Below are positions 1-64,000 of a stretch of DNA of 64,000 nucleotides, in pieces (position 1 is the stretch's first letter; the number at the start of each line of letters is the position of its first letter). This stretch comes from an uncultured archaeon (GTDB lineage Archaea; Aenigmatarchaeota; Aenigmatarchaeia; CG10238-14; SCSR01), in assembly GCA_964512235.1 (NCBI GenBank), contig CAZEGD010000002.1:40768-104767 (forward strand). The letters are read 5' to 3'. The notes beneath the pieces are model-generated. The model was not told the DNA's origin, searched no databases, and saw only the letters and a list, made by a program, of their open reading frames with translations. A program made the translations under genes and the position numbers.

Positions 1-1124
1 CTTGGGAGTTTGCATACGTCATGGATACTGTAAAGGAAGAGCGTGCACGCGGTCTGACCATAGACATTATGCACAGGCCATTTGAAACTAAGAATTGGTA
101 TTTCACTGTTATTGATGCTCCTGGACACAGAGATTTCGTTAAAAATATGATTACTGGCGCGAGCCAGGCTGATGCTGCTATATTTGTTGTCTCAGCCAAG
201 CAAGGCGAAGGTATACAAGAGCAGACTAAGGAACATGCTTGGCTTTTGAAGGTGCTTGGTGTAAATCAAATTGTTGTTGTACTGAATAAGATGGATACTA
301 CAAAATACGATGAAAAGAGATTTAACGAAGTTAAGGAAGATGTCATCAAATTGCTCAAGATGATAGGCTACAAAGTCGATGAGATTCCATTCATACCGAT
401 ATCTGGTTATGTAGGTGACAATGTAGTTAAGAAATCTGAAAATATGGCATGGTACAAAGGGCCGACCATTATGGAAGTGCTTGACCAGTACATAAAAGAG
501 CCTGAGAAGCCTATAGACAAACCTTTGAGGTTGCCAATCCAGGGTTCCTATTCGATTACTGGAGTCGGTACAGTACCAGTGGGTCGTGTAGAGACTGGTG
601 TGCTCAAGGTGAATGATAAACTTATTTTCGAGCCTTCGGGTACGCAAGGTGAAGTGAAGAGCATTGAAGTCCATCACCAGCAAATTCAAGAAGCTAAGCC
701 AGGTGATAATGTGGGCTTCAACGTACGCGGCATAAGTAAGAATGATGTCAGGAGAGGTGATGTTGCCGGTCATGTGGACAATCCACCTACGGTTGTAAAG
801 GAGTTCACAGCGCAGATAGTCATATTACAGCATCCAACTGTGGTTACAGCAGGCTATACTCCAGTATTCCACTGCCACACATCATCAATAGCATGCACAA
901 TAAAGGAAATAACTGCAAAAATAGATCCAAAGAGTGGACAAGTTACGCAGGAAAAGCCAGATTTTATAAAGACTGGTGATGTTGCACGTGTAGTGGTCGT
1001 GCCAACTAAGCCGATGGTAATAGAGAAGCAGTCAGACTTCCCACAACTTGCAAGATTTGCTATTCGTGACATGGGAATGACAGTAGCGGCTGGCGTTTGC
1101 TTGGACTTAGTGAAAGCAAAATAA
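1..1124 (+). CDS. tuf: Translation elongation factor 1-alpha, 5'-truncated by the window edge (frame continues upstream: WEFAYVMD...)
   Basis: TIDI...[29 protein letters not shown] motifs; beta-barrel domains II and III; ORF open to position 1. Confidence 0.95.
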
Positions 1125-1384
1125 AACACGTGGACATATCAGTACTTCATCAAGTGTCATATTTCATATATGATTTAAGGTACTATACTATCTACTACAT
1201 GATACACCACTCTTTGACAAATTAATAATGGTTTGTATCAGAACATTACAATACTGAGCACATGCTCGTGCCATTTCTAAAAGTATTTAAATCAGTATTA
1301 CAATTCAAAATCTAGAAAAATCAGATTAATCAATTAAAATGTAACAACAAAAAGTTTTAAATACTTTAAATTGAGTGATGATGT

Positions 1385-1705
1385 ATGCAAACCGCGAGAA
1401 TAAAACTTTCAGGGCGAAGTCCGAAAGCGCTAAATGATATTAGCGAAGACATAAAAGACATCGCAAAGAAGTTTGGTGTAGATTATAAAGGACCAATCCC
1501 ACTTCCGACAAAAAAATTGAAAGTTGTGACTATGAAAACGCCTTGTGGTGATGGTACTGGGCACGGAAACGCAACATACGATAGATGGGAGATGAGAATC
1601 CATAAGCGATTGATTGACGTACAGGCCGACGATCGTGCATTGAGGCAAATAATGCGTATAGATATACCTGAAGGCATACATGTTAGCATACAACTTAAAG
1701 ATTGA
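1385..1705 (+). CDS. rps10: 30S ribosomal protein S10
   Basis: Typical tuf-rps10 archaeal synteny; 106 aa; IRIKLSG...KGPIPLPT S10 signature. Confidence 0.92.
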
Positions 1706-1770
1706 GATGTTTTGATAAAGAGTGAAAATAATCCTTTATAAATTTATTCGTCAAATATTTTTGTGATGAT

Positions 1771-2232
1771 ATGTTACCACTTGCGCACATGGGAATCGTA
1801 CTATTCGTCGCGTCTTTACTCTATTTGCCTCTCATAGCTGCAATGGTAGGTGGCATATTACCTGATATAGTAGACAAAACATTATTCATTACTGGCTTGG
1901 CACCTTGCGGTAGGTTCTTTGCGCACAGTATATTCTTCGGTCCGATAGTTGCAGGTATAGCTTTTCTCATTACACGACGGAAGGATTTATCATTGGCTCT
2001 TCTGTTGGGGTGTTACATACATCTCATACTAGACATGAGGTATTTCCTGCCGTGGTTCTATCCTCTTGTACAGTATACTTTCTATTGCCCGCCTATAGAG
2101 ATCAGACCAGATTTGATTGCTGTGGTATTTGAAGGTATAGGAGTTTTGTTGATTCCTATCACATTTGTGCTAAAACCTAAAATTAAACATTTAAAAAAAC
2201 TTTTAATCCGTAAACGGAAAAGAGTAGATTAA
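1771..2232 (+). CDS. Hypothetical integral membrane protein (4 TM predicted)
   Basis: Hydrophobic segments throughout; no recognisable motif. Confidence 0.5.
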   Translation: MLPLAHMGIVLFVASLLYLPLIAAMVGGILPDIVDKTLFITGLAPCGRFFAHSIFFGPIVAGIAFLITRRKDLSLALLLGCYIHLILDMRYFLPWFYPLVQYTFYCPPIEIRPDLIAVVFEGIGVLLIPITFVLKPKIKHLKKLLIRKRKRVD

Positions 2233-2871
2233 ATGAAAGATATAAAAAAACTGTTGGTATCCTACGAATCTAAAAGAGATAAGATAAGAAAAAGGTTAAA
2301 GGAGTTCGAAGTGGTGATTGAAAACCATAATGAAGAAATTTTTGCAGAACTCTCTTTCTGCATATGTACGCCGCAATCCAAAGCCAAGTTCTGTGATATT
2401 GCTGTCAAATCGATGCAGAAGAATGGCGCATTATATAGGGGAAATGCCGAAGAACTAAAGCCGTTTCTCAATGCTGTAAGGTTTAGGGATACGAAGGCCG
2501 AGAGAATTGTAGAGGCGAGAGAGCTGTTTACAAAGAATGGTAAATTAAAAATAAAGGATAGGATTTTTTCATTCAATTCACCGGATAAATTGAGAGAGTG
2601 GCTTGTTGAAAATGTCAATGGTTTGGGGATGAAAGAATCTAGCCATTTCATGCGTAATATTGGTTTGGGTACTGGATTTGCCATTTTAGATCGTCATATT
2701 CTGAAGAACTTGAAAGAGTTTGGAGTCATCAACGAAATAAAGCCGCTTACGAAGAAGAGATATATTGAAATCGAAGATTGTATGCAAAAATTTGCTGAAA
2801 AGACTGGGATACCATTGGAAGAACTAGATTTGCTGTTTTGGTCTGAAGAAACTGGCGAAGTTTTTAAGTAA
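2233..2871 (+). CDS. ogg: N-glycosylase/DNA lyase, archaeal Ogg2-type 8-oxoguanine DNA glycosylase (HhH-GPD)
   Basis: HhH motif GLGMKESSHFMRNIG with catalytic Lys, and AILDRHI Asp motif; ~210 aa as in MJ0724-type Ogg2. Confidence 0.8.
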   Translation: MKDIKKLLVSYESKRDKIRKRLKEFEVVIENHNEEIFAELSFCICTPQSKAKFCDIAVKSMQKNGALYRGNAEELKPFLNAVRFRDTKAERIVEARELFTKNGKLKIKDRIFSFNSPDKLREWLVENVNGLGMKESSHFMRNIGLGTGFAILDRHILKNLKEFGVINEIKPLTKKRYIEIEDCMQKFAEKTGIPLEELDLLFWSEETGEVFK

Positions 2872-2891
2872 ACAACTATAGATAAATAAAT

Positions 2892-2975
2892 ATGCACGGT
2901 GAAAAAAGAAAGAGACGGAGAAAAACAAAGATTCGAAGACGGAGAAGGATGAAGAGAAAATTGAAAAGAAAATAA
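2892..2975 (+). CDS. Tiny (27 aa) extremely basic peptide MHGEKRKRRRKTKIRRRRRMKRKLKRK; possibly ribosomal protein L41e-like
   Basis: Intact ATG..TAA ORF in a 413-bp intergenic gap; composition resembles eL41 (25-aa Arg/Lys peptide). Confidence 0.3.
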   Translation: MHGEKRKRRRKTKIRRRRRMKRKLKRK

Positions 2976-3082
2976 CTTGTTTTAATTGTTCAAAAATTAT
3001 TGAATTTTTTTTCGAACATAATTATTTCTAGAAAGTTATGATACATTTATATTTTGTCAAAATAAATTATTTTTAGATAAAA

Positions 3083-3187
3083 ATGGCAGCGAGAAGAAAG
3101 AAATCATCTTCGAGAAGTAAATCGAGAAGCTCATCGAGAAGTAGATCGAGATCGAAAAGCTCATCGAGAAGTAGACGCAGAAGATAA
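3083..3187 (+). CDS. Tiny (34 aa) Ser/Arg-repeat peptide MAARRKKSSSRSKSRSSSRSRSRSKSSSRSRRRR
   Basis: ATG..TAA ORF built from tandem DNA repeats (tcatcgagaagtagatcgag...); protamine/SR-like composition. Confidence 0.3.
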   Translation: MAARRKKSSSRSKSRSSSRSRSRSKSSSRSRRRR

Positions 3188-3285
3188 ATGGAAAGAACAT
3201 TGCAAATTCTTCGATTCTAATTAGTATTTTCTACATGCTTTAATAGTTTCTTGCATAAATGCTACAATAAATAATATAGAATATA

Positions 3286-4170
3286 GTGATTGTCGTGGAT
3301 GAAGAAGCTCTAAAGAATTACAAAAAAGCACAGAGTATATCGATTAGTACAATGATTTATGCGAAGACTTTAGTGAAGGAAGGCGCCAAAATTCTGGACG
3401 TTGCGGAAAAAATAGAAGACAAAATAATACAGCTTGGTGGTAAGATTGGATTTCCAGTGAACATATCAATCAATGACATAGCTGCGCACTATACTCCTGA
3501 TATAAATGATGATACAATACTTAGCGTGGGTGATCTTGTAAAGATAGATGTTGGTGTACATGTAGAAGGTTACATATGGGATAAGGCGTCTACTGTTTGC
3601 ATCGGTCAGAAAAAACATCCGCTTATAGAAGCGTCTGAAAAAGCTCTGGATGCGGCAACCAAACTGATAAAGGTTGGGACGAAAGTTTTTGAAATATCTG
3701 AAGTTGTAGAGTCGGTAGTGCAAGAACTTGGCTTCAACCCGATACGCAATCTCTGTGGGCATGGTCTGCAGCGCTATAACACTCACACCAGTCCATCTAT
3801 ACCAAACGGTAGAAATAATATAAAAGATGAAATCCAACCTGACAGCGTAATAGCTATGGAAGTCTTTACGACGGACGGTGGTGGATGGGTTAAAGAATCA
3901 AATCGGGCTCTAATATTCTCGTTTCTGCAAGACAAACCTGTACGGATGTGGGATGCCAGGCAAATATTGCAATTGTCAGTAGAAGAGTTTGAAACGCTTC
4001 CATTTGCAAAGCGGTGGCTGTCCAACAAAAAATTCAAGATGTCCGAGCTGAAGATTGACATGGCGTTGCGGCAATTGTTGGACGTTGGTGCGCTCAGACA
4101 ATATCCAATATTACGCGAAGAGAGTGGTGGTGTAGTAGCACAGACTGAGGATGATGTAATCGTAAAATAA
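3286..4170 (+). CDS. map: Methionine aminopeptidase, type 2 (archaeal)
   Basis: GTG start; pita-bread fold metal ligands (D..D..H..E..E) and archaeal MetAP2 C-terminal region; 294 aa. Confidence 0.88.
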   Translation: MIVVDEEALKNYKKAQSISISTMIYAKTLVKEGAKILDVAEKIEDKIIQLGGKIGFPVNISINDIAAHYTPDINDDTILSVGDLVKIDVGVHVEGYIWDKASTVCIGQKKHPLIEASEKALDAATKLIKVGTKVFEISEVVESVVQELGFNPIRNLCGHGLQRYNTHTSPSIPNGRNNIKDEIQPDSVIAMEVFTTDGGGWVKESNRALIFSFLQDKPVRMWDARQILQLSVEEFETLPFAKRWLSNKKFKMSELKIDMALRQLLDVGALRQYPILREESGGVVAQTEDDVIVK

Positions 4171-4188
4171 TGTTCATTTTATTTCTCG

Positions 4189-4905
4189 TTAAGAAATTAC
4201 TTCCGAATTTTCCAGCTGTTCGTCATATCCAATCGATTCGTCAGTGACTTTTACGACAGGTTTTAGCATATAGCCGTCAGCCGTACGAGATACTGACTTC
4301 TCGACATCAAAATCTATTGTAACAACAGTCGTCTTGTCTGCATCTATGGAAAACTGGTGCGCCGTCTTTAGTTCATTGCTAGGTACTATCATTGGATAGA
4401 CTTTGCCCGTATATATCCCAAATATAGTGTTCTTTACAGTTACATTCGCCTCAATTATGTACATTCTTATCTGTGTGTATTTTCCAGGTACCATCACATT
4501 TTCGCCTATTATCGCTATGATGTCTGTATATTCTAGCAATTCAATCGTATTCACATCGCTCGATACTAATATCCACTCACCTTCAGTCTCGTTTGCCTCG
4601 CTATCAGGTACGTGATGGGCTGTTATATTGCCTATTTTCATGCTTATGTTAAGCACGACATTGCCTCCAGGGAGATGATACTGCACGTCTTTGACAGCGA
4701 CTAACAATCTGCCTAGCTCTGCTTGTGTAGGCAGGACTGTAGTCGTGGTTGTGGTAGTTGTTGTAGTTGTAGCAGTCGGTTGCTGCTCGGTCGGATAAAA
4801 CAATGCGTACAATGATAGAAGTGAAAGTAGGAGAAGGGCTACTACGCTTACAATAAGTCTACTGTTCCACTTCTTCTTTGTCCTGTATTTGTATTTAAAT
4901 GCCAT
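4189..4905 (-). CDS. Secreted/membrane-anchored protein with poly-Thr (T11) linker and many N-glycosylation sequons
   Basis: N-terminal basic segment plus a hydrophobic anchor; TTTTTTTTTTT run; sequons NIS, NIT, NET, NVT. Confidence 0.6.
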   Translation of the reverse strand: MAFKYKYRTKKKWNSRLIVSVVALLLLSLLSLYALFYPTEQQPTATTTTTTTTTTTVLPTQAELGRLLVAVKDVQYHLPGGNVVLNISMKIGNITAHHVPDSEANETEGEWILVSSDVNTIELLEYTDIIAIIGENVMVPGKYTQIRMYIIEANVTVKNTIFGIYTGKVYPMIVPSNELKTAHQFSIDADKTTVVTIDFDVEKSVSRTADGYMLKPVVKVTDESIGYDEQLENSEVIS

Positions 4906-5004
4906 TCTAAGACCCTTGAAATTAATTTATCTTCCTTAGAAATAAAGCTTAAATTACCGTAAAAAAAGAGTTTAATTAAAGATTGTGAAAAGGAAAGGTG
5001 ATAA

Positions 5005-5190
5005 TTGATGGCTTATTCACATACAAACAGCAGAGGCCAGGCATACTGGCTGCATTCGAGAGAGGGGAAAGGCGGTTCAAAGCTTTTCTTCTTTAGTAAG
5101 AAGTCAGAAGATTCTGTCGATTTGCCCGAGCATCTGGAAGTCTTTGAAAATGAAAGAACGGGTCTGCCAATGGTAAGAAGAAAGAAGTGA
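5005..5190 (+). CDS. Small hypothetical protein (61 aa)
   Basis: ORF with an upstream purine-rich stretch; no recognisable domain. Confidence 0.4.
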   Translation: MMAYSHTNSRGQAYWLHSREGKGGSKLFFFSKKSEDSVDLPEHLEVFENERTGLPMVRRKK

Positions 5191-5211
5191 AATTAAACGG
5201 ATGTTAAAAAT

Positions 5212-5391
5212 ATGGCTGCAAAGAAAGTTATTTGCGAATATGAGCATAAAGGGAAAATGTTGATAATTCTCGGACTCCTTGCAATAGTGTATGGTGTTCT
5301 GCGGATTTATGGCCTAAGCATACCACAAATTGCAATTGTAGTCGGTGCTTTGCTCATGCTAAAGGGTATTATGCTCAAATATAAAAAATAA
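5212..5391 (+). CDS. Small membrane protein (59 aa, 2 TM)
   Basis: MAAKKVICEYEHKGKMLIILGLLAIVYGVLRIYGLSIPQIAIVVGALLMLKGIMLKYKK; sits below the ORF-track length cutoff. Confidence 0.35.
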   Translation: MAAKKVICEYEHKGKMLIILGLLAIVYGVLRIYGLSIPQIAIVVGALLMLKGIMLKYKK

Positions 5392-5444
5392 AAACCAGAT
5401 GCAGTACAATTTAAGTCTCGAAAAGAAAAAGTTATTTAGATTGT

Positions 5445-5627
5445 ATGCGCAAGATATGCGACTGGTGCAAGAAACCTGTGAAGAAAGTCGGGAAGCTCTT
5501 CAAAGCAGATTATCTTATGTTGTGTAAAGATTGTAGGAAGAAGTACAAGGCGAAGAAGAGTAAGAGAAAAGGAAAGTTGGTTGGAAGAATAATGTCAATA
5601 AAGAGGATATTTAAATTCAAGCGCTGA
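5445..5627 (+). CDS. Lys-rich zinc-ribbon protein (CxxC...CxxC)
   Basis: CDWCKK...LCKDCRKK followed by a basic tail; paralog-like to the 7852..8034 protein. Confidence 0.55.
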   Translation: MRKICDWCKKPVKKVGKLFKADYLMLCKDCRKKYKAKKSKRKGKLVGRIMSIKRIFKFKR

Positions 5628-5722
5628 CTGTTTTACCCTTTAATCAAGTTCTTAAGTTATATCTAACATATAATAAGTAAAAATGCGCCGACTAGTGCTA
5701 TATGTGGAGTTGAACAAAAAAA

Positions 5723-6001
5723 ATGAGAAAGGATACGGCCGAAAACATCATAAAAATCGTAAACTGCCTTAAACGGGCTGAGGGTGGATGGTTATGGATC
5801 AGGGAGATCGCCAGGCGTTGCGATCTGCACCACAAGACAGTTTCAAGGCTTGTTGGCAACCATCTATCGATGTTTGTTGAGGAGCAGAAGTTTGAGCCGT
5901 TCAATGTCCGGATGCTGAAGCTGAAGCCTGGAACTGATCAAGATAAGATATTCCATTTTTTGTCAATCAAGGAGCGTATAGACAACAAAAATAAGGGTTA
6001 A
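5723..6001 (+). CDS. Winged-helix DNA-binding protein
   Basis: 92 aa; helix-turn-helix pattern IREIARRCDLHHKTVSRLV. Confidence 0.5.
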   Translation: MRKDTAENIIKIVNCLKRAEGGWLWIREIARRCDLHHKTVSRLVGNHLSMFVEEQKFEPFNVRMLKLKPGTDQDKIFHFLSIKERIDNKNKG

Positions 6002-6039
6002 GCTTTTATTTTAGTTTACACGTATTATTGTGAGTCGAT

Positions 6040-6468
6040 ATGATTTTGTCTGTTAAACAGCGTAAAATTAAGATGCTAGAACGCCTTCTAAAGGGGGATT
6101 TGGAGAAAATAGCAGAAATAGAGCATATTCCAATTGAAGGAACGAAAGAAGATATTCTAAATAAATTAGCCAGTCGCTTGAATCTTCAAAGGACGAGAGA
6201 TTATGTAAAAAAGCTTGTTCTACGTCAAGTATTCGATGTATTCAGCCATGAATTGGTACCAAAGCATAAGGTGCTCTCAGAAAAGGAGAAAGAAATGCTT
6301 CTAGATCAATACAAGATTACAATAGGACAACTACCGAGGATAGCTATTAGAGACTCTGCTGTGCTCTCCATAGATGCAAAACCAGGCGATATCATAGAAA
6401 TAAGTAGGAAAAGCCCTATAGCAGGTGAAATAAAGTATTATAGGGTAGTTATGAGACCAAAGAAGTAA
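6040..6468 (+). CDS. rpoH: DNA-directed RNA polymerase subunit H (Rpb5 homolog) with a ~60-aa N-terminal extension
   Basis: C-terminal 75 aa ([28 protein letters not shown]...[23 protein letters not shown]) match archaeal RpoH; the N-terminal 60-65 aa are extra. Confidence 0.85.
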
Positions 6469-6514
6469 TTTGAGCCTTTTTCTATCAAGTGATTCAATCG
6501 ATTGAATCGCTTTC

Positions 6515-7249
6515 CTATGGACTTTTGTACCTTACCCAACCCTTTCCGTCCCGTCGGAATCTCTCTATCTCGTTGGTCCTCTTCATAGTGTTCGATAGAA
6601 GTCCGCGCAACGCAGAGGTAGTAATGCTTAGTCGTGTAGCCATATCCTTGTAGCTCAGTTCGCCTACAGATCTGACGACTGAAACTAGCTCCTTCATCTT
6701 TGTAGAGAGTGGTATTTGGCTTCTCATTGTCTCTATTTCCCTTAGAATATCTGTCTTTATTGGTTCAGGAGCTTTGACTGCAACCCTCTGGAGCCTATCG
6801 AGAACCGATTGAATCGATTTGAATCGGTTCTGAACGCTTACATCATGTCTTTCCACTGCTTTTCTGATATTTTCAAGATTCTCAATCAATTCTGGTGTCT
6901 GATCGTCAAATTCGGTCTTAAACCAATCTTTTGTTACCATCTGTCTTTCTATACGTGAAAGAGAGCGCTCAACCTCCTTGATACTCTTTCCGGTGTAGCC
7001 AGCAGCGAGTCCAAGTTGAAAAGAATCCTTTTCGAGAGCCGTTACTTCTGGTTTCGGGGTGGGAGCTATTCGATTCTTGGTAGTTCCCCGTCCCGTTACA
7101 ATTAACGCCTCCCGTTCAGGAAGTTCTCTATACTTCTGCCTAGCGATTGAATCGATTGAATCGCTTTCAATCGATGATTCAATCGATTGAATCGATTGAA
7201 TCGCTTTTTTCCGTCCCATTAGCCGCTTCAATCGATTAAAAATACCCAT
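6515..7249 (-). CDS. Hypothetical protein with N-terminal IQSIESSIDS repeats and a C-terminal winged helix
   Basis: Coding sequence contains GATTGAATCG-type DNA repeats; C-terminal H-T-H plus wing (SYKDMATRLSITTSALRGLL...GKGWVRYK). Confidence 0.6.
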   Translation of the reverse strand: MGIFNRLKRLMGRKKAIQSIQSIESSIESDSIDSIARQKYRELPEREALIVTGRGTTKNRIAPTPKPEVTALEKDSFQLGLAAGYTGKSIKEVERSLSRIERQMVTKDWFKTEFDDQTPELIENLENIRKAVERHDVSVQNRFKSIQSVLDRLQRVAVKAPEPIKTDILREIETMRSQIPLSTKMKELVSVVRSVGELSYKDMATRLSITTSALRGLLSNTMKRTNEIERFRRDGKGWVRYKSP

Positions 7250-7293
7250 AAAATCTATTAATTTTTTGGTTTTCCAGCTATTTATACGTTCGC

Positions 7294-7494
7294 CTCACAC
7301 GAACCCTCACGAAATTTCACATAGTCTTAAACTCACAGACTTCTGCGCAATACAATCCTCACAGGCTAATAAGCGGTCTTATGTTCACTTGCCTCTGCAA
7401 GCAGCATATCAGATCCACTGCTCTCTGAACTCTCACTTTCTCTCACTGTTTCCGGACACGCAAAGTGCACCACGCGTCATGGCTACCACTCACC
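7294..7494. repeat. Array of ~10 CTCAC / TTCAC pentamer iterons spaced 10-30 bp apart in non-coding DNA
   Basis: CTCAC at 7294, 7306, 7332, 7358, 7432, 7442, 7489; TTCAC or CCACT at 7316, 7384, 7414. Confidence 0.5.
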
Positions 7495-7580
7495 TCATCT
7501 TTTATATACTATAATATATAGTTATATCATATTATGTTATCACAATTATTTTATAACATATATTATACAGTATATCTTGT
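7495..7580. other. Extreme AT-rich tract (DUE-like) between the iteron array and the dispersed repeats
   Basis: ttttatatactataatatatagttatatcatattatgttatcacaattattttataacatatattatacag. Confidence 0.4.
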
Positions 7581-7586
7581 AGATGG

Positions 7587-7626
7587 TGTAAACTCTCACT
7601 TATGCACCATATGTGAACCGATTGGG
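7587..7626 (+). repeat. Dispersed repeat copy A (TGTAAACTCTCAC-N3-TGCACCA...GATTGG)
   Basis: Shares TGTAAACTCTCACnnnTGCnCCA..TG..GATTGG with copy C at 8333. Confidence 0.5.
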
Positions 7627-7810
7627 TAGCCCATTTGGGAGAGTCTCTTGTCGAAGAGAGCGTAAAGTATATATTGTATATATGCATAATGCACAATATT
7701 CAACATTAGAGAGTGGAAATAGACATTCTTTTATAAGAGTATGTTAAATTATATTATAGAACATATGCTTTTATACGAAAATCGTAGCAAAGCTGTGTAA
7801 AATGTTGGGG

Positions 7811-7860
7811 AACTCTCACAAGTGCACAGTCTATACATAGCACTGGCGCACTTACCTCTT
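7811..7860 (+). repeat. Dispersed repeat copy B (AACTCTCACaagTGCACAG...TGGCGCACTTaCCTCTT)
   Basis: ~50-bp element alignable with copy D; lies at the 3' end of minus-strand gene 7852..8034. Confidence 0.5.
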
Positions 7861-8034
7861 TAAAGCTTTTCTTATCTTCTTTAGACATGCTGGACAGACG
7901 ACTAAAAAGCGGTATTTGCGGTAATCTGATCTTAATCTGTAAGATTTGCCCTTTTTGAGGCAGAAATCACATGTCCCACGTGGATGACCTGCTTCAATCC
8001 TTATCTTTTTAACTCCTGAGACTCCTATGGCCAT
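7852..8034 (-). CDS. Lys/Arg-rich zinc-ribbon protein (60 aa)
   Basis: CDFCLKK...VVCPACLKKIRKALKR; flanked on both sides by repeat copies B and D. Confidence 0.5.
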   Translation of the reverse strand: MAIGVSGVKKIRIEAGHPRGTCDFCLKKGKSYRLRSDYRKYRFLVVCPACLKKIRKALKR

Positions 8035-8060
8035 ATTATTATATTGTTTTCCAGGTGTTT

Positions 8061-8110
8061 AAGTCTCACATCTGCTCAGTCCCTAGGCAGAAGTGGCGCA
8101 CTTCTCTTAG
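8061..8110 (+). repeat. Dispersed repeat copy D (AAGTCTCACatcTGCTCAG...TGGCGCACTTCTCTTAG)
   Basis: Aligns with copy B over ~50 bp; ~25 bp upstream of the start codon of 7852..8034. Confidence 0.5.
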
Positions 8111-8268
8111 TAAAATGGGTTGAAAAATTGTCTCAAAATGAGACAAAAATTATACAACTTTCCATAAATCAATAGTTTTACTCTTTCTAGAAGTCTTTGG
8201 TCAATGGGCTTGATTATTCGTTCTCTCTCTTATGTATAAAAAGTATAAAATAGAGTATATTTCCTCGT

Positions 8269-8934
8269 ATGGTAGGGTCATTCTCTATATATAGAAAGTA
8301 TAAATATATGGAAAAGAATAGAATAATTAGAAAATATGTAAACTCTCACAAATGCGCCAGTGATTGGATGAAGTTAAGAGATGGGATTGAGCTTGCTGAA
8401 AGGTACGGGGCATCAGAAAAAAGGATTGAATTTGTAAGTAATTTATTCACACAGGCTGATATTAGGTACGAATATTTTTCTGAGAGTGCTATAGTTGCCG
8501 GTTTTATAAATAATAATGCCATAGTTGTGAAGGAAGAGATTGCACCTGACTTGGAAAGTATTAAACTTGATAAAAGTGAGTTGAAATTTGTCAGACAACC
8601 ACAAAAAGACGATAAAATCGCATCAATTAGGTTACTTAAAACTCTAGGATTTGAATTCGCTGGCACAGAAATAAGATACAATGGTGGAACAGTAGATGTT
8701 TTGGGTTGTGGTAAAGGCAAAATTATTGCTGTAGAGTGCGGTCCTTGTAGAATTAACAAGGCTGTAGACTATTTAGAGAAGGAAAATACTGAATTGTGGC
8801 TGATTCCTGTTGACTTCTGGCAGAATAAGAAGTTTTTCATAGTTTCACGTGGTCCAAACTGGAAGGATTTTCATGATTTTCACAAAAAATACCAAATTAA
8901 AGTGCTAAAAACTGGAAAGGTGGTGGGAATATGA
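8269..8934 (+). CDS. Hypothetical protein, possibly restriction-endonuclease-like (PD-(D/E)xK) fold; true start may be internal (ATG 8308 or 8367)
   Basis: TVDVLGCGKGKIIAVECG resembles a D...E.K nuclease core; repeat copy C lies inside the 5' end. Confidence 0.35.
   Translation: MVGSFSIYRKYKYMEKNRIIRKYVNSHKCASDWMKLRDGIELAERYGASEKRIEFVSNLFTQADIRYEYFSESAIVAGFINNNAIVVKEEIAPDLESIKLDKSELKFVRQPQKDDKIASIRLLKTLGFEFAGTEIRYNGGTVDVLGCGKGKIIAVECGPCRINKAVDYLEKENTELWLIPVDFWQNKKFFIVSRGPNWKDFHDFHKKYQIKVLKTGKVVGI
8333..8364 (+). repeat. Dispersed repeat copy C (TGTAAACTCTCACaaaTGCGCCAGTGATTGG)
   Basis: See copy A. Confidence 0.5.
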
Positions 8935-9278
8935 AAACGACATTGCACTTACTGGTGGGTAATCATCCAAAGACGGGTAGACTGAAACAAAGAATAACCA
9001 AAATCATCAGGATTTTGAAAGAGAATAAGGGTAAAATCGAGGCAAGCGAGTTGGAAAAGAAGTTAGGGATATCACGAACAGACGATCCAAGTCTCTTCTA
9101 CAAGCCGTTAAAGTCCATGAGGGACTGGGATTTGGTACAGTCGCACCGTACAGTGGAGTTTGATAGCAAAGGTAAGAAGCATTTTAAGACTACATACGAG
9201 CTAACACCAAGCTTCTTTTACCGCTACATAGAAAAAACGCTGTTGGAAAAGGTCAGAACGGAGTTAGAAATGATCTAA
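8931..9278 (+). CDS. Winged-helix DNA-binding protein
   Basis: RILKENKGKIEASELEKKLGISRT ... wing; start overlaps the previous gene by 4 nt. Confidence 0.5.
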   Translation: MKTTLHLLVGNHPKTGRLKQRITKIIRILKENKGKIEASELEKKLGISRTDDPSLFYKPLKSMRDWDLVQSHRTVEFDSKGKKHFKTTYELTPSFFYRYIEKTLLEKVRTELEMI

Positions 9279-9414
9279 TACATCTTACGAAAAGATGAAG
9301 TCCTCTACATGCGTTTTCAGCCATACAAACTATAAAAGGAGTGTAAACTTAAGTTTCTTCTGTATACAAGTTCTTCACTCTCACATCTAGTCAGGATTCG
9401 TACCAATCATTTAA

Positions 9415-9708
9415 TCAAGGAGAACTGACGAGTTGTGGAGTTTTCTCAAGTTTTTTCTTGTAGTTTTCCACACGTTTCTTTAACTCTGGGTCCTTTTCAA
9501 TCAATATGTTATAAAGGATTACAGCATCTTCTGAAGTCTTGAAAAGTTGGCCTTCGACTTCATTTTTAACATTTAGATAAAGATCCACTGCCTCGTCAAA
9601 TGGCAATACCGCGACCAGTTCTGGAGCGCCAGGGTTCTTCTTTCTGGCATACACATGCAACTTATCGCCAACGAACTTAGTCCAAACATCTAGGTTTGGG
9701 TTCTCCAT
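9415..9708 (-). CDS. Hypothetical protein (97 aa)
   Basis: ORF only; repeat copy E (9342..9395) lies just 3' of it. Confidence 0.4.
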   Translation of the reverse strand: MENPNLDVWTKFVGDKLHVYARKKNPGAPELVAVLPFDEAVDLYLNVKNEVEGQLFKTSEDAVILYNILIEKDPELKKRVENYKKKLEKTPQLVSSP

Positions 9709-9768
9709 AAAAACTTCTGCTGATTATGTTAATTTAAGCATTGTAGTGTTGCTTAACCAGTATCGGGT

Positions 9769-10065
9769 TTAGAGATTTTCTCTATGGAGCGATTCTCTGA
9801 CTTTTTCCAAATTTTTTTCAGCGTCTTCGTATGGATTTCTTTTCATAATCTTTACAGCTTCTTTCCCTTTCTGAGTTATGTGCAAATCGCCGTCTGTACC
9901 TATCTCAACATAAGGACCTAAAAGAAGTTCATCTAAAGCCTTTTTCACCCTAGTAGGATTATTCGGAAATTCGTTGTATATCTTATCTCTTGGCATAGAT
10001 TCTTTCTCACATATTAAACGTAGGATATATCCGATGGGGCTATTTGTCATTTTTCCACCAAACAA
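9769..10065 (-). CDS. Winged-helix transcription regulator-like protein
   Basis: PIGYILRLICEKESMPRDKIYNEF...LGPYVEI..DGDLHITQKG pattern. Confidence 0.45.
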   Translation of the reverse strand: MFGGKMTNSPIGYILRLICEKESMPRDKIYNEFPNNPTRVKKALDELLLGPYVEIGTDGDLHITQKGKEAVKIMKRNPYEDAEKNLEKVRESLHRENL

Positions 10066-10115
10066 ATTATAAAAGCGAGAGATTTAAATCTCACCCTACA
10101 TATACTTCAGAACTC

Positions 10116-10607
10116 TCACTTTTCCATCAGAAGCCCGTCTACATAGTCTATTTGGTCTTCCGGTTTTTCGTGTGATCTGACTAATTCTTCATAAATTTGT
10201 CTGACCCGATGCACATTGTCGCTGTCTATCCAGTATATACGTCCTGCGCGCTCTTTTTCAACTTCTCCGTATCCAGAAGTGATAATACCCCGATCTCCTA
10301 AAACATCTAATGATGACGATATTTCATTTCTTTCAATTAAACCCTCGAAATAGTCTACAAGTCTTGTAAATGTAGCGGGTATTTTAGTCATGTTGTATTT
10401 GTAAATCTGTACGGCTATCTTCAGATAATTATCTAGACTTTCCATAGCATTTGGGTCTGCTTTTTTGAATTCTTTGTTCTGATTCTTTAATGGGAGTGGA
10501 ACTTCAGGTATGTCTGACCCAATTAAGAAAAGTTCTTTTGGTTTCGGAAGCAAAATATCACCTAGAATAAATATAGAGTTTAAACTTTTATATTCGGTAT
10601 ACGCCAC
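10116..10607 (-). CDS. Hypothetical protein (163 aa)
   Basis: ORF; its stop codon is embedded in repeat copy F (10111..10130). Confidence 0.45.
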   Translation of the reverse strand: MAYTEYKSLNSIFILGDILLPKPKELFLIGSDIPEVPLPLKNQNKEFKKADPNAMESLDNYLKIAVQIYKYNMTKIPATFTRLVDYFEGLIERNEISSSLDVLGDRGIITSGYGEVEKERAGRIYWIDSDNVHRVRQIYEELVRSHEKPEDQIDYVDGLLMEK

Positions 10608-10623
10608 ATTGGCTTATTCTAGT

Positions 10624-10920
10624 CTATCCTGCATACACTTCTTTACTCTCACTCTTCACTTCTTTTGGCAGGAAGAAAAGGCCACCATGCAATAGAATTG
10701 CATAAAGGATTATCCTCATGAAGTCTGGAGATTCCATCTTTTTTATCTTTTTTAGGTAGGTTGATACTGTATTCCTGGATATGCCAAGCATTTCCGCTAT
10801 TTCTAGGTTGTTGTAGCCTCTTGCGTTTAATATTATTATCTCTTTTAGCATTATTGGTTTGAAGCCGTATCTCTTTGCTAGTGTGTTGAATAGCTGGTTT
10901 AGGTATCTTTCTATCTTCAT
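10624..10920 (-). CDS. HTH_10 (bacterio-opsin-activator-type) helix-turn-helix protein with a C-terminal TM segment
   Basis: GYNNLEIAEMLGISRNTVSTYLKKI HTH; hydrophobic segment IILYAILLHGGLFFL. Confidence 0.5.
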   Translation of the reverse strand: MKIERYLNQLFNTLAKRYGFKPIMLKEIIILNARGYNNLEIAEMLGISRNTVSTYLKKIKKMESPDFMRIILYAILLHGGLFFLPKEVKSESKEVYAG

Positions 10921-10964
10921 GTTAAATATTGTGCATTTTGCATATATTTAAACTATTTACATAA

Positions 10965-11177
10965 TTAAAAAATAAATACATGAAGGAAAAGAAAAATAAA
11001 GATCAGTCCTATCAAAATAAGTTCAATCAATACTAGTTTCGTTAATTCTTGTATTTCCATAGTAATCTGGGGAATACCAAAAATTGCTCCGATGATTAAG
11101 AAAAATACAGTTAAGGCTCCGAAGAAAATCGCAATTTTCTGTTCTGTAGTATATTTCTCTTTTTTATTAATTTTCAT
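10965..11177 (-). CDS. Small membrane protein (70 aa)
   Basis: Two hydrophobic helices; start overlaps the upstream gene. Confidence 0.4.
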   Translation of the reverse strand: MKINKKEKYTTEQKIAIFFGALTVFFLIIGAIFGIPQITMEIQELTKLVLIELILIGLIFIFLFLHVFIF

Positions 11178-11380
11178 CGACTCAACCTCGATATTATGCC
11201 AATAATTATCGAAATTATCATCGCTACTATTACGAAGAAGAATAGTAATGAATAACCTGGTGCCAGTTCTGTTAATATTGGACCTAAAGCATAGGTAATA
11301 ATGATAATTATAAAAATTGTAAGTAGAGCTTCAAAAACAAATGAAATTATATTTTGTCCTTTATTCTTCATATTTACCAT
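11174..11380 (-). CDS. Small membrane protein (68 aa)
   Basis: Two hydrophobic helices; 4-nt overlap with the downstream gene. Confidence 0.4.
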   Translation of the reverse strand: MVNMKNKGQNIISFVFEALLTIFIIIIITYALGPILTELAPGYSLLFFFVIVAMIISIIIGIISRLSR

Positions 11381-11464
11381 CTTACTTCACAAAAATAAAT
11401 AGTTTGATAATTCCTCAATCTTTATTAATCTTCTGATTAAATTCTGTAATTAGATAGATTTTTC

Positions 11465-12433
11465 TTAACTAGAAAATGTTACATCAAAAACTTTCACTTC
11501 TATTAGAGGATTTGCAGCTGCAGCATATTCAAGATAAGTATCTTTCTTACCAACAACAATTATACCTCTAACTCCTTTACCCTCTTTCTCGGCCATATGT
11601 TTTTTTATCCAACCCATATATCTCGATATCTGGTCTATTATTGAAGAACCAGCTTTTGATTTTTTCAATTCAACAACAACATAATCTGCATTACTACATA
11701 ATAAATCGAGTCTTCCAACATCGGTAACTTTCTGCCTAGCGACTACTTTAAGATGTGGGTCTAACTTATGGATGTTTTGCTCTATGATGGTCTCTAAATT
11801 CCTTTCAAGGATTTCTGTGTAGCCTATCTGCCTACTAACTTTTTCTTTTATTATTTCTTTTTTATCGTCTTCTTTGATATCCGACTTTATCTCAACCCAC
11901 CTTCCCTCTTCGAGGTAATTCAAGAATTCGTCTATCGACCCAAATTTTTCTACCAAAGGCGTTAATCTATCTCCGCTTATTTGCATAAAGCCTTGTGGAG
12001 TATAGTTAGGTGCATAACCTACAACTTTATTGAAATCTGAAACAGGAACCGATAGTTCTCTTAGATTATCAAGAAGGTACATATATTCCCAAGTTTGTCC
12101 AGAGGAGTCCGTACTCCATAAAAATTTAGCTAATTCAAGATTATGTATTTTGTGTACGACGGTAGCAATATATTCGTAATTCCCCTTTCTATAAATCAGA
12201 ATTTTATCATTGACTTCTAGGTTGCGCCAATTTCGTATGTTTCCACTTCCAGGTGTGGCTCCCCATGCCCTTATTTTTCTATCGCGGAAATAATCTTCCA
12301 CATCTTTCAAATCATTCTCTGATAGAAATTGTTTTATTTTATTATCTAAAGTGAATCCTTCTTCTATTGTATCAATATAATGTCTGTAAGCTTCGTCTCT
12401 ACTTGCTGTAAAAACGAATAATTTGGCGGTCAT
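11465..12433 (-). CDS. Nuclease with a NucS/EndoMS-type C-terminal RecB-like PD-(D/E)xK domain fused to a ~200-aa N-terminal PUA/EVE-like beta-barrel region
   Basis: C-terminal GRLDLLCSNADYVVVELKKSKAGSSIIDQISRYMGWIKKHM...GVRGIIVVG closely parallels the NucS C-terminal domain (IDLL..D..VVIELKRG.A...VGQLLRY.GWV...VRGILVA); the N-terminus is not NucS-like. Confidence 0.6.
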   Translation of the reverse strand: MTAKLFVFTASRDEAYRHYIDTIEEGFTLDNKIKQFLSENDLKDVEDYFRDRKIRAWGATPGSGNIRNWRNLEVNDKILIYRKGNYEYIATVVHKIHNLELAKFLWSTDSSGQTWEYMYLLDNLRELSVPVSDFNKVVGYAPNYTPQGFMQISGDRLTPLVEKFGSIDEFLNYLEEGRWVEIKSDIKEDDKKEIIKEKVSRQIGYTEILERNLETIIEQNIHKLDPHLKVVARQKVTDVGRLDLLCSNADYVVVELKKSKAGSSIIDQISRYMGWIKKHMAEKEGKGVRGIIVVGKKDTYLEYAAAANPLIEVKVFDVTFSS

Positions 12434-12458
12434 AGTGTACTACTAGTTAATTGAACTC

Positions 12459-12492
12459 TCAATTTTATATTATATTCCTTTTTCTAGAGCAC
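12459..12492 (-). promoter_or_regulatory. Promoter module copy 1 (TGCTCTAGAAAAAGGAATATAA + TATA box), ~35 nt upstream of the 11465..12433 start
   Basis: Minus-strand reading tgctctagaaaaaggaatataatataaaatt; near-identical to the copy at 14623..14652. Confidence 0.55.
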
Positions 12493-12507
12493 ACTTCCGG
12501 CGAGAAT

Positions 12508-13920
12508 CTAAACTCTATAACCTCTTCCTTCTTTTACCATCTTCGTCTTCGGTGACAATCTCCTAAACATGCCCGGATGCTCAGTATGCACAGGAAATAG
12601 CATCTTCGGCTTGATCCTCTCTATCAATTCTTTCAAATCCGTACCTGACATGTGCCCGCTACAGTGGCACTGCACCTGACGCAGATCAAAATGCTCCATC
12701 CAGTTCTTCATCCTCCCAGCAGACATCTCCATCTCCTCGTTGAACGGCTCGGAAAGAGAGTGTATATACAGGCTATCTTTCGGCTTCAAATCCACGAGCA
12801 TATTGAAGTACCAGAAATTCAGCACGGTCATGTAATCATTCGGCTTCTTCTGCATGTCTTCTGCTGTGATAATGTTCGGATAATCCATCCTTTCCCTTAT
12901 GTACTTGTCCGAATAGTCCTTGTCATCATAAGTGCCTGTCATCCGCTTCGGCTTAAGCAGATAGATACCTTTACCAGTACTATCTGGCACATTCAGCGTC
13001 TTATCCATATGATAGCGCTCCAGAAAGCACGCGTGCTTGAAGCTGATCACAAGCTTCTTCTCTACCTCTTGTGAAATGCGATAGAAAGTGCGGAATCGGT
13101 CCACATCCTTGAAATTGAAGTCTACTATGGACAGTCCCCTGTTCTTCAGTATCTCCCTCTTCGAGTCAGCATACACCTTCGCCTCTGATTCATCGGTCTT
13201 TTTGATGTCAATTCTGGTGCCTTCAGTTATCATCGCTATCGGTTTCACTTCCTCCGCTCTCTTCATAAAGTCCATAGTCATCTCCGAATGAGCACCATGC
13301 ATCCGCATATCTCCAGTATAAACGACTGGACCTTTGCTTGTATGTATGATGAAACCGTACGCGCCAGGGACGCTGTGATCCACATGAATGGGTTCTATCT
13401 CCAATGACCCAATCTTGAACTTCTTGCCTGTCCTAAATGTATGAAAGGTGCGCTCTTCCGGAGGCTTCCTGTAGTCCGTGCGAAATAAAGGCCGCTTCTT
13501 GAAGTTCAGCACTTCATTCTCTATGCCCCTCTGGCTCTGCTCTTCCACTGCCTGCAATATGCGATGGCATGTCTCTCCGCAATATATCGGAATGTCCTTG
13601 TGCAAAAACGAAATATAGTTTGCATGGTCTGCATGCGCATGCGAGAGAACGACTCCGTCTATCTCCGGATCTTTCGGCTTACGTCCATAATGTTTGAGCA
13701 AATCATCGCGGTAGACACCTTCTATGTCTGGTATCAGTCCCATTGCAAGGAAGTCGCCTATGCCGTTTGCTGTTCTTGGCTTCAGGAACTCTTCGAAGAA
13801 TTGTGCACGCTTGCCAAAGCTCATTCCGAAATCTAAAAATATTTTGGTACCTTTATCTTCCAACAGTATCTTGTTACCGCCAATTTCCTTCACTCCGCCA
13901 TAGAAAGTTAGTTTGACCAT
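12508..13920 (-). CDS. rnj: Archaeal RNase J-like beta-CASP ribonuclease (metallo-beta-lactamase fold)
   Basis: HAHADH motif plus downstream D/H beta-lactamase motifs and a beta-CASP C-terminus; start chosen at MVKLTFYGG, while the ORF-track start is 13959. Confidence 0.8.
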   Translation of the reverse strand: MVKLTFYGGVKEIGGNKILLEDKGTKIFLDFGMSFGKRAQFFEEFLKPRTANGIGDFLAMGLIPDIEGVYRDDLLKHYGRKPKDPEIDGVVLSHAHADHANYISFLHKDIPIYCGETCHRILQAVEEQSQRGIENEVLNFKKRPLFRTDYRKPPEERTFHTFRTGKKFKIGSLEIEPIHVDHSVPGAYGFIIHTSKGPVVYTGDMRMHGAHSEMTMDFMKRAEEVKPIAMITEGTRIDIKKTDESEAKVYADSKREILKNRGLSIVDFNFKDVDRFRTFYRISQEVEKKLVISFKHACFLERYHMDKTLNVPDSTGKGIYLLKPKRMTGTYDDKDYSDKYIRERMDYPNIITAEDMQKKPNDYMTVLNFWYFNMLVDLKPKDSLYIHSLSEPFNEEMEMSAGRMKNWMEHFDLRQVQCHCSGHMSGTDLKELIERIKPKMLFPVHTEHPGMFRRLSPKTKMVKEGRGYRV

Positions 13921-13965
13921 ATTCTCAATTGATAATTGGTATGAAACAGATAAAAGCAATATTTT

Positions 13966-14589
13966 TCAACCATAGAAAGGATATCTTCTATGCATCATCC
14001 GCCTTAGATCAGCGTCAAGCTTTGCACTTAACTCACGTTGCTGCTTAGAGATAGATTCCAAGCCGCTAACAACATATGGGCCCTCTAGAATTGGTGGTTC
14101 TATTGCCGAAAGTTGTTGTGGCAATCGTCTGGTCGCTTTTAGTGTAGATTGCATAACCTTTTTCATAATAGCATTCACAGCTTGATTGGGTGTTTTTAAT
14201 CCTTGCTCAACTTCCGATTTCATCTCCATCGTAAACTCCATAACTTCTTTCATGTCAACATTTCTGAACCCATAAGGGATTTCTGCCCCGCGTCTAAACC
14301 CTTTTCCCACAGCTTGTGGCATCCCGGGCACCCTTGGGATTCTAATCCTTGGTGCTGATCTTTCAAAGTCAAAATCTTTTATCTCAATTCCTATAACAGT
14401 TGGTTTTGTTTTGTAGATTGTATCTTTCTTCAGTAGCCATGCAGCATCTGGTGAGTAGATTAAAGCATCGTAGAATCCGCCTGGGCTTCTGTAAGTTATA
14501 GCGCCCCATTTAAAATCTCTACCATGCGGTTTTTTGTTATACTTCTTCAGTATATCATCCCAAATTTCTTCTCCCGGCAACACGCCCAT
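13966..14589 (-). CDS. Hypothetical protein (207 aa), probably co-transcribed with RNase J
   Basis: ORF preceded by promoter module copy 2; no recognisable domain. Confidence 0.5.
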   Translation of the reverse strand: MGVLPGEEIWDDILKKYNKKPHGRDFKWGAITYRSPGGFYDALIYSPDAAWLLKKDTIYKTKPTVIGIEIKDFDFERSAPRIRIPRVPGMPQAVGKGFRRGAEIPYGFRNVDMKEVMEFTMEMKSEVEQGLKTPNQAVNAIMKKVMQSTLKATRRLPQQLSAIEPPILEGPYVVSGLESISKQQRELSAKLDADLRRMMHRRYPFYG

Positions 14590-14622
14590 AATATCTACCC
14601 CTACAAGTAGTAGATTATCTCT

Positions 14623-14652
14623 TAATTTTTATATTCCTTTTTCTAGAGCAGA
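14623..14652 (-). promoter_or_regulatory. Promoter module copy 2 (TGCTCTAGAAAAAGGAATATAAAAATT), ~35 nt upstream of the 13966..14589 start
   Basis: 21-nt exact identity (tatattcctttttctagagca) with copy 1, plus flanking similarity. Confidence 0.55.
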
Positions 14653-14720
14653 CTCCCACCAAGACTCTGTCGTTCTTGAGTAAAGATAAGAATTTATTTC
14701 TAATCGTCCAAGCATAGTCT

Positions 14721-15110
14721 ATGGGGAGTAAAACGCCTAGAGATATAATTATAGTATTAAAAAAAGGTAGGATGGTTCCTATACTTGAGAGCCTTGGTTG
14801 GGATCTTCTCCCACGTGGAGGTGAAAAACCAGACATCTTTGAAATAGCTGCTAGAAGAAATGCTCTAAAGGAAGTCTACAAAGAGTATGAACCTGTAATT
14901 GAAACCCTGCAGAAGTACGGACCCTCGACTCTGGAGCAGATTAGCGGATATACCGGAAGACCATATGGAGAAGATAAAGGATATTTAGAACTTTTGCTCA
15001 TGATTGATGTGGTGAAAAAAGAAGATGGAATATACAGATTAGCTGCAGATGTGAAAGAAGTATTATCGCTTTTTGATGTTGATGGTAGCTCCGTTATGAT
15101 ACTTCCCTAA
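14721..15110 (+). CDS. Hypothetical winged-helix protein (129 aa)
   Basis: LEQISGYTGRPYGEDKGYLELLLMIDVVKKEDGIYRL helix-wing pattern. Confidence 0.45.
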   Translation: MGSKTPRDIIIVLKKGRMVPILESLGWDLLPRGGEKPDIFEIAARRNALKEVYKEYEPVIETLQKYGPSTLEQISGYTGRPYGEDKGYLELLLMIDVVKKEDGIYRLAADVKEVLSLFDVDGSSVMILP

Positions 15111-15185
15111 AAACTAGTGTCCTAGATAATTAAAAAACTTAAATCCTTAACGAACTACCTAAAAATAGGTTTGATGTAAAGAAAC

Positions 15186-16166
15186 TTATGGCAGATCCGG
15201 CAGCTTCTCGTCAATCTTCTCGAACCCCTCCTTGAATATGTCTATTATCCTCTCCTTCTCTTTCCTGAGCTTCCTGTTGTGCGACTCGAGGCAGATGCCT
15301 GCTAACATCAGTAGCCCACCACCCATGATTGTCTCAGGCATTATCTGCTCGCCTATCACCACTGACGCTAAGACTATAGACAATATCGGTGTTATCATTA
15401 TCGCTATCAATGACCCTGTCTCCGCTTCTATTCGCTTTAGTGCCAGATTGTAAAACAGGTGAGCAAGCGCTGTGGAGACAATTCCTAGAATGACTAGATA
15501 TACTATGCTGCTTGAGATTTCACCCAATCCATAGATGAATGGGAAGGGGGACAGTAGTATCGAAGCGAAGAGAAAGAACCAAACCACGGCTCCGATGCCG
15601 TGTGTCTTGCCCTCTTTCCTCATATTGACTATTAACAACCCGTAAAAGACTGCACCCGTCAGAGCTAACATATTTCCCAAGTTGCTTTCTCCAAACTGGA
15701 ATGGGTTTATTATCAACAACCCAGCAGCTGCAATGATTAGAGTTATTATCTTTGTCAAAGTGATTTTTTCTTTTAATAAGAAATATCCAAAGACTAAAAC
15801 AAAAAATGGGTAACTATAATTCAGCAAGACTGCGTTCTGTATCGATGTGAATATGTTTGCGGCTGTATATAGTGACAGCGATATAGCGTAAATGGAACCG
15901 ATAAGGAAAAAGTCTTTTGCATCCTTCTTTGTAATTTTATACCACTTCTTGTCAAGAAATGGCACTACCGCCAGCAGAAAGAGGAGGCCGAAGAAGATTC
16001 TAAAAAAGTTTAGAGTCATTATTGGAATTGTGTCTCCAATCAGTTTGACGAGCACACCTATAGTACCCAGGCAAAGAGCAGCCAATACCATGTAAGTGTA
16101 GTTCAAACGCCTCATAGATAGAATATTTGATTGGTAGAATAAAACTCTCCAAACAAGTCTTTTCAT
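15186..16166 (-). CDS. EamA/DMT-family transporter (10 TM); true start possibly the internal Met at 16115
   Basis: Two EamA-like repeats of 5 TM each; hydropathy profile. Confidence 0.75.
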   Translation of the reverse strand: MKRLVWRVLFYQSNILSMRRLNYTYMVLAALCLGTIGVLVKLIGDTIPIMTLNFFRIFFGLLFLLAVVPFLDKKWYKITKKDAKDFFLIGSIYAISLSLYTAANIFTSIQNAVLLNYSYPFFVLVFGYFLLKEKITLTKIITLIIAAAGLLIINPFQFGESNLGNMLALTGAVFYGLLIVNMRKEGKTHGIGAVVWFFLFASILLSPFPFIYGLGEISSSIVYLVILGIVSTALAHLFYNLALKRIEAETGSLIAIMITPILSIVLASVVIGEQIMPETIMGGGLLMLAGICLESHNRKLRKEKERIIDIFKEGFEKIDEKLPDLP

Positions 16167-16177
16167 TTAAATTTTAT

Positions 16178-16396
16178 TCACACTTTGCCTTTTTCAAAGC
16201 CATTATTTTTACGATATGCGCGCTCCAAGAATGCAGTATATGGAGTTCTATCATTAAAATTCAAAACTAACCGACAATAAGTTTGATGAGCAAAATAATG
16301 AAGACTAGCATGACCTTCCAAGAAACCTTTCATCTTGTCATACGAAACAGATGGAAGGGGTCTTAATGGTTTTAACTCTGTATTAAGTATTTTCAT
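16178..16396 (-). CDS. Hypothetical protein (72 aa), last gene of a six-gene operon
   Basis: ORF, 11-nt gap to the EamA gene. Confidence 0.4.
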   Translation of the reverse strand: MKILNTELKPLRPLPSVSYDKMKGFLEGHASLHYFAHQTYCRLVLNFNDRTPYTAFLERAYRKNNGFEKGKV

Positions 16397-16459
16397 AAAA
16401 TAAACTTCTAAGAAAGAGATTTATGCTTATCGTCTTTTTACATCTTCCGTCAAGAATCT

Positions 16460-16765
16460 TTATTCTAACTTCAGAGATTTTATCAGTTCCAATCTCTCTG
16501 CAGGAATCGCGTTTCTATCCATATATATATTTGGAGGGGCAAGCAACATACCCTTACCAGCCTTAGCGAGTCTCTCTTCACAGTCCCCACCCATTTCCAC
16601 CCAGACTCTCGAAGAGAGTAAATAGACCGCTTTGACTATCGCTGGTATGTCTTTTCCAAGACTATTTCTGTAGAATATCGTATCTCCAGGATTCACGTAC
16701 GCTAAGTCTTCCTCTCCCAGAGGGATTAGATCCATTTTACTCTTTTCCATTCTAACACACTCCAT
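16460..16765 (-). CDS. Hypothetical protein (101 aa)
   Basis: ORF in the operon. Confidence 0.45.
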   Translation of the reverse strand: MECVRMEKSKMDLIPLGEEDLAYVNPGDTIFYRNSLGKDIPAIVKAVYLLSSRVWVEMGGDCEERLAKAGKGMLLAPPNIYMDRNAIPAERLELIKSLKLE

Positions 16766-16780
16766 ATAAATAGAGTTAAT

Positions 16781-17176
16781 TTATGCAAATTCTTTTGGCA
16801 ATGTCTCAGACGGGCAGTAAAATGTTTCCCTTACTTTCGAATCCACAGTCACTACTGGTTTGATTATTTCCCTTTTAGCTTTCAGCCCGCCATCGACGAG
16901 TTTCCAAGCATTGTATAAGGTTTTATAGACTTGACCGGTCTTTTCAACTACACCTACTTCAATGAGAACATTGTAAGTTTTTAATGCCTCTTCTAGATCG
17001 AACAGCTTCTTTGCCCACTTTGGAAGTTTGTCATAAATCTGTGTTATTGTCCCAGGTCCATAACTGCAAAGCATTTCATCGTAAAAAATAGCAGGCTCTT
17101 CTAAATGTATTATTTTACCATCCTTACCTTCCAATCTCAATACAATATCTTTATTCCATTTTTCCATTATCTTCAC
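16781..17176 (-). CDS. Hypothetical protein (131 aa)
   Basis: ORF; 4-nt overlap with the upstream gene. Confidence 0.5.
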   Translation of the reverse strand: MKIMEKWNKDIVLRLEGKDGKIIHLEEPAIFYDEMLCSYGPGTITQIYDKLPKWAKKLFDLEEALKTYNVLIEVGVVEKTGQVYKTLYNAWKLVDGGLKAKREIIKPVVTVDSKVRETFYCPSETLPKEFA

Positions 17177-17499
17177 CTTCCCAATTTAGAGCATAGGTTA
17201 TCATAGAGCTGTTCTATACCCTTTGGTGTCATTGGATTATCATAAGTACCCTGAGACTTAATTGTTGTGCTGTTATTCGTGTTAGAGCGTCTGTATGTAC
17301 TACAAGCTCCTACGACACCCTCAGCTTCTCCAAATTTGTCTACAAGGTCGACCGCTTCAACAAATAGATCATTAGTGATGTTAAATCTCGTCATGTCTAT
17401 TTGAAACAATTTACTAGCTAAATATATCTTAAGTTCTTCATGACCAGGAATACCTTTTGTAATCGCGGATTCTTGCATTGTGTTTTTGCTTACAGCCAT
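17173..17499 (-). CDS. Hypothetical protein (108 aa)
   Basis: ORF in the operon. Confidence 0.5.
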   Translation of the reverse strand: MAVSKNTMQESAITKGIPGHEELKIYLASKLFQIDMTRFNITNDLFVEAVDLVDKFGEAEGVVGACSTYRRSNTNNSTTIKSQGTYDNPMTPKGIEQLYDNLCSKLGR

Positions 17500-17541
17500 A
17501 CTAAAGACCTTGAAAGTTAAGGATTTAAGCCTGTCGACTTG

Positions 17542-17937
17542 CTATACAAGATATCTAGTACAGGTAGGCTCTCTAAAGTAAAAGACGTCTATGCACTTTT
17601 TGTCGCCGTTCCCTATCCCATCCTGCGTCTTCAGCAGCTTCAAAGTCCACTCGTACATTGTGCTCAACGTAGGGATCAAATAGCTTAGAAAAAATGTCTT
17701 CCCTTCTGAGGGGTTTATATATTTCTGGAGTTCAGCGTCAATTATAGAAATGCGCTCTTTGAGCCCGTCCAGATTCTTCCTGTCCTTCTCAAGCATGCTT
17801 ATTGCATCTTTTATTGTCACGTAGGAAAAGGGTATTGATACTATGTTGTCAATGGCGTTTTCGCAACATGTATGGCATTCTTTCACATCTGCGGCGATTC
17901 TTTCAAGTTCTTCTTTCTCTGAAGGCATGGTTATCAA
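17542..17937 (-). CDS. Hypothetical protein (131 aa) with a CHTCC motif
   Basis: ORF in the operon. Confidence 0.5.
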   Translation of the reverse strand: MITMPSEKEELERIAADVKECHTCCENAIDNIVSIPFSYVTIKDAISMLEKDRKNLDGLKERISIIDAELQKYINPSEGKTFFLSYLIPTLSTMYEWTLKLLKTQDGIGNGDKKCIDVFYFREPTCTRYLV

Positions 17938-18012
17938 ATATTGATGATGTTAGAGAAATTTAAGTTTGTCATTCTCTTCCTTGGTTGATATTTTCTTTCA
18001 GAATTTTCTTTT

Positions 18013-18438
18013 CTAAAGTGAATCTTTGAATATTCCTTCGTGAAAGACCAAACCCGAAGAAAGTGCAATCATTGGATTGCCTTCACTTCTTTTGACGATT
18101 GTACCTTTGCCCACTCTTCCGTAACCGGTCTTTTCCATAAGTGCCTGGTACGCGCTTCTATAGTCGGTCTCACCATTATTATCTGAAGGAACATCTTTAA
18201 CAAGATAATAAGACATTATTTTATCTTCCGTGGGAGTTATTGGTATGTAGCATACTGCTACTGTACTACCCGCAACGTAGACTAAGTGTTTATCTATAGG
18301 ATCGTCAGGCCACCAATCCCTAACCAATACTTCTTTAGAAATTTTTACACCGGAAAGTTCCTCTTTTCTAAATCCTTTGATAAATTCTAAGAATTGCACG
18401 GGTTCTATTGTAATTTCTTCGATTTCCATACTAAACAA
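18013..18438 (-). CDS. Hypothetical protein (141 aa), first gene of the operon
   Basis: ORF; likely start at MEIEEITIEP. Confidence 0.5.
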   Translation of the reverse strand: MFSMEIEEITIEPVQFLEFIKGFRKEELSGVKISKEVLVRDWWPDDPIDKHLVYVAGSTVAVCYIPITPTEDKIMSYYLVKDVPSDNNGETDYRSAYQALMEKTGYGRVGKGTIVKRSEGNPMIALSSGLVFHEGIFKDSL

Positions 18439-18572
18439 AAGAAATAATAGAAATTTATCCTTTACTGTCTGATGATTATCGGTTGCTTCTAAATCTACAA
18501 TTGGTGGGATTTGAAAGATTTAGGTCTGCCTTGAACATTGGAATTTTTAATATCCAATACTCAGAATTATTT

Positions 18573-19061
18573 AATATGGATATGAAACCTAGGAAGATTG
18601 CAAAGCTTGTTGTATTCATATTGTTGTGCGAATTTGCAGGCATAGTCGGCTCCTTTTTTACAACTCCTTCTATAGGGACATGGTATGCTACTCTGCAAAA
18701 GCCGTGGTTCACGCCTCCTAACTGGCTGTTCGGTCCTGTCTGGATTACGCTTTATTTCCTCATGGGAGTATCTCTCTATTTTGTCTGGGAGAAAGGACTG
18801 AAAAAGAAAAATGTGAAGATGTCTTTGTATATATTCGGGATGCAGCTGGCGTTGAACGCTCTCTGGTCTATTCTGTTCTTCGGGTTGCAATCTCCTCTAT
18901 ACGGATTTGTAGAAATAGTCGCCCTTTGGATTGTAATAGCAGTCATCATTTTCAAGTTCTACAAAGTTTCAAAGAAAGCCGCAATTCTGCTCATGCCATA
19001 CATAGCATGGGTAACGATTGCTACTGCTTTGAATTACTATGTGCTGATACTCAATCCATAA
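18573..19061 (+). CDS. tspO: TspO/MBR family tryptophan-rich sensory protein
   Basis: 5 TM; W-rich motifs YATLQKPWFTPPNWLFGPVW and LNALWSILFF; start taken at MDMKPRK, while the ORF-track start is 18483. Confidence 0.8.
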   Translation, partial: NMDMKPRKIAKLVVFILLCEFAGIVGSFFTTPSIGTWYATLQKPWFTPPNWLFGPVWITLYFLMGVSLYFVWEKGLKKKNVKMSLYIFGMQLALNALWSILFFGLQSPLYGFVEIVALWIVIAVIIFKFYKVSKKAAILLMPYIAWVTIATALNYYVLILNP

Positions 19062-19067
19062 TGCTGT

Positions 19068-19508
19068 CTATATAACCAAATCTGAGGACTCTTTCTTCAC
19101 AAATGGTAGATAATCTTCTGTTTCTAAGAAATGTTCGTCAAAATCTGCATTGTTTGATTCTTCCTCGCAAGTGTAGACTAAGAAGTATATCTTATCTCTC
19201 TCGTCAAAGGCAATAAGATAGCCCGAAAGTCCTATGCCATCGCTTTCGCCGGTAGAATGTGTAGAATTTTCGAATCCTAAAAACTCAAAAAATGAGGGTG
19301 TATAAGAATAGCTTAGGTTTTTGAGCATGAGGCAAAACCTGTAATAGAGATTCAATCTGTTTTTACTAACGACAAAGTTTGTATGGCCTACTTCGTATCC
19401 AATCATATTGGTTTGTCTAACGTCGTATTCATTTATAATCTTCTTGAAGAATTTTTTAGATTTCTTGATAAATTCATCGCTTGGATCTCCTGCTGTGCGT
19501 ATTTTCAT
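19068..19508 (-). CDS. Hypothetical protein (146 aa)
   Basis: ORF only. Confidence 0.45.
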   Translation of the reverse strand: MKIRTAGDPSDEFIKKSKKFFKKIINEYDVRQTNMIGYEVGHTNFVVSKNRLNLYYRFCLMLKNLSYSYTPSFFEFLGFENSTHSTGESDGIGLSGYLIAFDERDKIYFLVYTCEEESNNADFDEHFLETEDYLPFVKKESSDLVI

Positions 19509-19616
19509 AGTACATTCAATGGCCTTTAAAAATTTAAGTCTAATTCAAAGGTTGAAGATTTAAATTGAGTGGGTTGTGATTTAAATTCCTAGCAGACTTA
19601 ATTATTTGGGGGTAGC

Positions 19617-20915
19617 TTGGAAAAAGTTGTTATCGTTGGCGCTGGTCCTGCCGGTCTGTTTGCTGCAGACGAACTCATAAATCATGCTTATGATGTGACT
19701 GTCATTGATAGAATGAGCAAGGTTGGTGGTCAGGGTCTAAATATAGACGGGAAATTCAATTTCCATCCAAAAATTGGTGGCGACCTGACACAATTCCTTC
19801 CTGTCCGAGATGCCTGGAAAGTAATAAGCAAAATTGAAAAGAGATTTGAAAAGTATGGTGAGGCCGACACTTATTATGACGAGGTAAAACTGGACGAGTT
19901 AAAGCAAAGATCGATTCAGGCAGGAATAGATTTTGTAAGGATAAAACAGAAGCATATCGGCTCAGACTTATTACCGTTCATAATGGATGGGTTCAGAAGA
20001 GACCTAGAAGATGGTGGTGTAGAATTTAGATTGAAGACGAATGTCCAAGACTTGGTACAGAACAATGGATTGATAAAAAGGGTGGTTACAAATAACGGCG
20101 ACTTGAGTTGTGACTATGTAATTATTGCTTCCGGTAGATCCGGTTATCCTTGGTTGAGAGACCAGTGTAAAAAACTCGGGTTGATGGTAAAGTCGAATCC
20201 GCTGGATGTCGGTGTCAGGGTTGAAGTTAGGAACGAAGTCTTTAAAGAGATAGTTGAAGACTATAAATGCCACGACCCCAAGTTTCATATATTCACGCCC
20301 GGCTACGAAGACTTTGTAAGAACTTTTTGTGTATGTTATAACGGATTCGTCACAAAAGAGCCCTATGGTGGGTTGTACGGTGTGAATGGACATTCCCATT
20401 CGAGCCGAGGAAGTCATTCGAACAATACAAATTTCGCACTTCTAGTTACGAGAGTACTCACGGAACCTGCATCGGATACGACTGAAGTTGGTGAAAGGCT
20501 GATGCAATTGGGAAATTCGTGGGCAGGTAAAAGACCGCTCATACAAAAGCTTGGTGACATTAAAAAGCATAGGAGATCTACACTGAGTAGGATTAGGAAA
20601 AGTTATGTGACTCCGACTCTGAAAGATGCCACGCCTGGCGATATATCGTCTGCGCTAGACTATAGAACTTTCTACAATATTTTAGAAGGACTTAAGATGC
20701 TTGACAGAGTTGTCCCTGGGGTAAATTCAGATCACACATTACTGTATGCGCCGGAAATCAAATTCTACGCGAGCAAAGTGGATACTAATGGCCTGTTACA
20801 GACGAAAATAAAAAACCTCTACGTCGCTGGTGATGGTGCTGGTGTTTCCCGCGGTATAGTGGGTGCAGCCGCCACGGGCATGATTGCAGCAAAAGGAATA
20901 AAGGAACTCAACTAA
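19617..20915 (+). CDS. FAD-dependent oxidoreductase (COG2509-like)
   Basis: TTG start; N-terminal Rossmann VVIVGAGPAGLFAA; C-terminal GDGAG..RGIVGAA motif. Confidence 0.75.
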   Translation: MEKVVIVGAGPAGLFAADELINHAYDVTVIDRMSKVGGQGLNIDGKFNFHPKIGGDLTQFLPVRDAWKVISKIEKRFEKYGEADTYYDEVKLDELKQRSIQAGIDFVRIKQKHIGSDLLPFIMDGFRRDLEDGGVEFRLKTNVQDLVQNNGLIKRVVTNNGDLSCDYVIIASGRSGYPWLRDQCKKLGLMVKSNPLDVGVRVEVRNEVFKEIVEDYKCHDPKFHIFTPGYEDFVRTFCVCYNGFVTKEPYGGLYGVNGHSHSSRGSHSNNTNFALLVTRVLTEPASDTTEVGERLMQLGNSWAGKRPLIQKLGDIKKHRRSTLSRIRKSYVTPTLKDATPGDISSALDYRTFYNILEGLKMLDRVVPGVNSDHTLLYAPEIKFYASKVDTNGLLQTKIKNLYVAGDGAGVSRGIVGAAATGMIAAKGIKELN

Positions 20916-20957
20916 AGAATTAGAAATGGGAGCGTTAACTGCTCATCATTCAATTTC

Positions 20958-21389
20958 TTACCTTCTGCGCCTTCTTTTCGGCCGTTTGGCTTTTTTCATC
21001 GGCTTCTTCATTTTCGCTTTTCCCATCAAAGGCAGTTTGAAAGCTGCAAGTACTATGTAACCGACTATGGACCAAATGAAGACGTCTGCTACGAAGTTCT
21101 GCCATATCACGGACTTGACTGGGAATTGGACTACGGCTTGCCTGAGCCAAGGCAGTACATATCCCCAATAGACTGCACCGACCCACGGATGACTGATGAA
21201 TTGGACATCGGGCAATTCACCCACTATGTTCGAATTCACCCACATGCCGCTTACAGTCGTCACCACCAGCCCTATCAGGATCGAGAAGGCTATTCTTCTG
21301 TCAATCAACTTTGATATCATAGAAATAATATCGGAATTTCGGCTTAAAAGCGAGTAATCATTATACGAACTACTTATTTTCTTGCGCAC
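20958..21389 (-). CDS. Membrane protein with an Arg/Lys-rich C-terminal tail
   Basis: 3 TM; tail KKPMKKAKRPKRRRRR. Confidence 0.45.
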   Translation of the reverse strand: MRKKISSSYNDYSLLSRNSDIISMISKLIDRRIAFSILIGLVVTTVSGMWVNSNIVGELPDVQFISHPWVGAVYWGYVLPWLRQAVVQFPVKSVIWQNFVADVFIWSIVGYIVLAAFKLPLMGKAKMKKPMKKAKRPKRRRRR

Positions 21390-21400
21390 AATAATTATCT

Positions 21401-22249
21401 ATGACTTATGAAGAGAAGCCAGAAGATGATGGTATGGTAGAAGCGATGAAAAAGTTAGATACGGAGCTGAAGCTGCGCGGGTTTTCACCGCAGACAGCGA
21501 AGATGTACAACTTCTACAATGAAAAGTTTTTGAAATTTGCAAACAAGCAACCCATGCAAATAACGGAAGATGATGTGAAGTCGTTCATTGCAGACAGGCT
21601 ATCGAATGGCATATCCCCAAAGTCAGTCGTGCTCATGAGGTCTGCGCTGAAGTTCTACTACGATGAGGTATTGAACAGGGGTGTTGTGAACATAAAGACA
21701 CCGAAAGTATCGCGCAAACTGCCCATAGTGCTGACGCATGAAGAAGTGAAACTTTTGATAGATTCTGTGAAAAGAAAGAAGCACAAGCTCATGGTCATGG
21801 TGCTGTATTCTTCCGGCCTGCGCGTGAGCGAGCTTGTGAACTTGAAGATTGGAGATTTGGAGATTGACCAAAAGATTGGTTGGGTGCGCAGCGGCAAGGG
21901 TGCAAAGGATAGGATGTTCATAATTTCCGAGAAGATTGTCAACAGGTTGAAGAGTTATACAAAGGGTAGAGGCAAGGATGAATATGTCTTTGCCGGTCAT
22001 AATGGTAGACTGACTACGCGCAGCGTGCAGAAAGCAATAGCAAGCACGGCAAAGCGCGCGGGTATAGACAAAAGAGTGACACCGCATGTACTTAGGCATA
22101 CCTTTGCCACGCATATGCTAGAGTCTGGTGTGGATTTGAGAAAGATACAGATGCTTCTGGGGCATTCGCAGCTGAGTACGACTCAACTGTACTTGAGCGT
22201 ATCGAACAAGGAATTGAAAATGGTAAAGAGTCCTCTGGATGAATTATAG
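21401..22249 (+). CDS. xerA: Tyrosine recombinase XerA (XerC/D family)
   Basis: R..HxxR..Y catalytic set: LRVSEL, HVLRHTFATHML, GHSQLSTTQLYLSV. Confidence 0.88.
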   Translation: MTYEEKPEDDGMVEAMKKLDTELKLRGFSPQTAKMYNFYNEKFLKFANKQPMQITEDDVKSFIADRLSNGISPKSVVLMRSALKFYYDEVLNRGVVNIKTPKVSRKLPIVLTHEEVKLLIDSVKRKKHKLMVMVLYSSGLRVSELVNLKIGDLEIDQKIGWVRSGKGAKDRMFIISEKIVNRLKSYTKGRGKDEYVFAGHNGRLTTRSVQKAIASTAKRAGIDKRVTPHVLRHTFATHMLESGVDLRKIQMLLGHSQLSTTQLYLSVSNKELKMVKSPLDEL

Positions 22250-22254
22250 AAATC

Positions 22255-22536
22255 TTATTTTATCTTGTTGAGGCGCATCATCACTCCTTCCATGGAATGC
22301 GCCAGCTCATCGCCAGTAGCAGTGAGCTTGACTATCTTTATGCGTCCGCGTTTTTCGAATTCAACGAGTCCCATCTTTTTAAAGCTGTTCAAAAGCTTGA
22401 CTGTGTGCGAATAAGTGCAATCTATCTCCTTGGAAAGTATAGTGGCATACTTGGGTTCTTCCCTCAAACTTGTCAGTAACTTCACTGGCTTCGGCCTTAA
22501 GAACACCCTGATTGTGTATTTTTCCTTGTTGGCCAT
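22255..22536 (-). CDS. Winged-helix (ArsR/MarR-like) transcription regulator
   Basis: KYATILSKEIDCTYSHTVKLLNSFKKMGLVEF pattern. Confidence 0.55.
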   Translation of the reverse strand: MANKEKYTIRVFLRPKPVKLLTSLREEPKYATILSKEIDCTYSHTVKLLNSFKKMGLVEFEKRGRIKIVKLTATGDELAHSMEGVMMRLNKIK

Positions 22537-22763
22537 GGAAAACACCTAATAAAGTAATCACATCGGACATATTTATACCTTACAATATATTCTTTGGATA
22601 ATATGTTTTTTAAAATAGCTACTGACATATAGACATATCGATTGTCCATGCTGACTGTTGAATTGTAGATAATGTTGAATGCCAAATCGCAGGCATGAAC
22701 AGTGGAAAAACTTATTTCTTTAATCAACGATTAATTAATCGTTTGCATTCTTTAAAGTGGTGG

Positions 22764-23612
22764 ATGACTATGATTTATGTCCGAGCGCCCGTAGTGGCTG
22801 GAACGTTTTACGATTTGGAGCCTGCAAGGCTTAAGAAGCAGATAAGTGGCTGCTTTAACCATCCGCTTGGGCCAAAGAGAGAAGAATCAAAAGAAGATAT
22901 GGTTGCTGCCATAGCCCCGCACGCTGGCTACATATATTCAGGTGCTGTACAGGCATGGACATACTCGCAAATGAAAAAGGCGAATTACATAATAATAGGA
23001 CCGAACCATAGCGGGTTTGGCTCGCAGTTTGCAATCATGAAAAATGGTTTATGGAAGACGCCCCTAGGCGGGATAGCTATAGACGAGGCTTTTGCAAGCA
23101 AATTGATTGATGCATGCAAACTGATAAAGCAGGATGCTATCCCGCACCAGAGCGAGCATAGCATAGAAGTGCAGTTGCCATTCCTGCAATATAAATTTGG
23201 TGATGATTTCAAGTTCGTGCCATTGTGCATCCTAAACGATTTCCCGGACGATGGATTTTTAGAAAGCTGTAGAGTTGTTGGTGAAGCTATAGCTAAAGCT
23301 GTTAAACGCTCGAAGAAAAAATGGATTCTGATTGCAAGCTCAGACTTTTCACACTACATTCCGCAAGAGCAGGCTATGGAGACTGACAATAAAGTGATAA
23401 ACGCTATAAAGAAACTTGACGAGAGACTCTTCTTCCGAAGAGTGCAGCAGATGCAGGCAAGTGTATGCGGTTATGGGCCTATAGCGATAACGATGATTGC
23501 GGCGAAGGCTCTAGGTGCAAAGAAAGCTAAGCTGCTCAAGTATGCAACCTCAGGTGATGTGACTGGCGACATAGGGTCAGTGGTCGGCTATGCATCAGTT
23601 ACAATGTACTAA
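22764..23612 (+). CDS. MEMO1-family protein (AmmeMemoRadiSam system protein B, COG1355)
   Basis: AGTFY...HAGYIYSG...GPNHSG...HSIEVQLPFLQY...SDFSHY motifs. Confidence 0.85.
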   Translation: MTMIYVRAPVVAGTFYDLEPARLKKQISGCFNHPLGPKREESKEDMVAAIAPHAGYIYSGAVQAWTYSQMKKANYIIIGPNHSGFGSQFAIMKNGLWKTPLGGIAIDEAFASKLIDACKLIKQDAIPHQSEHSIEVQLPFLQYKFGDDFKFVPLCILNDFPDDGFLESCRVVGEAIAKAVKRSKKKWILIASSDFSHYIPQEQAMETDNKVINAIKKLDERLFFRRVQQMQASVCGYGPIAITMIAAKALGAKKAKLLKYATSGDVTGDIGSVVGYASVTMY

Positions 23613-23644
23613 ATTTATTATTCAATGACCAATTCTCTAATTGT

Positions 23645-25312
23645 ATGGAAGATACGATTTTGAAGCATACTCTGATCAATGCAGTGGAACATGGTGGAAA
23701 GGCAAGAGTAGGTGCTGTGCTGGGCAGAATAATAGCCGAGAGCTTGGGGTTCAAGTCAAAGATAGAAGAGATTACTCCAGAGATAAAGAAGGCTGTGGAT
23801 GAAGTCAATTCTTGGGATCTGAAGAAGCAGAAAGCGCAGATGAAGAAGATGAAAATAAAGATTGAGAAGAAAGTAGAAAAAGTCGGGCTACCACCATTGC
23901 CGAAAGCCAAGAAAGGCAAAGTTGTCATGCGACTAGCCCCTTATCCATCCGGCCCTCTACATATCGGCAATGCAAGAATGGTGCTGCTGAATGATGAATA
24001 CGTCAAACGCTACAAAGGGAAGCTGTTGCTGATATTTGACGATACAATTGGGTCGGAGAAAAAATTCGTCATTCCCGAAGCCTACAAACTGATTGAAGAT
24101 GGATTAAAATGGTTGGGTGTTAAGACGGGCAAGCCATTGTACAAGTCTGACAGGTTGAAGATCTTCTACAAGTATGCCAAGCAGATGCTCAAACGTGACA
24201 TAGCTTACGTGTGCACTTGTCCATCAGATGTGCTTAGGAAGAATAGGCGTGACGGCGTTGAGTGTGGTTGCCGCAGCCTGAAGCCAGAGGAGAATCTTGG
24301 CAGGTGGAGGAAGATGCTTGGAGGAAAATATAAAGAAGGTGAGGCTGTTGTCAGGTTGAAGACGGACATGAAGCATACGAACCCGGCTTTTCGTGACCGC
24401 GTGTTGTTGAGGATAGCTGACAGAAAGCATCCGCGTGTAGGCAAGAAGTACAGAGTATGGCCGATGCTTGAATTCTCATGGGCGATAGATGACCACGAGC
24501 TTGGAGTTACGCATGTGCTTAGAGGCAAAGACCTTGTTATAGAGGATATGATGGAGGATTTCATATGGGAAAAGATGGGATGGGAGAAGGCAGAATTTGT
24601 CCATTATGGGATGCTTAACATAAAGGATGTGAAACTGAGCAAGACTAAGTCAAGAATCGCAATAGAGAATGGAAAATACAGCGGATGGGACGACCCGAGG
24701 ACTTGGTCTATGCAGTCCCTAAGCAAGCGGGGGATATTACCAAAAGCGGTTAGAAACTTTATCATAGGGTTAGGTATGAGCCTGGCGGACATTGTAATGC
24801 CGACGGAGATATTGTATGCCGAGAACAGAAAGTTTATAGACGCAAAGGCCAACCGCTATTTTGCCGTGCTCGATCCAATCAATCTACCTATAAGGAATGC
24901 GCCTAAAGTCAAAAGTGCCAAAGCATTATTGCATCCGGACTTCCCGAGGCATGGCAGCAGAAGGATTCCTGTGAATAGTAGCAAAATCTATGTCGAGCGT
25001 GAAGATTTTGAAAGGTTTTATGGCAAAAACGTAGGGCTCATGAGCCTCTATACGATAAATATGAAGAGGGAGAAGGGCAAGGCTGATTTTGTTTCTAAAA
25101 AGATAAGACTAGAGGATAGAAAGGTACATTGGGTCTCAGAGCCGAATGTGAAGGTAAAAATAGTTATGCCAGACGGTGGCGTGCATAAAGCCATAGCTGA
25201 GCCTGGAATTAAGAAAGTTAAGGCTGGAGATGTCATACAGTTTGTCCGAGTAGGCTTCTGCCGTGTCGAAAAGACCAAGAAGGAAACAGTTTTATACTTT
25301 GCTCATAAATAA
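23645..25312 (+). CDS. gltX: Glutamyl-tRNA synthetase (archaeal/eukaryotic type)
   Basis: HIGH motif PSGPLHIGNAR; LNDEYVKRYKGKLLLIFDDT; KMSKS-region; 555 aa. Confidence 0.9.
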   Translation: MEDTILKHTLINAVEHGGKARVGAVLGRIIAESLGFKSKIEEITPEIKKAVDEVNSWDLKKQKAQMKKMKIKIEKKVEKVGLPPLPKAKKGKVVMRLAPYPSGPLHIGNARMVLLNDEYVKRYKGKLLLIFDDTIGSEKKFVIPEAYKLIEDGLKWLGVKTGKPLYKSDRLKIFYKYAKQMLKRDIAYVCTCPSDVLRKNRRDGVECGCRSLKPEENLGRWRKMLGGKYKEGEAVVRLKTDMKHTNPAFRDRVLLRIADRKHPRVGKKYRVWPMLEFSWAIDDHELGVTHVLRGKDLVIEDMMEDFIWEKMGWEKAEFVHYGMLNIKDVKLSKTKSRIAIENGKYSGWDDPRTWSMQSLSKRGILPKAVRNFIIGLGMSLADIVMPTEILYAENRKFIDAKANRYFAVLDPINLPIRNAPKVKSAKALLHPDFPRHGSRRIPVNSSKIYVEREDFERFYGKNVGLMSLYTINMKREKGKADFVSKKIRLEDRKVHWVSEPNVKVKIVMPDGGVHKAIAEPGIKKVKAGDVIQFVRVGFCRVEKTKKETVLYFAHK

Positions 25313-25357
25313 CTTTAAGAAGTAAGAAAGCCGATATGGAATTGCCAATGTGATGTT

Positions 25358-25720
25358 ATGGTAGATAAATTCAAAGTCCCGAAAGAGCTTGCAGATAAGG
25401 TATTGCAGCTTGTAGAGATGGCAAAGAATACAGGACAGACTAGAAAGGGGATGAATGAAGCCACCAAGTCTGTGGAGCGTGGCGAAGCCAAGTTGGTGGT
25501 GATAGCTGAAGATGTGGAACCGCCAGAGATAGTGATGCATCTACCGCCCCTCTGCAATGAAAAGAAGGTTCCATATGTATATGTGCCAAGCAAGATGGAA
25601 CTTGGAAGGGCTGCTGGGATAGATGTCCCTTCGGCTGCAATATCCGTAGCCGAAGTCGGAGAAGGAAAGAACTTAATTAAAGATGTGCTGAAGCAGATAA
25701 AGGCAGCTAAGGGAGATTGA
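25358..25720 (+). CDS. rpl7ae: 50S ribosomal protein L7Ae
   Basis: 120 aa; [26 protein letters not shown]...VPYVYVPSK signature. Confidence 0.95.
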
Positions 25721-25941
25721 AGGCGATTCTTGTGGTTGATGCTTATCCTGCCGAAGTATTACAATTACTGGGACGTACTGGCGTACGCGGTGTTGCACAA
25801 GTGCGATGCCGTGTTATCGACGGACCAGACAAGGGAAAGATACTGGTGAGAAATGTCATTGGACCAGTAAGGTTGAATGACATACTTATGCTCAGGGAGA
25901 CAGAGATGGAAAGTGCTGGAAGGATGGAAAGGAAAAAGTAG
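25717..25941 (+). CDS. rps28e: 30S ribosomal protein S28e
   Basis: TTG start overlapping the L7Ae stop; [39 protein letters not shown]. Confidence 0.9.
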
Positions 25942-25949
25942 TGTTGCGT

Positions 25950-26117
25950 ATGAAATGCTCTTTTTGTAAAAAGACTATAAACCCAGGGACTGGTAAGATG
26001 TTTGTAAAGACTGATGGTACTGTCTATTTCTGGTGTTCTTCAAAATGCGAGAAGAACTTCGAACTTGGTAGGAACCCGAAGAAAGTCAAGTGGTCCAAAA
26101 AGACTAAAAAGAAGTAA
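25950..26117 (+). CDS. rpl24e: 50S ribosomal protein L24e
   Basis: [37 protein letters not shown] zinc-binding L24e signature; 55 aa. Confidence 0.9.
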
Positions 26118-26121
26118 ATTT

Positions 26122-26931
26122 TTATTTTAGCTTCATTCTAACTTTAACAATTCCCATAACTATATTGGGATCGTCCTTTGAAAACTTCAAGACAGTACCA
26201 TCGAAGTATCCGAAAGTCGTAGTGATATTATCATAAGATATTTCATCAACTTTTCGAGCAAATTCACTATCGTCAAACTCGGCTTTTACAGATCTTAATC
26301 CCAACCTTTCTTCTAGAGTATGTACATAGTTGTCAAAATCCTTACTCGTTATTTTTCTATCTTTGCTGTCATAAACCACTCTTTCATAGAAAATGAATTC
26401 ACCATCATCATTTAGCATGACAGGAACAGAGACGGGCAACGTAAGATCAAGCGACTGCATGGGACTCTTTGTAAGCCCTTGGAAGGAAAAAAATGCCTTA
26501 TCGGCTAGGGTACCTTTCAGTGTAGTGGCTAGAAACATTGGCATTCCGGAATATGTATAATTGTCCTCTATTAGGACAACCTCATTCAAATCAATATTTG
26601 TCGGATATTGTTTTAAACCCCAATCTACAAATTCACCTTTAATAATTTCTGTAGATAGAGTGTAAAGGTAAGTAGGATAGAATCTTGATGGGATACCCCT
26701 TTTTGAAAGGTTTCTATTCGCATATTTCAATATGTCCGGACTTATGTCGGTGCCAAAGAGTATGCTTTTAGGATACCTATTGTAAAGTTCAGCCAATAGG
26801 TTTCCATTACCAGTACCCAAATCGACTATGACTCCGTCTTCTTTCTCTATTCCGGCAAAATCCACAATGTCCTTATAGACTCCCATTTCTTCAAACTGTT
26901 GGGAAACTTTAATCCAAGCTGGTTTTTTCAT
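26122..26931 (-). CDS. Class I SAM-dependent methyltransferase
   Basis: Motif I VDLGTGNGNL; 269 aa. Confidence 0.7.
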   Translation of the reverse strand: MKKPAWIKVSQQFEEMGVYKDIVDFAGIEKEDGVIVDLGTGNGNLLAELYNRYPKSILFGTDISPDILKYANRNLSKRGIPSRFYPTYLYTLSTEIIKGEFVDWGLKQYPTNIDLNEVVLIEDNYTYSGMPMFLATTLKGTLADKAFFSFQGLTKSPMQSLDLTLPVSVPVMLNDDGEFIFYERVVYDSKDRKITSKDFDNYVHTLEERLGLRSVKAEFDDSEFARKVDEISYDNITTTFGYFDGTVLKFSKDDPNIVMGIVKVRMKLK

Positions 26932-27026
26932 GAGACTAATATTAAAGTAAAAACTTTAAAAGGTTTGAATAAATTAATAGAAGTAATCAAGAGTCTTATA
27001 TTTGAAAACTTGTATTGTTTAAAGAC

Positions 27027-27098
27027 GGGCCGATAGATCAATGGCAGATCGCCACCTTGGCATGGTGGAGGCTCCGGGTTCGAGTCCCGGTCGGTCCA
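27027..27098 (+). tRNA. tRNA-Ala (anticodon GGC)
   Basis: Cloverleaf with G3:U70 alanine identity pair; anticodon loop TTGGCAT; no encoded CCA. Confidence 0.9.
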
Positions 27099-27179
27099 TA
27101 AATTGTAAGCTTTAAAATCTTTTGAATAGATTATTATAGATACTAAAAACCATATTTTAGTGAAAAGGTTGGCGAATAG

Positions 27180-27752
27180 ATGGTAGTAGGAAGAGTTAAA
27201 GACCCTGACAAAGAGAAAGTGGAAGAAGAAGCTGAAGAGAAGAAACCTAAGAAAGCGAAAGTGAAGCCAAAGACAAAAGAACTTCGCGTAGTCGTGCGAC
27301 TAGTCAATACGGACTTGGACGGAGAAAAGAAAGTGCTTTATACAATCAGAAAAATAAAGGGCATAAGCTATTCTATGGCTAAAGCTGTCTGCAATGCTGC
27401 CGGTGTAAATCCTGATGAAAAACTGGGCTCTCTTGACGATAGCTCACTTGCAAAACTCAAATCTGTAATCAAAGAACCTGCCAAGTACGGTATACCTGTG
27501 TGGATTTTGAACAGGAGAAAAGATAGGGAAAGCGGTGTTGATATGCATATGTCTGGTGTAGACATGAAAGTCTCTGAGAAGTTTGACATAAAGGCAATGA
27601 TAGACAAGAAAAGCTACAAGGGTGTGAGACATATGCTGGGACTGCCAGTACGTGGACAACGCACTAAAAGCTCTTTCAGAAAAGGGAAGACTGTTGGTGT
27701 CGTAAGAAAAAAGATGCGGGTAGTTGCAGCAAAAGCTAAAGAAAAGAAGTGA
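27180..27752 (+). CDS. rps13: 30S ribosomal protein S13 with a Lys/Glu-rich N-terminal extension
   Basis: Conserved GIPVWILNRRKDRESG...RGQRTK region. Confidence 0.92.
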   Translation: MVVGRVKDPDKEKVEEEAEEKKPKKAKVKPKTKELRVVVRLVNTDLDGEKKVLYTIRKIKGISYSMAKAVCNAAGVNPDEKLGSLDDSSLAKLKSVIKEPAKYGIPVWILNRRKDRESGVDMHMSGVDMKVSEKFDIKAMIDKKSYKGVRHMLGLPVRGQRTKSSFRKGKTVGVVRKKMRVVAAKAKEKK

Positions 27753-27756
27753 TTGA

Positions 27757-28242
27757 ATGAGAAAGATTAAGAAAAAATACAAAACTCCGGAAAAGATGTG
27801 GAGCAAAGAGAGGATTGAAACGGAAAAAGTTTTAGTAAATGATTTTGGACTTAAAAAGAAAAGGGAAATTTGGAAGGCAGAGACACTGCTTAGAAAATAC
27901 AGACGGCTTGCAAGAAATTTGGCGGCAAAGAAAGACAAAAAGATGGAAAAGGAATTGATAGGAAAGCTGTCTAGGCTCGGGATACTGGAGAAGAGTGCTG
28001 GGTTGGATGATGTACTTGGCATGACTGTAGAGGACATACTCAGCCGCCGGTTGCAGACTATTGTGCATAAACTTGGACTTGCAAACACGCCAAACCAGGC
28101 CAGGCAGCTCATAGTGCATGGCCATGTGACAATCAACAGCAGGAAAATGGCTTACCCTGGCTATCTTGTTCCAAAGGAAAGGGAGAAGGGAATAAAAGTT
28201 ATTTTAACCAAAGGTGAAAAGAAAGAAGCGGTGAGTAAATGA
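27757..28242 (+). CDS. rps4: 30S ribosomal protein S4
   Basis: S4 domain [31 protein letters not shown]. Confidence 0.92.
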
Positions 28243-28667
28243 GAGAAAGAAGGAGAAGAAGGGAAGAAAGACACGTTGATCTCAAAGGTAAATGGGGTAT
28301 TGCAAACATTTTCAGTACTTCAAACAACACAATTATACACATTACGGACATAACAGGAAGTGAAACTTTTGCAAAGTGTTCTGGAGGTATGATGACAGAG
28401 AAGGATAGAGAGCAAGGGAACCCATTCCCTGCCATGCAGGCTGCAAGGAAAGCAGCTGAGGACGCAGTCGCAAGGGGTATAATGGGCGTGCACATAAAAG
28501 TCCGTGCCCGCGGCGGTCATCATTCAAAATCACCAGGCAAAGGTGCACAGCCTGCCATAAGAGCGCTTGCACGAGCGGGATTGAGAATAGGCATTATTGA
28601 AGACGTGACACCAATCCCACACGACACAACCAGACGTAAAGGTGGTCGCAGAGGGAGAAGAGTCTAA
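28239..28667 (+). CDS. rps11: 30S ribosomal protein S11
   Basis: [18 protein letters not shown]...[24 protein letters not shown]. Confidence 0.95.
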
Positions 28668-28722
28668 GGTTAACAGATTTAAATTGTCTTCAACAAAATT
28701 AGTTAAATATGAGGAATGAAAA

Positions 28723-29526
28723 ATGAAAATAAACGTGCTGAGTGTAAATAGTTCTGAGATTAAGTTTATCGTCGAGGGGATAAAAGCGGATTTTGCAGGC
28801 GAACTCAGAAGGATAATGCTCTCCGAGCTGCCAACGATGGCAATAGAGTGGGTCGATTTTACAAAGAATGATTCTGCATTACCTGACGAAGTCGTTGCAA
28901 ACCGCCTAGGCCAGATACCATTCACTTTCGACAAGCGCGCATACAACCTGCCAAGCGAATGCAAATGTAAAGGCAAGGGCTGTAGCCGATGCCAGATTAA
29001 GATGAGTTTGAAGAAGAAAGGACCTGATATGGTATACGCGTCGGATATAAAATCAAACGCTAAAGATGTAAAACCTGTATTTGAAAGGGTGCCAATTGTA
29101 GAGATTTTCGATGGCCAAGAGTTGGAGTTCAATGCAATCGCCCAGTTGGGTAAAGGTAAAGAGCATGTAAAATGGCAGCCTGCAGTCGTAGGTTATAAAA
29201 ACGTGCCAAGTATTTCAGTAAGCGTCAAAGACAAGAAGAATGCTGAAAAACTCGCTTCAATATGTCCTAGACATGTATTCAAAGTCAGCGGTACAAGAGT
29301 TATAATCACTAATCCGATTGATTGCAATCTATGCATGCGTTGTGTTGAAAGTGTGGAAAATGGAGATGTGGATGGAGAAGTAAAGGTGAAGCCTGTGGAA
29401 GACAGTTTTGTTTTCACAGTCGAGACAGCAAGCGGGTTGAAACCTGATGAGATTGTCAGCCAAGCAGTCGAGTTATTAGAGGCGAAGCTGAAGGATTTCG
29501 CCAAATCTGTCAGAAAAATAAAATAA
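28723..29526 (+). CDS. rpoD: DNA-directed RNA polymerase subunit D (Rpb3 homolog)
   Basis: S13-S4-S11-rpoD synteny; cysteine clusters CKCKGKGCSRC and CNLCMRC. Confidence 0.9.
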   Translation: MKINVLSVNSSEIKFIVEGIKADFAGELRRIMLSELPTMAIEWVDFTKNDSALPDEVVANRLGQIPFTFDKRAYNLPSECKCKGKGCSRCQIKMSLKKKGPDMVYASDIKSNAKDVKPVFERVPIVEIFDGQELEFNAIAQLGKGKEHVKWQPAVVGYKNVPSISVSVKDKKNAEKLASICPRHVFKVSGTRVIITNPIDCNLCMRCVESVENGDVDGEVKVKPVEDSFVFTVETASGLKPDEIVSQAVELLEAKLKDFAKSVRKIK

Positions 29527-29582
29527 TCATTAATCCTTCTTGAACAATAAATTTATATACAGAGTCCAGTATGTAATTTGAC

Positions 29583-29709
29583 GCGGGGGTCGCCTAGTCT
29601 GGTCAATGGCGCGAGGCTTAAGTTTGACTACTTAAGATCTGATAAAATATGATGCAATAAGAAACCTCGTGGCTTAGTGCCTTCGTGGGTTCAAATCCCA
29701 CTCCCCGCA
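29583..29709 (+). tRNA. tRNA-Leu (anticodon UAA) with a ~41-nt intron after position 37 (approx. 29623..29663)
   Basis: Acceptor stem GCGGGGG/TCCCCGC; long variable arm GGCttagtGCC; anticodon loop CTTAAG|intron|A; intron contains ACTTAAG complementary to the loop (bulge-helix-bulge context). Confidence 0.85.
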
Positions 29710-29778
29710 TCATTTTCTAGAGATGTGTTTTCACAAGATTCCAAAAAGCTTAAATACGTTTCATTCAATAGGTTGGGT

Positions 29779-30441
29779 ATGATTACTGAAAAAATAGAAG
29801 CGTTTGAACATAGATTAAATCTGTGGATTGGAAAAACAGTACCTTTCCAGGTACGTATCTCTTCAGAGAGACATGGTTTTAAAGAAGTAGTCTATGATTT
29901 ACATAAGTACTGCAAAAGGGAGGGAGTTGCTAAACCTCCATCTAATGATGTTTATGAAGTCTCTGCCGTCGTTACAATCGATGGTAAAAACAAAGAAGCA
30001 TTGTATATAGGTCCCGGGTCTTTAAAGCGTTTGAGAGAAGTCTACCAGAAGAGATACAGACTTGGAGAAGAATTGACTGAAGGTGTGATTTCTCATGAAG
30101 ATTCGCATGCAGAAACTCCTAAACTAGAGCCAAATTTGAAAGAGAGGGTAATAAGACGGTTTAAACCAGATTATGCTCAAGATATTGTGACTATGAGAAA
30201 GAATGCTGAGGAGGGATTGGCAAATCTGAGGATGTTAAATGATTATGACGGTGACCCAGTAGATATTTTGATTATGTACACATTGTCGCAGTTCGTTTTC
30301 TGGAAAGACGGCAGGAAATATAGTAACCCAGAACTGATTGAAGATGTTGTAGCCATGTCTTTTCCGTGGCTTAGAGATGACCTTCAGCGCGAAGTGCGCT
30401 CAAAGACGTATGACTACCTTAGAGAACTGAAATATGCGTGA
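29779..30441 (+). CDS. Hypothetical protein (220 aa); the ORF-track start at 29677 overlaps the tRNA, so the internal Met is used
   Basis: ORF only; no recognised domain. Confidence 0.5.
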   Translation: MITEKIEAFEHRLNLWIGKTVPFQVRISSERHGFKEVVYDLHKYCKREGVAKPPSNDVYEVSAVVTIDGKNKEALYIGPGSLKRLREVYQKRYRLGEELTEGVISHEDSHAETPKLEPNLKERVIRRFKPDYAQDIVTMRKNAEEGLANLRMLNDYDGDPVDILIMYTLSQFVFWKDGRKYSNPELIEDVVAMSFPWLRDDLQREVRSKTYDYLRELKYA

Positions 30442-30476
30442 CTGCATGAATTTATTAAACTAAATCTTACTCTATA

Positions 30477-30668
30477 TTGGTGGTTAAAATCGCAGTCGGT
30501 GGATTGTGCCAAGCCTGTGGCCGATACTCGCCAGCACTATACACATGCAAAGCATGCGGAGCTCGTGTATGTGTAGCTTGCGTGGATACAACTACTGGTT
30601 TCTGCAGGCTCTGTGGCGGTATAAGAAGGGTAAAGAGAAAGAAGAGCATCAAAGACATACGACGTTAG
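30477..30668 (+). CDS. Zinc-ribbon protein with four CxxC pairs
   Basis: CQAC..CKAC..CVAC..CRLC. Confidence 0.55.
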   Translation: MVVKIAVGGLCQACGRYSPALYTCKACGARVCVACVDTTTGFCRLCGGIRRVKRKKSIKDIRR

Positions 30669-30727
30669 AAAAGACAAATGTTTTTAAGTTTTACTTCTGA
30701 ATTAATTTAGTAAATCGAGGTAGTGAA

Positions 30728-31435
30728 ATGAAAGATGGAGACTTTGTAACGATAGACTACGTGGCTAGAGTCAAGGGTACTGGAGAGGTATTTGACTTGA
30801 CAAGAGAGGACACTGCGAAGAAGGAGAACGTATACAATGAGAAAGTGCGGTATGGACCAGTCACATTTATAGTCGGTGCTGACTTTGTGATAAGGGGATT
30901 GGACAAAGTATTGCATGAAATGAAAGTCGGCGAGAAGAAATCTGTTGAAATATTGCCGGAGAAAGGGTTTGGCGAACATAAGGAGGAATTGGTAAAATTG
31001 GTACCAGAGGCGCAGCTCAAACAACAGAAGATAGACACTACGCCCGGAACATACATAACTGTAAACAACATCCGCGGGAAGATACTTAGCGCTGACGGTG
31101 GCAGGGTAAAGATCGACTTTAATCATCCTCTGGCCGGAAAGATATTGCAGTATGAAATAGAAGTCAAAGGTGTGGTCACGGACAAGACTGAGAAGATCAA
31201 GTCCATTGTAAAGTACTTCACAGGAAAGGAAATGGAAGTAAGAGTTGGGAAGGAAGTTGAAATAGAGGCTGTAGTTGACATGCAGAGGAGGCTCAAGGAG
31301 ATAATTGCAGGCGTTATCTCAAAATGGGTCGGGATAGATACTGTGAAATTTGTTGATATTTTTAAGAATCTGGAGGGAAAAGAACTTAAAGCGGAGGAAA
31401 AAGAGTCGTCAGAGATTAAAAGTTCAAAAAGTTAA
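30728..31435 (+). CDS. Long-type archaeal FKBP peptidyl-prolyl cis-trans isomerase (FKBP + IF domain + C-terminal domain)
   Basis: VTIDYVARVKGTGEVFD...FIVGADFVIRGLDKVLHEMKVGEKK...FNHPLAGKILQYEIEV. Confidence 0.85.
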   Translation: MKDGDFVTIDYVARVKGTGEVFDLTREDTAKKENVYNEKVRYGPVTFIVGADFVIRGLDKVLHEMKVGEKKSVEILPEKGFGEHKEELVKLVPEAQLKQQKIDTTPGTYITVNNIRGKILSADGGRVKIDFNHPLAGKILQYEIEVKGVVTDKTEKIKSIVKYFTGKEMEVRVGKEVEIEAVVDMQRRLKEIIAGVISKWVGIDTVKFVDIFKNLEGKELKAEEKESSEIKSSKS

Positions 31436-31473
31436 AATAAATATACAGTTTTGAATTAAATTATAGTGATTGT

Positions 31474-32568
31474 ATGGGTTTGAAGCAACTTGAAAGGAAG
31501 CCGTTAGGAAGGATTAAGAAAAAAGGGGAAGACGAAGCACTCGAAGAGATACTTGCAAGGAAAGAAACTCGCATAAAAGTCGTGGGTGCCGGCGGTGCAG
31601 GTAACAACACTGTGACTAGGCTCATGCAAGTCGGTATAGTCGGCGCAGAGACAATTGCGGTAAATACGGACGCGCAGGACCTTCTGTACACGGATGCAGA
31701 CGTAAAGGTCTTAATAGGAAAGGAACTCACCGGTGGGCTTGGTGCAGGTGCAAATCCTGATATTGGTATGGAAGCCGCTAAAGAAAGTAAAGATGACTTG
31801 AAGAAAGCTTTGAAAGGAGCGGACATGGTTTTCCTAACATGCGGTCTGGGTGGTGGAACTGGTACGGGAAGCCTGCCTGTGATAGGTGATATAGCAAAAA
31901 GGTTGGGCCTCCTGACTGTCGCCGTTGTTACATTGCCATTCACAATGGAGGGCAGGCAACGTATGGACAATGCTAAGATGGGGCTTGAAAACTTGGAGAA
32001 TGTTGTCGACACGTTGATAGTTATACCGAATGACAAACTACTGGAGATTGTGCCGGATGTGAGCGTGCAAACGGCCTTCAAAATCGCAGATGAAATCCTT
32101 GTAAATTCTGTGAAAGGCGTTGCTGAACTTGTGACAAAGCCCGGCCTAGTCAATCTTGATTTTGCCGATGTTCGTGCAGTTATGAAGTCTGGTGGACTTG
32201 CAATGATTGGCATAGGAGAGAGCCAGACTGAGAATAGGGCGTTTGAAGCTGTCGAGCGTGCACTGAACAATCCATTGGTCAACATAGATATAAACGGTGC
32301 CATGGGTGCGCTGATAAACGTAATTGGAGGTCCGGATGTAACAATAAGGGAAGCGCAGCAGATTGTGGAAGCTGTCTCGACGAAGCTGTCGCCTGATGCG
32401 AAAATAATATGGGGTGCGCAGGTGGATAAGAACCTTGGCGATACTGTGAAAGCGATGCTGATAGTAACTGGTGTGAAGTCATCGCAGATATTTGGTCCTG
32501 GCAAACCGTGGACTAAGTCAAAGAAAATGCATATAGAAAAGGTTCTTGGTGTTGAATTCATGGATTAA
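31474..32568 (+). CDS. ftsZ: Cell division GTPase FtsZ
   Basis: GGGTGTG tubulin signature; VGAGGAGNN; NTDAQ. Confidence 0.95.
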   Translation: MGLKQLERKPLGRIKKKGEDEALEEILARKETRIKVVGAGGAGNNTVTRLMQVGIVGAETIAVNTDAQDLLYTDADVKVLIGKELTGGLGAGANPDIGMEAAKESKDDLKKALKGADMVFLTCGLGGGTGTGSLPVIGDIAKRLGLLTVAVVTLPFTMEGRQRMDNAKMGLENLENVVDTLIVIPNDKLLEIVPDVSVQTAFKIADEILVNSVKGVAELVTKPGLVNLDFADVRAVMKSGGLAMIGIGESQTENRAFEAVERALNNPLVNIDINGAMGALINVIGGPDVTIREAQQIVEAVSTKLSPDAKIIWGAQVDKNLGDTVKAMLIVTGVKSSQIFGPGKPWTKSKKMHIEKVLGVEFMD

Positions 32569-32608
32569 ATTTTGGATAATTGTTGGCGGTAACTGTCTGG
32601 TGAAAATA

Positions 32609-32776
32609 TGAAAATTGTTGAAACTATTAGGAACTACGTAAGGGTATTGAAGATTACAAAGAAGTCTAGTTGGGGAGATTTTTCAGATACAGCTAGGATT
32701 TGCTTAATCGGTATGAGTGTTGTTGGCATTATTGGATTTTTATTGTACATATTGTTTATCTTAGTGCCTTTGTGAT
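32609..32776 (+). CDS. secE: Protein translocase subunit SecE (Sec61 gamma)
   Basis: 55 aa, single C-terminal TM; conserved position between ftsZ and spt5; below the ORF-track cutoff. Confidence 0.75.
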
Positions 32777-32780
32777 GTAA

Positions 32781-33218
32781 ATGATATACACGATAAAGAC
32801 TGTTGTAGGTAGGGAGAATATAGTAGCGAATTTTATAGCGACCAAGGCAAAGACAGAGCAATTGAATATAAAATCTCTCGTTCATCCAGAAGAAATCCGC
32901 GGCTACCTATTCATTGAAGGCGAACCTGAAGACATACAAAAGGTTGTAAGGATGGTTCCGCACGTGCGCGGTCTGATAAAGCGTGCTGTGGAGATTAAGG
33001 ACATACAACGATTTTTACAGCCGAGAAAAGTTGAAGTGGATCTGGAGAAGGCTGACTTGGTTGAAGTGATTGGTGGTCCTTTCAAAGGTGAGAAAGGCAA
33101 AGTGACTAGATATGATAAAGTAAAGCGTGAAGTGACCATAGAGCTTGTGGATGTAGCCGTGCCTATTCCTGTTACAGTAAGTGTAGAGTTTGTAAAACTA
33201 TTGAAACGAGCCAAGTAG
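32781..33218 (+). CDS. spt5: Transcription elongation factor Spt5 (NusG homolog)
   Basis: NGN domain plus KOW (GGPFKGEKGKV); secE-spt5-L11-L1-L10-L12 synteny. Confidence 0.9.
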   Translation: MIYTIKTVVGRENIVANFIATKAKTEQLNIKSLVHPEEIRGYLFIEGEPEDIQKVVRMVPHVRGLIKRAVEIKDIQRFLQPRKVEVDLEKADLVEVIGGPFKGEKGKVTRYDKVKREVTIELVDVAVPIPVTVSVEFVKLLKRAK

Positions 33219-33261
33219 ATGTGATTATCTTTTTAAGTCTGAAATATTAAGTGAGATAGAA

Positions 33262-33993
33262 GTGAAAGGTATGGGAGAAAAGGAAACGATTGAACTGTTG
33301 GTGGAGGGTGGAAAGGCCGCACCAGGTCCAGCTACAGCACCCAAACTTGGTGCATACAAGCTGAACATAGGCGAAGTCTTCCAGAAAGTGAACCAAGCCA
33401 CTGAATCCTACAAGGGTATACAAGTCCCCGTAAAATTGATTATCGACAAGGAAACGAAGGAAGTCACAGTAGAAGTAGGTACACCTCCTGTAAGTAGCCT
33501 AATAAAAAAAGAACTTGGAATAGAGAAAGCAAAGACTGCAGCGGCTGCAGCAGCAGAGAAAGCTGCGGTAGAAGCAGAGATAGCAAGAACAACAGCTGCG
33601 GCAAAACCTGAAGGTGGAGAGAAAGTAGAAGAAGCTAAAGCTGAAGAGAAACCAAAAGAAGAGGTTAAACCAGAAGAGAAGGTTGAGAAAGAGACTGAAG
33701 AGAAGGAGGGAGAGGAAGGTAAGAAAGACGAGACTGTGGCTGAAGCAAAAGGAGAGGAAGAAGAAGTTAAGAGTATTCATAGGGCAGAAGTCATAGGTAA
33801 TTTGAAGATGGAACAGGTTGTAAAAATTGCAAAGATGAAGATGGGTGACTTGCTTGCAAAAGATTTGAAAATTGCTGTTAAGATGGTTATAGGTACTGCC
33901 GTGAGTATGATGGGTATTCAAGTCGAAGGTAAATGGCCTAAAGACGTGATAAAAGACGTCAATAAAGGAAAATGGGATAGTGTGATTAAATAA
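33262..33993 (+). CDS. rpl11: 50S ribosomal protein L11 with an ~80-aa Ala/Glu/Lys-rich insertion in the inter-domain linker
   Basis: N-terminal domain (GGKAAPGPATAPKLG...VPVKLIIDKETKE) and C-terminal domain (AEVIGNLKMEQVVKIAKMK...) are intact; 243 aa versus the usual ~160. Confidence 0.9.
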   Translation: MKGMGEKETIELLVEGGKAAPGPATAPKLGAYKLNIGEVFQKVNQATESYKGIQVPVKLIIDKETKEVTVEVGTPPVSSLIKKELGIEKAKTAAAAAAEKAAVEAEIARTTAAAKPEGGEKVEEAKAEEKPKEEVKPEEKVEKETEEKEGEEGKKDETVAEAKGEEEEVKSIHRAEVIGNLKMEQVVKIAKMKMGDLLAKDLKIAVKMVIGTAVSMMGIQVEGKWPKDVIKDVNKGKWDSVIK

Positions 33994-34051
33994 ACATTTT
34001 TAAACCTTAGCATTTAAATAACTCTTAACTGCTGCGGCAGGAGGTCTTAAT

Positions 34052-34672
34052 ATGGCCGACGAAAAAATTGTAGAAGCAATAAAAAAGCTGCGTGAGAGCA
34101 GCAAGAAGCGTAAATTCTCACAGAGTTTTGACCTTATCGTGAATCTGAAGAATATCGACACTAAGAAGCCCGAAGGGAAAATTAATGAGACTGTAGCACT
34201 TCCTAACGGTCGTGGCAAGCCTGCAAAAGTTGCAATCTTTAGTGACACTATAAAGAGTGATGAGTATAGAACAATTAAAGCTGCAGAGATAGAAAAACTT
34301 GGAAAGAATAAGCGTGATGTGAAGAAACTTGCGAATTCTGTAGATTTCTTCCTTGCTGAGCCTAAGCTGATGCCAATTGTTGGTAAGAACTTGGGTGTAG
34401 TGCTCGCACCCAGAGGGAATATGCCTATTGTAATTGCTGGAAACGCTGATGATGTAATCAAAAAGTTCAAGAATAGCACACGCGTGAAAGTCAAAGATTC
34501 GCCAGTGATACAATGTATAGTCGGGGCGGAAGTGATGTCTGATGAAAAAGTTGCAGAAAATATAGAAAGTGTGATGAAATTTTTAGAGAAGAAGTTGCCG
34601 AAGGGAAGGAACAACATAAAGAATGTCGCTGTCAAGCTGACTATGAGCAAGCCTGTGAAAATCGAGGTGTAA
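34052..34672 (+). CDS. rpl1: 50S ribosomal protein L1
   Basis: 206 aa, L1 fold signature; synteny. Confidence 0.93.
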   Translation: MADEKIVEAIKKLRESSKKRKFSQSFDLIVNLKNIDTKKPEGKINETVALPNGRGKPAKVAIFSDTIKSDEYRTIKAAEIEKLGKNKRDVKKLANSVDFFLAEPKLMPIVGKNLGVVLAPRGNMPIVIAGNADDVIKKFKNSTRVKVKDSPVIQCIVGAEVMSDEKVAENIESVMKFLEKKLPKGRNNIKNVAVKLTMSKPVKIEV

Positions 34673-34675
34673 AAC

Positions 34676-35527
34676 ATGGTAAGAGATGGAAAAATCAAAG
34701 CCGTGGAAATGATGCGCAAAAAGCTTGATGAGGCCGTAGTTATAGGACTCTTAGATATGCATAAGATGCCAAGCAGTCAGCTGCAGAGTATAAGGAAGGA
34801 GCTTAGGGATAAAGCTGAGATTAAGATGGTGAAGAAATCTATTTTGATGTTTGCCATGGAAAAGTCCAAAAAGGAAGGGTTGAAGAAGATTGAAGAACTT
34901 CTGCCGACACAGCCGACTATAGTCTTCACAAATATGGAGCCATTCAAGTTTTATGCATTAGTCAGCAAGCTGAGACTGCCGGCATATGCAAAGGCAGGTG
35001 ATGTAGTCGAGCATGACGTAAAAGTAAGCGCAGGTCCTACTTCACTCATGCCTGGCCCGGTCATCAGTGAATTGCAGAAAGTTGGCATACCTGCGACTAT
35101 ACAGGACGGTAAGATAGCCATAAGAAAGGATAAAACTGTGCTCAAAACTGGAGAGGAAGTGACTGCTGGTCTTTCAAGTATCTTCCGTAAACTAAAGATA
35201 CAACCTGTGACAGTTGGATTGAAAGTAGTCGCCATGCTCAAGGACAATGAAATTTATAAAAAGGATGCTCTAGAGGTTGTGAACGAATTGTCAAGGAAGT
35301 TACCACAGGCTTCACAGAATGCTTTAAATCTCTCAGTCTTTATTTGTTATCCAACTAAGCAAAATATCAAAGTTTTGATTGCCAAAGCTGCGAACGAAGC
35401 AAATGCAATAAATGCTTTGGCACCGAAGGAAGAGAAGGAGGAACCTGCTGCAGAAAAGCCTGCAGAGGAAACTAAGGATGAAGAGAAAGAAGAGGTTAAA
35501 GAAGAAACAAAGGAGGGAGAAGAATAA
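34676..35527 (+). CDS. rpl10: 50S ribosomal protein L10 (acidic P0)
   Basis: 283 aa with a C-terminal acidic EEKEE tail; synteny. Confidence 0.93.
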
Positions 35528-35811
35528 TGGAATACGTATATTCGGCTCTCCTACTTCATTCAGCAAAGCAACCTGTAAATGAAGATAATGTGAAGAAGGT
35601 ATTGCAAAGCATCGGAGTTACGCCAGACGAAGGCAAAGTGAAGGCATTGATTGCAAGCTTGGAAGGCGTCAACATAGACGAAGCAATACAACAGGCTGCT
35701 GTTGCCGTTGCTGCACCTGCGGCAAAGGAAGAAGAAGCTGAAGAGAAGGAGGAAGAGGAAGGTAAGAAAGCTGAAACTGCAGCTGAAGGATTGAGTGCAC
35801 TGTTTGGCTGA
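35527..35811 (+). CDS. rpl12: 50S ribosomal protein L12 (P1 stalk protein)
   Basis: [14 protein letters not shown]... acidic tail ...GLSALFG. Confidence 0.95.
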
Positions 35812-35867
35812 GCACGCACGTTTATTTATTTTGCGGCTCAGAACTATGAATTAGAATTGATGGTAAA

Positions 35868-36509
35868 ATGAGAGATTTGATCGAACTTGCAAAGAAGATA
35901 AAGAATAAGGAATTGAGGGAAAAGGTAATCGATACTCTAAAGAATCCTAAGCTGTCAAGCAAGGATTTCAAAAAGTACCCAAGTGTGAAGATGGTGGATG
36001 CTCGTACGCCATTTACTGTGGGTGGTGGAATTTCGGTGGAGCGTGATGTTCTGAACCATACCATAGCTGTGGTGGATGCCTGTGAAAGAGTTGCCGATGT
36101 TTTTGAAAAGAGGTATGGCATGACTTTAAACAGGGACTATTTGCTCGCTGGTTCGATATTGCATGATATTATGAAGGTTTTTGAATGGAAGGTTGGAGCT
36201 CAAGGTGCTGAGCATAGCGGCATATTGCTTGATCATAGTATGCTGGCTGTGGCCGAGCTCTATCATCGGAATTTCCCAGAGCAGGTCATACATATAATTG
36301 CAAGCCATTTTGGAGAGAGTGGACCGACTCCACCAAGAAGCTTTGAGGCTTTGATTCTACACCATGTAGACACGCTGCTGTCGCTAGCGGAGTACCACAT
36401 GTATGCAGCCGCACAGCCTGCACAAATGCCGATTGTCCTTTTAGACGAGGAAATGATAAAAAAGATAAGTGGTGAATTACCTGAATCAGAGAAAGGAAAG
36501 TCTAAATGA
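35868..36509 (+). CDS. HD-superfamily phosphohydrolase
   Basis: H...HD...H...D pattern (SILHDIMK, HSGILLDHS). Confidence 0.65.
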   Translation: MRDLIELAKKIKNKELREKVIDTLKNPKLSSKDFKKYPSVKMVDARTPFTVGGGISVERDVLNHTIAVVDACERVADVFEKRYGMTLNRDYLLAGSILHDIMKVFEWKVGAQGAEHSGILLDHSMLAVAELYHRNFPEQVIHIIASHFGESGPTPPRSFEALILHHVDTLLSLAEYHMYAAAQPAQMPIVLLDEEMIKKISGELPESEKGKSK

Positions 36510-37518
36510 TCTTTTTGAAAAGGGGCATGAGTTTCTAAAAGATATAAAACCGGATGAAAAAGTTGCGTTGGTTCATCACACAGACCTTGACGGACTGTCC
36601 TCTGCAACTCTTATCAAGATTGGGTTGGAAAGACTCGGTGTAAAACTTTTTAGAATCGTCTCTGCAACCTACAGAAACCTAGAGGAAGTCGTCTGCAATT
36701 TGGAATGTGATAAAATTATTATAGTTGATATAGGAATGAAGGTAGAGTTCTGCGAATCTTTTACAAAACCGACATTATATATAGACCATCATCAACCTAG
36801 GGATTGTGTACAGAATGAAAAAATTCTATTCATCAATCCGGGGCTAGTGAATTTGGAGCTCTACCAGCCTGCATCTTACATAGTGTACAAATTCTTGTCA
36901 GGAATAGTTGATTTGAAAGATAAAGAATGGATATCTGTCTTGGGGATTGTGGGTGATTATGGATTTGAAGACTGTATGGATATTCTTGGGAAATGGACGG
37001 ATGCGAAGACGAGAGATGAACTGCTGGATGAGACAGACCTTGGAAAGACTTCAATCGCTATTAGCAACAGTATTTTCATCCTAGGCCTTGAAAGGATCAT
37101 GGAAATACTGCTGGATGAAAAAGATATGGAAAGTGTGGCCGCTAATATGGAGATTAAAAAAGCAAGTAATGAATATCAGAAAATGTACGATAAGGAAATG
37201 GAAAATTTTTGGAATAATCGTGAAGAAGTGGGTAAAATCCTGTTTTCTATTTTAAACCCTCCTTACGAGGGGGTGGGATCTGGAATTTCCAGTCGTGTCT
37301 CCAGAAAGAATCCGGAAAAGATAGTATTTTTATTCGAAGATATTGGAGAGAGGTACAAGATAAACACCAGGTATCAAGGTAAAGATTTGCATCTTGGTAA
37401 GTTTATGGAGAAAATATGTGGTGGTGGTGGCCACAGATGTGCTGCTGGCGGTTCCATAGACAAAGATGATTTGGATAGTTTCAAGGAAAGAGTGAAGAAA
37501 GAACTGAAAGTAAGCTAA
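36469..37518 (+). CDS. DHH/DHHA1-family phosphoesterase (NrnA-like nanoRNase/pAp phosphatase); 41-nt overlap with the upstream gene, so the true start may be downstream
   Basis: DHH motif IDHHQP; DHHA1 GGGH motif CGGGGHRCAAGGS. Confidence 0.75.
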   Translation: MVNYLNQRKESLNDLFEKGHEFLKDIKPDEKVALVHHTDLDGLSSATLIKIGLERLGVKLFRIVSATYRNLEEVVCNLECDKIIIVDIGMKVEFCESFTKPTLYIDHHQPRDCVQNEKILFINPGLVNLELYQPASYIVYKFLSGIVDLKDKEWISVLGIVGDYGFEDCMDILGKWTDAKTRDELLDETDLGKTSIAISNSIFILGLERIMEILLDEKDMESVAANMEIKKASNEYQKMYDKEMENFWNNREEVGKILFSILNPPYEGVGSGISSRVSRKNPEKIVFLFEDIGERYKINTRYQGKDLHLGKFMEKICGGGGHRCAAGGSIDKDDLDSFKERVKKELKVS

Positions 37519-37613
37519 TTTCTAACCGGAAGTCGTCGGAAGTGAACCCCCTAGAAAATGGGGTATATCCATACTACAAATTTCTATTAGGAAGTTTGAA
37601 GGTGAGTGGAAAC

Positions 37614-37808
37614 ATGAGATGCGTCCGTTGCAAGTCTTTGAATGTGCTGAAGTTTGTAGACGGTTTTGGAGAGCACAGAGTATTCTGCCGAAGGTGCGGC
37701 AGGAGTTTTCTACAGAACAATTTTATTCGCATGGGTAGCCAGAAGAACCTTATTGAGTTCGACAATAAGCTACACTACAATCCCCAAGCAGTTAGAGGTA
37801 GGTGGTAA
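37614..37808 (+). CDS. Small zinc-ribbon protein (64 aa)
   Basis: CVRCKS...CRRCG; RBS-like GGTGAGTGG 8 nt upstream; the ORF-track start at 37542 is likely too early. Confidence 0.45.
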   Translation: MRCVRCKSLNVLKFVDGFGEHRVFCRRCGRSFLQNNFIRMGSQKNLIEFDNKLHYNPQAVRGRW

Positions 37809-37960
37809 ATATCAGAGAATTGGCAAATATAGATGTGAAGCTAATAGAAGACAGAAATGTGCTGAAGTGCAGAGTGAACCTGAGAAAGAATGGTAGAATG
37901 TTTGGATTCGTGAAACCGGTAATGGATTTTTAGGATTTTTATTTTGCTTTCGTTTCCACC

Positions 37961-37997
37961 GGGCAGAGCATAGGATTATTTCTTATAAGCTCTGCCC
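37961..37997. terminator. Stem-loop between convergent genes (GGGCAGAGC - 19-nt loop - GCTCTGCCC)
   Basis: Perfect 9-bp inverted repeat flanked by T-rich sequence. Confidence 0.5.
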
Positions 37998-38009
37998 TCC
38001 CGCCTCTTT

Positions 38010-38687
38010 TTATTTCTTTAACTTCATCACTACGAACATATGTGCCTTCTCATATGGATCGAGCTCTACTTTGTCAAGAATTTCAAAGTGCTCTTCCAGC
38101 CCTTTCAAGCATCTCTTGTAGATTTCTTTGGGTTTCCTTGTGACATCGATTGACTGGGATTTTATTGCAATCATGGCAAGTCCTTGAGCTTTGAGAAACT
38201 TTCGTGCATTTCTAATCATTATTTCAATTTGGTCTGGCGATGCAACATCTTCGTAAACCAAATCTACTTTCTCTAAAATCGTACTCTCGTACTTTTCAGT
38301 AAGCCTGGCGTCTGCAAGAATCGGTACTATGTTACCCCTCTTCTCAGCGACAGACACCAATTCACGCAGTACACGATTTGATATATCCACTCCGTAGATG
38401 ATGCCATTCTTACCTATTATGTCTGAGAGGTGTGAAGCCGTAGTGCCACTTGCTATACCAAGATATAGAATAACCATGCCTTTTTTGATTGGAAATTTCT
38501 TCAGTCCTTTTTTGATTGCTGCAGCTGGTTTGCTCCTATAATGGTCCCAAATCCTATATTCTTTGCCATCAGCTTTTACAAGTTCTTCTCTATATACACG
38601 ACTGCCTGGAACGAGATTGATAGTGGCAATTTTTTTATCGATTAAAAATACGCCTTCGAATTTTTCTTTGATTTTCATAAGTCTCAT
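38010..38687 (-). CDS. flpA: Fibrillarin-like rRNA/tRNA 2'-O-methyltransferase
   Basis: SAM motif ILYLGIASGTTASHLSD; nop5-flpA pair. Confidence 0.93.
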   Translation of the reverse strand: MRLMKIKEKFEGVFLIDKKIATINLVPGSRVYREELVKADGKEYRIWDHYRSKPAAAIKKGLKKFPIKKGMVILYLGIASGTTASHLSDIIGKNGIIYGVDISNRVLRELVSVAEKRGNIVPILADARLTEKYESTILEKVDLVYEDVASPDQIEIMIRNARKFLKAQGLAMIAIKSQSIDVTRKPKEIYKRCLKGLEEHFEILDKVELDPYEKAHMFVVMKLKK

Positions 38688-39763
38688 TTTGATTTTACTA
38701 TTCTTTTAACCTTCTCTTCCAGCTCTTTCTTGAGCTTAGTAGACTGGTCCTTCTTTGAGTAGTTATCCAGCTTAGCTGCTATGCTTAGTTTGGATGCCAA
38801 CAAACGTGCGACTTTACCTTTTTTCTCCTTTGAGACATTATGCAAAAGTTTGTGCGCACTGATGACGCCATGCTTGGGTGATTTGCCATGACCATGTAGG
38901 TGTCTGAATAGTGCCTTCTCTGCACCCAGCAGCTGTATCGTGGAGGATGTCATCTTTGCTAGCTTGTCCAAGCTACCTGCATGTGCAATCAGTTTGCCTG
39001 CGATCTTAGCACCCGCCAGAGCACGGAAGTTCGGCGCCACTTCCTTGAGCAACTCGTCCAAATAATCTTCCAAATCTTTCCTCAATTTGTAAAGGTTTAG
39101 AATCTGCGTAGCCATCTTCTGTAGAGCATTCACGTCTTCCTTCTTCAATTCAATGCCCATGCTCCTTTTCACAAAATGCTTCAATTCTGGGTCTTCTATC
39201 TTTTCCCGCGAGCCAAATTCTTCAACTATTTTTGCGTATCTTTCATGATTGGAAATAATTCTATTCATCTCTGGGAAGTGTAGACTGAAAAATTCTCTAA
39301 GCCTCTCAGTCAGTATGTTTATCGACTTATCAAGCTCGTATATAGCTCCATTGACTTGAACTACTAGGCTGTCTCTACCAACAGCTTCCTTTATGTCAAC
39401 TTTTGTCAATGCTATATTCACTTTCGTTAGAAGCTGGTTGAATTCTGACTGGTCCTTTACGACTCCTTTCTCCACTGCAAGAATGCGTAACTTCTGATTT
39501 AAAGATTCTTTCTTTGATTTGTCCCAGTGGTCGATTCCCTTCTTCCTCTCAGGAAAAATAAAGTCAGAGTTTTTGAATTTTTCCATTAGTTTCTTTTCTT
39601 CTTCGATTATAGACTGTTCGGATGCTTTCATCCTTTCAGCAATCTTCCTAGGTTCTTTTGGAAAGGCAATATACCCTAATATTTTGTTGTCCTCCGATAC
39701 TGCAAAAACTCCTGCAAAAGTCGTAACTATATACACATTTTTCTTCACTTTCTTAGCCCCCAT
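38684..39763 (-). CDS. nop5: C/D box sRNP protein Nop5 (Nop56/58)
   Basis: NOSIC/Nop domain (ALFRHLHGHGKSPKHGVI...); coiled-coil; 4-nt overlap with flpA. Confidence 0.9.
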   Translation of the reverse strand: MGAKKVKKNVYIVTTFAGVFAVSEDNKILGYIAFPKEPRKIAERMKASEQSIIEEEKKLMEKFKNSDFIFPERKKGIDHWDKSKKESLNQKLRILAVEKGVVKDQSEFNQLLTKVNIALTKVDIKEAVGRDSLVVQVNGAIYELDKSINILTERLREFFSLHFPEMNRIISNHERYAKIVEEFGSREKIEDPELKHFVKRSMGIELKKEDVNALQKMATQILNLYKLRKDLEDYLDELLKEVAPNFRALAGAKIAGKLIAHAGSLDKLAKMTSSTIQLLGAEKALFRHLHGHGKSPKHGVISAHKLLHNVSKEKKGKVARLLASKLSIAAKLDNYSKKDQSTKLKKELEEKVKRIVKSK

Positions 39764-39863
39764 AGTTTTTTATTTATCTTATTAAAACTTTAAATGTGTA
39801 AATATAATGGAGTGAGAGGGGATACAACTGATATGGTTTATATTACTTGGTGTAGTAGGTGTT

Positions 39864-40388
39864 GTGGCAGTAATAGCACTGATAGCAGTATATTACATAA
39901 ACAGGATAATCGTACTCTCTAACAGAATAGGCAATGCGTGGTCGCAGATAGACGTGCAGTTGAAAAAGCGTGCAGACTTAGTGCCAAACCTGATGAACAC
40001 AGTAAAGGGCTACATGAAGCATGAGAAAAACGCAATCAGTATGGTCACAAAGGCAAGGGAGCGTATGCTTGGTGCCAAGAGCGACAAAGATCGCCTGAAG
40101 GCGGACGGGCAGTTGAGCAGAGCTTTGAAGACGATATTCGCACTTGCAGAGAACTATCCAAATCTGAAAGCTAGTGAGAATTTCAAGCTGTTGCAAGAGC
40201 AGCTTGAGGGGATAGAAAATAAAGTCGCATACAGCAGGCAGTTCTACAACGATTCAGTGCTCATCTTTAACAACATGATAACAACGATTCCAGGTAAGTG
40301 GTTTGCAGGTATTGTCGGAAGGACGAAGACAAGAGAGTACTTTGAGATAACTGCTGCAGAAAGAAAGCCTGTAAAAGTCGAATTTTAA
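39864..40388 (+). CDS. lemA: LemA family protein; the N-terminal TM appears encoded upstream of the first canonical start (frame open from 39816), so the start codon is uncertain
   Basis: AWSQIDVQLKKRADLVPNLM LemA signature; upstream in-frame LIWFILLGVVGVVAVIALIAV is hydrophobic. Confidence 0.75.
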   Translation: MAVIALIAVYYINRIIVLSNRIGNAWSQIDVQLKKRADLVPNLMNTVKGYMKHEKNAISMVTKARERMLGAKSDKDRLKADGQLSRALKTIFALAENYPNLKASENFKLLQEQLEGIENKVAYSRQFYNDSVLIFNNMITTIPGKWFAGIVGRTKTREYFEITAAERKPVKVEF

Positions 40389-40408
40389 ATTTAGACTAAA
40401 CGGCGATA

Positions 40409-41320
40409 GTGGATAGAATGGAAAAGACTAGCTTTTATGATGAAATCTCTAGAAATAAAAGAGATTCTATAATATTGTCTACTCTAGTCTTTTCTTTCCT
40501 AGTGGTTTTGGTTTATGTAATTTCTTTGATTTTCGCCCCTGGGTCTTCTGCAATCTTTCTGGTCTTTGCAGGAGTTTTCATCTTGATCTACATTTACGGG
40601 ACTTATAACTATGGTGATAGGATGGTTCTGGCTGCGACAAAAGCAAAGCTTGTCAGCGAAGATGATAGAAGGTATGCGCATCTCATAAACGTGGTTGATG
40701 GGTTGAGTATTGCGTCTGGCATACCGAGGCCGAAGGTCTATGTGATTGAAAGTGATGAGATAAATGCGTTTGCAACAGGGAAGAATCCGCAGCATGCAAG
40801 CATAGCAGTGACTACTGGTTTGCTAAAGAATTTAAAACGAGATGAGATTGAAGGTGTGATAGGCCACGAACTTTCGCATGTAAAGAATTATGATATAAGA
40901 TTCGCCATGATTGTAGCGGTGATGGTAGGTCTCATAGCGATAATAAGCTATATGTTTAGAATGTCTCTTTGGACGTCTGGCTCTAACAGGCGTGGAGGGG
41001 GTAGAGACAAAGGTGGATTGATTATAGTGATTGGGTTGGTGCTTGCTATATTCGCGCCAATAATTGTCCGGCTTGTGCAGCTTGCCATATCCAGGCGCAG
41101 GGAATTCCTTGCAGACGCTTCATCCGCCCAGTTAACCAGATATCCACAAGGATTATCATCGGCTCTGGAAAAGATTAAGAGTGTTAACAAAGGTAGAATG
41201 AAGGTGAGTGAAGCTGTATCGCATCTATTTTTCATAGACCCGAACAAGAGCCCTCTAGATTCTCTCTTTGCAACTCATCCGCCAATCGAGGAAAGGATAA
41301 AAAGATTGCGAGCTATGTAA
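40409..41320 (+). CDS. htpX: Zinc metalloprotease HtpX (M48)
   Basis: HEXXH as GHELSHV; 4 TM; lemA-htpX pair. Confidence 0.88.
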   Translation: MDRMEKTSFYDEISRNKRDSIILSTLVFSFLVVLVYVISLIFAPGSSAIFLVFAGVFILIYIYGTYNYGDRMVLAATKAKLVSEDDRRYAHLINVVDGLSIASGIPRPKVYVIESDEINAFATGKNPQHASIAVTTGLLKNLKRDEIEGVIGHELSHVKNYDIRFAMIVAVMVGLIAIISYMFRMSLWTSGSNRRGGGRDKGGLIIVIGLVLAIFAPIIVRLVQLAISRRREFLADASSAQLTRYPQGLSSALEKIKSVNKGRMKVSEAVSHLFFIDPNKSPLDSLFATHPPIEERIKRLRAM

Positions 41321-41323
41321 CTT

Positions 41324-42082
41324 TTGGGTGTCAATGTGAAGATTGGAGAACTTGCACTGCTCTTATCAAGAGAGGAGTCTTATCTAGTTGAAGTCTCTGA
41401 TAGAACTTTGCATATACAGAGCGGGATGATAGACCTTGGAAAATTGAAAAAGAAGAAGTTCGGTGGTGAGATTAAGACTCATACAGGAAAGAAGTTTTCA
41501 ATAGTCAAGCCAAATATTCGAGACATAGTAGATAAAAAGGTGAAACGATCGGCGCAGGTGATGATGCCCAAAGATATCGCACTGATTTTAGCGTATACAG
41601 GTATCGGACCGAGTGATAATGTTGTAGATGCTGGTACTGGCACTGGATATCTGTCAATACTTCTCGCGAACTATGTGAGCACTGGAAAGGTTGTAACTTA
41701 TGAAAAAGAAGGACGGTTCGTGAAAGTTGCCAAACGCAACATAAAATCTAGCGGCTTGAAAAACATCAAACTGAAAGAAAAGGACATTAACAAAGGTATT
41801 GATGAGAAGAACGTGGATGCTGTAACTCTAGATATGAAGAATCCGCAAAGAGCAATCAATCATGCATACAAATCACTTGTAGCAGGCGGTTGGCTAATTG
41901 TCTATTCTCCCACTATTGAGAGCTTGAAGGTTGCGGTAAATACTATAAAAAAGAAAGACTTTTGTGAATTGAAGACTGTTGAGAATATAGTGAGGGAGTG
42001 GAAGGTGGAGCTGACGACAAGACCAAAGACCATGGGATTGATGCATACGGGGTTCATAACATTTGCAAGGAAATTAAAATAA
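41324..42082 (+). CDS. trmI: tRNA (adenine57/58-N1)-methyltransferase TrmI (Gcd14 family)
   Basis: SAM-binding VVDAGTGTGYLS; TrmI N-terminal beta domain; TTG start. Confidence 0.8.
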   Translation: MGVNVKIGELALLLSREESYLVEVSDRTLHIQSGMIDLGKLKKKKFGGEIKTHTGKKFSIVKPNIRDIVDKKVKRSAQVMMPKDIALILAYTGIGPSDNVVDAGTGTGYLSILLANYVSTGKVVTYEKEGRFVKVAKRNIKSSGLKNIKLKEKDINKGIDEKNVDAVTLDMKNPQRAINHAYKSLVAGGWLIVYSPTIESLKVAVNTIKKKDFCELKTVENIVREWKVELTTRPKTMGLMHTGFITFARKLK

Positions 42083-42106
42083 TAACAAACATTATTAATT
42101 AGTTAG

Positions 42107-42712
42107 GTGGAAGGTATGGAGAAAGAAGAAAGTGATGAAAGAAAAAATGAGGAAGTCCCAGAGGCTACACCGGAGATCACTCCGGAAATGATACATACTA
42201 CTTTTAAATCCCTGGAAACAGAGGGTTTAATCCACTATATGAAAGGCGGCGCATATCTGCCGACTGAGGAAGGTTGGCAATTACTACGTGGGGCTATGGT
42301 AGGAAAGGATGAAATAATTGCATATGGCCATGAAAAAATTGTTGCTAGAGATGAAGACTCTTTTGAGATTACAACAAACAAAGGCCCAAAAGAAGAGGAT
42401 TGTGTAATCGCTGTTCGTGCGAACAAAGGGTGTAGGGATTTGAATAATAATTTCAAAATGGCTGTAAAAAGTGCGAATAAAGTTTTAATAACTGTAAAGG
42501 CTGGCAGCGAAGTTGAAAAAATAATAGCATATGGGTCGCCTGCACTCAAGCTTACAGATGCTAATGAAATTGTTGTAAGAAATTCTGACCTTATTGACGG
42601 CAAGACTGTGGCCATACTTGCAAATAAATCGGCAAATGACTTTAGCAAAGAAATGAAGGATAAATTGAAGGACCCGAAGACAGAAGTAAAAATAACTTTA
42701 GAAGTTAAATAA
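42107..42712 (+). CDS. Hypothetical protein with an acidic N-terminus, a winged helix and a DUF371-like C-terminal domain
   Basis: IIAYGHEKIVARDEDSFEITT recalled as DUF371-like; low certainty. Confidence 0.4.
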   Translation: MEGMEKEESDERKNEEVPEATPEITPEMIHTTFKSLETEGLIHYMKGGAYLPTEEGWQLLRGAMVGKDEIIAYGHEKIVARDEDSFEITTNKGPKEEDCVIAVRANKGCRDLNNNFKMAVKSANKVLITVKAGSEVEKIIAYGSPALKLTDANEIVVRNSDLIDGKTVAILANKSANDFSKEMKDKLKDPKTEVKITLEVK

Positions 42713-42740
42713 TTTTTCAATTCTATATTTAATTGTGCGC

Positions 42741-42815
42741 GGGGTTGTAGTATAGCTTGGTCTAGTACCTCGGACTCGGGTTCCGATGACTTGGGTTCAA
42801 ATCCCAACAACCCCA
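42741..42815 (+). tRNA. tRNA-Pro (anticodon CGG)
   Basis: Acceptor GGGGTTG/CAACCCC; anticodon stem TCGGA/TCCGA; loop CTCGGGT; T-loop TTCAAAT. Confidence 0.88.
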
Positions 42816-42934
42816 TTTGGTCATGAACGTTTATTTCTCTATGAAAATCGATTTAATAAATATCGGTGGCGTAGTGGGTTAAATGAAAAGCATGTGCTCT
42901 ATTTTTTAATAATTATAAACCCAAAAATAGATTA

Positions 42935-43753
42935 ATGTTGAAAGGTTATGGTCTTGCTGGATTAGTGACAATTGTACTTGCAGAAGTATTCCTATATTTT
43001 AGAGTCTGGCCGTTCGTATCGTTCTTCTGTCCATTAGTATGGCTGGGGTATATCCTTTTGGTAGACAGTCTAGTCTTTAACGCAAAAAAGAGTTCACTTC
43101 TGACAAGGCATCCGAAAAAAATTGTAGCGATGTTTGTTCTGTCCTTGGCATTCTGGATGCTTTTTGAATTCTACAATGAAGCCGTCCCGGGATGGGAATA
43201 CCTGAACATAGGAACTATAGAAGTTTTTTCTGGTTTGATAGCATTTGCAGCAATTCTACCGGCTATCATGGAGACTAACGATTTGCTGAGAAGCCTACAT
43301 ATCTTTGATGCGTTTAAGGTACCGAAAATGAAGGTGAATAAAAACTTATTAAGAATTTTTATAGTGATTGGAGTTGTGTCCCTTGTGTTGCCGTTCTTCA
43401 TTTCGTCTCCGTGGATGTGGGTTCTTATCTGGACTGGTTTCTTCTTTTTACTGGACCCAATAAATTACCTCAATGGACAGAAGTCCATCATTTATCATGT
43501 TAAAAGAGGCAACTGGTCTCTTCCATTATCACTCCTCTTTGCTGGGTTCATATGTGGGTTCCTTTGGGAGTTTTGGAATTATTGGGCAGTTACGAAATGG
43601 AAATACATCATTCAGATACCATTGGTGAAAATCAAAATTTTTGAAATGCCACTTATAGGCTTTCTAGGCTTCGGACCGTTTGCATGGGAACTGTACGATA
43701 TGTACTATTTTATAAAATTCCTTTTGGGTAAGGGAGAAAAAATTAAACTTTAA
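42935..43753 (+). CDS. Hypothetical polytopic membrane protein (272 aa)
   Basis: 7-8 hydrophobic helices. Confidence 0.55.
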   Translation: MLKGYGLAGLVTIVLAEVFLYFRVWPFVSFFCPLVWLGYILLVDSLVFNAKKSSLLTRHPKKIVAMFVLSLAFWMLFEFYNEAVPGWEYLNIGTIEVFSGLIAFAAILPAIMETNDLLRSLHIFDAFKVPKMKVNKNLLRIFIVIGVVSLVLPFFISSPWMWVLIWTGFFFLLDPINYLNGQKSIIYHVKRGNWSLPLSLLFAGFICGFLWEFWNYWAVTKWKYIIQIPLVKIKIFEMPLIGFLGFGPFAWELYDMYYFIKFLLGKGEKIKL

Positions 43754-43782
43754 CATCTCTATAATAGTCTTAGCTGAGCTTT

Positions 43783-44328
43783 ATGATTGATATGATACTT
43801 GTCTGGCAATTCTTTTCTATGTTTGGTAACATAGAATACTGGATAGCGCTGGTTGTCGGTTCTGTGCTGATTTATATAGCGTTACCAAGAAAGGACAAAA
43901 AACACGTTTCGTGGATAGTGTTTTCACTAATACCTGCAGCAATTTTAGCTTTCCAAACTGCCTATTTTTTGAAGCTTTGGTTTCAAGTGCCTAGACCTTG
44001 TTTAGGACTAATCGGCTGCCCAGGTTCATATTCCCTTCCCAGTAACCACGCGTCCATAATGTTTGCGGCTGCTGTTGTTATAGTGTTAAACATGAAAAAA
44101 CGTTTAGTGCAGATTGCTGCTATTGTTTTGGCTGTCCTGGTTTCGCTTTCACGTATAGCTTTGAATTACCATACTCCGTTGGACATAATAGTCGGATCTT
44201 TGATAGGTGTATTTAGTGGAGTTATAATCCAGAAAGTATATCAGAATATAACATTGTCATATTTTGAAAAAATCTCGTCTAAACGTCGCTCGTCAAAGCG
44301 TGGTCTGTCTAGACTTCTTGGGGTTTAG
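43783..44328 (+). CDS. PAP2-family (type 2 phosphatidic acid phosphatase) membrane phosphatase
   Basis: PAP2 motifs KxxxxxxRP-like VPRP, PSNHA, SRIALNYHTPLD. Confidence 0.75.
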   Translation: MIDMILVWQFFSMFGNIEYWIALVVGSVLIYIALPRKDKKHVSWIVFSLIPAAILAFQTAYFLKLWFQVPRPCLGLIGCPGSYSLPSNHASIMFAAAVVIVLNMKKRLVQIAAIVLAVLVSLSRIALNYHTPLDIIVGSLIGVFSGVIIQKVYQNITLSYFEKISSKRRSSKRGLSRLLGV

Positions 44329-46485
44329 CTTACTGTCAGTCTTTTCTCCAAGCTGGTCTTTTATCTGCACGGCTATATTCGGTCCTATTATTTTCTGGAG
44401 ACTAGATAATGGAATTTTTCTCAAGGCACTTATCGATTTTAAGTCTGCCTTATACAACCTACGCGCACGTACTCTGCCTATATTCTTTAGCTTCACCAAT
44501 GGCAGTATCTCTTTACGGACACCGTATTTTAGCCTAGTACGCACTTTTCTTATGTCTTTCAGCATCTCTTTTTTCCCAAGCAACAGGGCGAACTCTTGCA
44601 TCGCATATATCAACCAATCAGCAATGTTGAGCCTGCCACGCAACTCGCCTGGGGCAACACGAAACTTGCCTATGATATCGTCCTCGCTCATCTCGTTTGT
44701 CCAAGCTTCGAATAGTTTAGCGGTCTTCACGCTACGCAGGAAATCGTCAAATTCTAAGTCCCACTCTTCCGGAGCCTCGCAGAGAAACTCTGGTTCATGA
44801 GCCACTATGAATTCATTAAGTTCAGCAAAGTCGCCTGTGCGTACCCTGAGCATTGGCCGCATCTCCAGAGTACTGGAAATCGCATGTAGGAAGCTGAAAT
44901 GCTTCACATGTTTCTTGTCAGCTACCTCTATATTTTTGATGAAATTGTGCGCTGTCAATGGATCTATGTACAAATCTGATACTCGTTTTCCTAGTTTGGT
45001 GGGCTTCAGCTCTCCTCCTTTAGCAACTATGAATCTCCACGATTTCAGCATGTCTACCATTTCATAGAGTTTGCTCTCTATTGCAGACATGCTACCGTAT
45101 TGAAAAGCATAGAATGTTTGAGCGAAGAAGTTCATGAGTGTTTCCTCGGAGTTGACAAAGCTGCTTGCTATCAGGGCAAGTGTATGCATTCTAAGCACTG
45201 GCTCGACTGCAAGCTTTGAGTATATGTCTTCCGGCTCGCCAAGTATGAATCTTTCTACGAGGACGTCTGCCTCCTCTTCGGTTCTTGATATGATTATGGA
45301 TTCGCCAAAACTGTCAAACTGTGGCCTGCCAGCCCTACCTATGAACTGTTTGTATTCGAGTACTGGTATGTATGCTGCACCATGACCAGGATAGTAGCGT
45401 TTGGTATCTCGTATGACGACTCGGAATGCCGGCAGGTTTATACCCATCGCGAGCGTTGGTGTGGCTGTAATTATTTTTATCAAGCCTTTTCTGAAATTTT
45501 CCTCTATCAACCTTCGCTGCTTGCGGAGCAGGCCAGCATGGTGGAAAGCCATACCAGATTTTATACATGACGCCAATTTTTTACACTGTCTAGTCGGAGA
45601 TTCCAATACATTAAGTATGCTGTCTGCGGTCTTTGCAAGTTGGGACTGTTCTGCCTTTCCTATGTAAGACTTGCAAGCATGACTTAGCTTCTCAGCTAGA
45701 CTTTCTGCATTCCGCCTCGTTCCTACAAAAAATATTGCCTGCTTACGCATTTGCAAAGTCTGCTTGGCTGTCTCTATGTCCGGTTCTCCTGACGCCAATT
45801 CATAGTTGTCTTTGTTATAAAATTTTATCGAAGAGTTGTATGTTATACCTTCGTATAACTTAACCGGGCGGAATTCGCTTGTTACCAGCTCTGCCTTAAT
45901 CCAATCTGCTATGTCTTTTGCATTGCTGATGGTTGCGGAAAGGGCTATAGTTTGAGCGTCTGGCACTAGTTTTTTCAATCTTGTCAGAAGTATCTCCAGT
46001 GTTGGCCCCCGTGAAAAGTCATTCAGCAGATGGATTTCGTCCACTATCACAAGTCCTATGTCCGTCACCCAAAAGGAACCATGGCGTATGAGCGAGTCTA
46101 GCTTCTCTGTCGTGCATACTATTACATCATAATCAGCCAGCCAAGGACCTTTGGAATCCAAATTCCCAACAGATATCGCGACTTTGTACTTCTCAAAAAA
46201 CTTCTTGTAGTATGCATATTTCTCGTTTGCCAGCGCAACCAACGGTACAATATATACGCATTTCTTCCTCTTTTCCAGAGTCTTGACCATCGCCAAAGTC
46301 GCTACAAGCGTCTTCCCAGCCGCTGTAGGCACGGAAAGGACTAGGTTTTTACCATCAAGCACACCTGTCTTGATTGCATCTACTTGTGGTGGATAGAGAC
46401 TGGTTATCTTCTCTGACTTGATTCTATCTATAAAATGTTGGGGGATATTGAATTTTTCCAGATCTTGTACATTCATAACAGACAA
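44293..46485 (-). CDS. hel308: Ski2-like DNA helicase Hel308 (Hjm)
   Basis: Walker A PTAAGKT; DEIH box; ratchet and HhH C-terminal domains; 730 aa. Confidence 0.9.
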   Translation of the reverse strand: MSVMNVQDLEKFNIPQHFIDRIKSEKITSLYPPQVDAIKTGVLDGKNLVLSVPTAAGKTLVATLAMVKTLEKRKKCVYIVPLVALANEKYAYYKKFFEKYKVAISVGNLDSKGPWLADYDVIVCTTEKLDSLIRHGSFWVTDIGLVIVDEIHLLNDFSRGPTLEILLTRLKKLVPDAQTIALSATISNAKDIADWIKAELVTSEFRPVKLYEGITYNSSIKFYNKDNYELASGEPDIETAKQTLQMRKQAIFFVGTRRNAESLAEKLSHACKSYIGKAEQSQLAKTADSILNVLESPTRQCKKLASCIKSGMAFHHAGLLRKQRRLIEENFRKGLIKIITATPTLAMGINLPAFRVVIRDTKRYYPGHGAAYIPVLEYKQFIGRAGRPQFDSFGESIIISRTEEEADVLVERFILGEPEDIYSKLAVEPVLRMHTLALIASSFVNSEETLMNFFAQTFYAFQYGSMSAIESKLYEMVDMLKSWRFIVAKGGELKPTKLGKRVSDLYIDPLTAHNFIKNIEVADKKHVKHFSFLHAISSTLEMRPMLRVRTGDFAELNEFIVAHEPEFLCEAPEEWDLEFDDFLRSVKTAKLFEAWTNEMSEDDIIGKFRVAPGELRGRLNIADWLIYAMQEFALLLGKKEMLKDIRKVRTRLKYGVRKEILPLVKLKNIGRVRARRLYKADLKSISALRKIPLSSLQKIIGPNIAVQIKDQLGEKTDSKLNPKKSRQTTL

Positions 46486-46546
46486 AATTAGGATAATAAT
46501 GAATAAATAGGATTGTCGGACTGGGTGAGAAAAAGATAATTATATT

Positions 46547-46573
46547 AATCAGCGCCTATAGAGACCGCTGATT
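46547..46573. terminator. Hairpin (AATCAGCG-11 nt-CGCTGATT) just 3' of the PRC-barrel gene
   Basis: 8-bp inverted repeat. Confidence 0.35.
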
Positions 46574-46583
46574 GTAAGAAAGC

Positions 46584-46850
46584 TTAGATTAGTTCATTTT
46601 CACTGACGATTACGAAGTCGCCTATGCTCCTCACTGCACTGAATGGTATCAGTGATCTCCCCCTGTCATCTCCCTTGAGGTTAAGATCGCTTAGATGCTT
46701 CGTACTCTGCTCCACAATCAGGTTGAGGAGCTCTCCGCTCTCTGTTATGAAGTCTATGTTACTCACGACACCGAACTTTCTTCCAGTCTCTTCGCTGACT
46801 ATAGTCTTTCCAACTATGTCTGCGGCTCTTATTCTACTTTGGGCCATCAA
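46584..46850 (-). CDS. PRC-barrel domain protein
   Basis: 88 aa, PRC-barrel pattern (DIVGKTIVSEETGRKFGVVSNIDFITESGELLNLIV). Confidence 0.7.
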   Translation of the reverse strand: MMAQSRIRAADIVGKTIVSEETGRKFGVVSNIDFITESGELLNLIVEQSTKHLSDLNLKGDDRGRSLIPFSAVRSIGDFVIVSENELI

Positions 46851-46910
46851 AAATCACCTAATTATTATTCGTCTTTGATATTTTTAACCTTTATTCGTAT
46901 TAAATTAAGT

Positions 46911-47435
46911 ATGGGTCGCTGTTTTGTTGGTATAATGGTACCTGAACATATTAGAGATGTTGCTATATCTCTACAAAAGAGGCTTGCTGAGTTCGGGATG
47001 AAATGCAAGTTTGTAGAACCTAAAAATATGCATATATGCCTCTCTTTTCTTGGAGAGGTTGACGATAGGAAAATAGAAGATTTGAAGAGAGCGTTGGATG
47101 CTGTTGCTGAGCGGTATAAAAGTTTTGATATAAAAATTGGCAAGATGAAGTTCATTCCAAGCGAGAACTACATAAGGGTAATAGTTCTTAGTGTAGATGA
47201 CTTACTAGAAAGGATGAGGAAAGCTGTTGTGGAAGCCGTAGGCGGTGATTCTAAGCCACCTCATTTAACGCTTTGCCGTGTGAAGTATGTGGACGATAAG
47301 AAAAGATTTGTGAATGAGTTTGGTGAAGTTGTTTGTGGCGAGACTTTTCGTGTGGGCAGCATACAGTTGATTAAGAGCGAACTCCAAAGGAGTGGTCCAG
47401 TTTATACTGTTATACATGAGAGTAGACTATCTTGA
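46911..47435 (+). CDS. thpR: RNA 2',3'-cyclic phosphodiesterase (2H phosphoesterase, ThpR/LigT family)
   Basis: Two H-x-T/S-x motifs (MHICLSF and PHLTLCRV); start at MGRCFVGIMVP. Confidence 0.8.
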   Translation: MGRCFVGIMVPEHIRDVAISLQKRLAEFGMKCKFVEPKNMHICLSFLGEVDDRKIEDLKRALDAVAERYKSFDIKIGKMKFIPSENYIRVIVLSVDDLLERMRKAVVEAVGGDSKPPHLTLCRVKYVDDKKRFVNEFGEVVCGETFRVGSIQLIKSELQRSGPVYTVIHESRLS

Positions 47436-47852
47436 TTTCCATTTTTTCCTCTTTAAGAATCTCTTCCTATTCAATTCTTTACCATAGTGGTTGGCGTTGT
47501 TGATAAACTTAGCGACTTCCTTTAGTTCCTCTATTTTTGTTATCTTCAAGGATCTTTTGAAAAATTTACGCACTCTCCTTTCAATCTTGACATGGGAGGA
47601 ACGTAGGAGTTTTTCTAATTCTTCTGCCTTTCTTTTTCCATCTCTATCAAAGTCTGTGAGTATCACCACATTTTTTGAGTCCTCCAATTTCTCAGCAACA
47701 TTTTCCAATGATTGCCCCGAGATTGAGAATACATTCTTGATGCCTAAACCGGATAGTGCCTTTTTATCCCTCTTCCCCTCTACAACAAAAATAAAATCAT
47801 TTGTTCTCTCGACTATTCTTTCTAAAGAGTATATCTGCTTCGGTCTGAGCAT
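47427..47852 (-). CDS. Small Toprim-domain protein (COG1658-like)
   Basis: EGKRD ... LTDFDRDG Toprim acidic motifs. Confidence 0.65.
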   Translation of the reverse strand: MLRPKQIYSLERIVERTNDFIFVVEGKRDKKALSGLGIKNVFSISGQSLENVAEKLEDSKNVVILTDFDRDGKRKAEELEKLLRSSHVKIERRVRKFFKRSLKITKIEELKEVAKFINNANHYGKELNRKRFLKRKKWKSR

Positions 47853-47892
47853 TATTTCACCAATATGTTACACTTTCTGATACTGTAATGGT

Positions 47893-48684
47893 TCAGATTA
47901 TCTCTTCTAGAATATCTCTCTCTGTTATTATTCCTTCCAGTTTGTCTTCATCCACAACGAGTATGCCGCCAACATCTTTGTCTTTCATTAGTTTTAGCAC
48001 ATCCGACAAGTCCTTGTCTTTATCTATTGTATAGATATCTTTGATAATAATGGCATCCATAGATTCGTCCATTGCCTCCTGACTATACTTCTTCTCGTGT
48101 ATGTATCTTATCAAGTCTGCTACTGTTGTTATGCCTACTAGCTTGCCATCATCGACTACTGGCAATCTTCTATAACGTGTATTCACAACAGTCTTTAGGC
48201 AGTCGTATATAGAGATGTTAGATGAAATGAAAAATGGTTTTTTTGTCATACACTCCTCAATTTTTATGTTAAAGTCAATGTTTGAAAACCGCTTGACAAA
48301 ATCGCGTTCACTGATTACGCCGACAAGTTTCTCACCCTCAACAATAGGAAACCCGCCACGTCTTGAGAGTTTGAATTTTTGAAGGATAAAATCAAGCGTA
48401 TCGCCAATTTCGCAAAAAACTACATCCCTTACCATAATCGTCGATATTTTCTCTTCAAAATTAGTCTTCTTTAAAAAAGTATCAAGAATGTCAGAAGTTG
48501 TTAGGATGCCAATGAGTTTACGGGATTTAGAAGTGATTGGCATTCTTCTATAGTTTGTCTCTACAATCTTTTCAATAACTTCTGAGATTGAAAATTTTTC
48601 TTCACAGTAGATAGGATTCATATTCGCAATTTCAGATACCCTTTTAAACCTATCAAGGCCTGCATCTTCAAGTTTTATAGTCAT
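47893..48684 (-). CDS. CBS-domain protein (four CBS repeats)
   Basis: Repeated CBS pattern (..VGILT.SDIL.., ..VGVISERDF.., ..VGITTVADL.., ..EGIITERDIL). Confidence 0.8.
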   Translation of the reverse strand: MTIKLEDAGLDRFKRVSEIANMNPIYCEEKFSISEVIEKIVETNYRRMPITSKSRKLIGILTTSDILDTFLKKTNFEEKISTIMVRDVVFCEIGDTLDFILQKFKLSRRGGFPIVEGEKLVGVISERDFVKRFSNIDFNIKIEECMTKKPFFISSNISIYDCLKTVVNTRYRRLPVVDDGKLVGITTVADLIRYIHEKKYSQEAMDESMDAIIIKDIYTIDKDKDLSDVLKLMKDKDVGGILVVDEDKLEGIITERDILEEII

Positions 48685-49220
48685 TCTCCCAATTCATCTC
48701 GGCAGTGTTCACACAACCATTTACCCTGCACATTTCTCAATTCTTCAAAATAATCCCCACAAGAATCACATATTCCTGATGTGGATGGTTCGACTATTTT
48801 CGTAGTCATATCCCTCAGTTTTATTTTATACTCCAACAGGTCTACCATTTCAGGTGACGCACGAGCCACGTCAGAAAGTTCAATTATACCGATAATCTTC
48901 CCGCTTTCTATAACTAATAATCGTTTTATTCTATTCTTCTTCATCTTTCTCGCAGCTTCTAAGACATCCTCATTCGGACCGATTGTAACGATTGGTTTGG
49001 ACATGACCTTTTCGACTTTGATTGAGGATGGTTTTTTGTTTTTTGCAATCACTTGTTTAATCAAATCGCTATCTGTAATTACGCCTACAGGGTTGCCCTT
49101 TTTAGTCACTATCAGAGAATATCTTTTATTCTTTCTCATTATTCCTCCAGCTACTTTTGTGCTTTGATTAATACCAATTGTCAACGGTTTTTGCATTATT
49201 TCTTTGACTTTCAAAACCAT
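48681..49220 (-). CDS. CBS-pair protein with a C-terminal zinc ribbon
   Basis: Two CBS repeats plus CDSCGDYF...CEHC. Confidence 0.75.
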   Translation of the reverse strand: MVLKVKEIMQKPLTIGINQSTKVAGGIMRKNKRYSLIVTKKGNPVGVITDSDLIKQVIAKNKKPSSIKVEKVMSKPIVTIGPNEDVLEAARKMKKNRIKRLLVIESGKIIGIIELSDVARASPEMVDLLEYKIKLRDMTTKIVEPSTSGICDSCGDYFEELRNVQGKWLCEHCRDELGE

Positions 49221-49246
49221 TCTATCACCTTAATAATATTGAATCT

Positions 49247-49594
49247 TCATACTATAAATTTTCTCAAAAATTCTTCTAGTGGTTTCCCATTTTTAGGCGT
49301 GACTTTCTTCTTTGGAGGCAGAATGCGTATGTTCCCATAACCAAAATCTACGACAAGAAAGAAAGGGAACTTCTCTAATTTTTTCTCCATATATTCATAG
49401 TAGTAGAATGTCTTCTTTTTTGTCGACTTCACTTGCGAGAGTATGCATTTTCCTGACTTTAAACAAATTAAATCTGCTTCACCCAAACTTGCTCCTGCAC
49501 GTATGACCTTCCATCCAGCAGATTCAAACCTTTGTCTTATCTTTCTCTCAACCCTATAACCACGCATTCTGTTTTTGCCACGTCTGGAAGACAT
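49247..49594 (-). CDS. hjc: Holliday junction resolvase Hjc
   Basis: GYRVERKIRQRFESAGWKVIRAGAS..EADLICLKSGKCILSQVKST matches the Hjc catalytic core (E..D..E.K). Confidence 0.8.
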   Translation of the reverse strand: MSSRRGKNRMRGYRVERKIRQRFESAGWKVIRAGASLGEADLICLKSGKCILSQVKSTKKKTFYYYEYMEKKLEKFPFFLVVDFGYGNIRILPPKKKVTPKNGKPLEEFLRKFIV

Positions 49595-49651
49595 AAAATA
49601 AATGTATTTTAGTGAATAATTAAATATGATTTACTATAAGGTGTTGTAAAA

Positions 49652-50329
49652 GTGAAAATACTTGCAGTGTCTGACATACACAATGATGTAGAAATGCTCA
49701 TGCCTTATCTTGAGAAGGCTGCTGAATTAAATGTGGATGTTGTTGTGTGCCCAGGCGATTTCACTGATTTTAACTTACCTAAAGGGTTTACTAGAATTGA
49801 AATGGCAAAGCTCATTCTTGAAGAATTAAAAAGTCTTGGCAAACCTATAGTTGCCGTGCCGGGGAATCAAGATAAAGAAATATTGAATTTGTTGGAAAAG
49901 GATGGTGTGAGTATTCATGGCAGCGGTAAGGTTATAGATGGTGTTGGCTTCTATGGTTTTGGTGGTGCAAAGACACCATTTAACACCTCATATGAGCCCG
50001 ATGAAAGTGAAATAGATGCTGGTTTGAGGAAAGCGTATGAAGACGTAAAAAACATAAAAATAAAGGTCCAAGTGACACACAATCCTCCTGTAAACACAAA
50101 ACTCGATATACTTCCTTCCGGTGCTCATATTGGCTCGGAAGTCGTGAGAAAATTTATTGAAGATAGGGGGCCTGTGGCAGCAATCTGTGCGCATGTACAT
50201 GAGTCACGTGGTACAGATAGTATAGATAATTGTAAGGTAATAAATAGTGGACGGTTTCCAGAAGGATATTGTGGTTTGATAGAGATTAAAGATGGTTTGG
50301 CAAGTGTGAAAATAGTCAGTTTGATATAG
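49652..50329 (+). CDS. Calcineurin-like metallophosphoesterase
   Basis: DIHND...GDFTD...GNQD...H..H motifs. Confidence 0.8.
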   Translation: MKILAVSDIHNDVEMLMPYLEKAAELNVDVVVCPGDFTDFNLPKGFTRIEMAKLILEELKSLGKPIVAVPGNQDKEILNLLEKDGVSIHGSGKVIDGVGFYGFGGAKTPFNTSYEPDESEIDAGLRKAYEDVKNIKIKVQVTHNPPVNTKLDILPSGAHIGSEVVRKFIEDRGPVAAICAHVHESRGTDSIDNCKVINSGRFPEGYCGLIEIKDGLASVKIVSLI

Positions 50330-50450
50330 GTTATGAAAAACCAAAAACGTTTTTTATATCTGGGAGTCAAATAGATAATTACCTTTTGGGGTTGTTTTAG
50401 TTTTTTTTCCAAAATGTGATAATGTTGGGAATTAGTGGAAACGTAGTGGT

Positions 50451-50846
50451 TTGATGTCTGAAGCGGAAGTTAAATTCCAGATACAAGAAGAAATAAAGGA
50501 TCTGAAGTCTCTCAATGTTGGTGTTGTTTTGGAGTTGGCTGAGAGGTTAGATTTTCTAGATGTGCAAATTTTGCGCAAGTTTTATATGACAGGGAAGGAG
50601 TTCCCACACGACACACAACCATTCTGCTTTCCCATGTTGTTCCAGGAGATGAAGGTTAGCCACCACCTTAAGATAGGTATTGAGGCGTTGAGGAAGAGGT
50701 TGAATAATTTTGTGGGGATGGGGCTGCTCGAGAAAATCGAAAATAGCAACCCAACAAACTATATGCCCATAGACGGCAAAGAACAGTTAGCTCGTGGTGT
50801 GGTGGTCAAGTTCTTTCTCATACATGGTCTTACAAAATTCATATAA
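50451..50846 (+). CDS. Hypothetical protein, possible winged-helix regulator
   Basis: 131 aa; VQILRKFY...LRKRLNNFVGMGLLEKI. Confidence 0.4.
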   Translation: MMSEAEVKFQIQEEIKDLKSLNVGVVLELAERLDFLDVQILRKFYMTGKEFPHDTQPFCFPMLFQEMKVSHHLKIGIEALRKRLNNFVGMGLLEKIENSNPTNYMPIDGKEQLARGVVVKFFLIHGLTKFI

Positions 50847-50915
50847 CCCTCTATAGTGTTATGAAGATTTCGTATATGTGTTTAAAATTATCTAAATAGT
50901 TGTTCGGAAAAATAT

Positions 50916-51147
50916 TTATGGGTGTTCAGAGTATTTTTTATGGGTGTTCCAATTGTTTTGTATGATGTTTCCAACGAAAAAACAAAATGTTTCACATCAA
51001 AAACCATGTAGGTGTGTGGTGTTTGTGTTTACAGGGGTTGGTGGTGTTACAAACAACTAACAACTATAACAATGTTATAATAAATATAATATAAACAATA
51101 AAACACACCACAACAATAAAACACACACATATACAAAACCCAACAAG
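50916..51147. promoter_or_regulatory. Structured non-coding region with three blocks (see evidence)
   Basis: Direct repeat TTATGGGTGTTC x2 (50916, 50938). GT-rich block (51009..51048) followed by an AT spacer and an AC-rich block with AACAATAAAACACAC x2 (51095..51147). Strong strand-compositional asymmetry and an imperfect long inverted repeat. Confidence 0.4.
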
Positions 51148-51215
51148 AAAGATTTCAAAAAACAACTTAAGTTTATTAGCAAACGTTTATTTTTATAACT
51201 AGTCATAAAAAATAT

Positions 51216-51473
51216 ATGAAGCGAGGAAGACCAAGCACACGTAAGAAAATTACACCACTAATATTGAAACATTTAGAAAATTCGAAACTCCCATTAACAA
51301 TATCTTCACTGGCTAGAATAATATCTAAAGATGTTGGATATACAGTCAGTTGGAACACAATAGAAAAGTACCTTAGAGAGAATATAGAGACCAACAAAAT
51401 ACAAGCCATATCTCTACCACACTCTAAAAAAGAGGGAAAGAGTGGGCTTACGGTCTACGTCCTAAAGAAATAA
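51216..51473 (+). CDS. Small winged-helix DNA-binding protein (85 aa), first gene of the wHTH-DP1like-polB cluster
   Basis: ITPLILKHLENSKLPLTISSLARIISKDVGYTVSWNTIEKYL plus a wing. Confidence 0.5.
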   Translation: MKRGRPSTRKKITPLILKHLENSKLPLTISSLARIISKDVGYTVSWNTIEKYLRENIETNKIQAISLPHSKKEGKSGLTVYVLKK

Positions 51474-51491
51474 TACCAACACCGTGGTTTT

Positions 51492-52562
51492 ATGGGAAAA
51501 AACAATATAATAAAGAAATTTCTAAGCGTTGGGGTGCAATTGAGTAAGGATGCATTAGACCATTTTATAATTAACGAAAAAGACATAGATGTATTCATTG
51601 AAAGATCTGGAAAAATAAAAGAAAGGCCGAAAATAGTCACATTATCTACAGTTCAAAGAGTCCTTAGTACACCAAACGGCCTCTCCATTGGTGTGAAAGC
51701 AACCAGTTTTGTAGCCGAAGGTGAAAAGGTATCAATTAGAAGTCTTGTCAATGATTTGACAAACAAATACAACCTACTCAAACACATTCTGGAAGGTAAG
51801 AATGGGTTGAGTAAATTGATATCTATAAATAAAATTTCACCAAATACTAAAGAATTTTCTATAATATGTATGGTTAATGATGTGAATAGAAATTCAGTTA
51901 CCGTGGAAGACACAACTGGTGAACTCACACTATATTTTGATGATATAAAAGACACAATTCTACCAGACGACGTGATTGGATTGATGTGTGAACAGAAGGG
52001 GGGTAGATTTCTCATAAAGGACATAATGTGGCCTGACATTCCACTAAAGAGGGGAGTAAAGAAGTCAAAAAAGAAAATCAACTGTATTTTTCTTGGCACT
52101 GAGGTATCAGAAATATATATTGAAAACGGTGAGGCGATACTCTTTGCATTTGGCTCGCCGAGAAAGTTGAATCTAAACAATGTAAAGAGTACAGAACACA
52201 TATTCTTGGACGAAAACATGAAGGAAAAGAAAAAATCAGTCTTTAAACCACCCATCATCGTAGAACTAAATGGTATAAATGTTGTAATTCTCAGCACAAA
52301 CCTGATTCAAAAGTATAAAAAATATTGGAAGAAAGAGGAGGACATAATAAAAAATCTTTTGAAGAGGAGAGATATAGATCCCATTCAAGACATTACAGGT
52401 CAACGTTACACATCCTCTGTGCTAGAGTCACCTCCAGATATAGTTGTGGTTGCAGACGAAGGCACAAAGAGTTTAAACTATAAGGGAACTACAATACTAT
52501 CGGTCTCAAAGAATAGCGGCTATTATATAGATTTGAACACAAGAGAAGTTAAAAAGATATAA
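51492..52562 (+). CDS. DNA polymerase B-subunit-like protein (PolD small subunit DP1 / eukaryotic Pol alpha-delta-epsilon B-subunit homolog) with a degenerate, truncated phosphoesterase domain
   Basis: N-terminal helical domain parallels DP1 (IIKKFLSVGVQLSKDALDHFI... vs FVKSLLKANYLITPSAYYLL...). OB-fold block SIICMVNDVNRNSVTVEDTTGELTLYF...LPDDVIGLMCEQKGGRFLIKDIMWPDIP parallels DP1 TIIGLVNS...EIEDLTGKVKVFL...LPDAVVAFKGVYSKRGILYANKFYLPDVP. The metallophosphatase motif I (ISDIHVGS in DP1) reads INCIFLGTEV, so catalytic residues are lost, and the C-terminal part is ~130 aa shorter. Confidence 0.65.
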   Translation: MGKNNIIKKFLSVGVQLSKDALDHFIINEKDIDVFIERSGKIKERPKIVTLSTVQRVLSTPNGLSIGVKATSFVAEGEKVSIRSLVNDLTNKYNLLKHILEGKNGLSKLISINKISPNTKEFSIICMVNDVNRNSVTVEDTTGELTLYFDDIKDTILPDDVIGLMCEQKGGRFLIKDIMWPDIPLKRGVKKSKKKINCIFLGTEVSEIYIENGEAILFAFGSPRKLNLNNVKSTEHIFLDENMKEKKKSVFKPPIIVELNGINVVILSTNLIQKYKKYWKKEEDIIKNLLKRRDIDPIQDITGQRYTSSVLESPPDIVVVADEGTKSLNYKGTTILSVSKNSGYYIDLNTREVKKI

Positions 52563-52579
52563 AATAATAGATTTTATCT

Positions 52580-55270
52580 ATGGAGACTCTCTTTCAGGTT
52601 CTAGATTCAGACTATATAATGGTAAACAACAAACCTGTGATCAGGTTGTTCGGAAAAGAAAAGAGCGGGAGGACAATATGTGCTTTCCTAGAAGGTGAAC
52701 TACCATATTTCTTTATTCTCGTGAACGATGAAGAAAAAGCAATAAAATTCATCGAAAAAGAGTTTTCAAACCTCGTTGTGAAAATAGATACAGTTAAAAA
52801 ATACCTTCCAATGGGGTTTCAGAAGACCAAAACAAAGCTGCTTAAAATAATATTGAAAGAGCCATCAAAGGTACCATCAATCCGCGATGAACTTAAAAAA
52901 AAGAAATTTGTAGATCAGATATTTGAGGCAGATATACTTTTCAAATATAGGATGATGGTCGACAAGGGTATACGTGGGATGGGTTGGGTAAAAGTTAAAG
53001 GTTCAGCAGTTAACACACACACTGTTAAAACAGATTGTTGCATACAGGCGAAAACACTGAACGTTGTAGATAATGAAGACAACGCACCATTGAGATACTT
53101 GAGTATAGACATCGAGACGCATTTTAGTGATGTAATTGGACCTAGCCCGAGAAAGGACAAAATTATAATGGTGAGTCTATATTTTTCTCCATCATACAGA
53201 GGTAAAGATTCGCTCGTCCTTATTTCGAAGAACACCAAGGACAACAAAGATACAATCTGTTGTGAAAACGAGAAGAAAATGTTGCAAGAATTCCTGAAGA
53301 TTGTAGATGCGTTTGACCCAGACATAATCCTCGGGTACAATATAAACAACTTCGACTTTCCATTCATTATGGACAGACTTAGGATAAACAACTTACCAAG
53401 AACCATGGGCAGATGCAACATAAAGAATGCTGTCTCAAGGAAGTTTGGCATGAGGTTTAGAAATTCAGTCACAGGTAGAGTAATAGTAGATGTATACGAA
53501 CTCATCAAAGAATCCGCTAGCAAAGGATTCATGAGAATGAAGAGGTATGGTCTTGGGGACGTATCTAAAAATCTGATAAACGAGGAAAAAATAAAGATTG
53601 CACATAGTGAAATTGTAAAATATTGGAACGGTGATGAAAAGCATCTGGAGAAGCTGATAGAATATTCAAGAAAGGACTCATACCTAGCCATGAAGTTATT
53701 GTTGGAAAAAGAACTGTTGGATAAATTTTTCGAGCTTTCTAAGGTCTCGGGCATACTCTTGCAGGATGTATTGTCGAGTGGTGAAGCTATGCGCGTGGAA
53801 AATTTGGTTTTGGAAGAATTTAACAAGAGAGATTATGTGATACCATGCAAACCAGATAATGCAGAAATGGAGAGGAGGAGTGTCGAAAGAGAAAAGAAAG
53901 CGCTAAAAGGAGCTCTTGTACTCGAACCGGATGCAGGTCTGCATACAACACCTATAGTCTATCTTGATTTCAAGAGCATGTACCCATCTATAATTATTTC
54001 ATATAATATTTGCCCGACTACTTTCCTACAACCTAACCAGAAACCAAAATCAATCAAAACACCATACAACACTAGATTTACAGACAGGACTGTGAAAGAA
54101 GGCATACTACCCAAAATACTCACAGACTTGATAAAAACAAGGGATGTCGTAAAAAAAGAGATTAAAAGGACTAAGAGCGAAGAAAAGAAGAAAAGTTTGG
54201 ACGCTAAACAATATGCACTAAAAGTTATGGCTAATGCCTTTTATGGCTATACCGGATACGTACGTGCTAGGCTCTATGTTTTAGACATAGCAAACACTAT
54301 AACAGCATCTGGACGCTATCTTATCCAAAAGACAAGAGACATAGTTGAAGAAGGGTCAAAATACAAAGTTGTATACGGTGATACAGATTCGATAATGGTA
54401 AAGGTAGGTGTCGAAGATTTGGAGGAAGCATTCAAAATCGGTAGAGAGATTGAGAAAAAAATAAATGATGAATTGAAAGGTATAGTGGAAATGAAAATAG
54501 AGTCCGTCTTCAAGTCCTTAGTGATACTGACGAAAAAAAGATATGCAGGAATGAGCTATGAAAAATATGATGGTGAATGGAAAGAAAAAATGATGATGAA
54601 AGGTATAGAGACTGTCAGAAGGGACTGGTGCGATCTTGTCAGTGAGACATTGTTCACTGTCTTGGAAATTATACTAAAAGAACAGAACCCCAAAAAAGCC
54701 CTTAATCATGTGAAAAGTGTTATGGCCAAGTTGCAAAGGAACGAAGTCCCAGTGGAAAAGCTAGTTATAACGAAGAGCATGACAAAACCTATAAGGTCGT
54801 ACAAAGGAATACAGCCACATATAGAACTCGTTAAAAAATTGAGAAAGCGTTCTCCAACAGAAGCTCCTGGAGTGGGTGACAGAATAGGCTATGTAATAGT
54901 CCAAGGATTACAAATAATTTCTAATAGGTCAGAAGACCCCGATTATATTAAAGCGCACAATATGAAAGTAGATTCTAAATATTACATGGAAAGCCAGTTG
55001 CTACCGCCACTTGAAAGGTTGTTTGAAGTTATCGGAATTGACAAGACTGAGCTTCTGGGCAGAGGCAAGCAGCTACTGCTTGGCGATGCAATAAAAAATG
55101 GAAGAAACAAGAAAATTGTAGACTCTTTGAGCAAATCAGATGGTGTTATATGTAGCAAGTGTAATAAAACGTTTAGGCGCCCCCCACTTTCAGGTAAGTG
55201 TACAACATGTAGCGGAGAGATATTATTCTTTTCTGGAAATGTTAGGTCAAAACACTTCAGTCCATCCTAA
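52580..55270 (+). CDS. polB: Family B DNA polymerase with intact exonuclease and polymerase motifs and a C-terminal Cys4 zinc-finger module
   Basis: Exo I YLSIDIET, Exo II YNINNFDFPF, Exo III YSRKDSYLA; Pol A DFKSMYPSII, Pol B KVMANAFYGYTG, Pol C YGDTDS; C-terminal CSKCNKTFRRPPLSGKCTTCSG. Confidence 0.93.
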   Translation: METLFQVLDSDYIMVNNKPVIRLFGKEKSGRTICAFLEGELPYFFILVNDEEKAIKFIEKEFSNLVVKIDTVKKYLPMGFQKTKTKLLKIILKEPSKVPSIRDELKKKKFVDQIFEADILFKYRMMVDKGIRGMGWVKVKGSAVNTHTVKTDCCIQAKTLNVVDNEDNAPLRYLSIDIETHFSDVIGPSPRKDKIIMVSLYFSPSYRGKDSLVLISKNTKDNKDTICCENEKKMLQEFLKIVDAFDPDIILGYNINNFDFPFIMDRLRINNLPRTMGRCNIKNAVSRKFGMRFRNSVTGRVIVDVYELIKESASKGFMRMKRYGLGDVSKNLINEEKIKIAHSEIVKYWNGDEKHLEKLIEYSRKDSYLAMKLLLEKELLDKFFELSKVSGILLQDVLSSGEAMRVENLVLEEFNKRDYVIPCKPDNAEMERRSVEREKKALKGALVLEPDAGLHTTPIVYLDFKSMYPSIIISYNICPTTFLQPNQKPKSIKTPYNTRFTDRTVKEGILPKILTDLIKTRDVVKKEIKRTKSEEKKKSLDAKQYALKVMANAFYGYTGYVRARLYVLDIANTITASGRYLIQKTRDIVEEGSKYKVVYGDTDSIMVKVGVEDLEEAFKIGREIEKKINDELKGIVEMKIESVFKSLVILTKKRYAGMSYEKYDGEWKEKMMMKGIETVRRDWCDLVSETLFTVLEIILKEQNPKKALNHVKSVMAKLQRNEVPVEKLVITKSMTKPIRSYKGIQPHIELVKKLRKRSPTEAPGVGDRIGYVIVQGLQIISNRSEDPDYIKAHNMKVDSKYYMESQLLPPLERLFEVIGIDKTELLGRGKQLLLGDAIKNGRNKKIVDSLSKSDGVICSKCNKTFRRPPLSGKCTTCSGEILFFSGNVRSKHFSPS

Positions 55271-56819
55271 GGGATTTGTAGAAGGGATTCGTTAAAATAC
55301 GATTCAGTATAATACCTAATATCAATGCTATTCCCAAACCTCTCAAAGGCGTAAACAGCGTAATAAAACCAACTACAGAAGCAACTATAATTAACTTCTT
55401 CATTGTTTTTCCTTTCCTACCGCTTTTTGAAAGTGTAATCATATCAAACATACCAATTGCCAAAAACATACACACACCAATCAATGCATATGTATCAATG
55501 ACCCATGATGTAAAGTTTTGTATTATTGCAAAAATACCAAAAACATAAACGACTTCCAAAATAGTCATTACAATCATAACTACACTTACTTTCACCTTTT
55601 TCCTAGAAACGAGAATGGCTGTAAGCGACAAAAACGCTACAGCAAAAGGTACCATCCATATCAGCCACCAGTTAGTTGGTTGAGTTCTGACAGTCGTTTC
55701 TATTTCGAATTTCGATGGAAGTTCCCCAGCTATTGCAAAACCCACAGAAGTCTTCTTAGTTACAACATCATTCATACTGTTTCCAAACCCAACAATAAAA
55801 GCCGTGCTTATGTTTTGTCCAGCTTGCTCTACTAGTATTGGTATTCCAATACCGTTTATCTTCTTTCCATCAACATAATACTCCCACACACCATTCAAGA
55901 AAGTCTGCGGTCCCAATAAAACTGTACTAAGTCCATTGCTTATCTTTCCAAATTTTTCTCCAGACTCTCTATCAATTTCAACTGGGGATGTTGATCTGTA
56001 TAGATTTACTGACGGTTCGAATGATACACTGTCAGCACCCTCAATTTCACCAATTATGTTATCATTATCAAAAATTAAAGAGTTCAAAACCAATGAGGTA
56101 TTCGTACCATTTACAAAGACAAATTTTACATTTTCCAAATAGAACTCTCCACCAACTTCAATTTCACTTCCATTAACAATTATAATACCGTTCAAAAATC
56201 CTATAGAATATCTAGAACTACCTATTTTTACTTCACTATTGCCATTTCTAACTTCAAGTGTCTGCCTTATTACACCTTCTATCCTACCCTTCTTTATCAA
56301 TAGACCCAAGTTCTTGTTTGGCGATGACGATATGATAAATTTTTCATTTTCCACTTCGACTGTACCATCGATTATTCCCAGAGCCGCCATACGCGACTGT
56401 ATTATTTCTTTCGTTTCTTGCAGTTCACTCTCAGATAGCATAGTATCAGGTACAACAGTCATTTCAACTCCACCACCTATCGACCTCTCAAATCTGAGGC
56501 CAGAAGATACCATATCAGTCACACCCACCACAATATCACCATCTGATAGAGCTGTGCACCCGCCAGGACCATTATTGACGACCATCGGATAATATCTATC
56601 TCTTTCGACGCCGGATACAAAATTGTTGAACTCTTCAGCACTCTTGACTACTTTACCACCTATCTGCGTTATCACGTCACCTTCTGAAAGGTCACCACAA
56701 CCATCATTTCTGACAGAAGTAACAACTACACCACTCTTTCTAAAGGCCAAAGGAGACAAAACAAAGAAAATTGAGACAGCGAGCAGTATGAGAATAAAAT
56801 AAAATCTAAGTCCTTTCAT
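55257..56819 (-). CDS. Membrane protein with an N-terminal signal anchor, PDZ-like extracellular domains and a C-terminal multi-TM region
   Basis: GDLSEGDVITQIGGKVV and SDGDIVVGV PDZ-like segments; ~5 C-terminal TM helices. Confidence 0.55.
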   Translation of the reverse strand: MKGLRFYFILILLAVSIFFVLSPLAFRKSGVVVTSVRNDGCGDLSEGDVITQIGGKVVKSAEEFNNFVSGVERDRYYPMVVNNGPGGCTALSDGDIVVGVTDMVSSGLRFERSIGGGVEMTVVPDTMLSESELQETKEIIQSRMAALGIIDGTVEVENEKFIISSSPNKNLGLLIKKGRIEGVIRQTLEVRNGNSEVKIGSSRYSIGFLNGIIIVNGSEIEVGGEFYLENVKFVFVNGTNTSLVLNSLIFDNDNIIGEIEGADSVSFEPSVNLYRSTSPVEIDRESGEKFGKISNGLSTVLLGPQTFLNGVWEYYVDGKKINGIGIPILVEQAGQNISTAFIVGFGNSMNDVVTKKTSVGFAIAGELPSKFEIETTVRTQPTNWWLIWMVPFAVAFLSLTAILVSRKKVKVSVVMIVMTILEVVYVFGIFAIIQNFTSWVIDTYALIGVCMFLAIGMFDMITLSKSGRKGKTMKKLIIVASVVGFITLFTPLRGLGIALILGIILNRILTNPFYKSLRMD

Positions 56820-56912
56820 TAAATATCACTATCTATTTTACACTGTCGTAACATTTATAACCTTTTATTATAGTTAAAATATAAGAAAGTTACATTTTAG
56901 TAGTTTGTCTAG

Positions 56913-57809
56913 ATGATGGTGAAACAATTGAAAGTTAGCATAATTGGAAGCGGTGTTGTCGGGACGATAGCTGGGAAGGGACTGTCTGAAATAGGTAATG
57001 ATGTAGTATTCTACGATGTTAACAAGAAGAGAATAGAAGAGCTTAAAAATGAAGGATTCAATGCAACGGATAATATATCAGAATCTGTAAAATCGACAGA
57101 TATATCATTCTTATGCGTGCCATCACCGAGCCCAGAAGGCAACATCGACTTAAGTTATATAAAATCTGCATCTACGGAAATAGCTAAGGTGTTAAAAGAT
57201 AAAGATTCGTACCATCTCATCGTTGTTAAAAGCACAGTCGTGCCAGAGACAACAGAAAATTTTGTTAAACAGATTATTGAAGATGTGTCAGGGAAGAAAT
57301 GTGGAGAAGGATTCGGACTTTGTATGAACCCGGAATTCCTGACTGAAATACACAAGTCATGGACTGATGACCCATCTCTAGAAAGGGGCTTCTTTACTGA
57401 AGACAGGATTGTCATCGGCGAATTTGACAAAAAATCTGGCGACATACTTGAATCACTGTACAAGTCACTTAACATTCCAATATTTAGAACTGACTTGAAG
57501 ACTGCTGAATTGATAAAATATGCATGTAATTGTTGCTTGGCTAGTAGGATATCTTATTGGAATGAAATCTTTTACATAGCTCAAAAACTTGGCATAGATT
57601 CTGAATTTGTTGCTAAAGTGGCAGCTATGGACAAAAGAATAGGAAAATATGGATCTGTTCATGGTATGGCGTTCGGTGGTAAATGCTTTCCAAAAGACTT
57701 GCGCGCGATTATTGCTTTTTCTGAAAGTTTAGGTCACAATCCAGAATTCTTGAAAGCCGTGGAAAATATAAACGAAAGAATTAAAAAAGACAAAGGAGTT
57801 AGAGAATAA
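56913..57809 (+). CDS. Nucleotide-sugar dehydrogenase family protein (UDP-glucose/GDP-mannose dehydrogenase-like) lacking the C-terminal nucleotide-sugar-binding domain
   Basis: N-terminal Rossmann VSIIGSGVVG; NPEFLTE; catalytic GGKCFPKD; 298 aa versus ~430 typical. Confidence 0.65.
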   Translation: MMVKQLKVSIIGSGVVGTIAGKGLSEIGNDVVFYDVNKKRIEELKNEGFNATDNISESVKSTDISFLCVPSPSPEGNIDLSYIKSASTEIAKVLKDKDSYHLIVVKSTVVPETTENFVKQIIEDVSGKKCGEGFGLCMNPEFLTEIHKSWTDDPSLERGFFTEDRIVIGEFDKKSGDILESLYKSLNIPIFRTDLKTAELIKYACNCCLASRISYWNEIFYIAQKLGIDSEFVAKVAAMDKRIGKYGSVHGMAFGGKCFPKDLRAIIAFSESLGHNPEFLKAVENINERIKKDKGVRE

Positions 57810-57822
57810 AGAGGTTGATTGA

Positions 57823-58644
57823 ATGAAAGCAATAATTCTTGCAGCGGGTAAGGGTACAAGGCTCAGACCTCTAACGTATGGAATACCCAAGCCATTATTG
57901 CCAGTGAAAGGAAGGCCAATGGTTGATTGGGTTATAAGAAGTACGTTGAACGATAAAATAGATGAAATTATAGTTGCGGTATCGGGTACAGTAGGTAATG
58001 ATATGGAAGAGAGGGTACTGTCGCATATCCATGGTATATGCATAGACGCATTTTTGCGAAAATTGGATTACAATTGCAAGATAAGGACCATACCAACTCT
58101 TCAGAGAGAGACTGGTGGAGACTTAAAATACATTTTAGAAGAATCTGGTATAAAGGGAAGCGTACTAGTTGCATACGGTGATAATCTAACACTTTTTGAT
58201 TTGGATAAAATGATTGACTATCATAACAGGTGTAAAGAGAAGCTAGGCACAGTCTGCACTGTGTTGCTATTTGAAGCGCCTGAATCAGAGCTGCACAGAT
58301 TCGGTATTGCAAAATTGAAGAAAGTGGAAGGTTTTGATTTAATAGAAGAGTTTGTGGAAAAGCCAGATTTAGAAAAGGCAACGTCAAGATTTGCAAGTGG
58401 TGGATACTATATAATTGAAATAGAAGATGTGATTGACAGGTTGCCTAAAGAGAAGAAGAAAGTCGAACACTCATTATTTCCAGCGCTTGCGAAAGAAGGC
58501 AAGCTAGCTGCATTCGTCAGTAAGCTTCCATATTGGATAGACATAAGCACAATGGAATCTTATGACATGGCGAATAAGATGGCTCACGACAATCTTATAT
58601 TACCGCCACCGCTGCCGGAAAACAGTAACAATAAACAACCCTGA
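57823..58644 (+). CDS. Sugar-phosphate nucleotidyltransferase (glucose-1-phosphate thymidylyl/uridylyltransferase-like)
   Basis: ILAAGKGTRLRPLTYGIPKPLLPV signature. Confidence 0.8.
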   Translation: MKAIILAAGKGTRLRPLTYGIPKPLLPVKGRPMVDWVIRSTLNDKIDEIIVAVSGTVGNDMEERVLSHIHGICIDAFLRKLDYNCKIRTIPTLQRETGGDLKYILEESGIKGSVLVAYGDNLTLFDLDKMIDYHNRCKEKLGTVCTVLLFEAPESELHRFGIAKLKKVEGFDLIEEFVEKPDLEKATSRFASGGYYIIEIEDVIDRLPKEKKKVEHSLFPALAKEGKLAAFVSKLPYWIDISTMESYDMANKMAHDNLILPPPLPENSNNKQP

Positions 58645-58677
58645 GTCCAATAATAATTAACAAACTCACAACTAATT

Positions 58678-59448
58678 TTGAGGATTTTGATGAAAAAACT
58701 AAAAGATAGAGTTGCAATAGTTACAGGGGCAGGTCAAGGTATAGGCAAAGGAATAGTACTAGAACTTGCAAAAGAAGGTGCAAAGGTAGTCGTTTCAGAT
58801 ATAAACGAAAAGACTATGAATGAGACAGTTGAAGAGATTAAAAAATTGGGGGCAGAAGCGATTGGAGTAAAGGCAGATGTGGCAAATTCGGCAGAAGTCG
58901 AGGAAATAGTTAAAAGAACTCTGGAGCAATTTGGAAGAGTAGATATATTAGTTAATAATGCTGGTATTTGCAAAACTTCTCAAGTTACAGATATGAGTGA
59001 AGATGAGTGGGACAAAGTACTCGCAATAAATTTAAAGGGAGTCTTTTTATGTTCTAAAACGGTACTTCCAAAAATGGTAGAACAAAAATACGGGAAAATA
59101 ATTAACATCACTTCTATAGCCGGAGCTAAAATTGCTTGGCCAAAAATTGGTCACTATGTTGCATCGAAAGCCGGTATAATTGGACTAACAAGAAACTTAG
59201 CACTTGATTACAGCCGGTACGGAATTAATGTAAATGCAGTTGCGCCCGGCGCTATAGAAACAGCGATGCTAGATAGTGTGTTGAAAGACTTGGGTATGAC
59301 GAGAGAGCAGGTTATACAAGGAATTCCACTTGGCAGAATTGGGCAACCAGAGGATATAGCAAAGGTAGTTGCGTTCTTGGCATCGGATGATTCAAGCTAC
59401 ATAACAGGACAAACAATAATTACAGACGGTGGCTATACAATTCAATAG
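58678..59448 (+). CDS. Short-chain dehydrogenase/reductase (FabG-like)
   Basis: [10 protein letters not shown]; NNAG; catalytic YVASKAG. Confidence 0.8.
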
Positions 59449-59457
59449 GTAGGTCAA

Positions 59458-60453
59458 ATGAAAATTCTAGTAACAGGCGGAGCCGGATTTATGGGGTCTT
59501 GGCTAGTGGACGAACTCATCAGCCGCGGCCACAAAGTCGTTAGCGTTGACGATCTAAGCGGCGGATTCATGCGTAACGTAAGCAAAAAATGCAAATTCAT
59601 CAAAATGGATCTACGCAACACCAAGAAAGTTTTCAAAGTCACAAAAGGAGTTGATATAATATTTCACCTTGCTGCATATGCAGCAGAAGGCCAGTCTGTG
59701 TTCTCACCGATAGAAATAAACGACATAAACATAAAGCCGATGAACAATCTACTCGTAGCGGCCGTGAACAATGGTATCAAGAAGTTCATTTTCACTTCTT
59801 CCATGGCAGTCTATGGTGACCAGAAGCCACCATTCAATGAAAAGATGGCTAGAATGCCGGAAGACCCATACGGCTGCGGTAAATCATACTGTGAGCGTAT
59901 GCTTGAAATTTTTGCAGAGACATATGGATTTAATTATACTATCGTAAGGCCACACAATGTGTACGGACCAAGGCAGAATATATCAGATCCTTACAGAAAT
60001 GTGCTAGGCATATGGATAAATAGGATCATGCGAAGAAAGCCACCACTCATCTATGGCGACGGAAAACAAACTAGAGCATTTTCTTACATAGAAGATGTCA
60101 CACCACCGCTTGCAAATGTTGGGTTCTTTAGGAAGGCAAACGGCCAGATAATAAACTTGGGCAGCGATGAAGTGATGACTATAAATAAAGCATGCAGAGT
60201 CGTACTGGATAAAATGGACAGTAAATTAAAGCCAAAGCATGTAGAGTCAAGACCATGTGAAGTGAAGCACGCACATTGCACAATCAAAAAATCTCAAAAG
60301 ATTTTGGGGTACAGGACAAAGCATAAACTGAAAGATGGGATAAAGAAAATGGTAGAATGGGCTAGAAAGACCGGCCCGCAGAAGCCAACCTACAGGTTGC
60401 CATTGGAGATAACAAAAAGAGCGCCAAAAGTATGGTATAAAAAAATGATTTAA
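59458..60453 (+). CDS. NAD-dependent nucleotide-sugar epimerase/dehydratase (extended SDR)
   Basis: VTGGAGFMGSWLV; catalytic YGCGK; 331 aa. Confidence 0.8.
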   Translation: MKILVTGGAGFMGSWLVDELISRGHKVVSVDDLSGGFMRNVSKKCKFIKMDLRNTKKVFKVTKGVDIIFHLAAYAAEGQSVFSPIEINDINIKPMNNLLVAAVNNGIKKFIFTSSMAVYGDQKPPFNEKMARMPEDPYGCGKSYCERMLEIFAETYGFNYTIVRPHNVYGPRQNISDPYRNVLGIWINRIMRRKPPLIYGDGKQTRAFSYIEDVTPPLANVGFFRKANGQIINLGSDEVMTINKACRVVLDKMDSKLKPKHVESRPCEVKHAHCTIKKSQKILGYRTKHKLKDGIKKMVEWARKTGPQKPTYRLPLEITKRAPKVWYKKMI

Positions 60454-61727
60454 TTTGTTTCTTTGACTACACCGACAGCTATTGTAACGCCACTATCTCT
60501 TATGAGTATTCTTCCCAATTGTGGGGTTTCAGTCTGCTTTTCTATCACAAAAGGCTCCGTAGCGACAAACTTTACAGTACCAGCATCGTCCATAGAAAGC
60601 ACTTTTACTTTTCCTCCGGAAACCTTTCCACTTCTAGGATCCATCTTGTTGATGATTTTTTCAGCCTTACATTGCACATTAGCTGTACCACACCTTATTA
60701 TATAATCTCTACCTTCTACGACTTCACCGTCATCTTCGAGTATGAATATCTCTGCACTGAACTCTTTGGAAACATTCGGCACATCTTTACCACTACTGAA
60801 TACATAACCGCGTTTGATTTCTGATATGCCGATGACTTTGATTCCAATATTCTCACCTGCTACAGCCCGCACCTTTTCTTTATTCCACATTTGTATCGAT
60901 TCAACAGTACCACGCTCCCCAGAAGGGCTAACAACTACTTCGTCGCCAACTTCTACTTTACCCAGTTCTACCCTTCCGACTATTACTCTCTCTCCTCCAA
61001 CCTCGTAAGAGTCTTGAACAGGTATCCTTAAAGGACTGTCTGCATAATTCTTTGGCTCAATTGTAAAATTGTCTAGGGCTTCAACTAATGTCGGCCCGTC
61101 ATACCATTCCATTCTTTCAGACTTCTTTAAGACATTGTCACCTTCCATGGCCGATACTGGAACGATTTGTACATTCTCTGTAACGTATCCCATAGATTCG
61201 AGCATATCCTTTATATCGGACGAAATTATGTAAAATATTTCCTTGTCATAATCTACAGTATCCATCTTGTTGACGGCAACGACAAGCCTGTCTATACCCA
61301 TCTCTTTTGCCAGCCATGCATGTTCTTTACTCTGGCTTTGCACACCTTCGCTAAGCTTTGCGGATACTACGAACATAGAGATTTCTCCATAAGACGCGCC
61401 GCTGATCATATTCTTTATGAACTCTTTATGCCCGGGGCAATCTATGAAGTTGTACAAATACTTTTCACTTTTAAACGGGACCTGTACAGTATCTATGGTC
61501 ATCGCCTCCTCCCGCTCTTCTTGAAAGGTATCAAGGATGAATGCATATTCAAACTTTTCTTTATTGAGTTTTTTGAGCACAGATTTTATTTCTTCCAACC
61601 TGTCAGGTTTCAGCTGTCCAGAGTCGTATATAATCCTACCTATGAGCGTAGATTTTCCATGGTCTATGTGACCTATTGCAACAATGTTTACGTTTGGTAG
61701 TTTATTTTTTTCCATCACAACCACCAA
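60450..61727 (-). CDS. cysN: Sulfate adenylyltransferase subunit 1-like GTPase (CysN-like EF-1alpha/EF-Tu paralog)
   Basis: G1 GHIDHGKSTLIGRII, G3 DCPGH, G4 VVAVNKMDTVDYDKEIF (closer to the CysN consensus than to EF-1alpha); sits in an operon with cysD. Confidence 0.7.
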   Translation of the reverse strand: MVVVMEKNKLPNVNIVAIGHIDHGKSTLIGRIIYDSGQLKPDRLEEIKSVLKKLNKEKFEYAFILDTFQEEREEAMTIDTVQVPFKSEKYLYNFIDCPGHKEFIKNMISGASYGEISMFVVSAKLSEGVQSQSKEHAWLAKEMGIDRLVVAVNKMDTVDYDKEIFYIISSDIKDMLESMGYVTENVQIVPVSAMEGDNVLKKSERMEWYDGPTLVEALDNFTIEPKNYADSPLRIPVQDSYEVGGERVIVGRVELGKVEVGDEVVVSPSGERGTVESIQMWNKEKVRAVAGENIGIKVIGISEIKRGYVFSSGKDVPNVSKEFSAEIFILEDDGEVVEGRDYIIRCGTANVQCKAEKIINKMDPRSGKVSGGKVKVLSMDDAGTVKFVATEPFVIEKQTETPQLGRILIRDSGVTIAVGVVKETN

Positions 61728-62445
61728 TTTGCGGAATTACACTGTAAAAATCTGTTATTTTTGGCATGTTGCCAAAACTGACTTCTCCACTCGATGACCA
61801 AAATCCATTCATAGTATGGTCTCCGTACCTACCTTCACCTATTCTTTCCATGCCATGGTCAGACACAATCAAAATTGGACAGTCATAATCTTCTGCAACT
61901 TTCCCGACAACGCTATCCAATTCTTCATAGACTTCTCTCATCTTTTCTTCTATCCCAAAACTTAAATGACCTACAGCATCTATAAGATCGAAATAAACCA
62001 TTACAACTTCGTAGTCCTTCTCATTCCCTAAGGTATCAAAAAATTCCTTCTTTATCTTTTCATGGTTCTCCCAAACAACTTTGTCAAATTCCTCGACTGT
62101 ATTCTCTTTTTTGAAATAACCAGCTAGGTATTTCCTCTCCATGGCATGCTCATCTTGTTTGAGAGTGAAAGCGGGAACGTCTATGGCCTTGAATGAGTTG
62201 AAGAACTTGAAGAAGGTACGTTCTTTGGGTAGGGTAAAATTCCATAAATCTTCTTTTATTTCATCTTCCATATTTTTTCCATTCAGGAAAGAGGACCAGA
62301 GCACTACTGTTTTTGGCAATTCGAACTCAGATATATCAGTCTGACCGTAATTTTTCTGCATCAAATTTTTACACTTAAACTTCTCTACCATTGATTTATC
62401 AAGTGCATCAATTCCAAATATTATCATCTTCAATTTTTTCACCAC
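61702..62445 (-). CDS. Alkaline-phosphatase-superfamily protein (type I phosphodiesterase/metalloenzyme-like), 247 aa
   Basis: IIFGIDALD N-terminal motif and ILIVSDHGME...GDHT metal-site motifs. Confidence 0.55.
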   Translation of the reverse strand: MVKKLKMIIFGIDALDKSMVEKFKCKNLMQKNYGQTDISEFELPKTVVLWSSFLNGKNMEDEIKEDLWNFTLPKERTFFKFFNSFKAIDVPAFTLKQDEHAMERKYLAGYFKKENTVEEFDKVVWENHEKIKKEFFDTLGNEKDYEVVMVYFDLIDAVGHLSFGIEEKMREVYEELDSVVGKVAEDYDCPILIVSDHGMERIGEGRYGDHTMNGFWSSSGEVSFGNMPKITDFYSVIPQIGGCDGKK

Positions 62446-62448
62446 CCT

Positions 62449-63282
62449 TTACATATAACCCAAACTTCTCAGCTTCTGCATGGCATATTCTCGTTCTTTA
62501 TCTTGTGCACGTCCTGAGCGTTCTGACACTATTGTAATTTTTAATTCTTCAATTATTTCATCTATAGTACTGGCATCAGAGTCTATAGGAACTGTACACG
62601 GCTGGCAACCAAGACTGCGGAACCTTTTGTGTTTCCATCCAAACTGTTGCTCAACAAACTTCGCAGAGTAAAGCTGGTTCCATGGCATATTCTCTCGCTT
62701 GACATATCTCCAACAGTCTAACTCCGTCCAATGCAATATTGGATGTACACGTACATGTGAAGCTTCCTTGAAAGTATGTTCGAACAAATCCCAGACTTCT
62801 GTAGGCTGGTTTTTATGTTGCCAGCGAAAGTCTTTGTCTCTCGGAGAAAAATAACGCTCTTTCGCACGAATACCATGTTCGTCCCTTCTAATAGAAACTA
62901 AAATAGCATCAAATCCTCTCTCATCTATAACCTTCTTTAGCACTTCCGTCTTCAATGTTGTGCAGCAAACATCTCTTCCCTTGTCGGGACCCATTCCATT
63001 TTCCAAAGCTTCTTTATTTTTTGCAACTATCAAATCCAAATTCCATTCTTTTGCCATCTTATCTCTGAATTCGTATATCTGCGGAAACTTACAGCCTGTG
63101 TCTATATGTATGACAGGAAACGGTATCTTCCCGAAAAACGCCTTTTTGCAAAGCCATAGACATACTGTAGAATCCTTGCCGGTAGACCACATCACGGCTG
63201 GATTTTTGAATTCAGCCACAGCTTCCCGTATGACGTATATACTTCTTTCTTCAAGTTTGTTCAAGTCGTTTAATGCTTCCAT
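62449..63282 (-). CDS. cysD: Sulfate adenylyltransferase subunit 2 (CysD, PAPS-reductase-like ATP pyrophosphatase)
   Basis: PP-loop WSTGKDSTV; PFPVIHIDTG; SIRRDEHGIRAKERYFSPRD; C-terminal FRSLGCQPCT...SERSGRAQDKE matches CysD. Confidence 0.8.
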   Translation of the reverse strand: MEALNDLNKLEERSIYVIREAVAEFKNPAVMWSTGKDSTVCLWLCKKAFFGKIPFPVIHIDTGCKFPQIYEFRDKMAKEWNLDLIVAKNKEALENGMGPDKGRDVCCTTLKTEVLKKVIDERGFDAILVSIRRDEHGIRAKERYFSPRDKDFRWQHKNQPTEVWDLFEHTFKEASHVRVHPILHWTELDCWRYVKRENMPWNQLYSAKFVEQQFGWKHKRFRSLGCQPCTVPIDSDASTIDEIIEELKITIVSERSGRAQDKEREYAMQKLRSLGYM

Positions 63283-63291
63283 TTTTTCACC

Positions 63292-64000
63292 TCATATAAC
63301 CATTTTGACAAGAGTCACTATACCTAAGACAGCGATGAATAATCCCACTATAAGCAAAGCCTTCTTTTCATTCATCTTAAAAGTTGTATACGATGCCGGT
63401 AAAGTCGCTAAGAAAGCTCCAAGTATAATGGGAATTGCTATATCCCAATTGAATGGCATGACTAAGCGGTAAAATAAGATTGCACTTAGGGACATTACTC
63501 CCTCTGCAAGTGTGGTTGATCCAATAGCTTTTTTTGGGTCTATACCTGAGAGCGAGAGACCACTTGTCGCGACAGGACCAAAACCACCTCCACTTATCGC
63601 TTTATTGAAACCACATAACGATCCTATTCCAATTATCTTTGACCAAGCGAATTTTCCTTTGAATTCACCCTTGAAATATTTTCTTATCATTAAAATACCA
63701 AGAACTAGAACTAAACTTCCAATATATGTCTTCAGTAACCATTTTGGTATGGACATAGCAACTGTAACACCAAGTAGACTACCCAATACTGCAAATATGG
63801 CTATTGCTATACCAATTTTTATATTAACATTTCCAAAGCCTTTATGAAGTACACCACCAGTAAAGCCAGTTATTGTTTCTGACAAAAGAATTATAGGAAT
63901 AATTTCCAACGGTGAATATCCCATGCTCATAAACAACGGAGTCAGAATAGTACCGTAACCACCTCCCAAGGCAGAGTCTATATATTCAAAAATAAATCCA
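63292..64000 (-). CDS. TauE/SafE (DUF81) family anion permease, 5' end beyond the window
   Basis: GGGYGTILTPLF glycine-rich TM1 motif repeated in the second half (GGGFGPV); frame is open to the window end. Confidence 0.7.
   Translation of the reverse strand, partial: GFIFEYIDSALGGGYGTILTPLFMSMGYSPLEIIPIILLSETITGFTGGVLHKGFGNVNIKIGIAIAIFAVLGSLLGVTVAMSIPKWLLKTYIGSLVLVLGILMIRKYFKGEFKGKFAWSKIIGIGSLCGFNKAISGGGFGPVATSGLSLSGIDPKKAIGSTTLAEGVMSLSAILFYRLVMPFNWDIAIPIILGAFLATLPASYTTFKMNEKKALLIVGLFIAVLGIVTLVKMVI

Follow-up and report, generated by a model that had tools for sequence, protein, structure and literature searches.

In bacterial sulfate activation systems of the CysD-CysN(-CysC) type, as known from E. 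coli (cysDNC), P. syringae (structure 1ZUN), and M. tuberculosis, a CysD protein with a PP-loop is encoded beside a GTPase of the EF-1alpha/EF-Tu family. Rhizobia have in NodP-NodQ a second CysDN-CysC copy that is reserved for the sulfation of Nod factors; NodQ carries the APS kinase, and PAPS is the donor used by the classical sulfotransferase NodH. CysDN genes of ANME-1 and ANME-2b were read as assimilatory (Yu et al. 2018, PMC6286981). The words "phosphodiesterase" and "alkaline phosphatase" do not occur in the main text of that study, which speaks of iron-sulfur clusters for APS/PAPS and sulfite reductases but not for CysD. The pathway of M. thermolithotrophicus comprises ATPS, APSK, PAPS reductase, and the DHH-family protein MtPAPP, a characterised PAP phosphatase that was found by gene context (PMC10322725). 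Assimilatory APS reductases (CysH-type), which share the PF01507 superfamily with CysD, have a CC...CxxC motif as the motif of their [4Fe-4S] cluster (PMC1175818).

The locus described here lies in a 64-kb stretch of archaeal DNA (the window). Like the bacterial systems it combines a PP-loop CysD gene with an adjacent gene for a GTPase of the EF-1alpha/EF-Tu family, but it has no APS kinase domain or gene, and a gene for an AlkP-fold protein is inserted. It shares with NodP-NodQ the embedding of a sulfate-activation module in a glycan-modification cluster and, in at least one related genome with a separate Sat plus APS reductase, a parallel division into housekeeping and dedicated copies; in contrast to NodP-NodQ, the searches at the module loci revealed no kinase and no classical sulfotransferase family that recurs. 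The combination of an archaeal CysD with an EF-1alpha-like CysN is also seen in ANME-1/ANME-2b. In M. thermolithotrophicus, too, an unconventional archaeal phosphoesterase stands beside sulfate-activation genes, but there the sulfurylase is a homo-oligomeric Sat and not CysD/GTPase, the phosphoesterase has a DHH and not an AlkP fold, and the APS kinase is known. The permease, the CysD with Fe-S-type cysteines, the AlkP-fold enzyme, and the EF-1alpha-derived GTPase form a widely conserved and apparently undescribed archaeal sulfate-activation module, which in the window is placed within a cluster of cell-surface sugar genes.

Gene content of the locus

All eight annotated genes were found in the window at the positions listed in Table 1. 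Profile matches bore out the gene identities given in the preliminary description for the minus-strand operon and the plus-strand sugar genes. The two gene sets had been called back-to-back; they are convergent and not divergent, with the 3' ends of the epimerase gene (plus strand) and the GTPase gene (minus strand) overlapping by 4 nt (60450-60453). The window end cuts the 5' end of the TauE gene. A contig (L001) that differs from the window by 1 base in 3551 was used to extend the analysis beyond this end. The full TauE gene on L001 encodes 248-251 aa, and the equivalent position places its true start at about 64038. It is preceded by a gene for a 70-aa ribbon-helix-helix (RHH) protein, a putative regulator that the preliminary description had missed, and beyond this follow divergent genes for a GT2 protein, a methyltransferase, a full-length UGDH, and an epimerase. 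The genes of the module are tightly packed or overlapping.

Table 1. Genes of the locus and sequence motifs of CysD, with positions in the window.
Feature	Position	Strand	Basis
Nucleotide-sugar 6-dehydrogenase, short form, 298 aa	56913..57809	+	PF03721 + PF00984, without C-terminal PF03720
Sugar-1-phosphate nucleotidyltransferase	57823..58644	+	PF00483 at 5e-30
Classical SDR oxidoreductase, FabG / glucose-1-dehydrogenase-like	58678..59448	+	PF13561, PF00106; NF005559, 279 bits
Extended-SDR NAD-dependent sugar epimerase/dehydratase	59458..60453	+	PF01370 at 2.6e-52
EF-1alpha-derived GTPase, CysN-type partner of CysD, 425-aa ORF	60450..61727	-	PF00009, D2 + D3 domains
Small AlkP/NPP-fold metalloenzyme, putative, 247-aa ORF	61702..62445	-	PF01663, 40 bits (cut-off 23)
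Archaeal-type CysD, ATP sulfurylase catalytic subunit, 277 aa	62449..63282	-	NF003587, 344 bits (cut-off 195)
TauE/SafE (TSUP) anion permease, presumed sulfate importer	63292..64000	-	PF01925, 100.9 bits (cut-off 32.6)
CysD PP-loop S33-T-G-K-D-S38, ATP pyrophosphatase motif	63169..63186	-	Alignment
CysD Cys106-Cys107, first half of CC...CxxC motif	62962..62967	-	Alignment
CysD Cys226-x-x-Cys229, second half of cluster motif	62596..62607	-	Alignment
CysD C-terminal tail (...QDKEREYAMQKLRSLGYM)	62452..62505	-	Conserved end

Conservation of the module

We found 514 homologues of the AlkP-like protein, which has a size of about 230 aa in this family, and 50 species-level genome loci. Of the genome loci, 25 extend 3.5 kb or more to either side (well-flanked loci). 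CysD was present in 24 of these (one CysD 4 kb away), and the GTPase likewise in 24. The TauE gene adjoins the module in 7 of the 25, and also in ANME-1. The CysD/AlkP-like/GTPase triad occurs in two gene orders and in several phyla, mostly in Bathyarchaeia, but also in ANME-1, Methanothrix, Hadarchaeota, and some bacteria. In a locus of Syntropharchaeia (ANME-1) the order is RHH, TauE, CysD, GTPase, AlkP-like. The arrangement is far beyond chance and recurs in dozens of independent genomes. The AlkP-like gene is thus a conserved component of the module, which the preliminary description had overlooked, and its view that CysDN is uncommon in archaea fails for uncultivated lineages.

CysD combines an intact PP-loop with the cysteine motif of APS reductases

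In the profile search, CysD of the window scored 263 bits against TIGR02039, under the cut-off of 397. It matched the structure chain 1ZUN_A at 226 bits and E. coli CysD with 40% identity. A neighbor-joining tree placed it with bacterial CysD and apart from APS reductases (100% bootstrap). Its PP-loop is intact like that of bacterial CysD (SIGKDS), while this loop is degenerate in APS/PAPS reductases. These results support the earlier assignment as a CysD-like protein.

The CC...CxxC motif, which had gone unnoticed, distinguishes the module CysD from bacterial CysD, as does the lack of a bacterial insertion of about 30 residues. Both halves of the motif are present without exception in the 39 archaeal-module CysD sequences, and the four cysteines align column for column with the CC pair and the CxxC of the [4Fe-4S] APS reductases. 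The position of Cys106-Cys107 is occupied by H-T in CysD of E. coli and S. meliloti. The full motif is absent from the three bacterial CysD proteins compared, each of which retains one of the two CxxC cysteines. This alignment suggests that the CysD of the window, like APS reductases, has a probable [4Fe-4S] cluster adjacent to its sulfate site.

The ending ...KLR.LGYM was found conserved across 44 CysD proteins of the module, and bacterial CysD also has a C-terminal ...GY(F/M) end. The small RHH proteins of the module loci end in the same tail as CysD. The tail aligns opposite the catalytic ...KECGLH tail of APS reductases, in a gap-rich region where the alignment is uncertain. APS reductases have their catalytic Cys in this ECGLH tail, whereas the ...LRSLGYM tail of the window CysD is free of Cys.

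The GTPase is probably of the CysN type

The called GTPase gene starts at 61715, encodes 421 aa, and overlaps the 3' end of the AlkP-like gene. The protein has three EF-Tu-type domains with intact G1 (GHIDHGKST), G3 (DCPGH), and G4 (NKMD) motifs; bacterial CysN has GSVDDGKST in place of this EF-1alpha-like G1 motif. Sequence identity is 47% with an Aenigmatarchaeota EF-1alpha and 33% with E. coli CysN. With 451 and 414 bits on EF-1alpha models (cut-offs 502 and 540) and 287 bits on the CysN model TIGR02034 (cut-off 336) the protein reached the curated cut-off of neither family.

The higher scores on the EF-1alpha models would fit a translation factor, that is, the aEF-1alpha of the organism or a second copy of it, whose position beside CysD has no functional meaning. 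The best PDB matches are also aEF-1alpha proteins, and homologues are annotated as elongation factor 1-alpha by JGI. We consider this very improbable, since both EF-1alpha scores stay under their cut-offs, identity to canonical aEF-1alpha sequences is only 39-47%, the gene is linked to CysD/AlkP in nearly all well-flanked loci, and the context is neither a ribosomal-protein nor a str operon. In a neighbor-joining tree, which like our other trees included few bacterial sequences, the GTPase fell into a clade of CysD-linked GTPases and bacterial CysN (94% bootstrap), outside canonical aEF-1alpha. A contig of Bathyarchaeota B63 (L010) encodes both a canonical EF-1alpha and the module GTPase, which makes the latter a paralogue there. 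The phylogeny thus agreed with the proposed CysN-type GTPase, although the curated CysN cut-off was missed.

The AlkP-like protein as third partner

Homologues pointed to a start of the AlkP-like gene at 62427, giving 241 aa instead of the 247-aa ORF. Mean column identity in the family is 61%, and identity across phyla is about 55-60%. D13, T46, N58, D156, H160, D196, H197, and H210 (numbering of the 247-aa ORF) are invariant. The AF2 model had a pLDDT of 93.4, and its best structural matches were NPP1/4/5/6. The D156/H160 and D196/H197 motifs align with the metal ligands of NPP7. The NPP-type metal site of the protein is complete and its nucleophile is a Thr, as in NPP1/4/5/6 and the Xanthomonas NPP. 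The protein differs from these NPPs (at least 380 aa) in being a bare core of about 235 aa without cap or insertions, in sequence (11-15% identity, TMq about 0.5), and in lacking a signal peptide-like N-terminus. The sequence had no significant match among solved structures in the PDB (E = 0.18). The protein has neither a cap nor an acceptor-binding domain, nor were fusions found.

The gene sits where bacteria have cysC, as had been pointed out before, and an APS kinase was found neither in the 64 kb nor in about 0.85 Mb of related CysD-module loci. The search for sulfotransferases suggested earlier revealed no recurrent PAPS-type family among 150 module-neighbor families, nor in the Pfam-annotated loci L001, L004, L065, and L066.

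Our best single guess, a tentative one by analogy to CysQ or MtPAPP, is that the AlkP-like enzyme acts as a PAP phosphatase clearing an inhibitory by-product. Identity this high between phyla points to a universal substrate. A sister operon of Thermoplasmata with the same RHH family combines Sat with a homologue of MtPAPP (8A8K, E = 2.5e-39), and another one combines an AlkP-family protein with an APS kinase. In S. meliloti the gene order is cysD-nodQ-cysQ. We counted these phosphoesterase partners in favor of a clean-up phosphoesterase. Against a PAP phosphatase stands that it needs an APS kinase and a PAPS user, while searches of the window and of the 10 kb around each CysD-type module yielded neither. 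The nearest structural relatives, the NPPs, are diesterases/pyrophosphatases, which speaks against a PAP monoesterase.

In loci that lack the GTPase (L065, L066, L072) the AlkP-like gene is still found beside CysD, and this would fit an enzyme exerting a thermodynamic pull better than a clean-up enzyme. Such a pull could come from direct consumption of APS in place of an APS kinase, resulting in PAPS-independent sulfation. APS held by CysD would be attacked by Thr46, at the sulfuryl group or at the phosphorus, and the sulfate handed to an acceptor; no APS kinase, and in some lineages no GTPase, would then be needed. Sulfuryl transfer from APS is strongly exergonic and might pull the reaction, and AlkP-superfamily enzymes handle sulfate esters. 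The complementary distributions of the AlkP-like gene and cysC, the failure to find a kinase or a recurrent sulfotransferase family at the loci searched, the CysD + AlkP pairs without GTPase, the packed or overlapping genes, and the very high conservation of the protein are consistent with direct use of APS. We nevertheless regard it as unlikely, because an APS-dependent sulfotransferase on an AlkP fold is without known precedent, the protein lacks a cap, an acceptor-binding domain, or fusions, and neither its identity across phyla nor its range of contexts (including sulfur genes in ANME-1) is expected for a glycan-specific transferase.

A pull could also be exerted by a dedicated inorganic pyrophosphatase at the CysD active site. 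ATP sulfurylases need fast removal of PPi, a universal substrate that would fit the high conservation, and variants without GTPase would need an extra pull; some members carry the JGI label "AlkP superfamily pyrophosphatase or phosphodiesterase". However, we know of no dedicated AlkP-fold PPase, the general cellular PPase is usually enough, and PPi hydrolysis alone does not overcome the unfavorable equilibrium of APS formation and product inhibition by APS. A PPase function thus appears quite unlikely. That the enzyme has some role other than the turnover of PAP, PPi, or APS is possible, if somewhat doubtful.

Glycan context and proposed function

The glycan neighborhood noted in the preliminary description is real and conserved in relatives. 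In the lineage of the window, sugar genes flank the module on both sides and are conserved at 50-70% protein identity; they include genes for GT2, GT4, a Wzx-like flippase, PMT, UGDH, NTP-transferase, and epimerase. The module is most often accompanied by genes of the epimerase family (22 loci).

In ANME-1, by contrast, TusA and YeeE/YedE-type sulfur genes rather than glycan genes lie beside the module. This would be in agreement with a role in assimilatory sulfate reduction, providing sulfite/sulfide for cysteine, with incidental glycan neighbors, as would the assimilatory interpretation of CysDN in ANME (PMC6286981) and an Fe-S APS reductase 9 kb from the module in a locus of Bathyarchaeia (L028). 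In L028, however, this APS reductase adjoins a separate Sat gene, with which it forms a pair 8 kb from the module, suggesting that assimilation does not run through the module in that genome. The region of the window contains neither a sulfite reductase nor an APS reductase. Together with the conserved flanking sugar genes and with epimerase, flippase, NTP-transferase, UGDH, and GT as the commonest neighbors over all loci, this makes an assimilatory role rather improbable.

We see about an even chance that the locus is an archaeal-type operon for sulfate uptake and activation with an AlkP-like phosphoesterase, whose product feeds the sulfation of an envelope glycan. The homology and motifs observed here, together with the fold, the conserved synteny, and the placement in trees, lead us to a model in which the enzymatic activities, complex formation, the Fe-S cluster, and the glycan target are all predicted. 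TauE would import the anion, and CysD would adenylate sulfate with ATP to APS and PPi. The EF-1alpha-derived GTPase would take the role of CysN and drive this unfavorable reaction by GTP hydrolysis. As conserved third catalytic partner, the AlkP/NPP-fold enzyme may act by a covalent mechanism with Zn and Thr46 on a small, universal pathway product, presumably an adenine-nucleotide or PPi by-product. The activated sulfate would most likely be used to sulfate a glycan of the cell envelope, produced through the sugar genes that flank the module on either side. The RHH protein encoded just outside the window, with its copy of the CysD tail, is the likely regulator.

The earlier analogy to sulfoquinovose did not hold. 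As a candidate UDP-sulfoquinovose synthase (SQD1/Agl3) the epimerase scored 39 bits on NF041015 with a cut-off of 575, and that pathway needs sulfite and not APS. The best NCBIfam matches of the epimerase were LegB-like, RmlB, and GalE, all under the cut-offs. The dehydrogenase reached 245 bits on TIGR03026 (cut-off 190), with the alignment covering no more than model positions 2-297 of 413. L004 and L005 encode this short form as well (293-305 aa), and there the classical SDR is also conserved (relatives about 70% identical), and the nucleotidyltransferase is conserved in L004, L005, L065, and L066.

Organization of the Sulfate and Sugar Genes

Sulfate activation is textbook biochemistry. The genes at the end of the window suggest a distinct and widespread archaeal version of it, whose CysD retains the iron-sulfur motif known from APS reductases and has as its constant companion an uncharacterised metalloenzyme, not an APS kinase.

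ORF listing and Pfam/NCBIfam scans recovered every gene named in the preliminary description, as given there (see table). The sugar set on the plus strand and the sulfate set on the minus strand are convergent and overlap by their stop codons at 60450-60453. The gap from CysD to the AlkP-like gene is 3-21 nt, depending on the start chosen, and the GTPase start is overlapped by the AlkP-like gene. The PF01925 score of TauE was above the gathering score, which places the protein in the TauE/SafE (TSUP) family. The nearly identical contig L001 (1 base different in 3551) places the TauE start about 40 nt past position 64000. Upstream of TauE it carries a 70-aa gene, followed by divergent genes for a GT2, a methyltransferase, a full-length UGDH and an epimerase. 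The sulfate genes therefore have sugar genes on both flanks. Promoters and terminators predicted for 56500-64000 with a bacterial model were no more numerous than those in shuffled sequence, and the prediction is not informative.

The archaeal nature of the DNA was supported by a family-B DNA polymerase, archaeal best matches and a tRNA match whose length of 127 nt suggests an intron. This Rfam match was not called by ARAGORN and is probably an intron-containing archaeal tRNA. Between PolB and the sugar genes lies a 520-aa membrane protein with weak PDZ and weak SecD matches; locus L005 has an unannotated ORF of 503 aa in the same place. The short form of the dehydrogenase, without the C-terminal nucleotide-sugar-binding domain, is conserved in L004 and L005 (293-305 aa), and the full-length UGDH of L001 lies across the sulfate genes from it.

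Coordinates of features in the window and in retrieved genome loci (L numbers) carrying the module or related operons
Feature	Location	Strand	Remarks
tRNA match, 127 nt	window 29583-29709		Rfam
Membrane protein, 520 aa	window 55257-56819
Nucleotide-sugar dehydrogenase, short, 298 aa	window 56913-57809	+	C-terminal PF03720 domain absent
Sugar-1-P nucleotidyltransferase	window 57823-58644	+	Pfam/NCBIfam
Classical SDR	window 58678-59448	+	Pfam/NCBIfam
Extended-SDR epimerase/dehydratase	window 59458-60453	+	Pfam/NCBIfam
EF-1alpha-like GTPase	window 60450-61727	-	Pfam/NCBIfam
Small AlkP-fold protein	window 61702-62445	-	PF01663, 40 bits vs. cut-off 23
CysD	window 62449-63282	-	Pfam/NCBIfam
TauE	window 63292 to beyond 64000	-	PF01925, 100.9 bits vs. 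32.6
RHH protein, 70 aa	L001 4794-5006 (~64054-64266, beyond window end); L004 8209-8421; L065 8665-8877; L067 8164-8373		Heads operon
Tail motif sites	window 62452-62505 (CysD); L009 (DUF2061 protein); L024 1-792; L041 2-577; L048 12519-12779
Short dehydrogenase, other loci	L004 13930-14847; L005 6782-7663
Full-length UGDH, 445 aa	L001 1893-3230
CysD + AlkP-like without GTPase	L065 8887-10696; L066 8338-10705; L072 8234-9645		No GTPase within 8-10 kb
CysD-like protein, 216 aa	L072 8995-9645		Hydrothermarchaeales
Fe-S APS reductase and Sat-type ATP sulfurylase	L028 102-818 and 845-1936		Bathyarchaeia contig
Module of the same contig	L028 9490-11937
PstS-family ABC transporter	L006 4856-8359; L053 3742-5360		In TauE's place; TIGR02136 102 bits, below cut-off
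Further AlkP-superfamily proteins, sulfatase-like among them	L006 694-1911; L051 11260-12654; L040 10786-11634, 19739-20584; L033 2031-3014; L052 3153-4373; L023 6947-8356; L071 1268-2887; L073 2318-3751

Conservation of the Module

A pattern scan in which each GTDB species was represented by a single genome yielded 50 loci, the majority from Bathyarchaeia. Other carriers were Aenigmatarchaeota, Methanothrix harundinacea, Methanomicrobiales, Methanosarcinales, Hadarchaeota, a "Kor1"-labelled Thermoproteota MAG and, among bacteria, a few MAGs (Saccharibacteria, Omnitrophota, others). ORFs were called in the loci and matched to the window proteins. Among the 25 loci that extend 3.5 kb or more to each side, the AlkP-like gene was found with CysD in 24 (4 kb distant in one), and with the GTPase also in 24. 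The triad is kept in relatives at about 50-70% protein identity. Its order is CysD-AlkP-GTPase in the window and in Bathyarchaeia, and CysD-GTPase-AlkP in Methanothrix, Hadarchaeota, Saccharibacteria and others. A locus of Syntropharchaeia (the ANME-1 class) has RHH, TauE, CysD, GTPase and AlkP-like genes beside TusA and YeeE-type genes.

Three loci (L065, L066 and L072) have CysD and the AlkP-like gene without the GTPase, and their CysD retains the C-terminal tail and the four Cys described below. The linkage of the AlkP-like gene to CysD is thus no looser than that of the G protein. CysD of these loci may either work without a G protein or borrow another GTPase, e.g., the housekeeping aEF-1alpha.

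Archaeal CysDN has already been reported in ANME (PMC6286981). The terms "phosphodiesterase" and "alkaline phosphatase" are absent from the main text of that paper, and its mentions of Fe-S refer to reductases, not to CysD. A wider full-text literature search of non-exhaustive coverage surfaced no description of these module features. Current pipelines label the GTPase as "elongation factor 1-alpha" and the AlkP-like protein as "hypothetical", so that reconstructions of the sulfur cycle may miss or misread the module in Bathyarchaeia, ANME-1, DPANN-like and other sediment archaea.

CysD Carries the Cysteine Motif of APS Reductases

The PP-loop ATP pyrophosphatase motif SxGxDS is intact in the window CysD (S33-T-G-K-D-S38; SIGKDS in E. 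coli) and degenerate in the aligned APS/PAPS reductases. The protein shares 40% identity with E. coli CysD and matches the CysD chain of 1ZUN over its full length, bar one deletion. Among curated HMMs, NF003587 scored 344 bits (cut-off 195), TIGR02039 263 (397) and NF009214 270 (413). The window protein fell within the CysD clade of a neighbour-joining (NJ) tree, and 100% bootstrap support separated this clade from two APS reductases. Catalysis of ATP + sulfate -> APS + PPi is the predicted activity.

Unexpectedly, all 39 CysD proteins of archaeal modules, including that of the window, have Cys106-Cys107 and Cys226-x-x-Cys229. Each of these four residues shares an alignment column with its counterpart in the CC...CxxC motif of assimilatory APS reductases, where the motif is the ligand of a [4Fe-4S] cluster (PMC1175818). 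In the CysD proteins of E. coli, S. meliloti and Streptomyces, three of the four Cys are missing in each, and the insertion of about 30 residues of bacterial CysD is absent from archaeal CysD. We infer from these alignments that archaeal CysD is an ATP sulfurylase subunit with an Fe-S cluster and holds an intermediate position between the APS reductases and the bacterial CysD proteins. We also considered that the window protein is itself an assimilatory APS reductase. The cluster motif is there, but the ECGLH tail with the catalytic Cys is replaced by ...LRSLGYM, and therefore the protein is not a reductase.

The 216-aa CysD-like protein of L072 scored 130 bits on the CysD model vs. 123 bits on the PAPS-reductase model. 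It retains the PP-loop, the four Cys and an LGYW tail, is basal in the NJ tree and may be an evolutionary intermediate linking the reductases and CysD.

The GTPase Groups with CysN

The window GTPase has three EF-Tu-type domains with intact G1, G3 and G4 motifs. EF-1alpha models (NF008969, 451 bits, cut-off 502; TIGR00483, 414, cut-off 540) outscored CysN models (287-295 bits; TIGR02034, 287, cut-off 336; NF003478, 289, cut-off 590), and no curated cut-off was reached. Identity was 47% to an EF-1alpha from Aenigmatarchaeota, the source of the closest named EF-1alpha relatives, and 33% to E. coli CysN.

An NJ tree of 57 sequences, rooted with EF-Tu and including few bacterial sequences, placed all CysD-linked GTPases in one clade with four bacterial proteins (CysN of E. 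coli, Mesorhizobium and Streptomyces, and NodQ of S. meliloti), separate from canonical aEF-1alpha (94% bootstrap). This placement upholds the view that the protein is of the CysN type and not a second EF-1alpha. Its identification as CysN stands on domains, G motifs, linkage to CysD and the tree, and falls short at the curated HMM cut-off. In Bathyarchaeota B63 a canonical EF-1alpha and the module GTPase are present on one contig, so that the two are paralogues there.

The window GTPase lies in the basal, short-branch part of the CysD-linked clade. The archaeal module GTPases branch below bacterial CysN, whose long branch nests next to the archaeal sequences that have the order CysD-GTPase-AlkP (95%). 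CysDN is regarded as bacterial and as having arisen from a transferred archaeal EF-1alpha, from which CysN is derived in the published view (PMC4342817). Our tree agrees with that origin and suggests, pending better trees, that the recruitment of the GTPase to CysD took place within archaea.

The AlkP-Like Protein Is a Predicted NPP-Type Metalloenzyme

We retrieved 514 homologues of the AlkP-like protein of about 230 aa each, and only 677 relatives came up when 1.84 billion cluster representatives were searched with a profile. The mean column identity was 61% over 35 sequences from several phyla. Residues D13, T46, N58, D156, H160, D196, H197 and H210 (numbering of the 247-aa ORF) are invariant, and this set is, as predicted from the sequence, the full set of two-metal ligands with the Thr nucleophile found in NPP-type enzymes. 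Sequence and profile searches against the PDB gave no significant match, with a marginal NPP7 at best (E = 0.18). The AlphaFold (AF2) model (pLDDT 93.4) had NPP1/4/5/6 and Xanthomonas NPP as best Foldseek matches (probability 1.0, TMq ~0.5, identity 11-15%). Core fold of the model, bimetal ligands, Thr nucleophile and PF01663 together place the protein among the NPP-type members of the AlkP superfamily. None of the 677 relatives showed a Rosetta-stone fusion of the domain, the longest match being 382 aa. A sister group of about 280 aa bears an insertion. A second subfamily (254-265 aa), found beside CysD in ANME-1 and Hydrothermarchaeales, has, by inspection of the sequences, Ser at the aligned nucleophile position.

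Further AlkP-superfamily proteins recur near the module, namely sulfatase-like proteins and Phosphodiest proteins of 470-540 aa, one of which shares an operon with an APS kinase. In at least two sulfatase-like members (L006 and L051) the Cys of the FGly motif is changed to Thr (TTPSVASILTG, WTYPSVASILTG). These neighbours could act in the same pathway as group transferases or hydrolases.

Missing Steps and Proposed Pathway

With four APS kinases as queries, tblastn found none in the window and none in the CysD-module loci (~0.85 Mb); the sole match was in L073, a different operon type. The AlkP-family gene holds the place in which an APS kinase had been expected. Homologues of CysQ and MtPAPP were likewise missing by tblastn from the window and the CysD-type module loci (~0.85 Mb). 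No recurrent classical sulfotransferase was present among the families with at least two members in 150 representative neighbour proteins, a scope outside which one-off sulfotransferases fall.

Starting from homology, motifs, fold, synteny and tree position, we infer the following mechanism. TauE would import sulfate, its presumed substrate, the Fe-S CysD would make APS + PPi, the GTPase would drive APS formation in the manner of CysN, and the AlkP-like enzyme would act via Thr46 on a universal small product. The high conservation of the AlkP-like protein across very different contexts argues for such a universal substrate and not for one particular glycan. In L006 and L053 a PstS-family transporter stands in the place of TauE, which brings into question which anion is imported.

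ATP sulfurylase is paired with a PAP phosphatase in sister operons and in bacterial operons, which makes a PAP-phosphatase analogue our best single guess for the AlkP-like enzyme, although a tentative one. Any such role would be one of analogy and not of family membership; the protein was rejected as a member of the PAP phosphatase families FIG/CysQ and DHH/MtPAPP since its fold differs. That the enzyme consumes APS appears unlikely, and that it is a pyrophosphatase quite improbable; both roles are kept alive by the lack of a nearby APS kinase and by the existence of CysD-AlkP pairs without GTPase. We regard as a long shot a self-sufficient two-component sulfation system, in which Thr46 of the AlkP-fold protein would take the sulfuryl group from APS bound to the Fe-S CysD. 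Independent of PAPS, it would yield sulfated metabolites or glycans and would be ancestral to bacterial CysDN-CysC, with the EF-1alpha-derived GTPase as a later archaeal add-on that was then passed to bacteria. Once solved, the function of the AlkP-like protein would either give the pathway a third non-homologous PAP phosphatase or PPase, or bring to light a sulfation chemistry independent of PAPS.

Glycan genes were the commonest neighbours of the module: epimerase/dehydratase (22 loci), Wzx-like flippase (12), NTP-transferase (11), UGDH (10), GT4 (10) and GT2 (6); TauE was a neighbour in 12 loci. By analogy to NodPQ, we lean towards a sulfated envelope glycan as the target of the sulfate at the window locus. 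The main alternative, assimilatory use, seems rather unlikely. The Bathyarchaeia contig L028 carries two sulfate-activation systems in one genome, with the module about 8 kb from the pair of Sat and APS reductase, and this separate pair argues for a role of the module other than assimilation there. The sulfoquinovose reading of the neighbourhood was not borne out, as the epimerase scored 39 bits on the model for UDP-sulfoquinovose synthase (NF041015, SQD1/Agl3; cut-off 575). In addition, the locus points to sulfated surface glycans in lineages without any known glycan chemistry.

A Ribbon-Helix-Helix Protein Shares the CysD Tail

The 70-aa protein upstream of TauE belongs to a family annotated at the source as Arc/MetJ/CopG ribbon-helix-helix (RHH) regulators; the family counts at least 687 members, and their mean identity across phyla is 67%. 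In the model of the protein, an extended N-terminal segment precedes the two helices of the RHH topology, and an acidic linker then leads to a C-terminal helix. The N-terminal region of NikR was matched weakly. The family also heads a Thermoplasmata operon with Sat and a protein homologous to MtPAPP, a characterised PAP phosphatase (8A8K, E = 2.5e-39), a Hydrothermarchaeales operon with the AlkP-like gene and a short CysD, and a euryarchaeote operon with a 477-aa AlkP-family protein and an APS kinase. Since it heads several types of sulfate operon, the family seems to be dedicated to regulating sulfate activation in archaea.

The C-terminal 18 residues of the RHH protein, ...KEDEE.IKERLRALGY[MLI], are close to the CysD tail ...QDKE..YMMQKLR.LGYM. 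An HbYX proteasome-docking motif was rejected for this tail by sequence inspection, because the Tyr is preceded by Gly and in many cases is not the penultimate residue. We also considered that the tail of CysD and the RHH protein mimics the tail of the ribosomal stalk protein aP1, to which aEF-1alpha binds. The window GTPase has K/W/K at the equivalents of K125/F129/R132 and Ser at the key K324, which A. pernix aEF-1alpha likewise does not conserve. Such mimicry is less likely because RHH-tail proteins head GTPase-free operons too.

The motif "(acidic run)..[IV]K.RL[RK].LGY[MIL]" matched 111 times in the searched loci, some duplicate loci included; by gene-call set 44 of the 111 matches fall on CysD, and the 64-kb window has a single one. 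Most module loci (L004-L057) contain 1-3 small tail-bearing RHH-like proteins, of at least three sequence types. The tail also ends the DUF2061 protein of L009, a sulfatase-like protein and two others.
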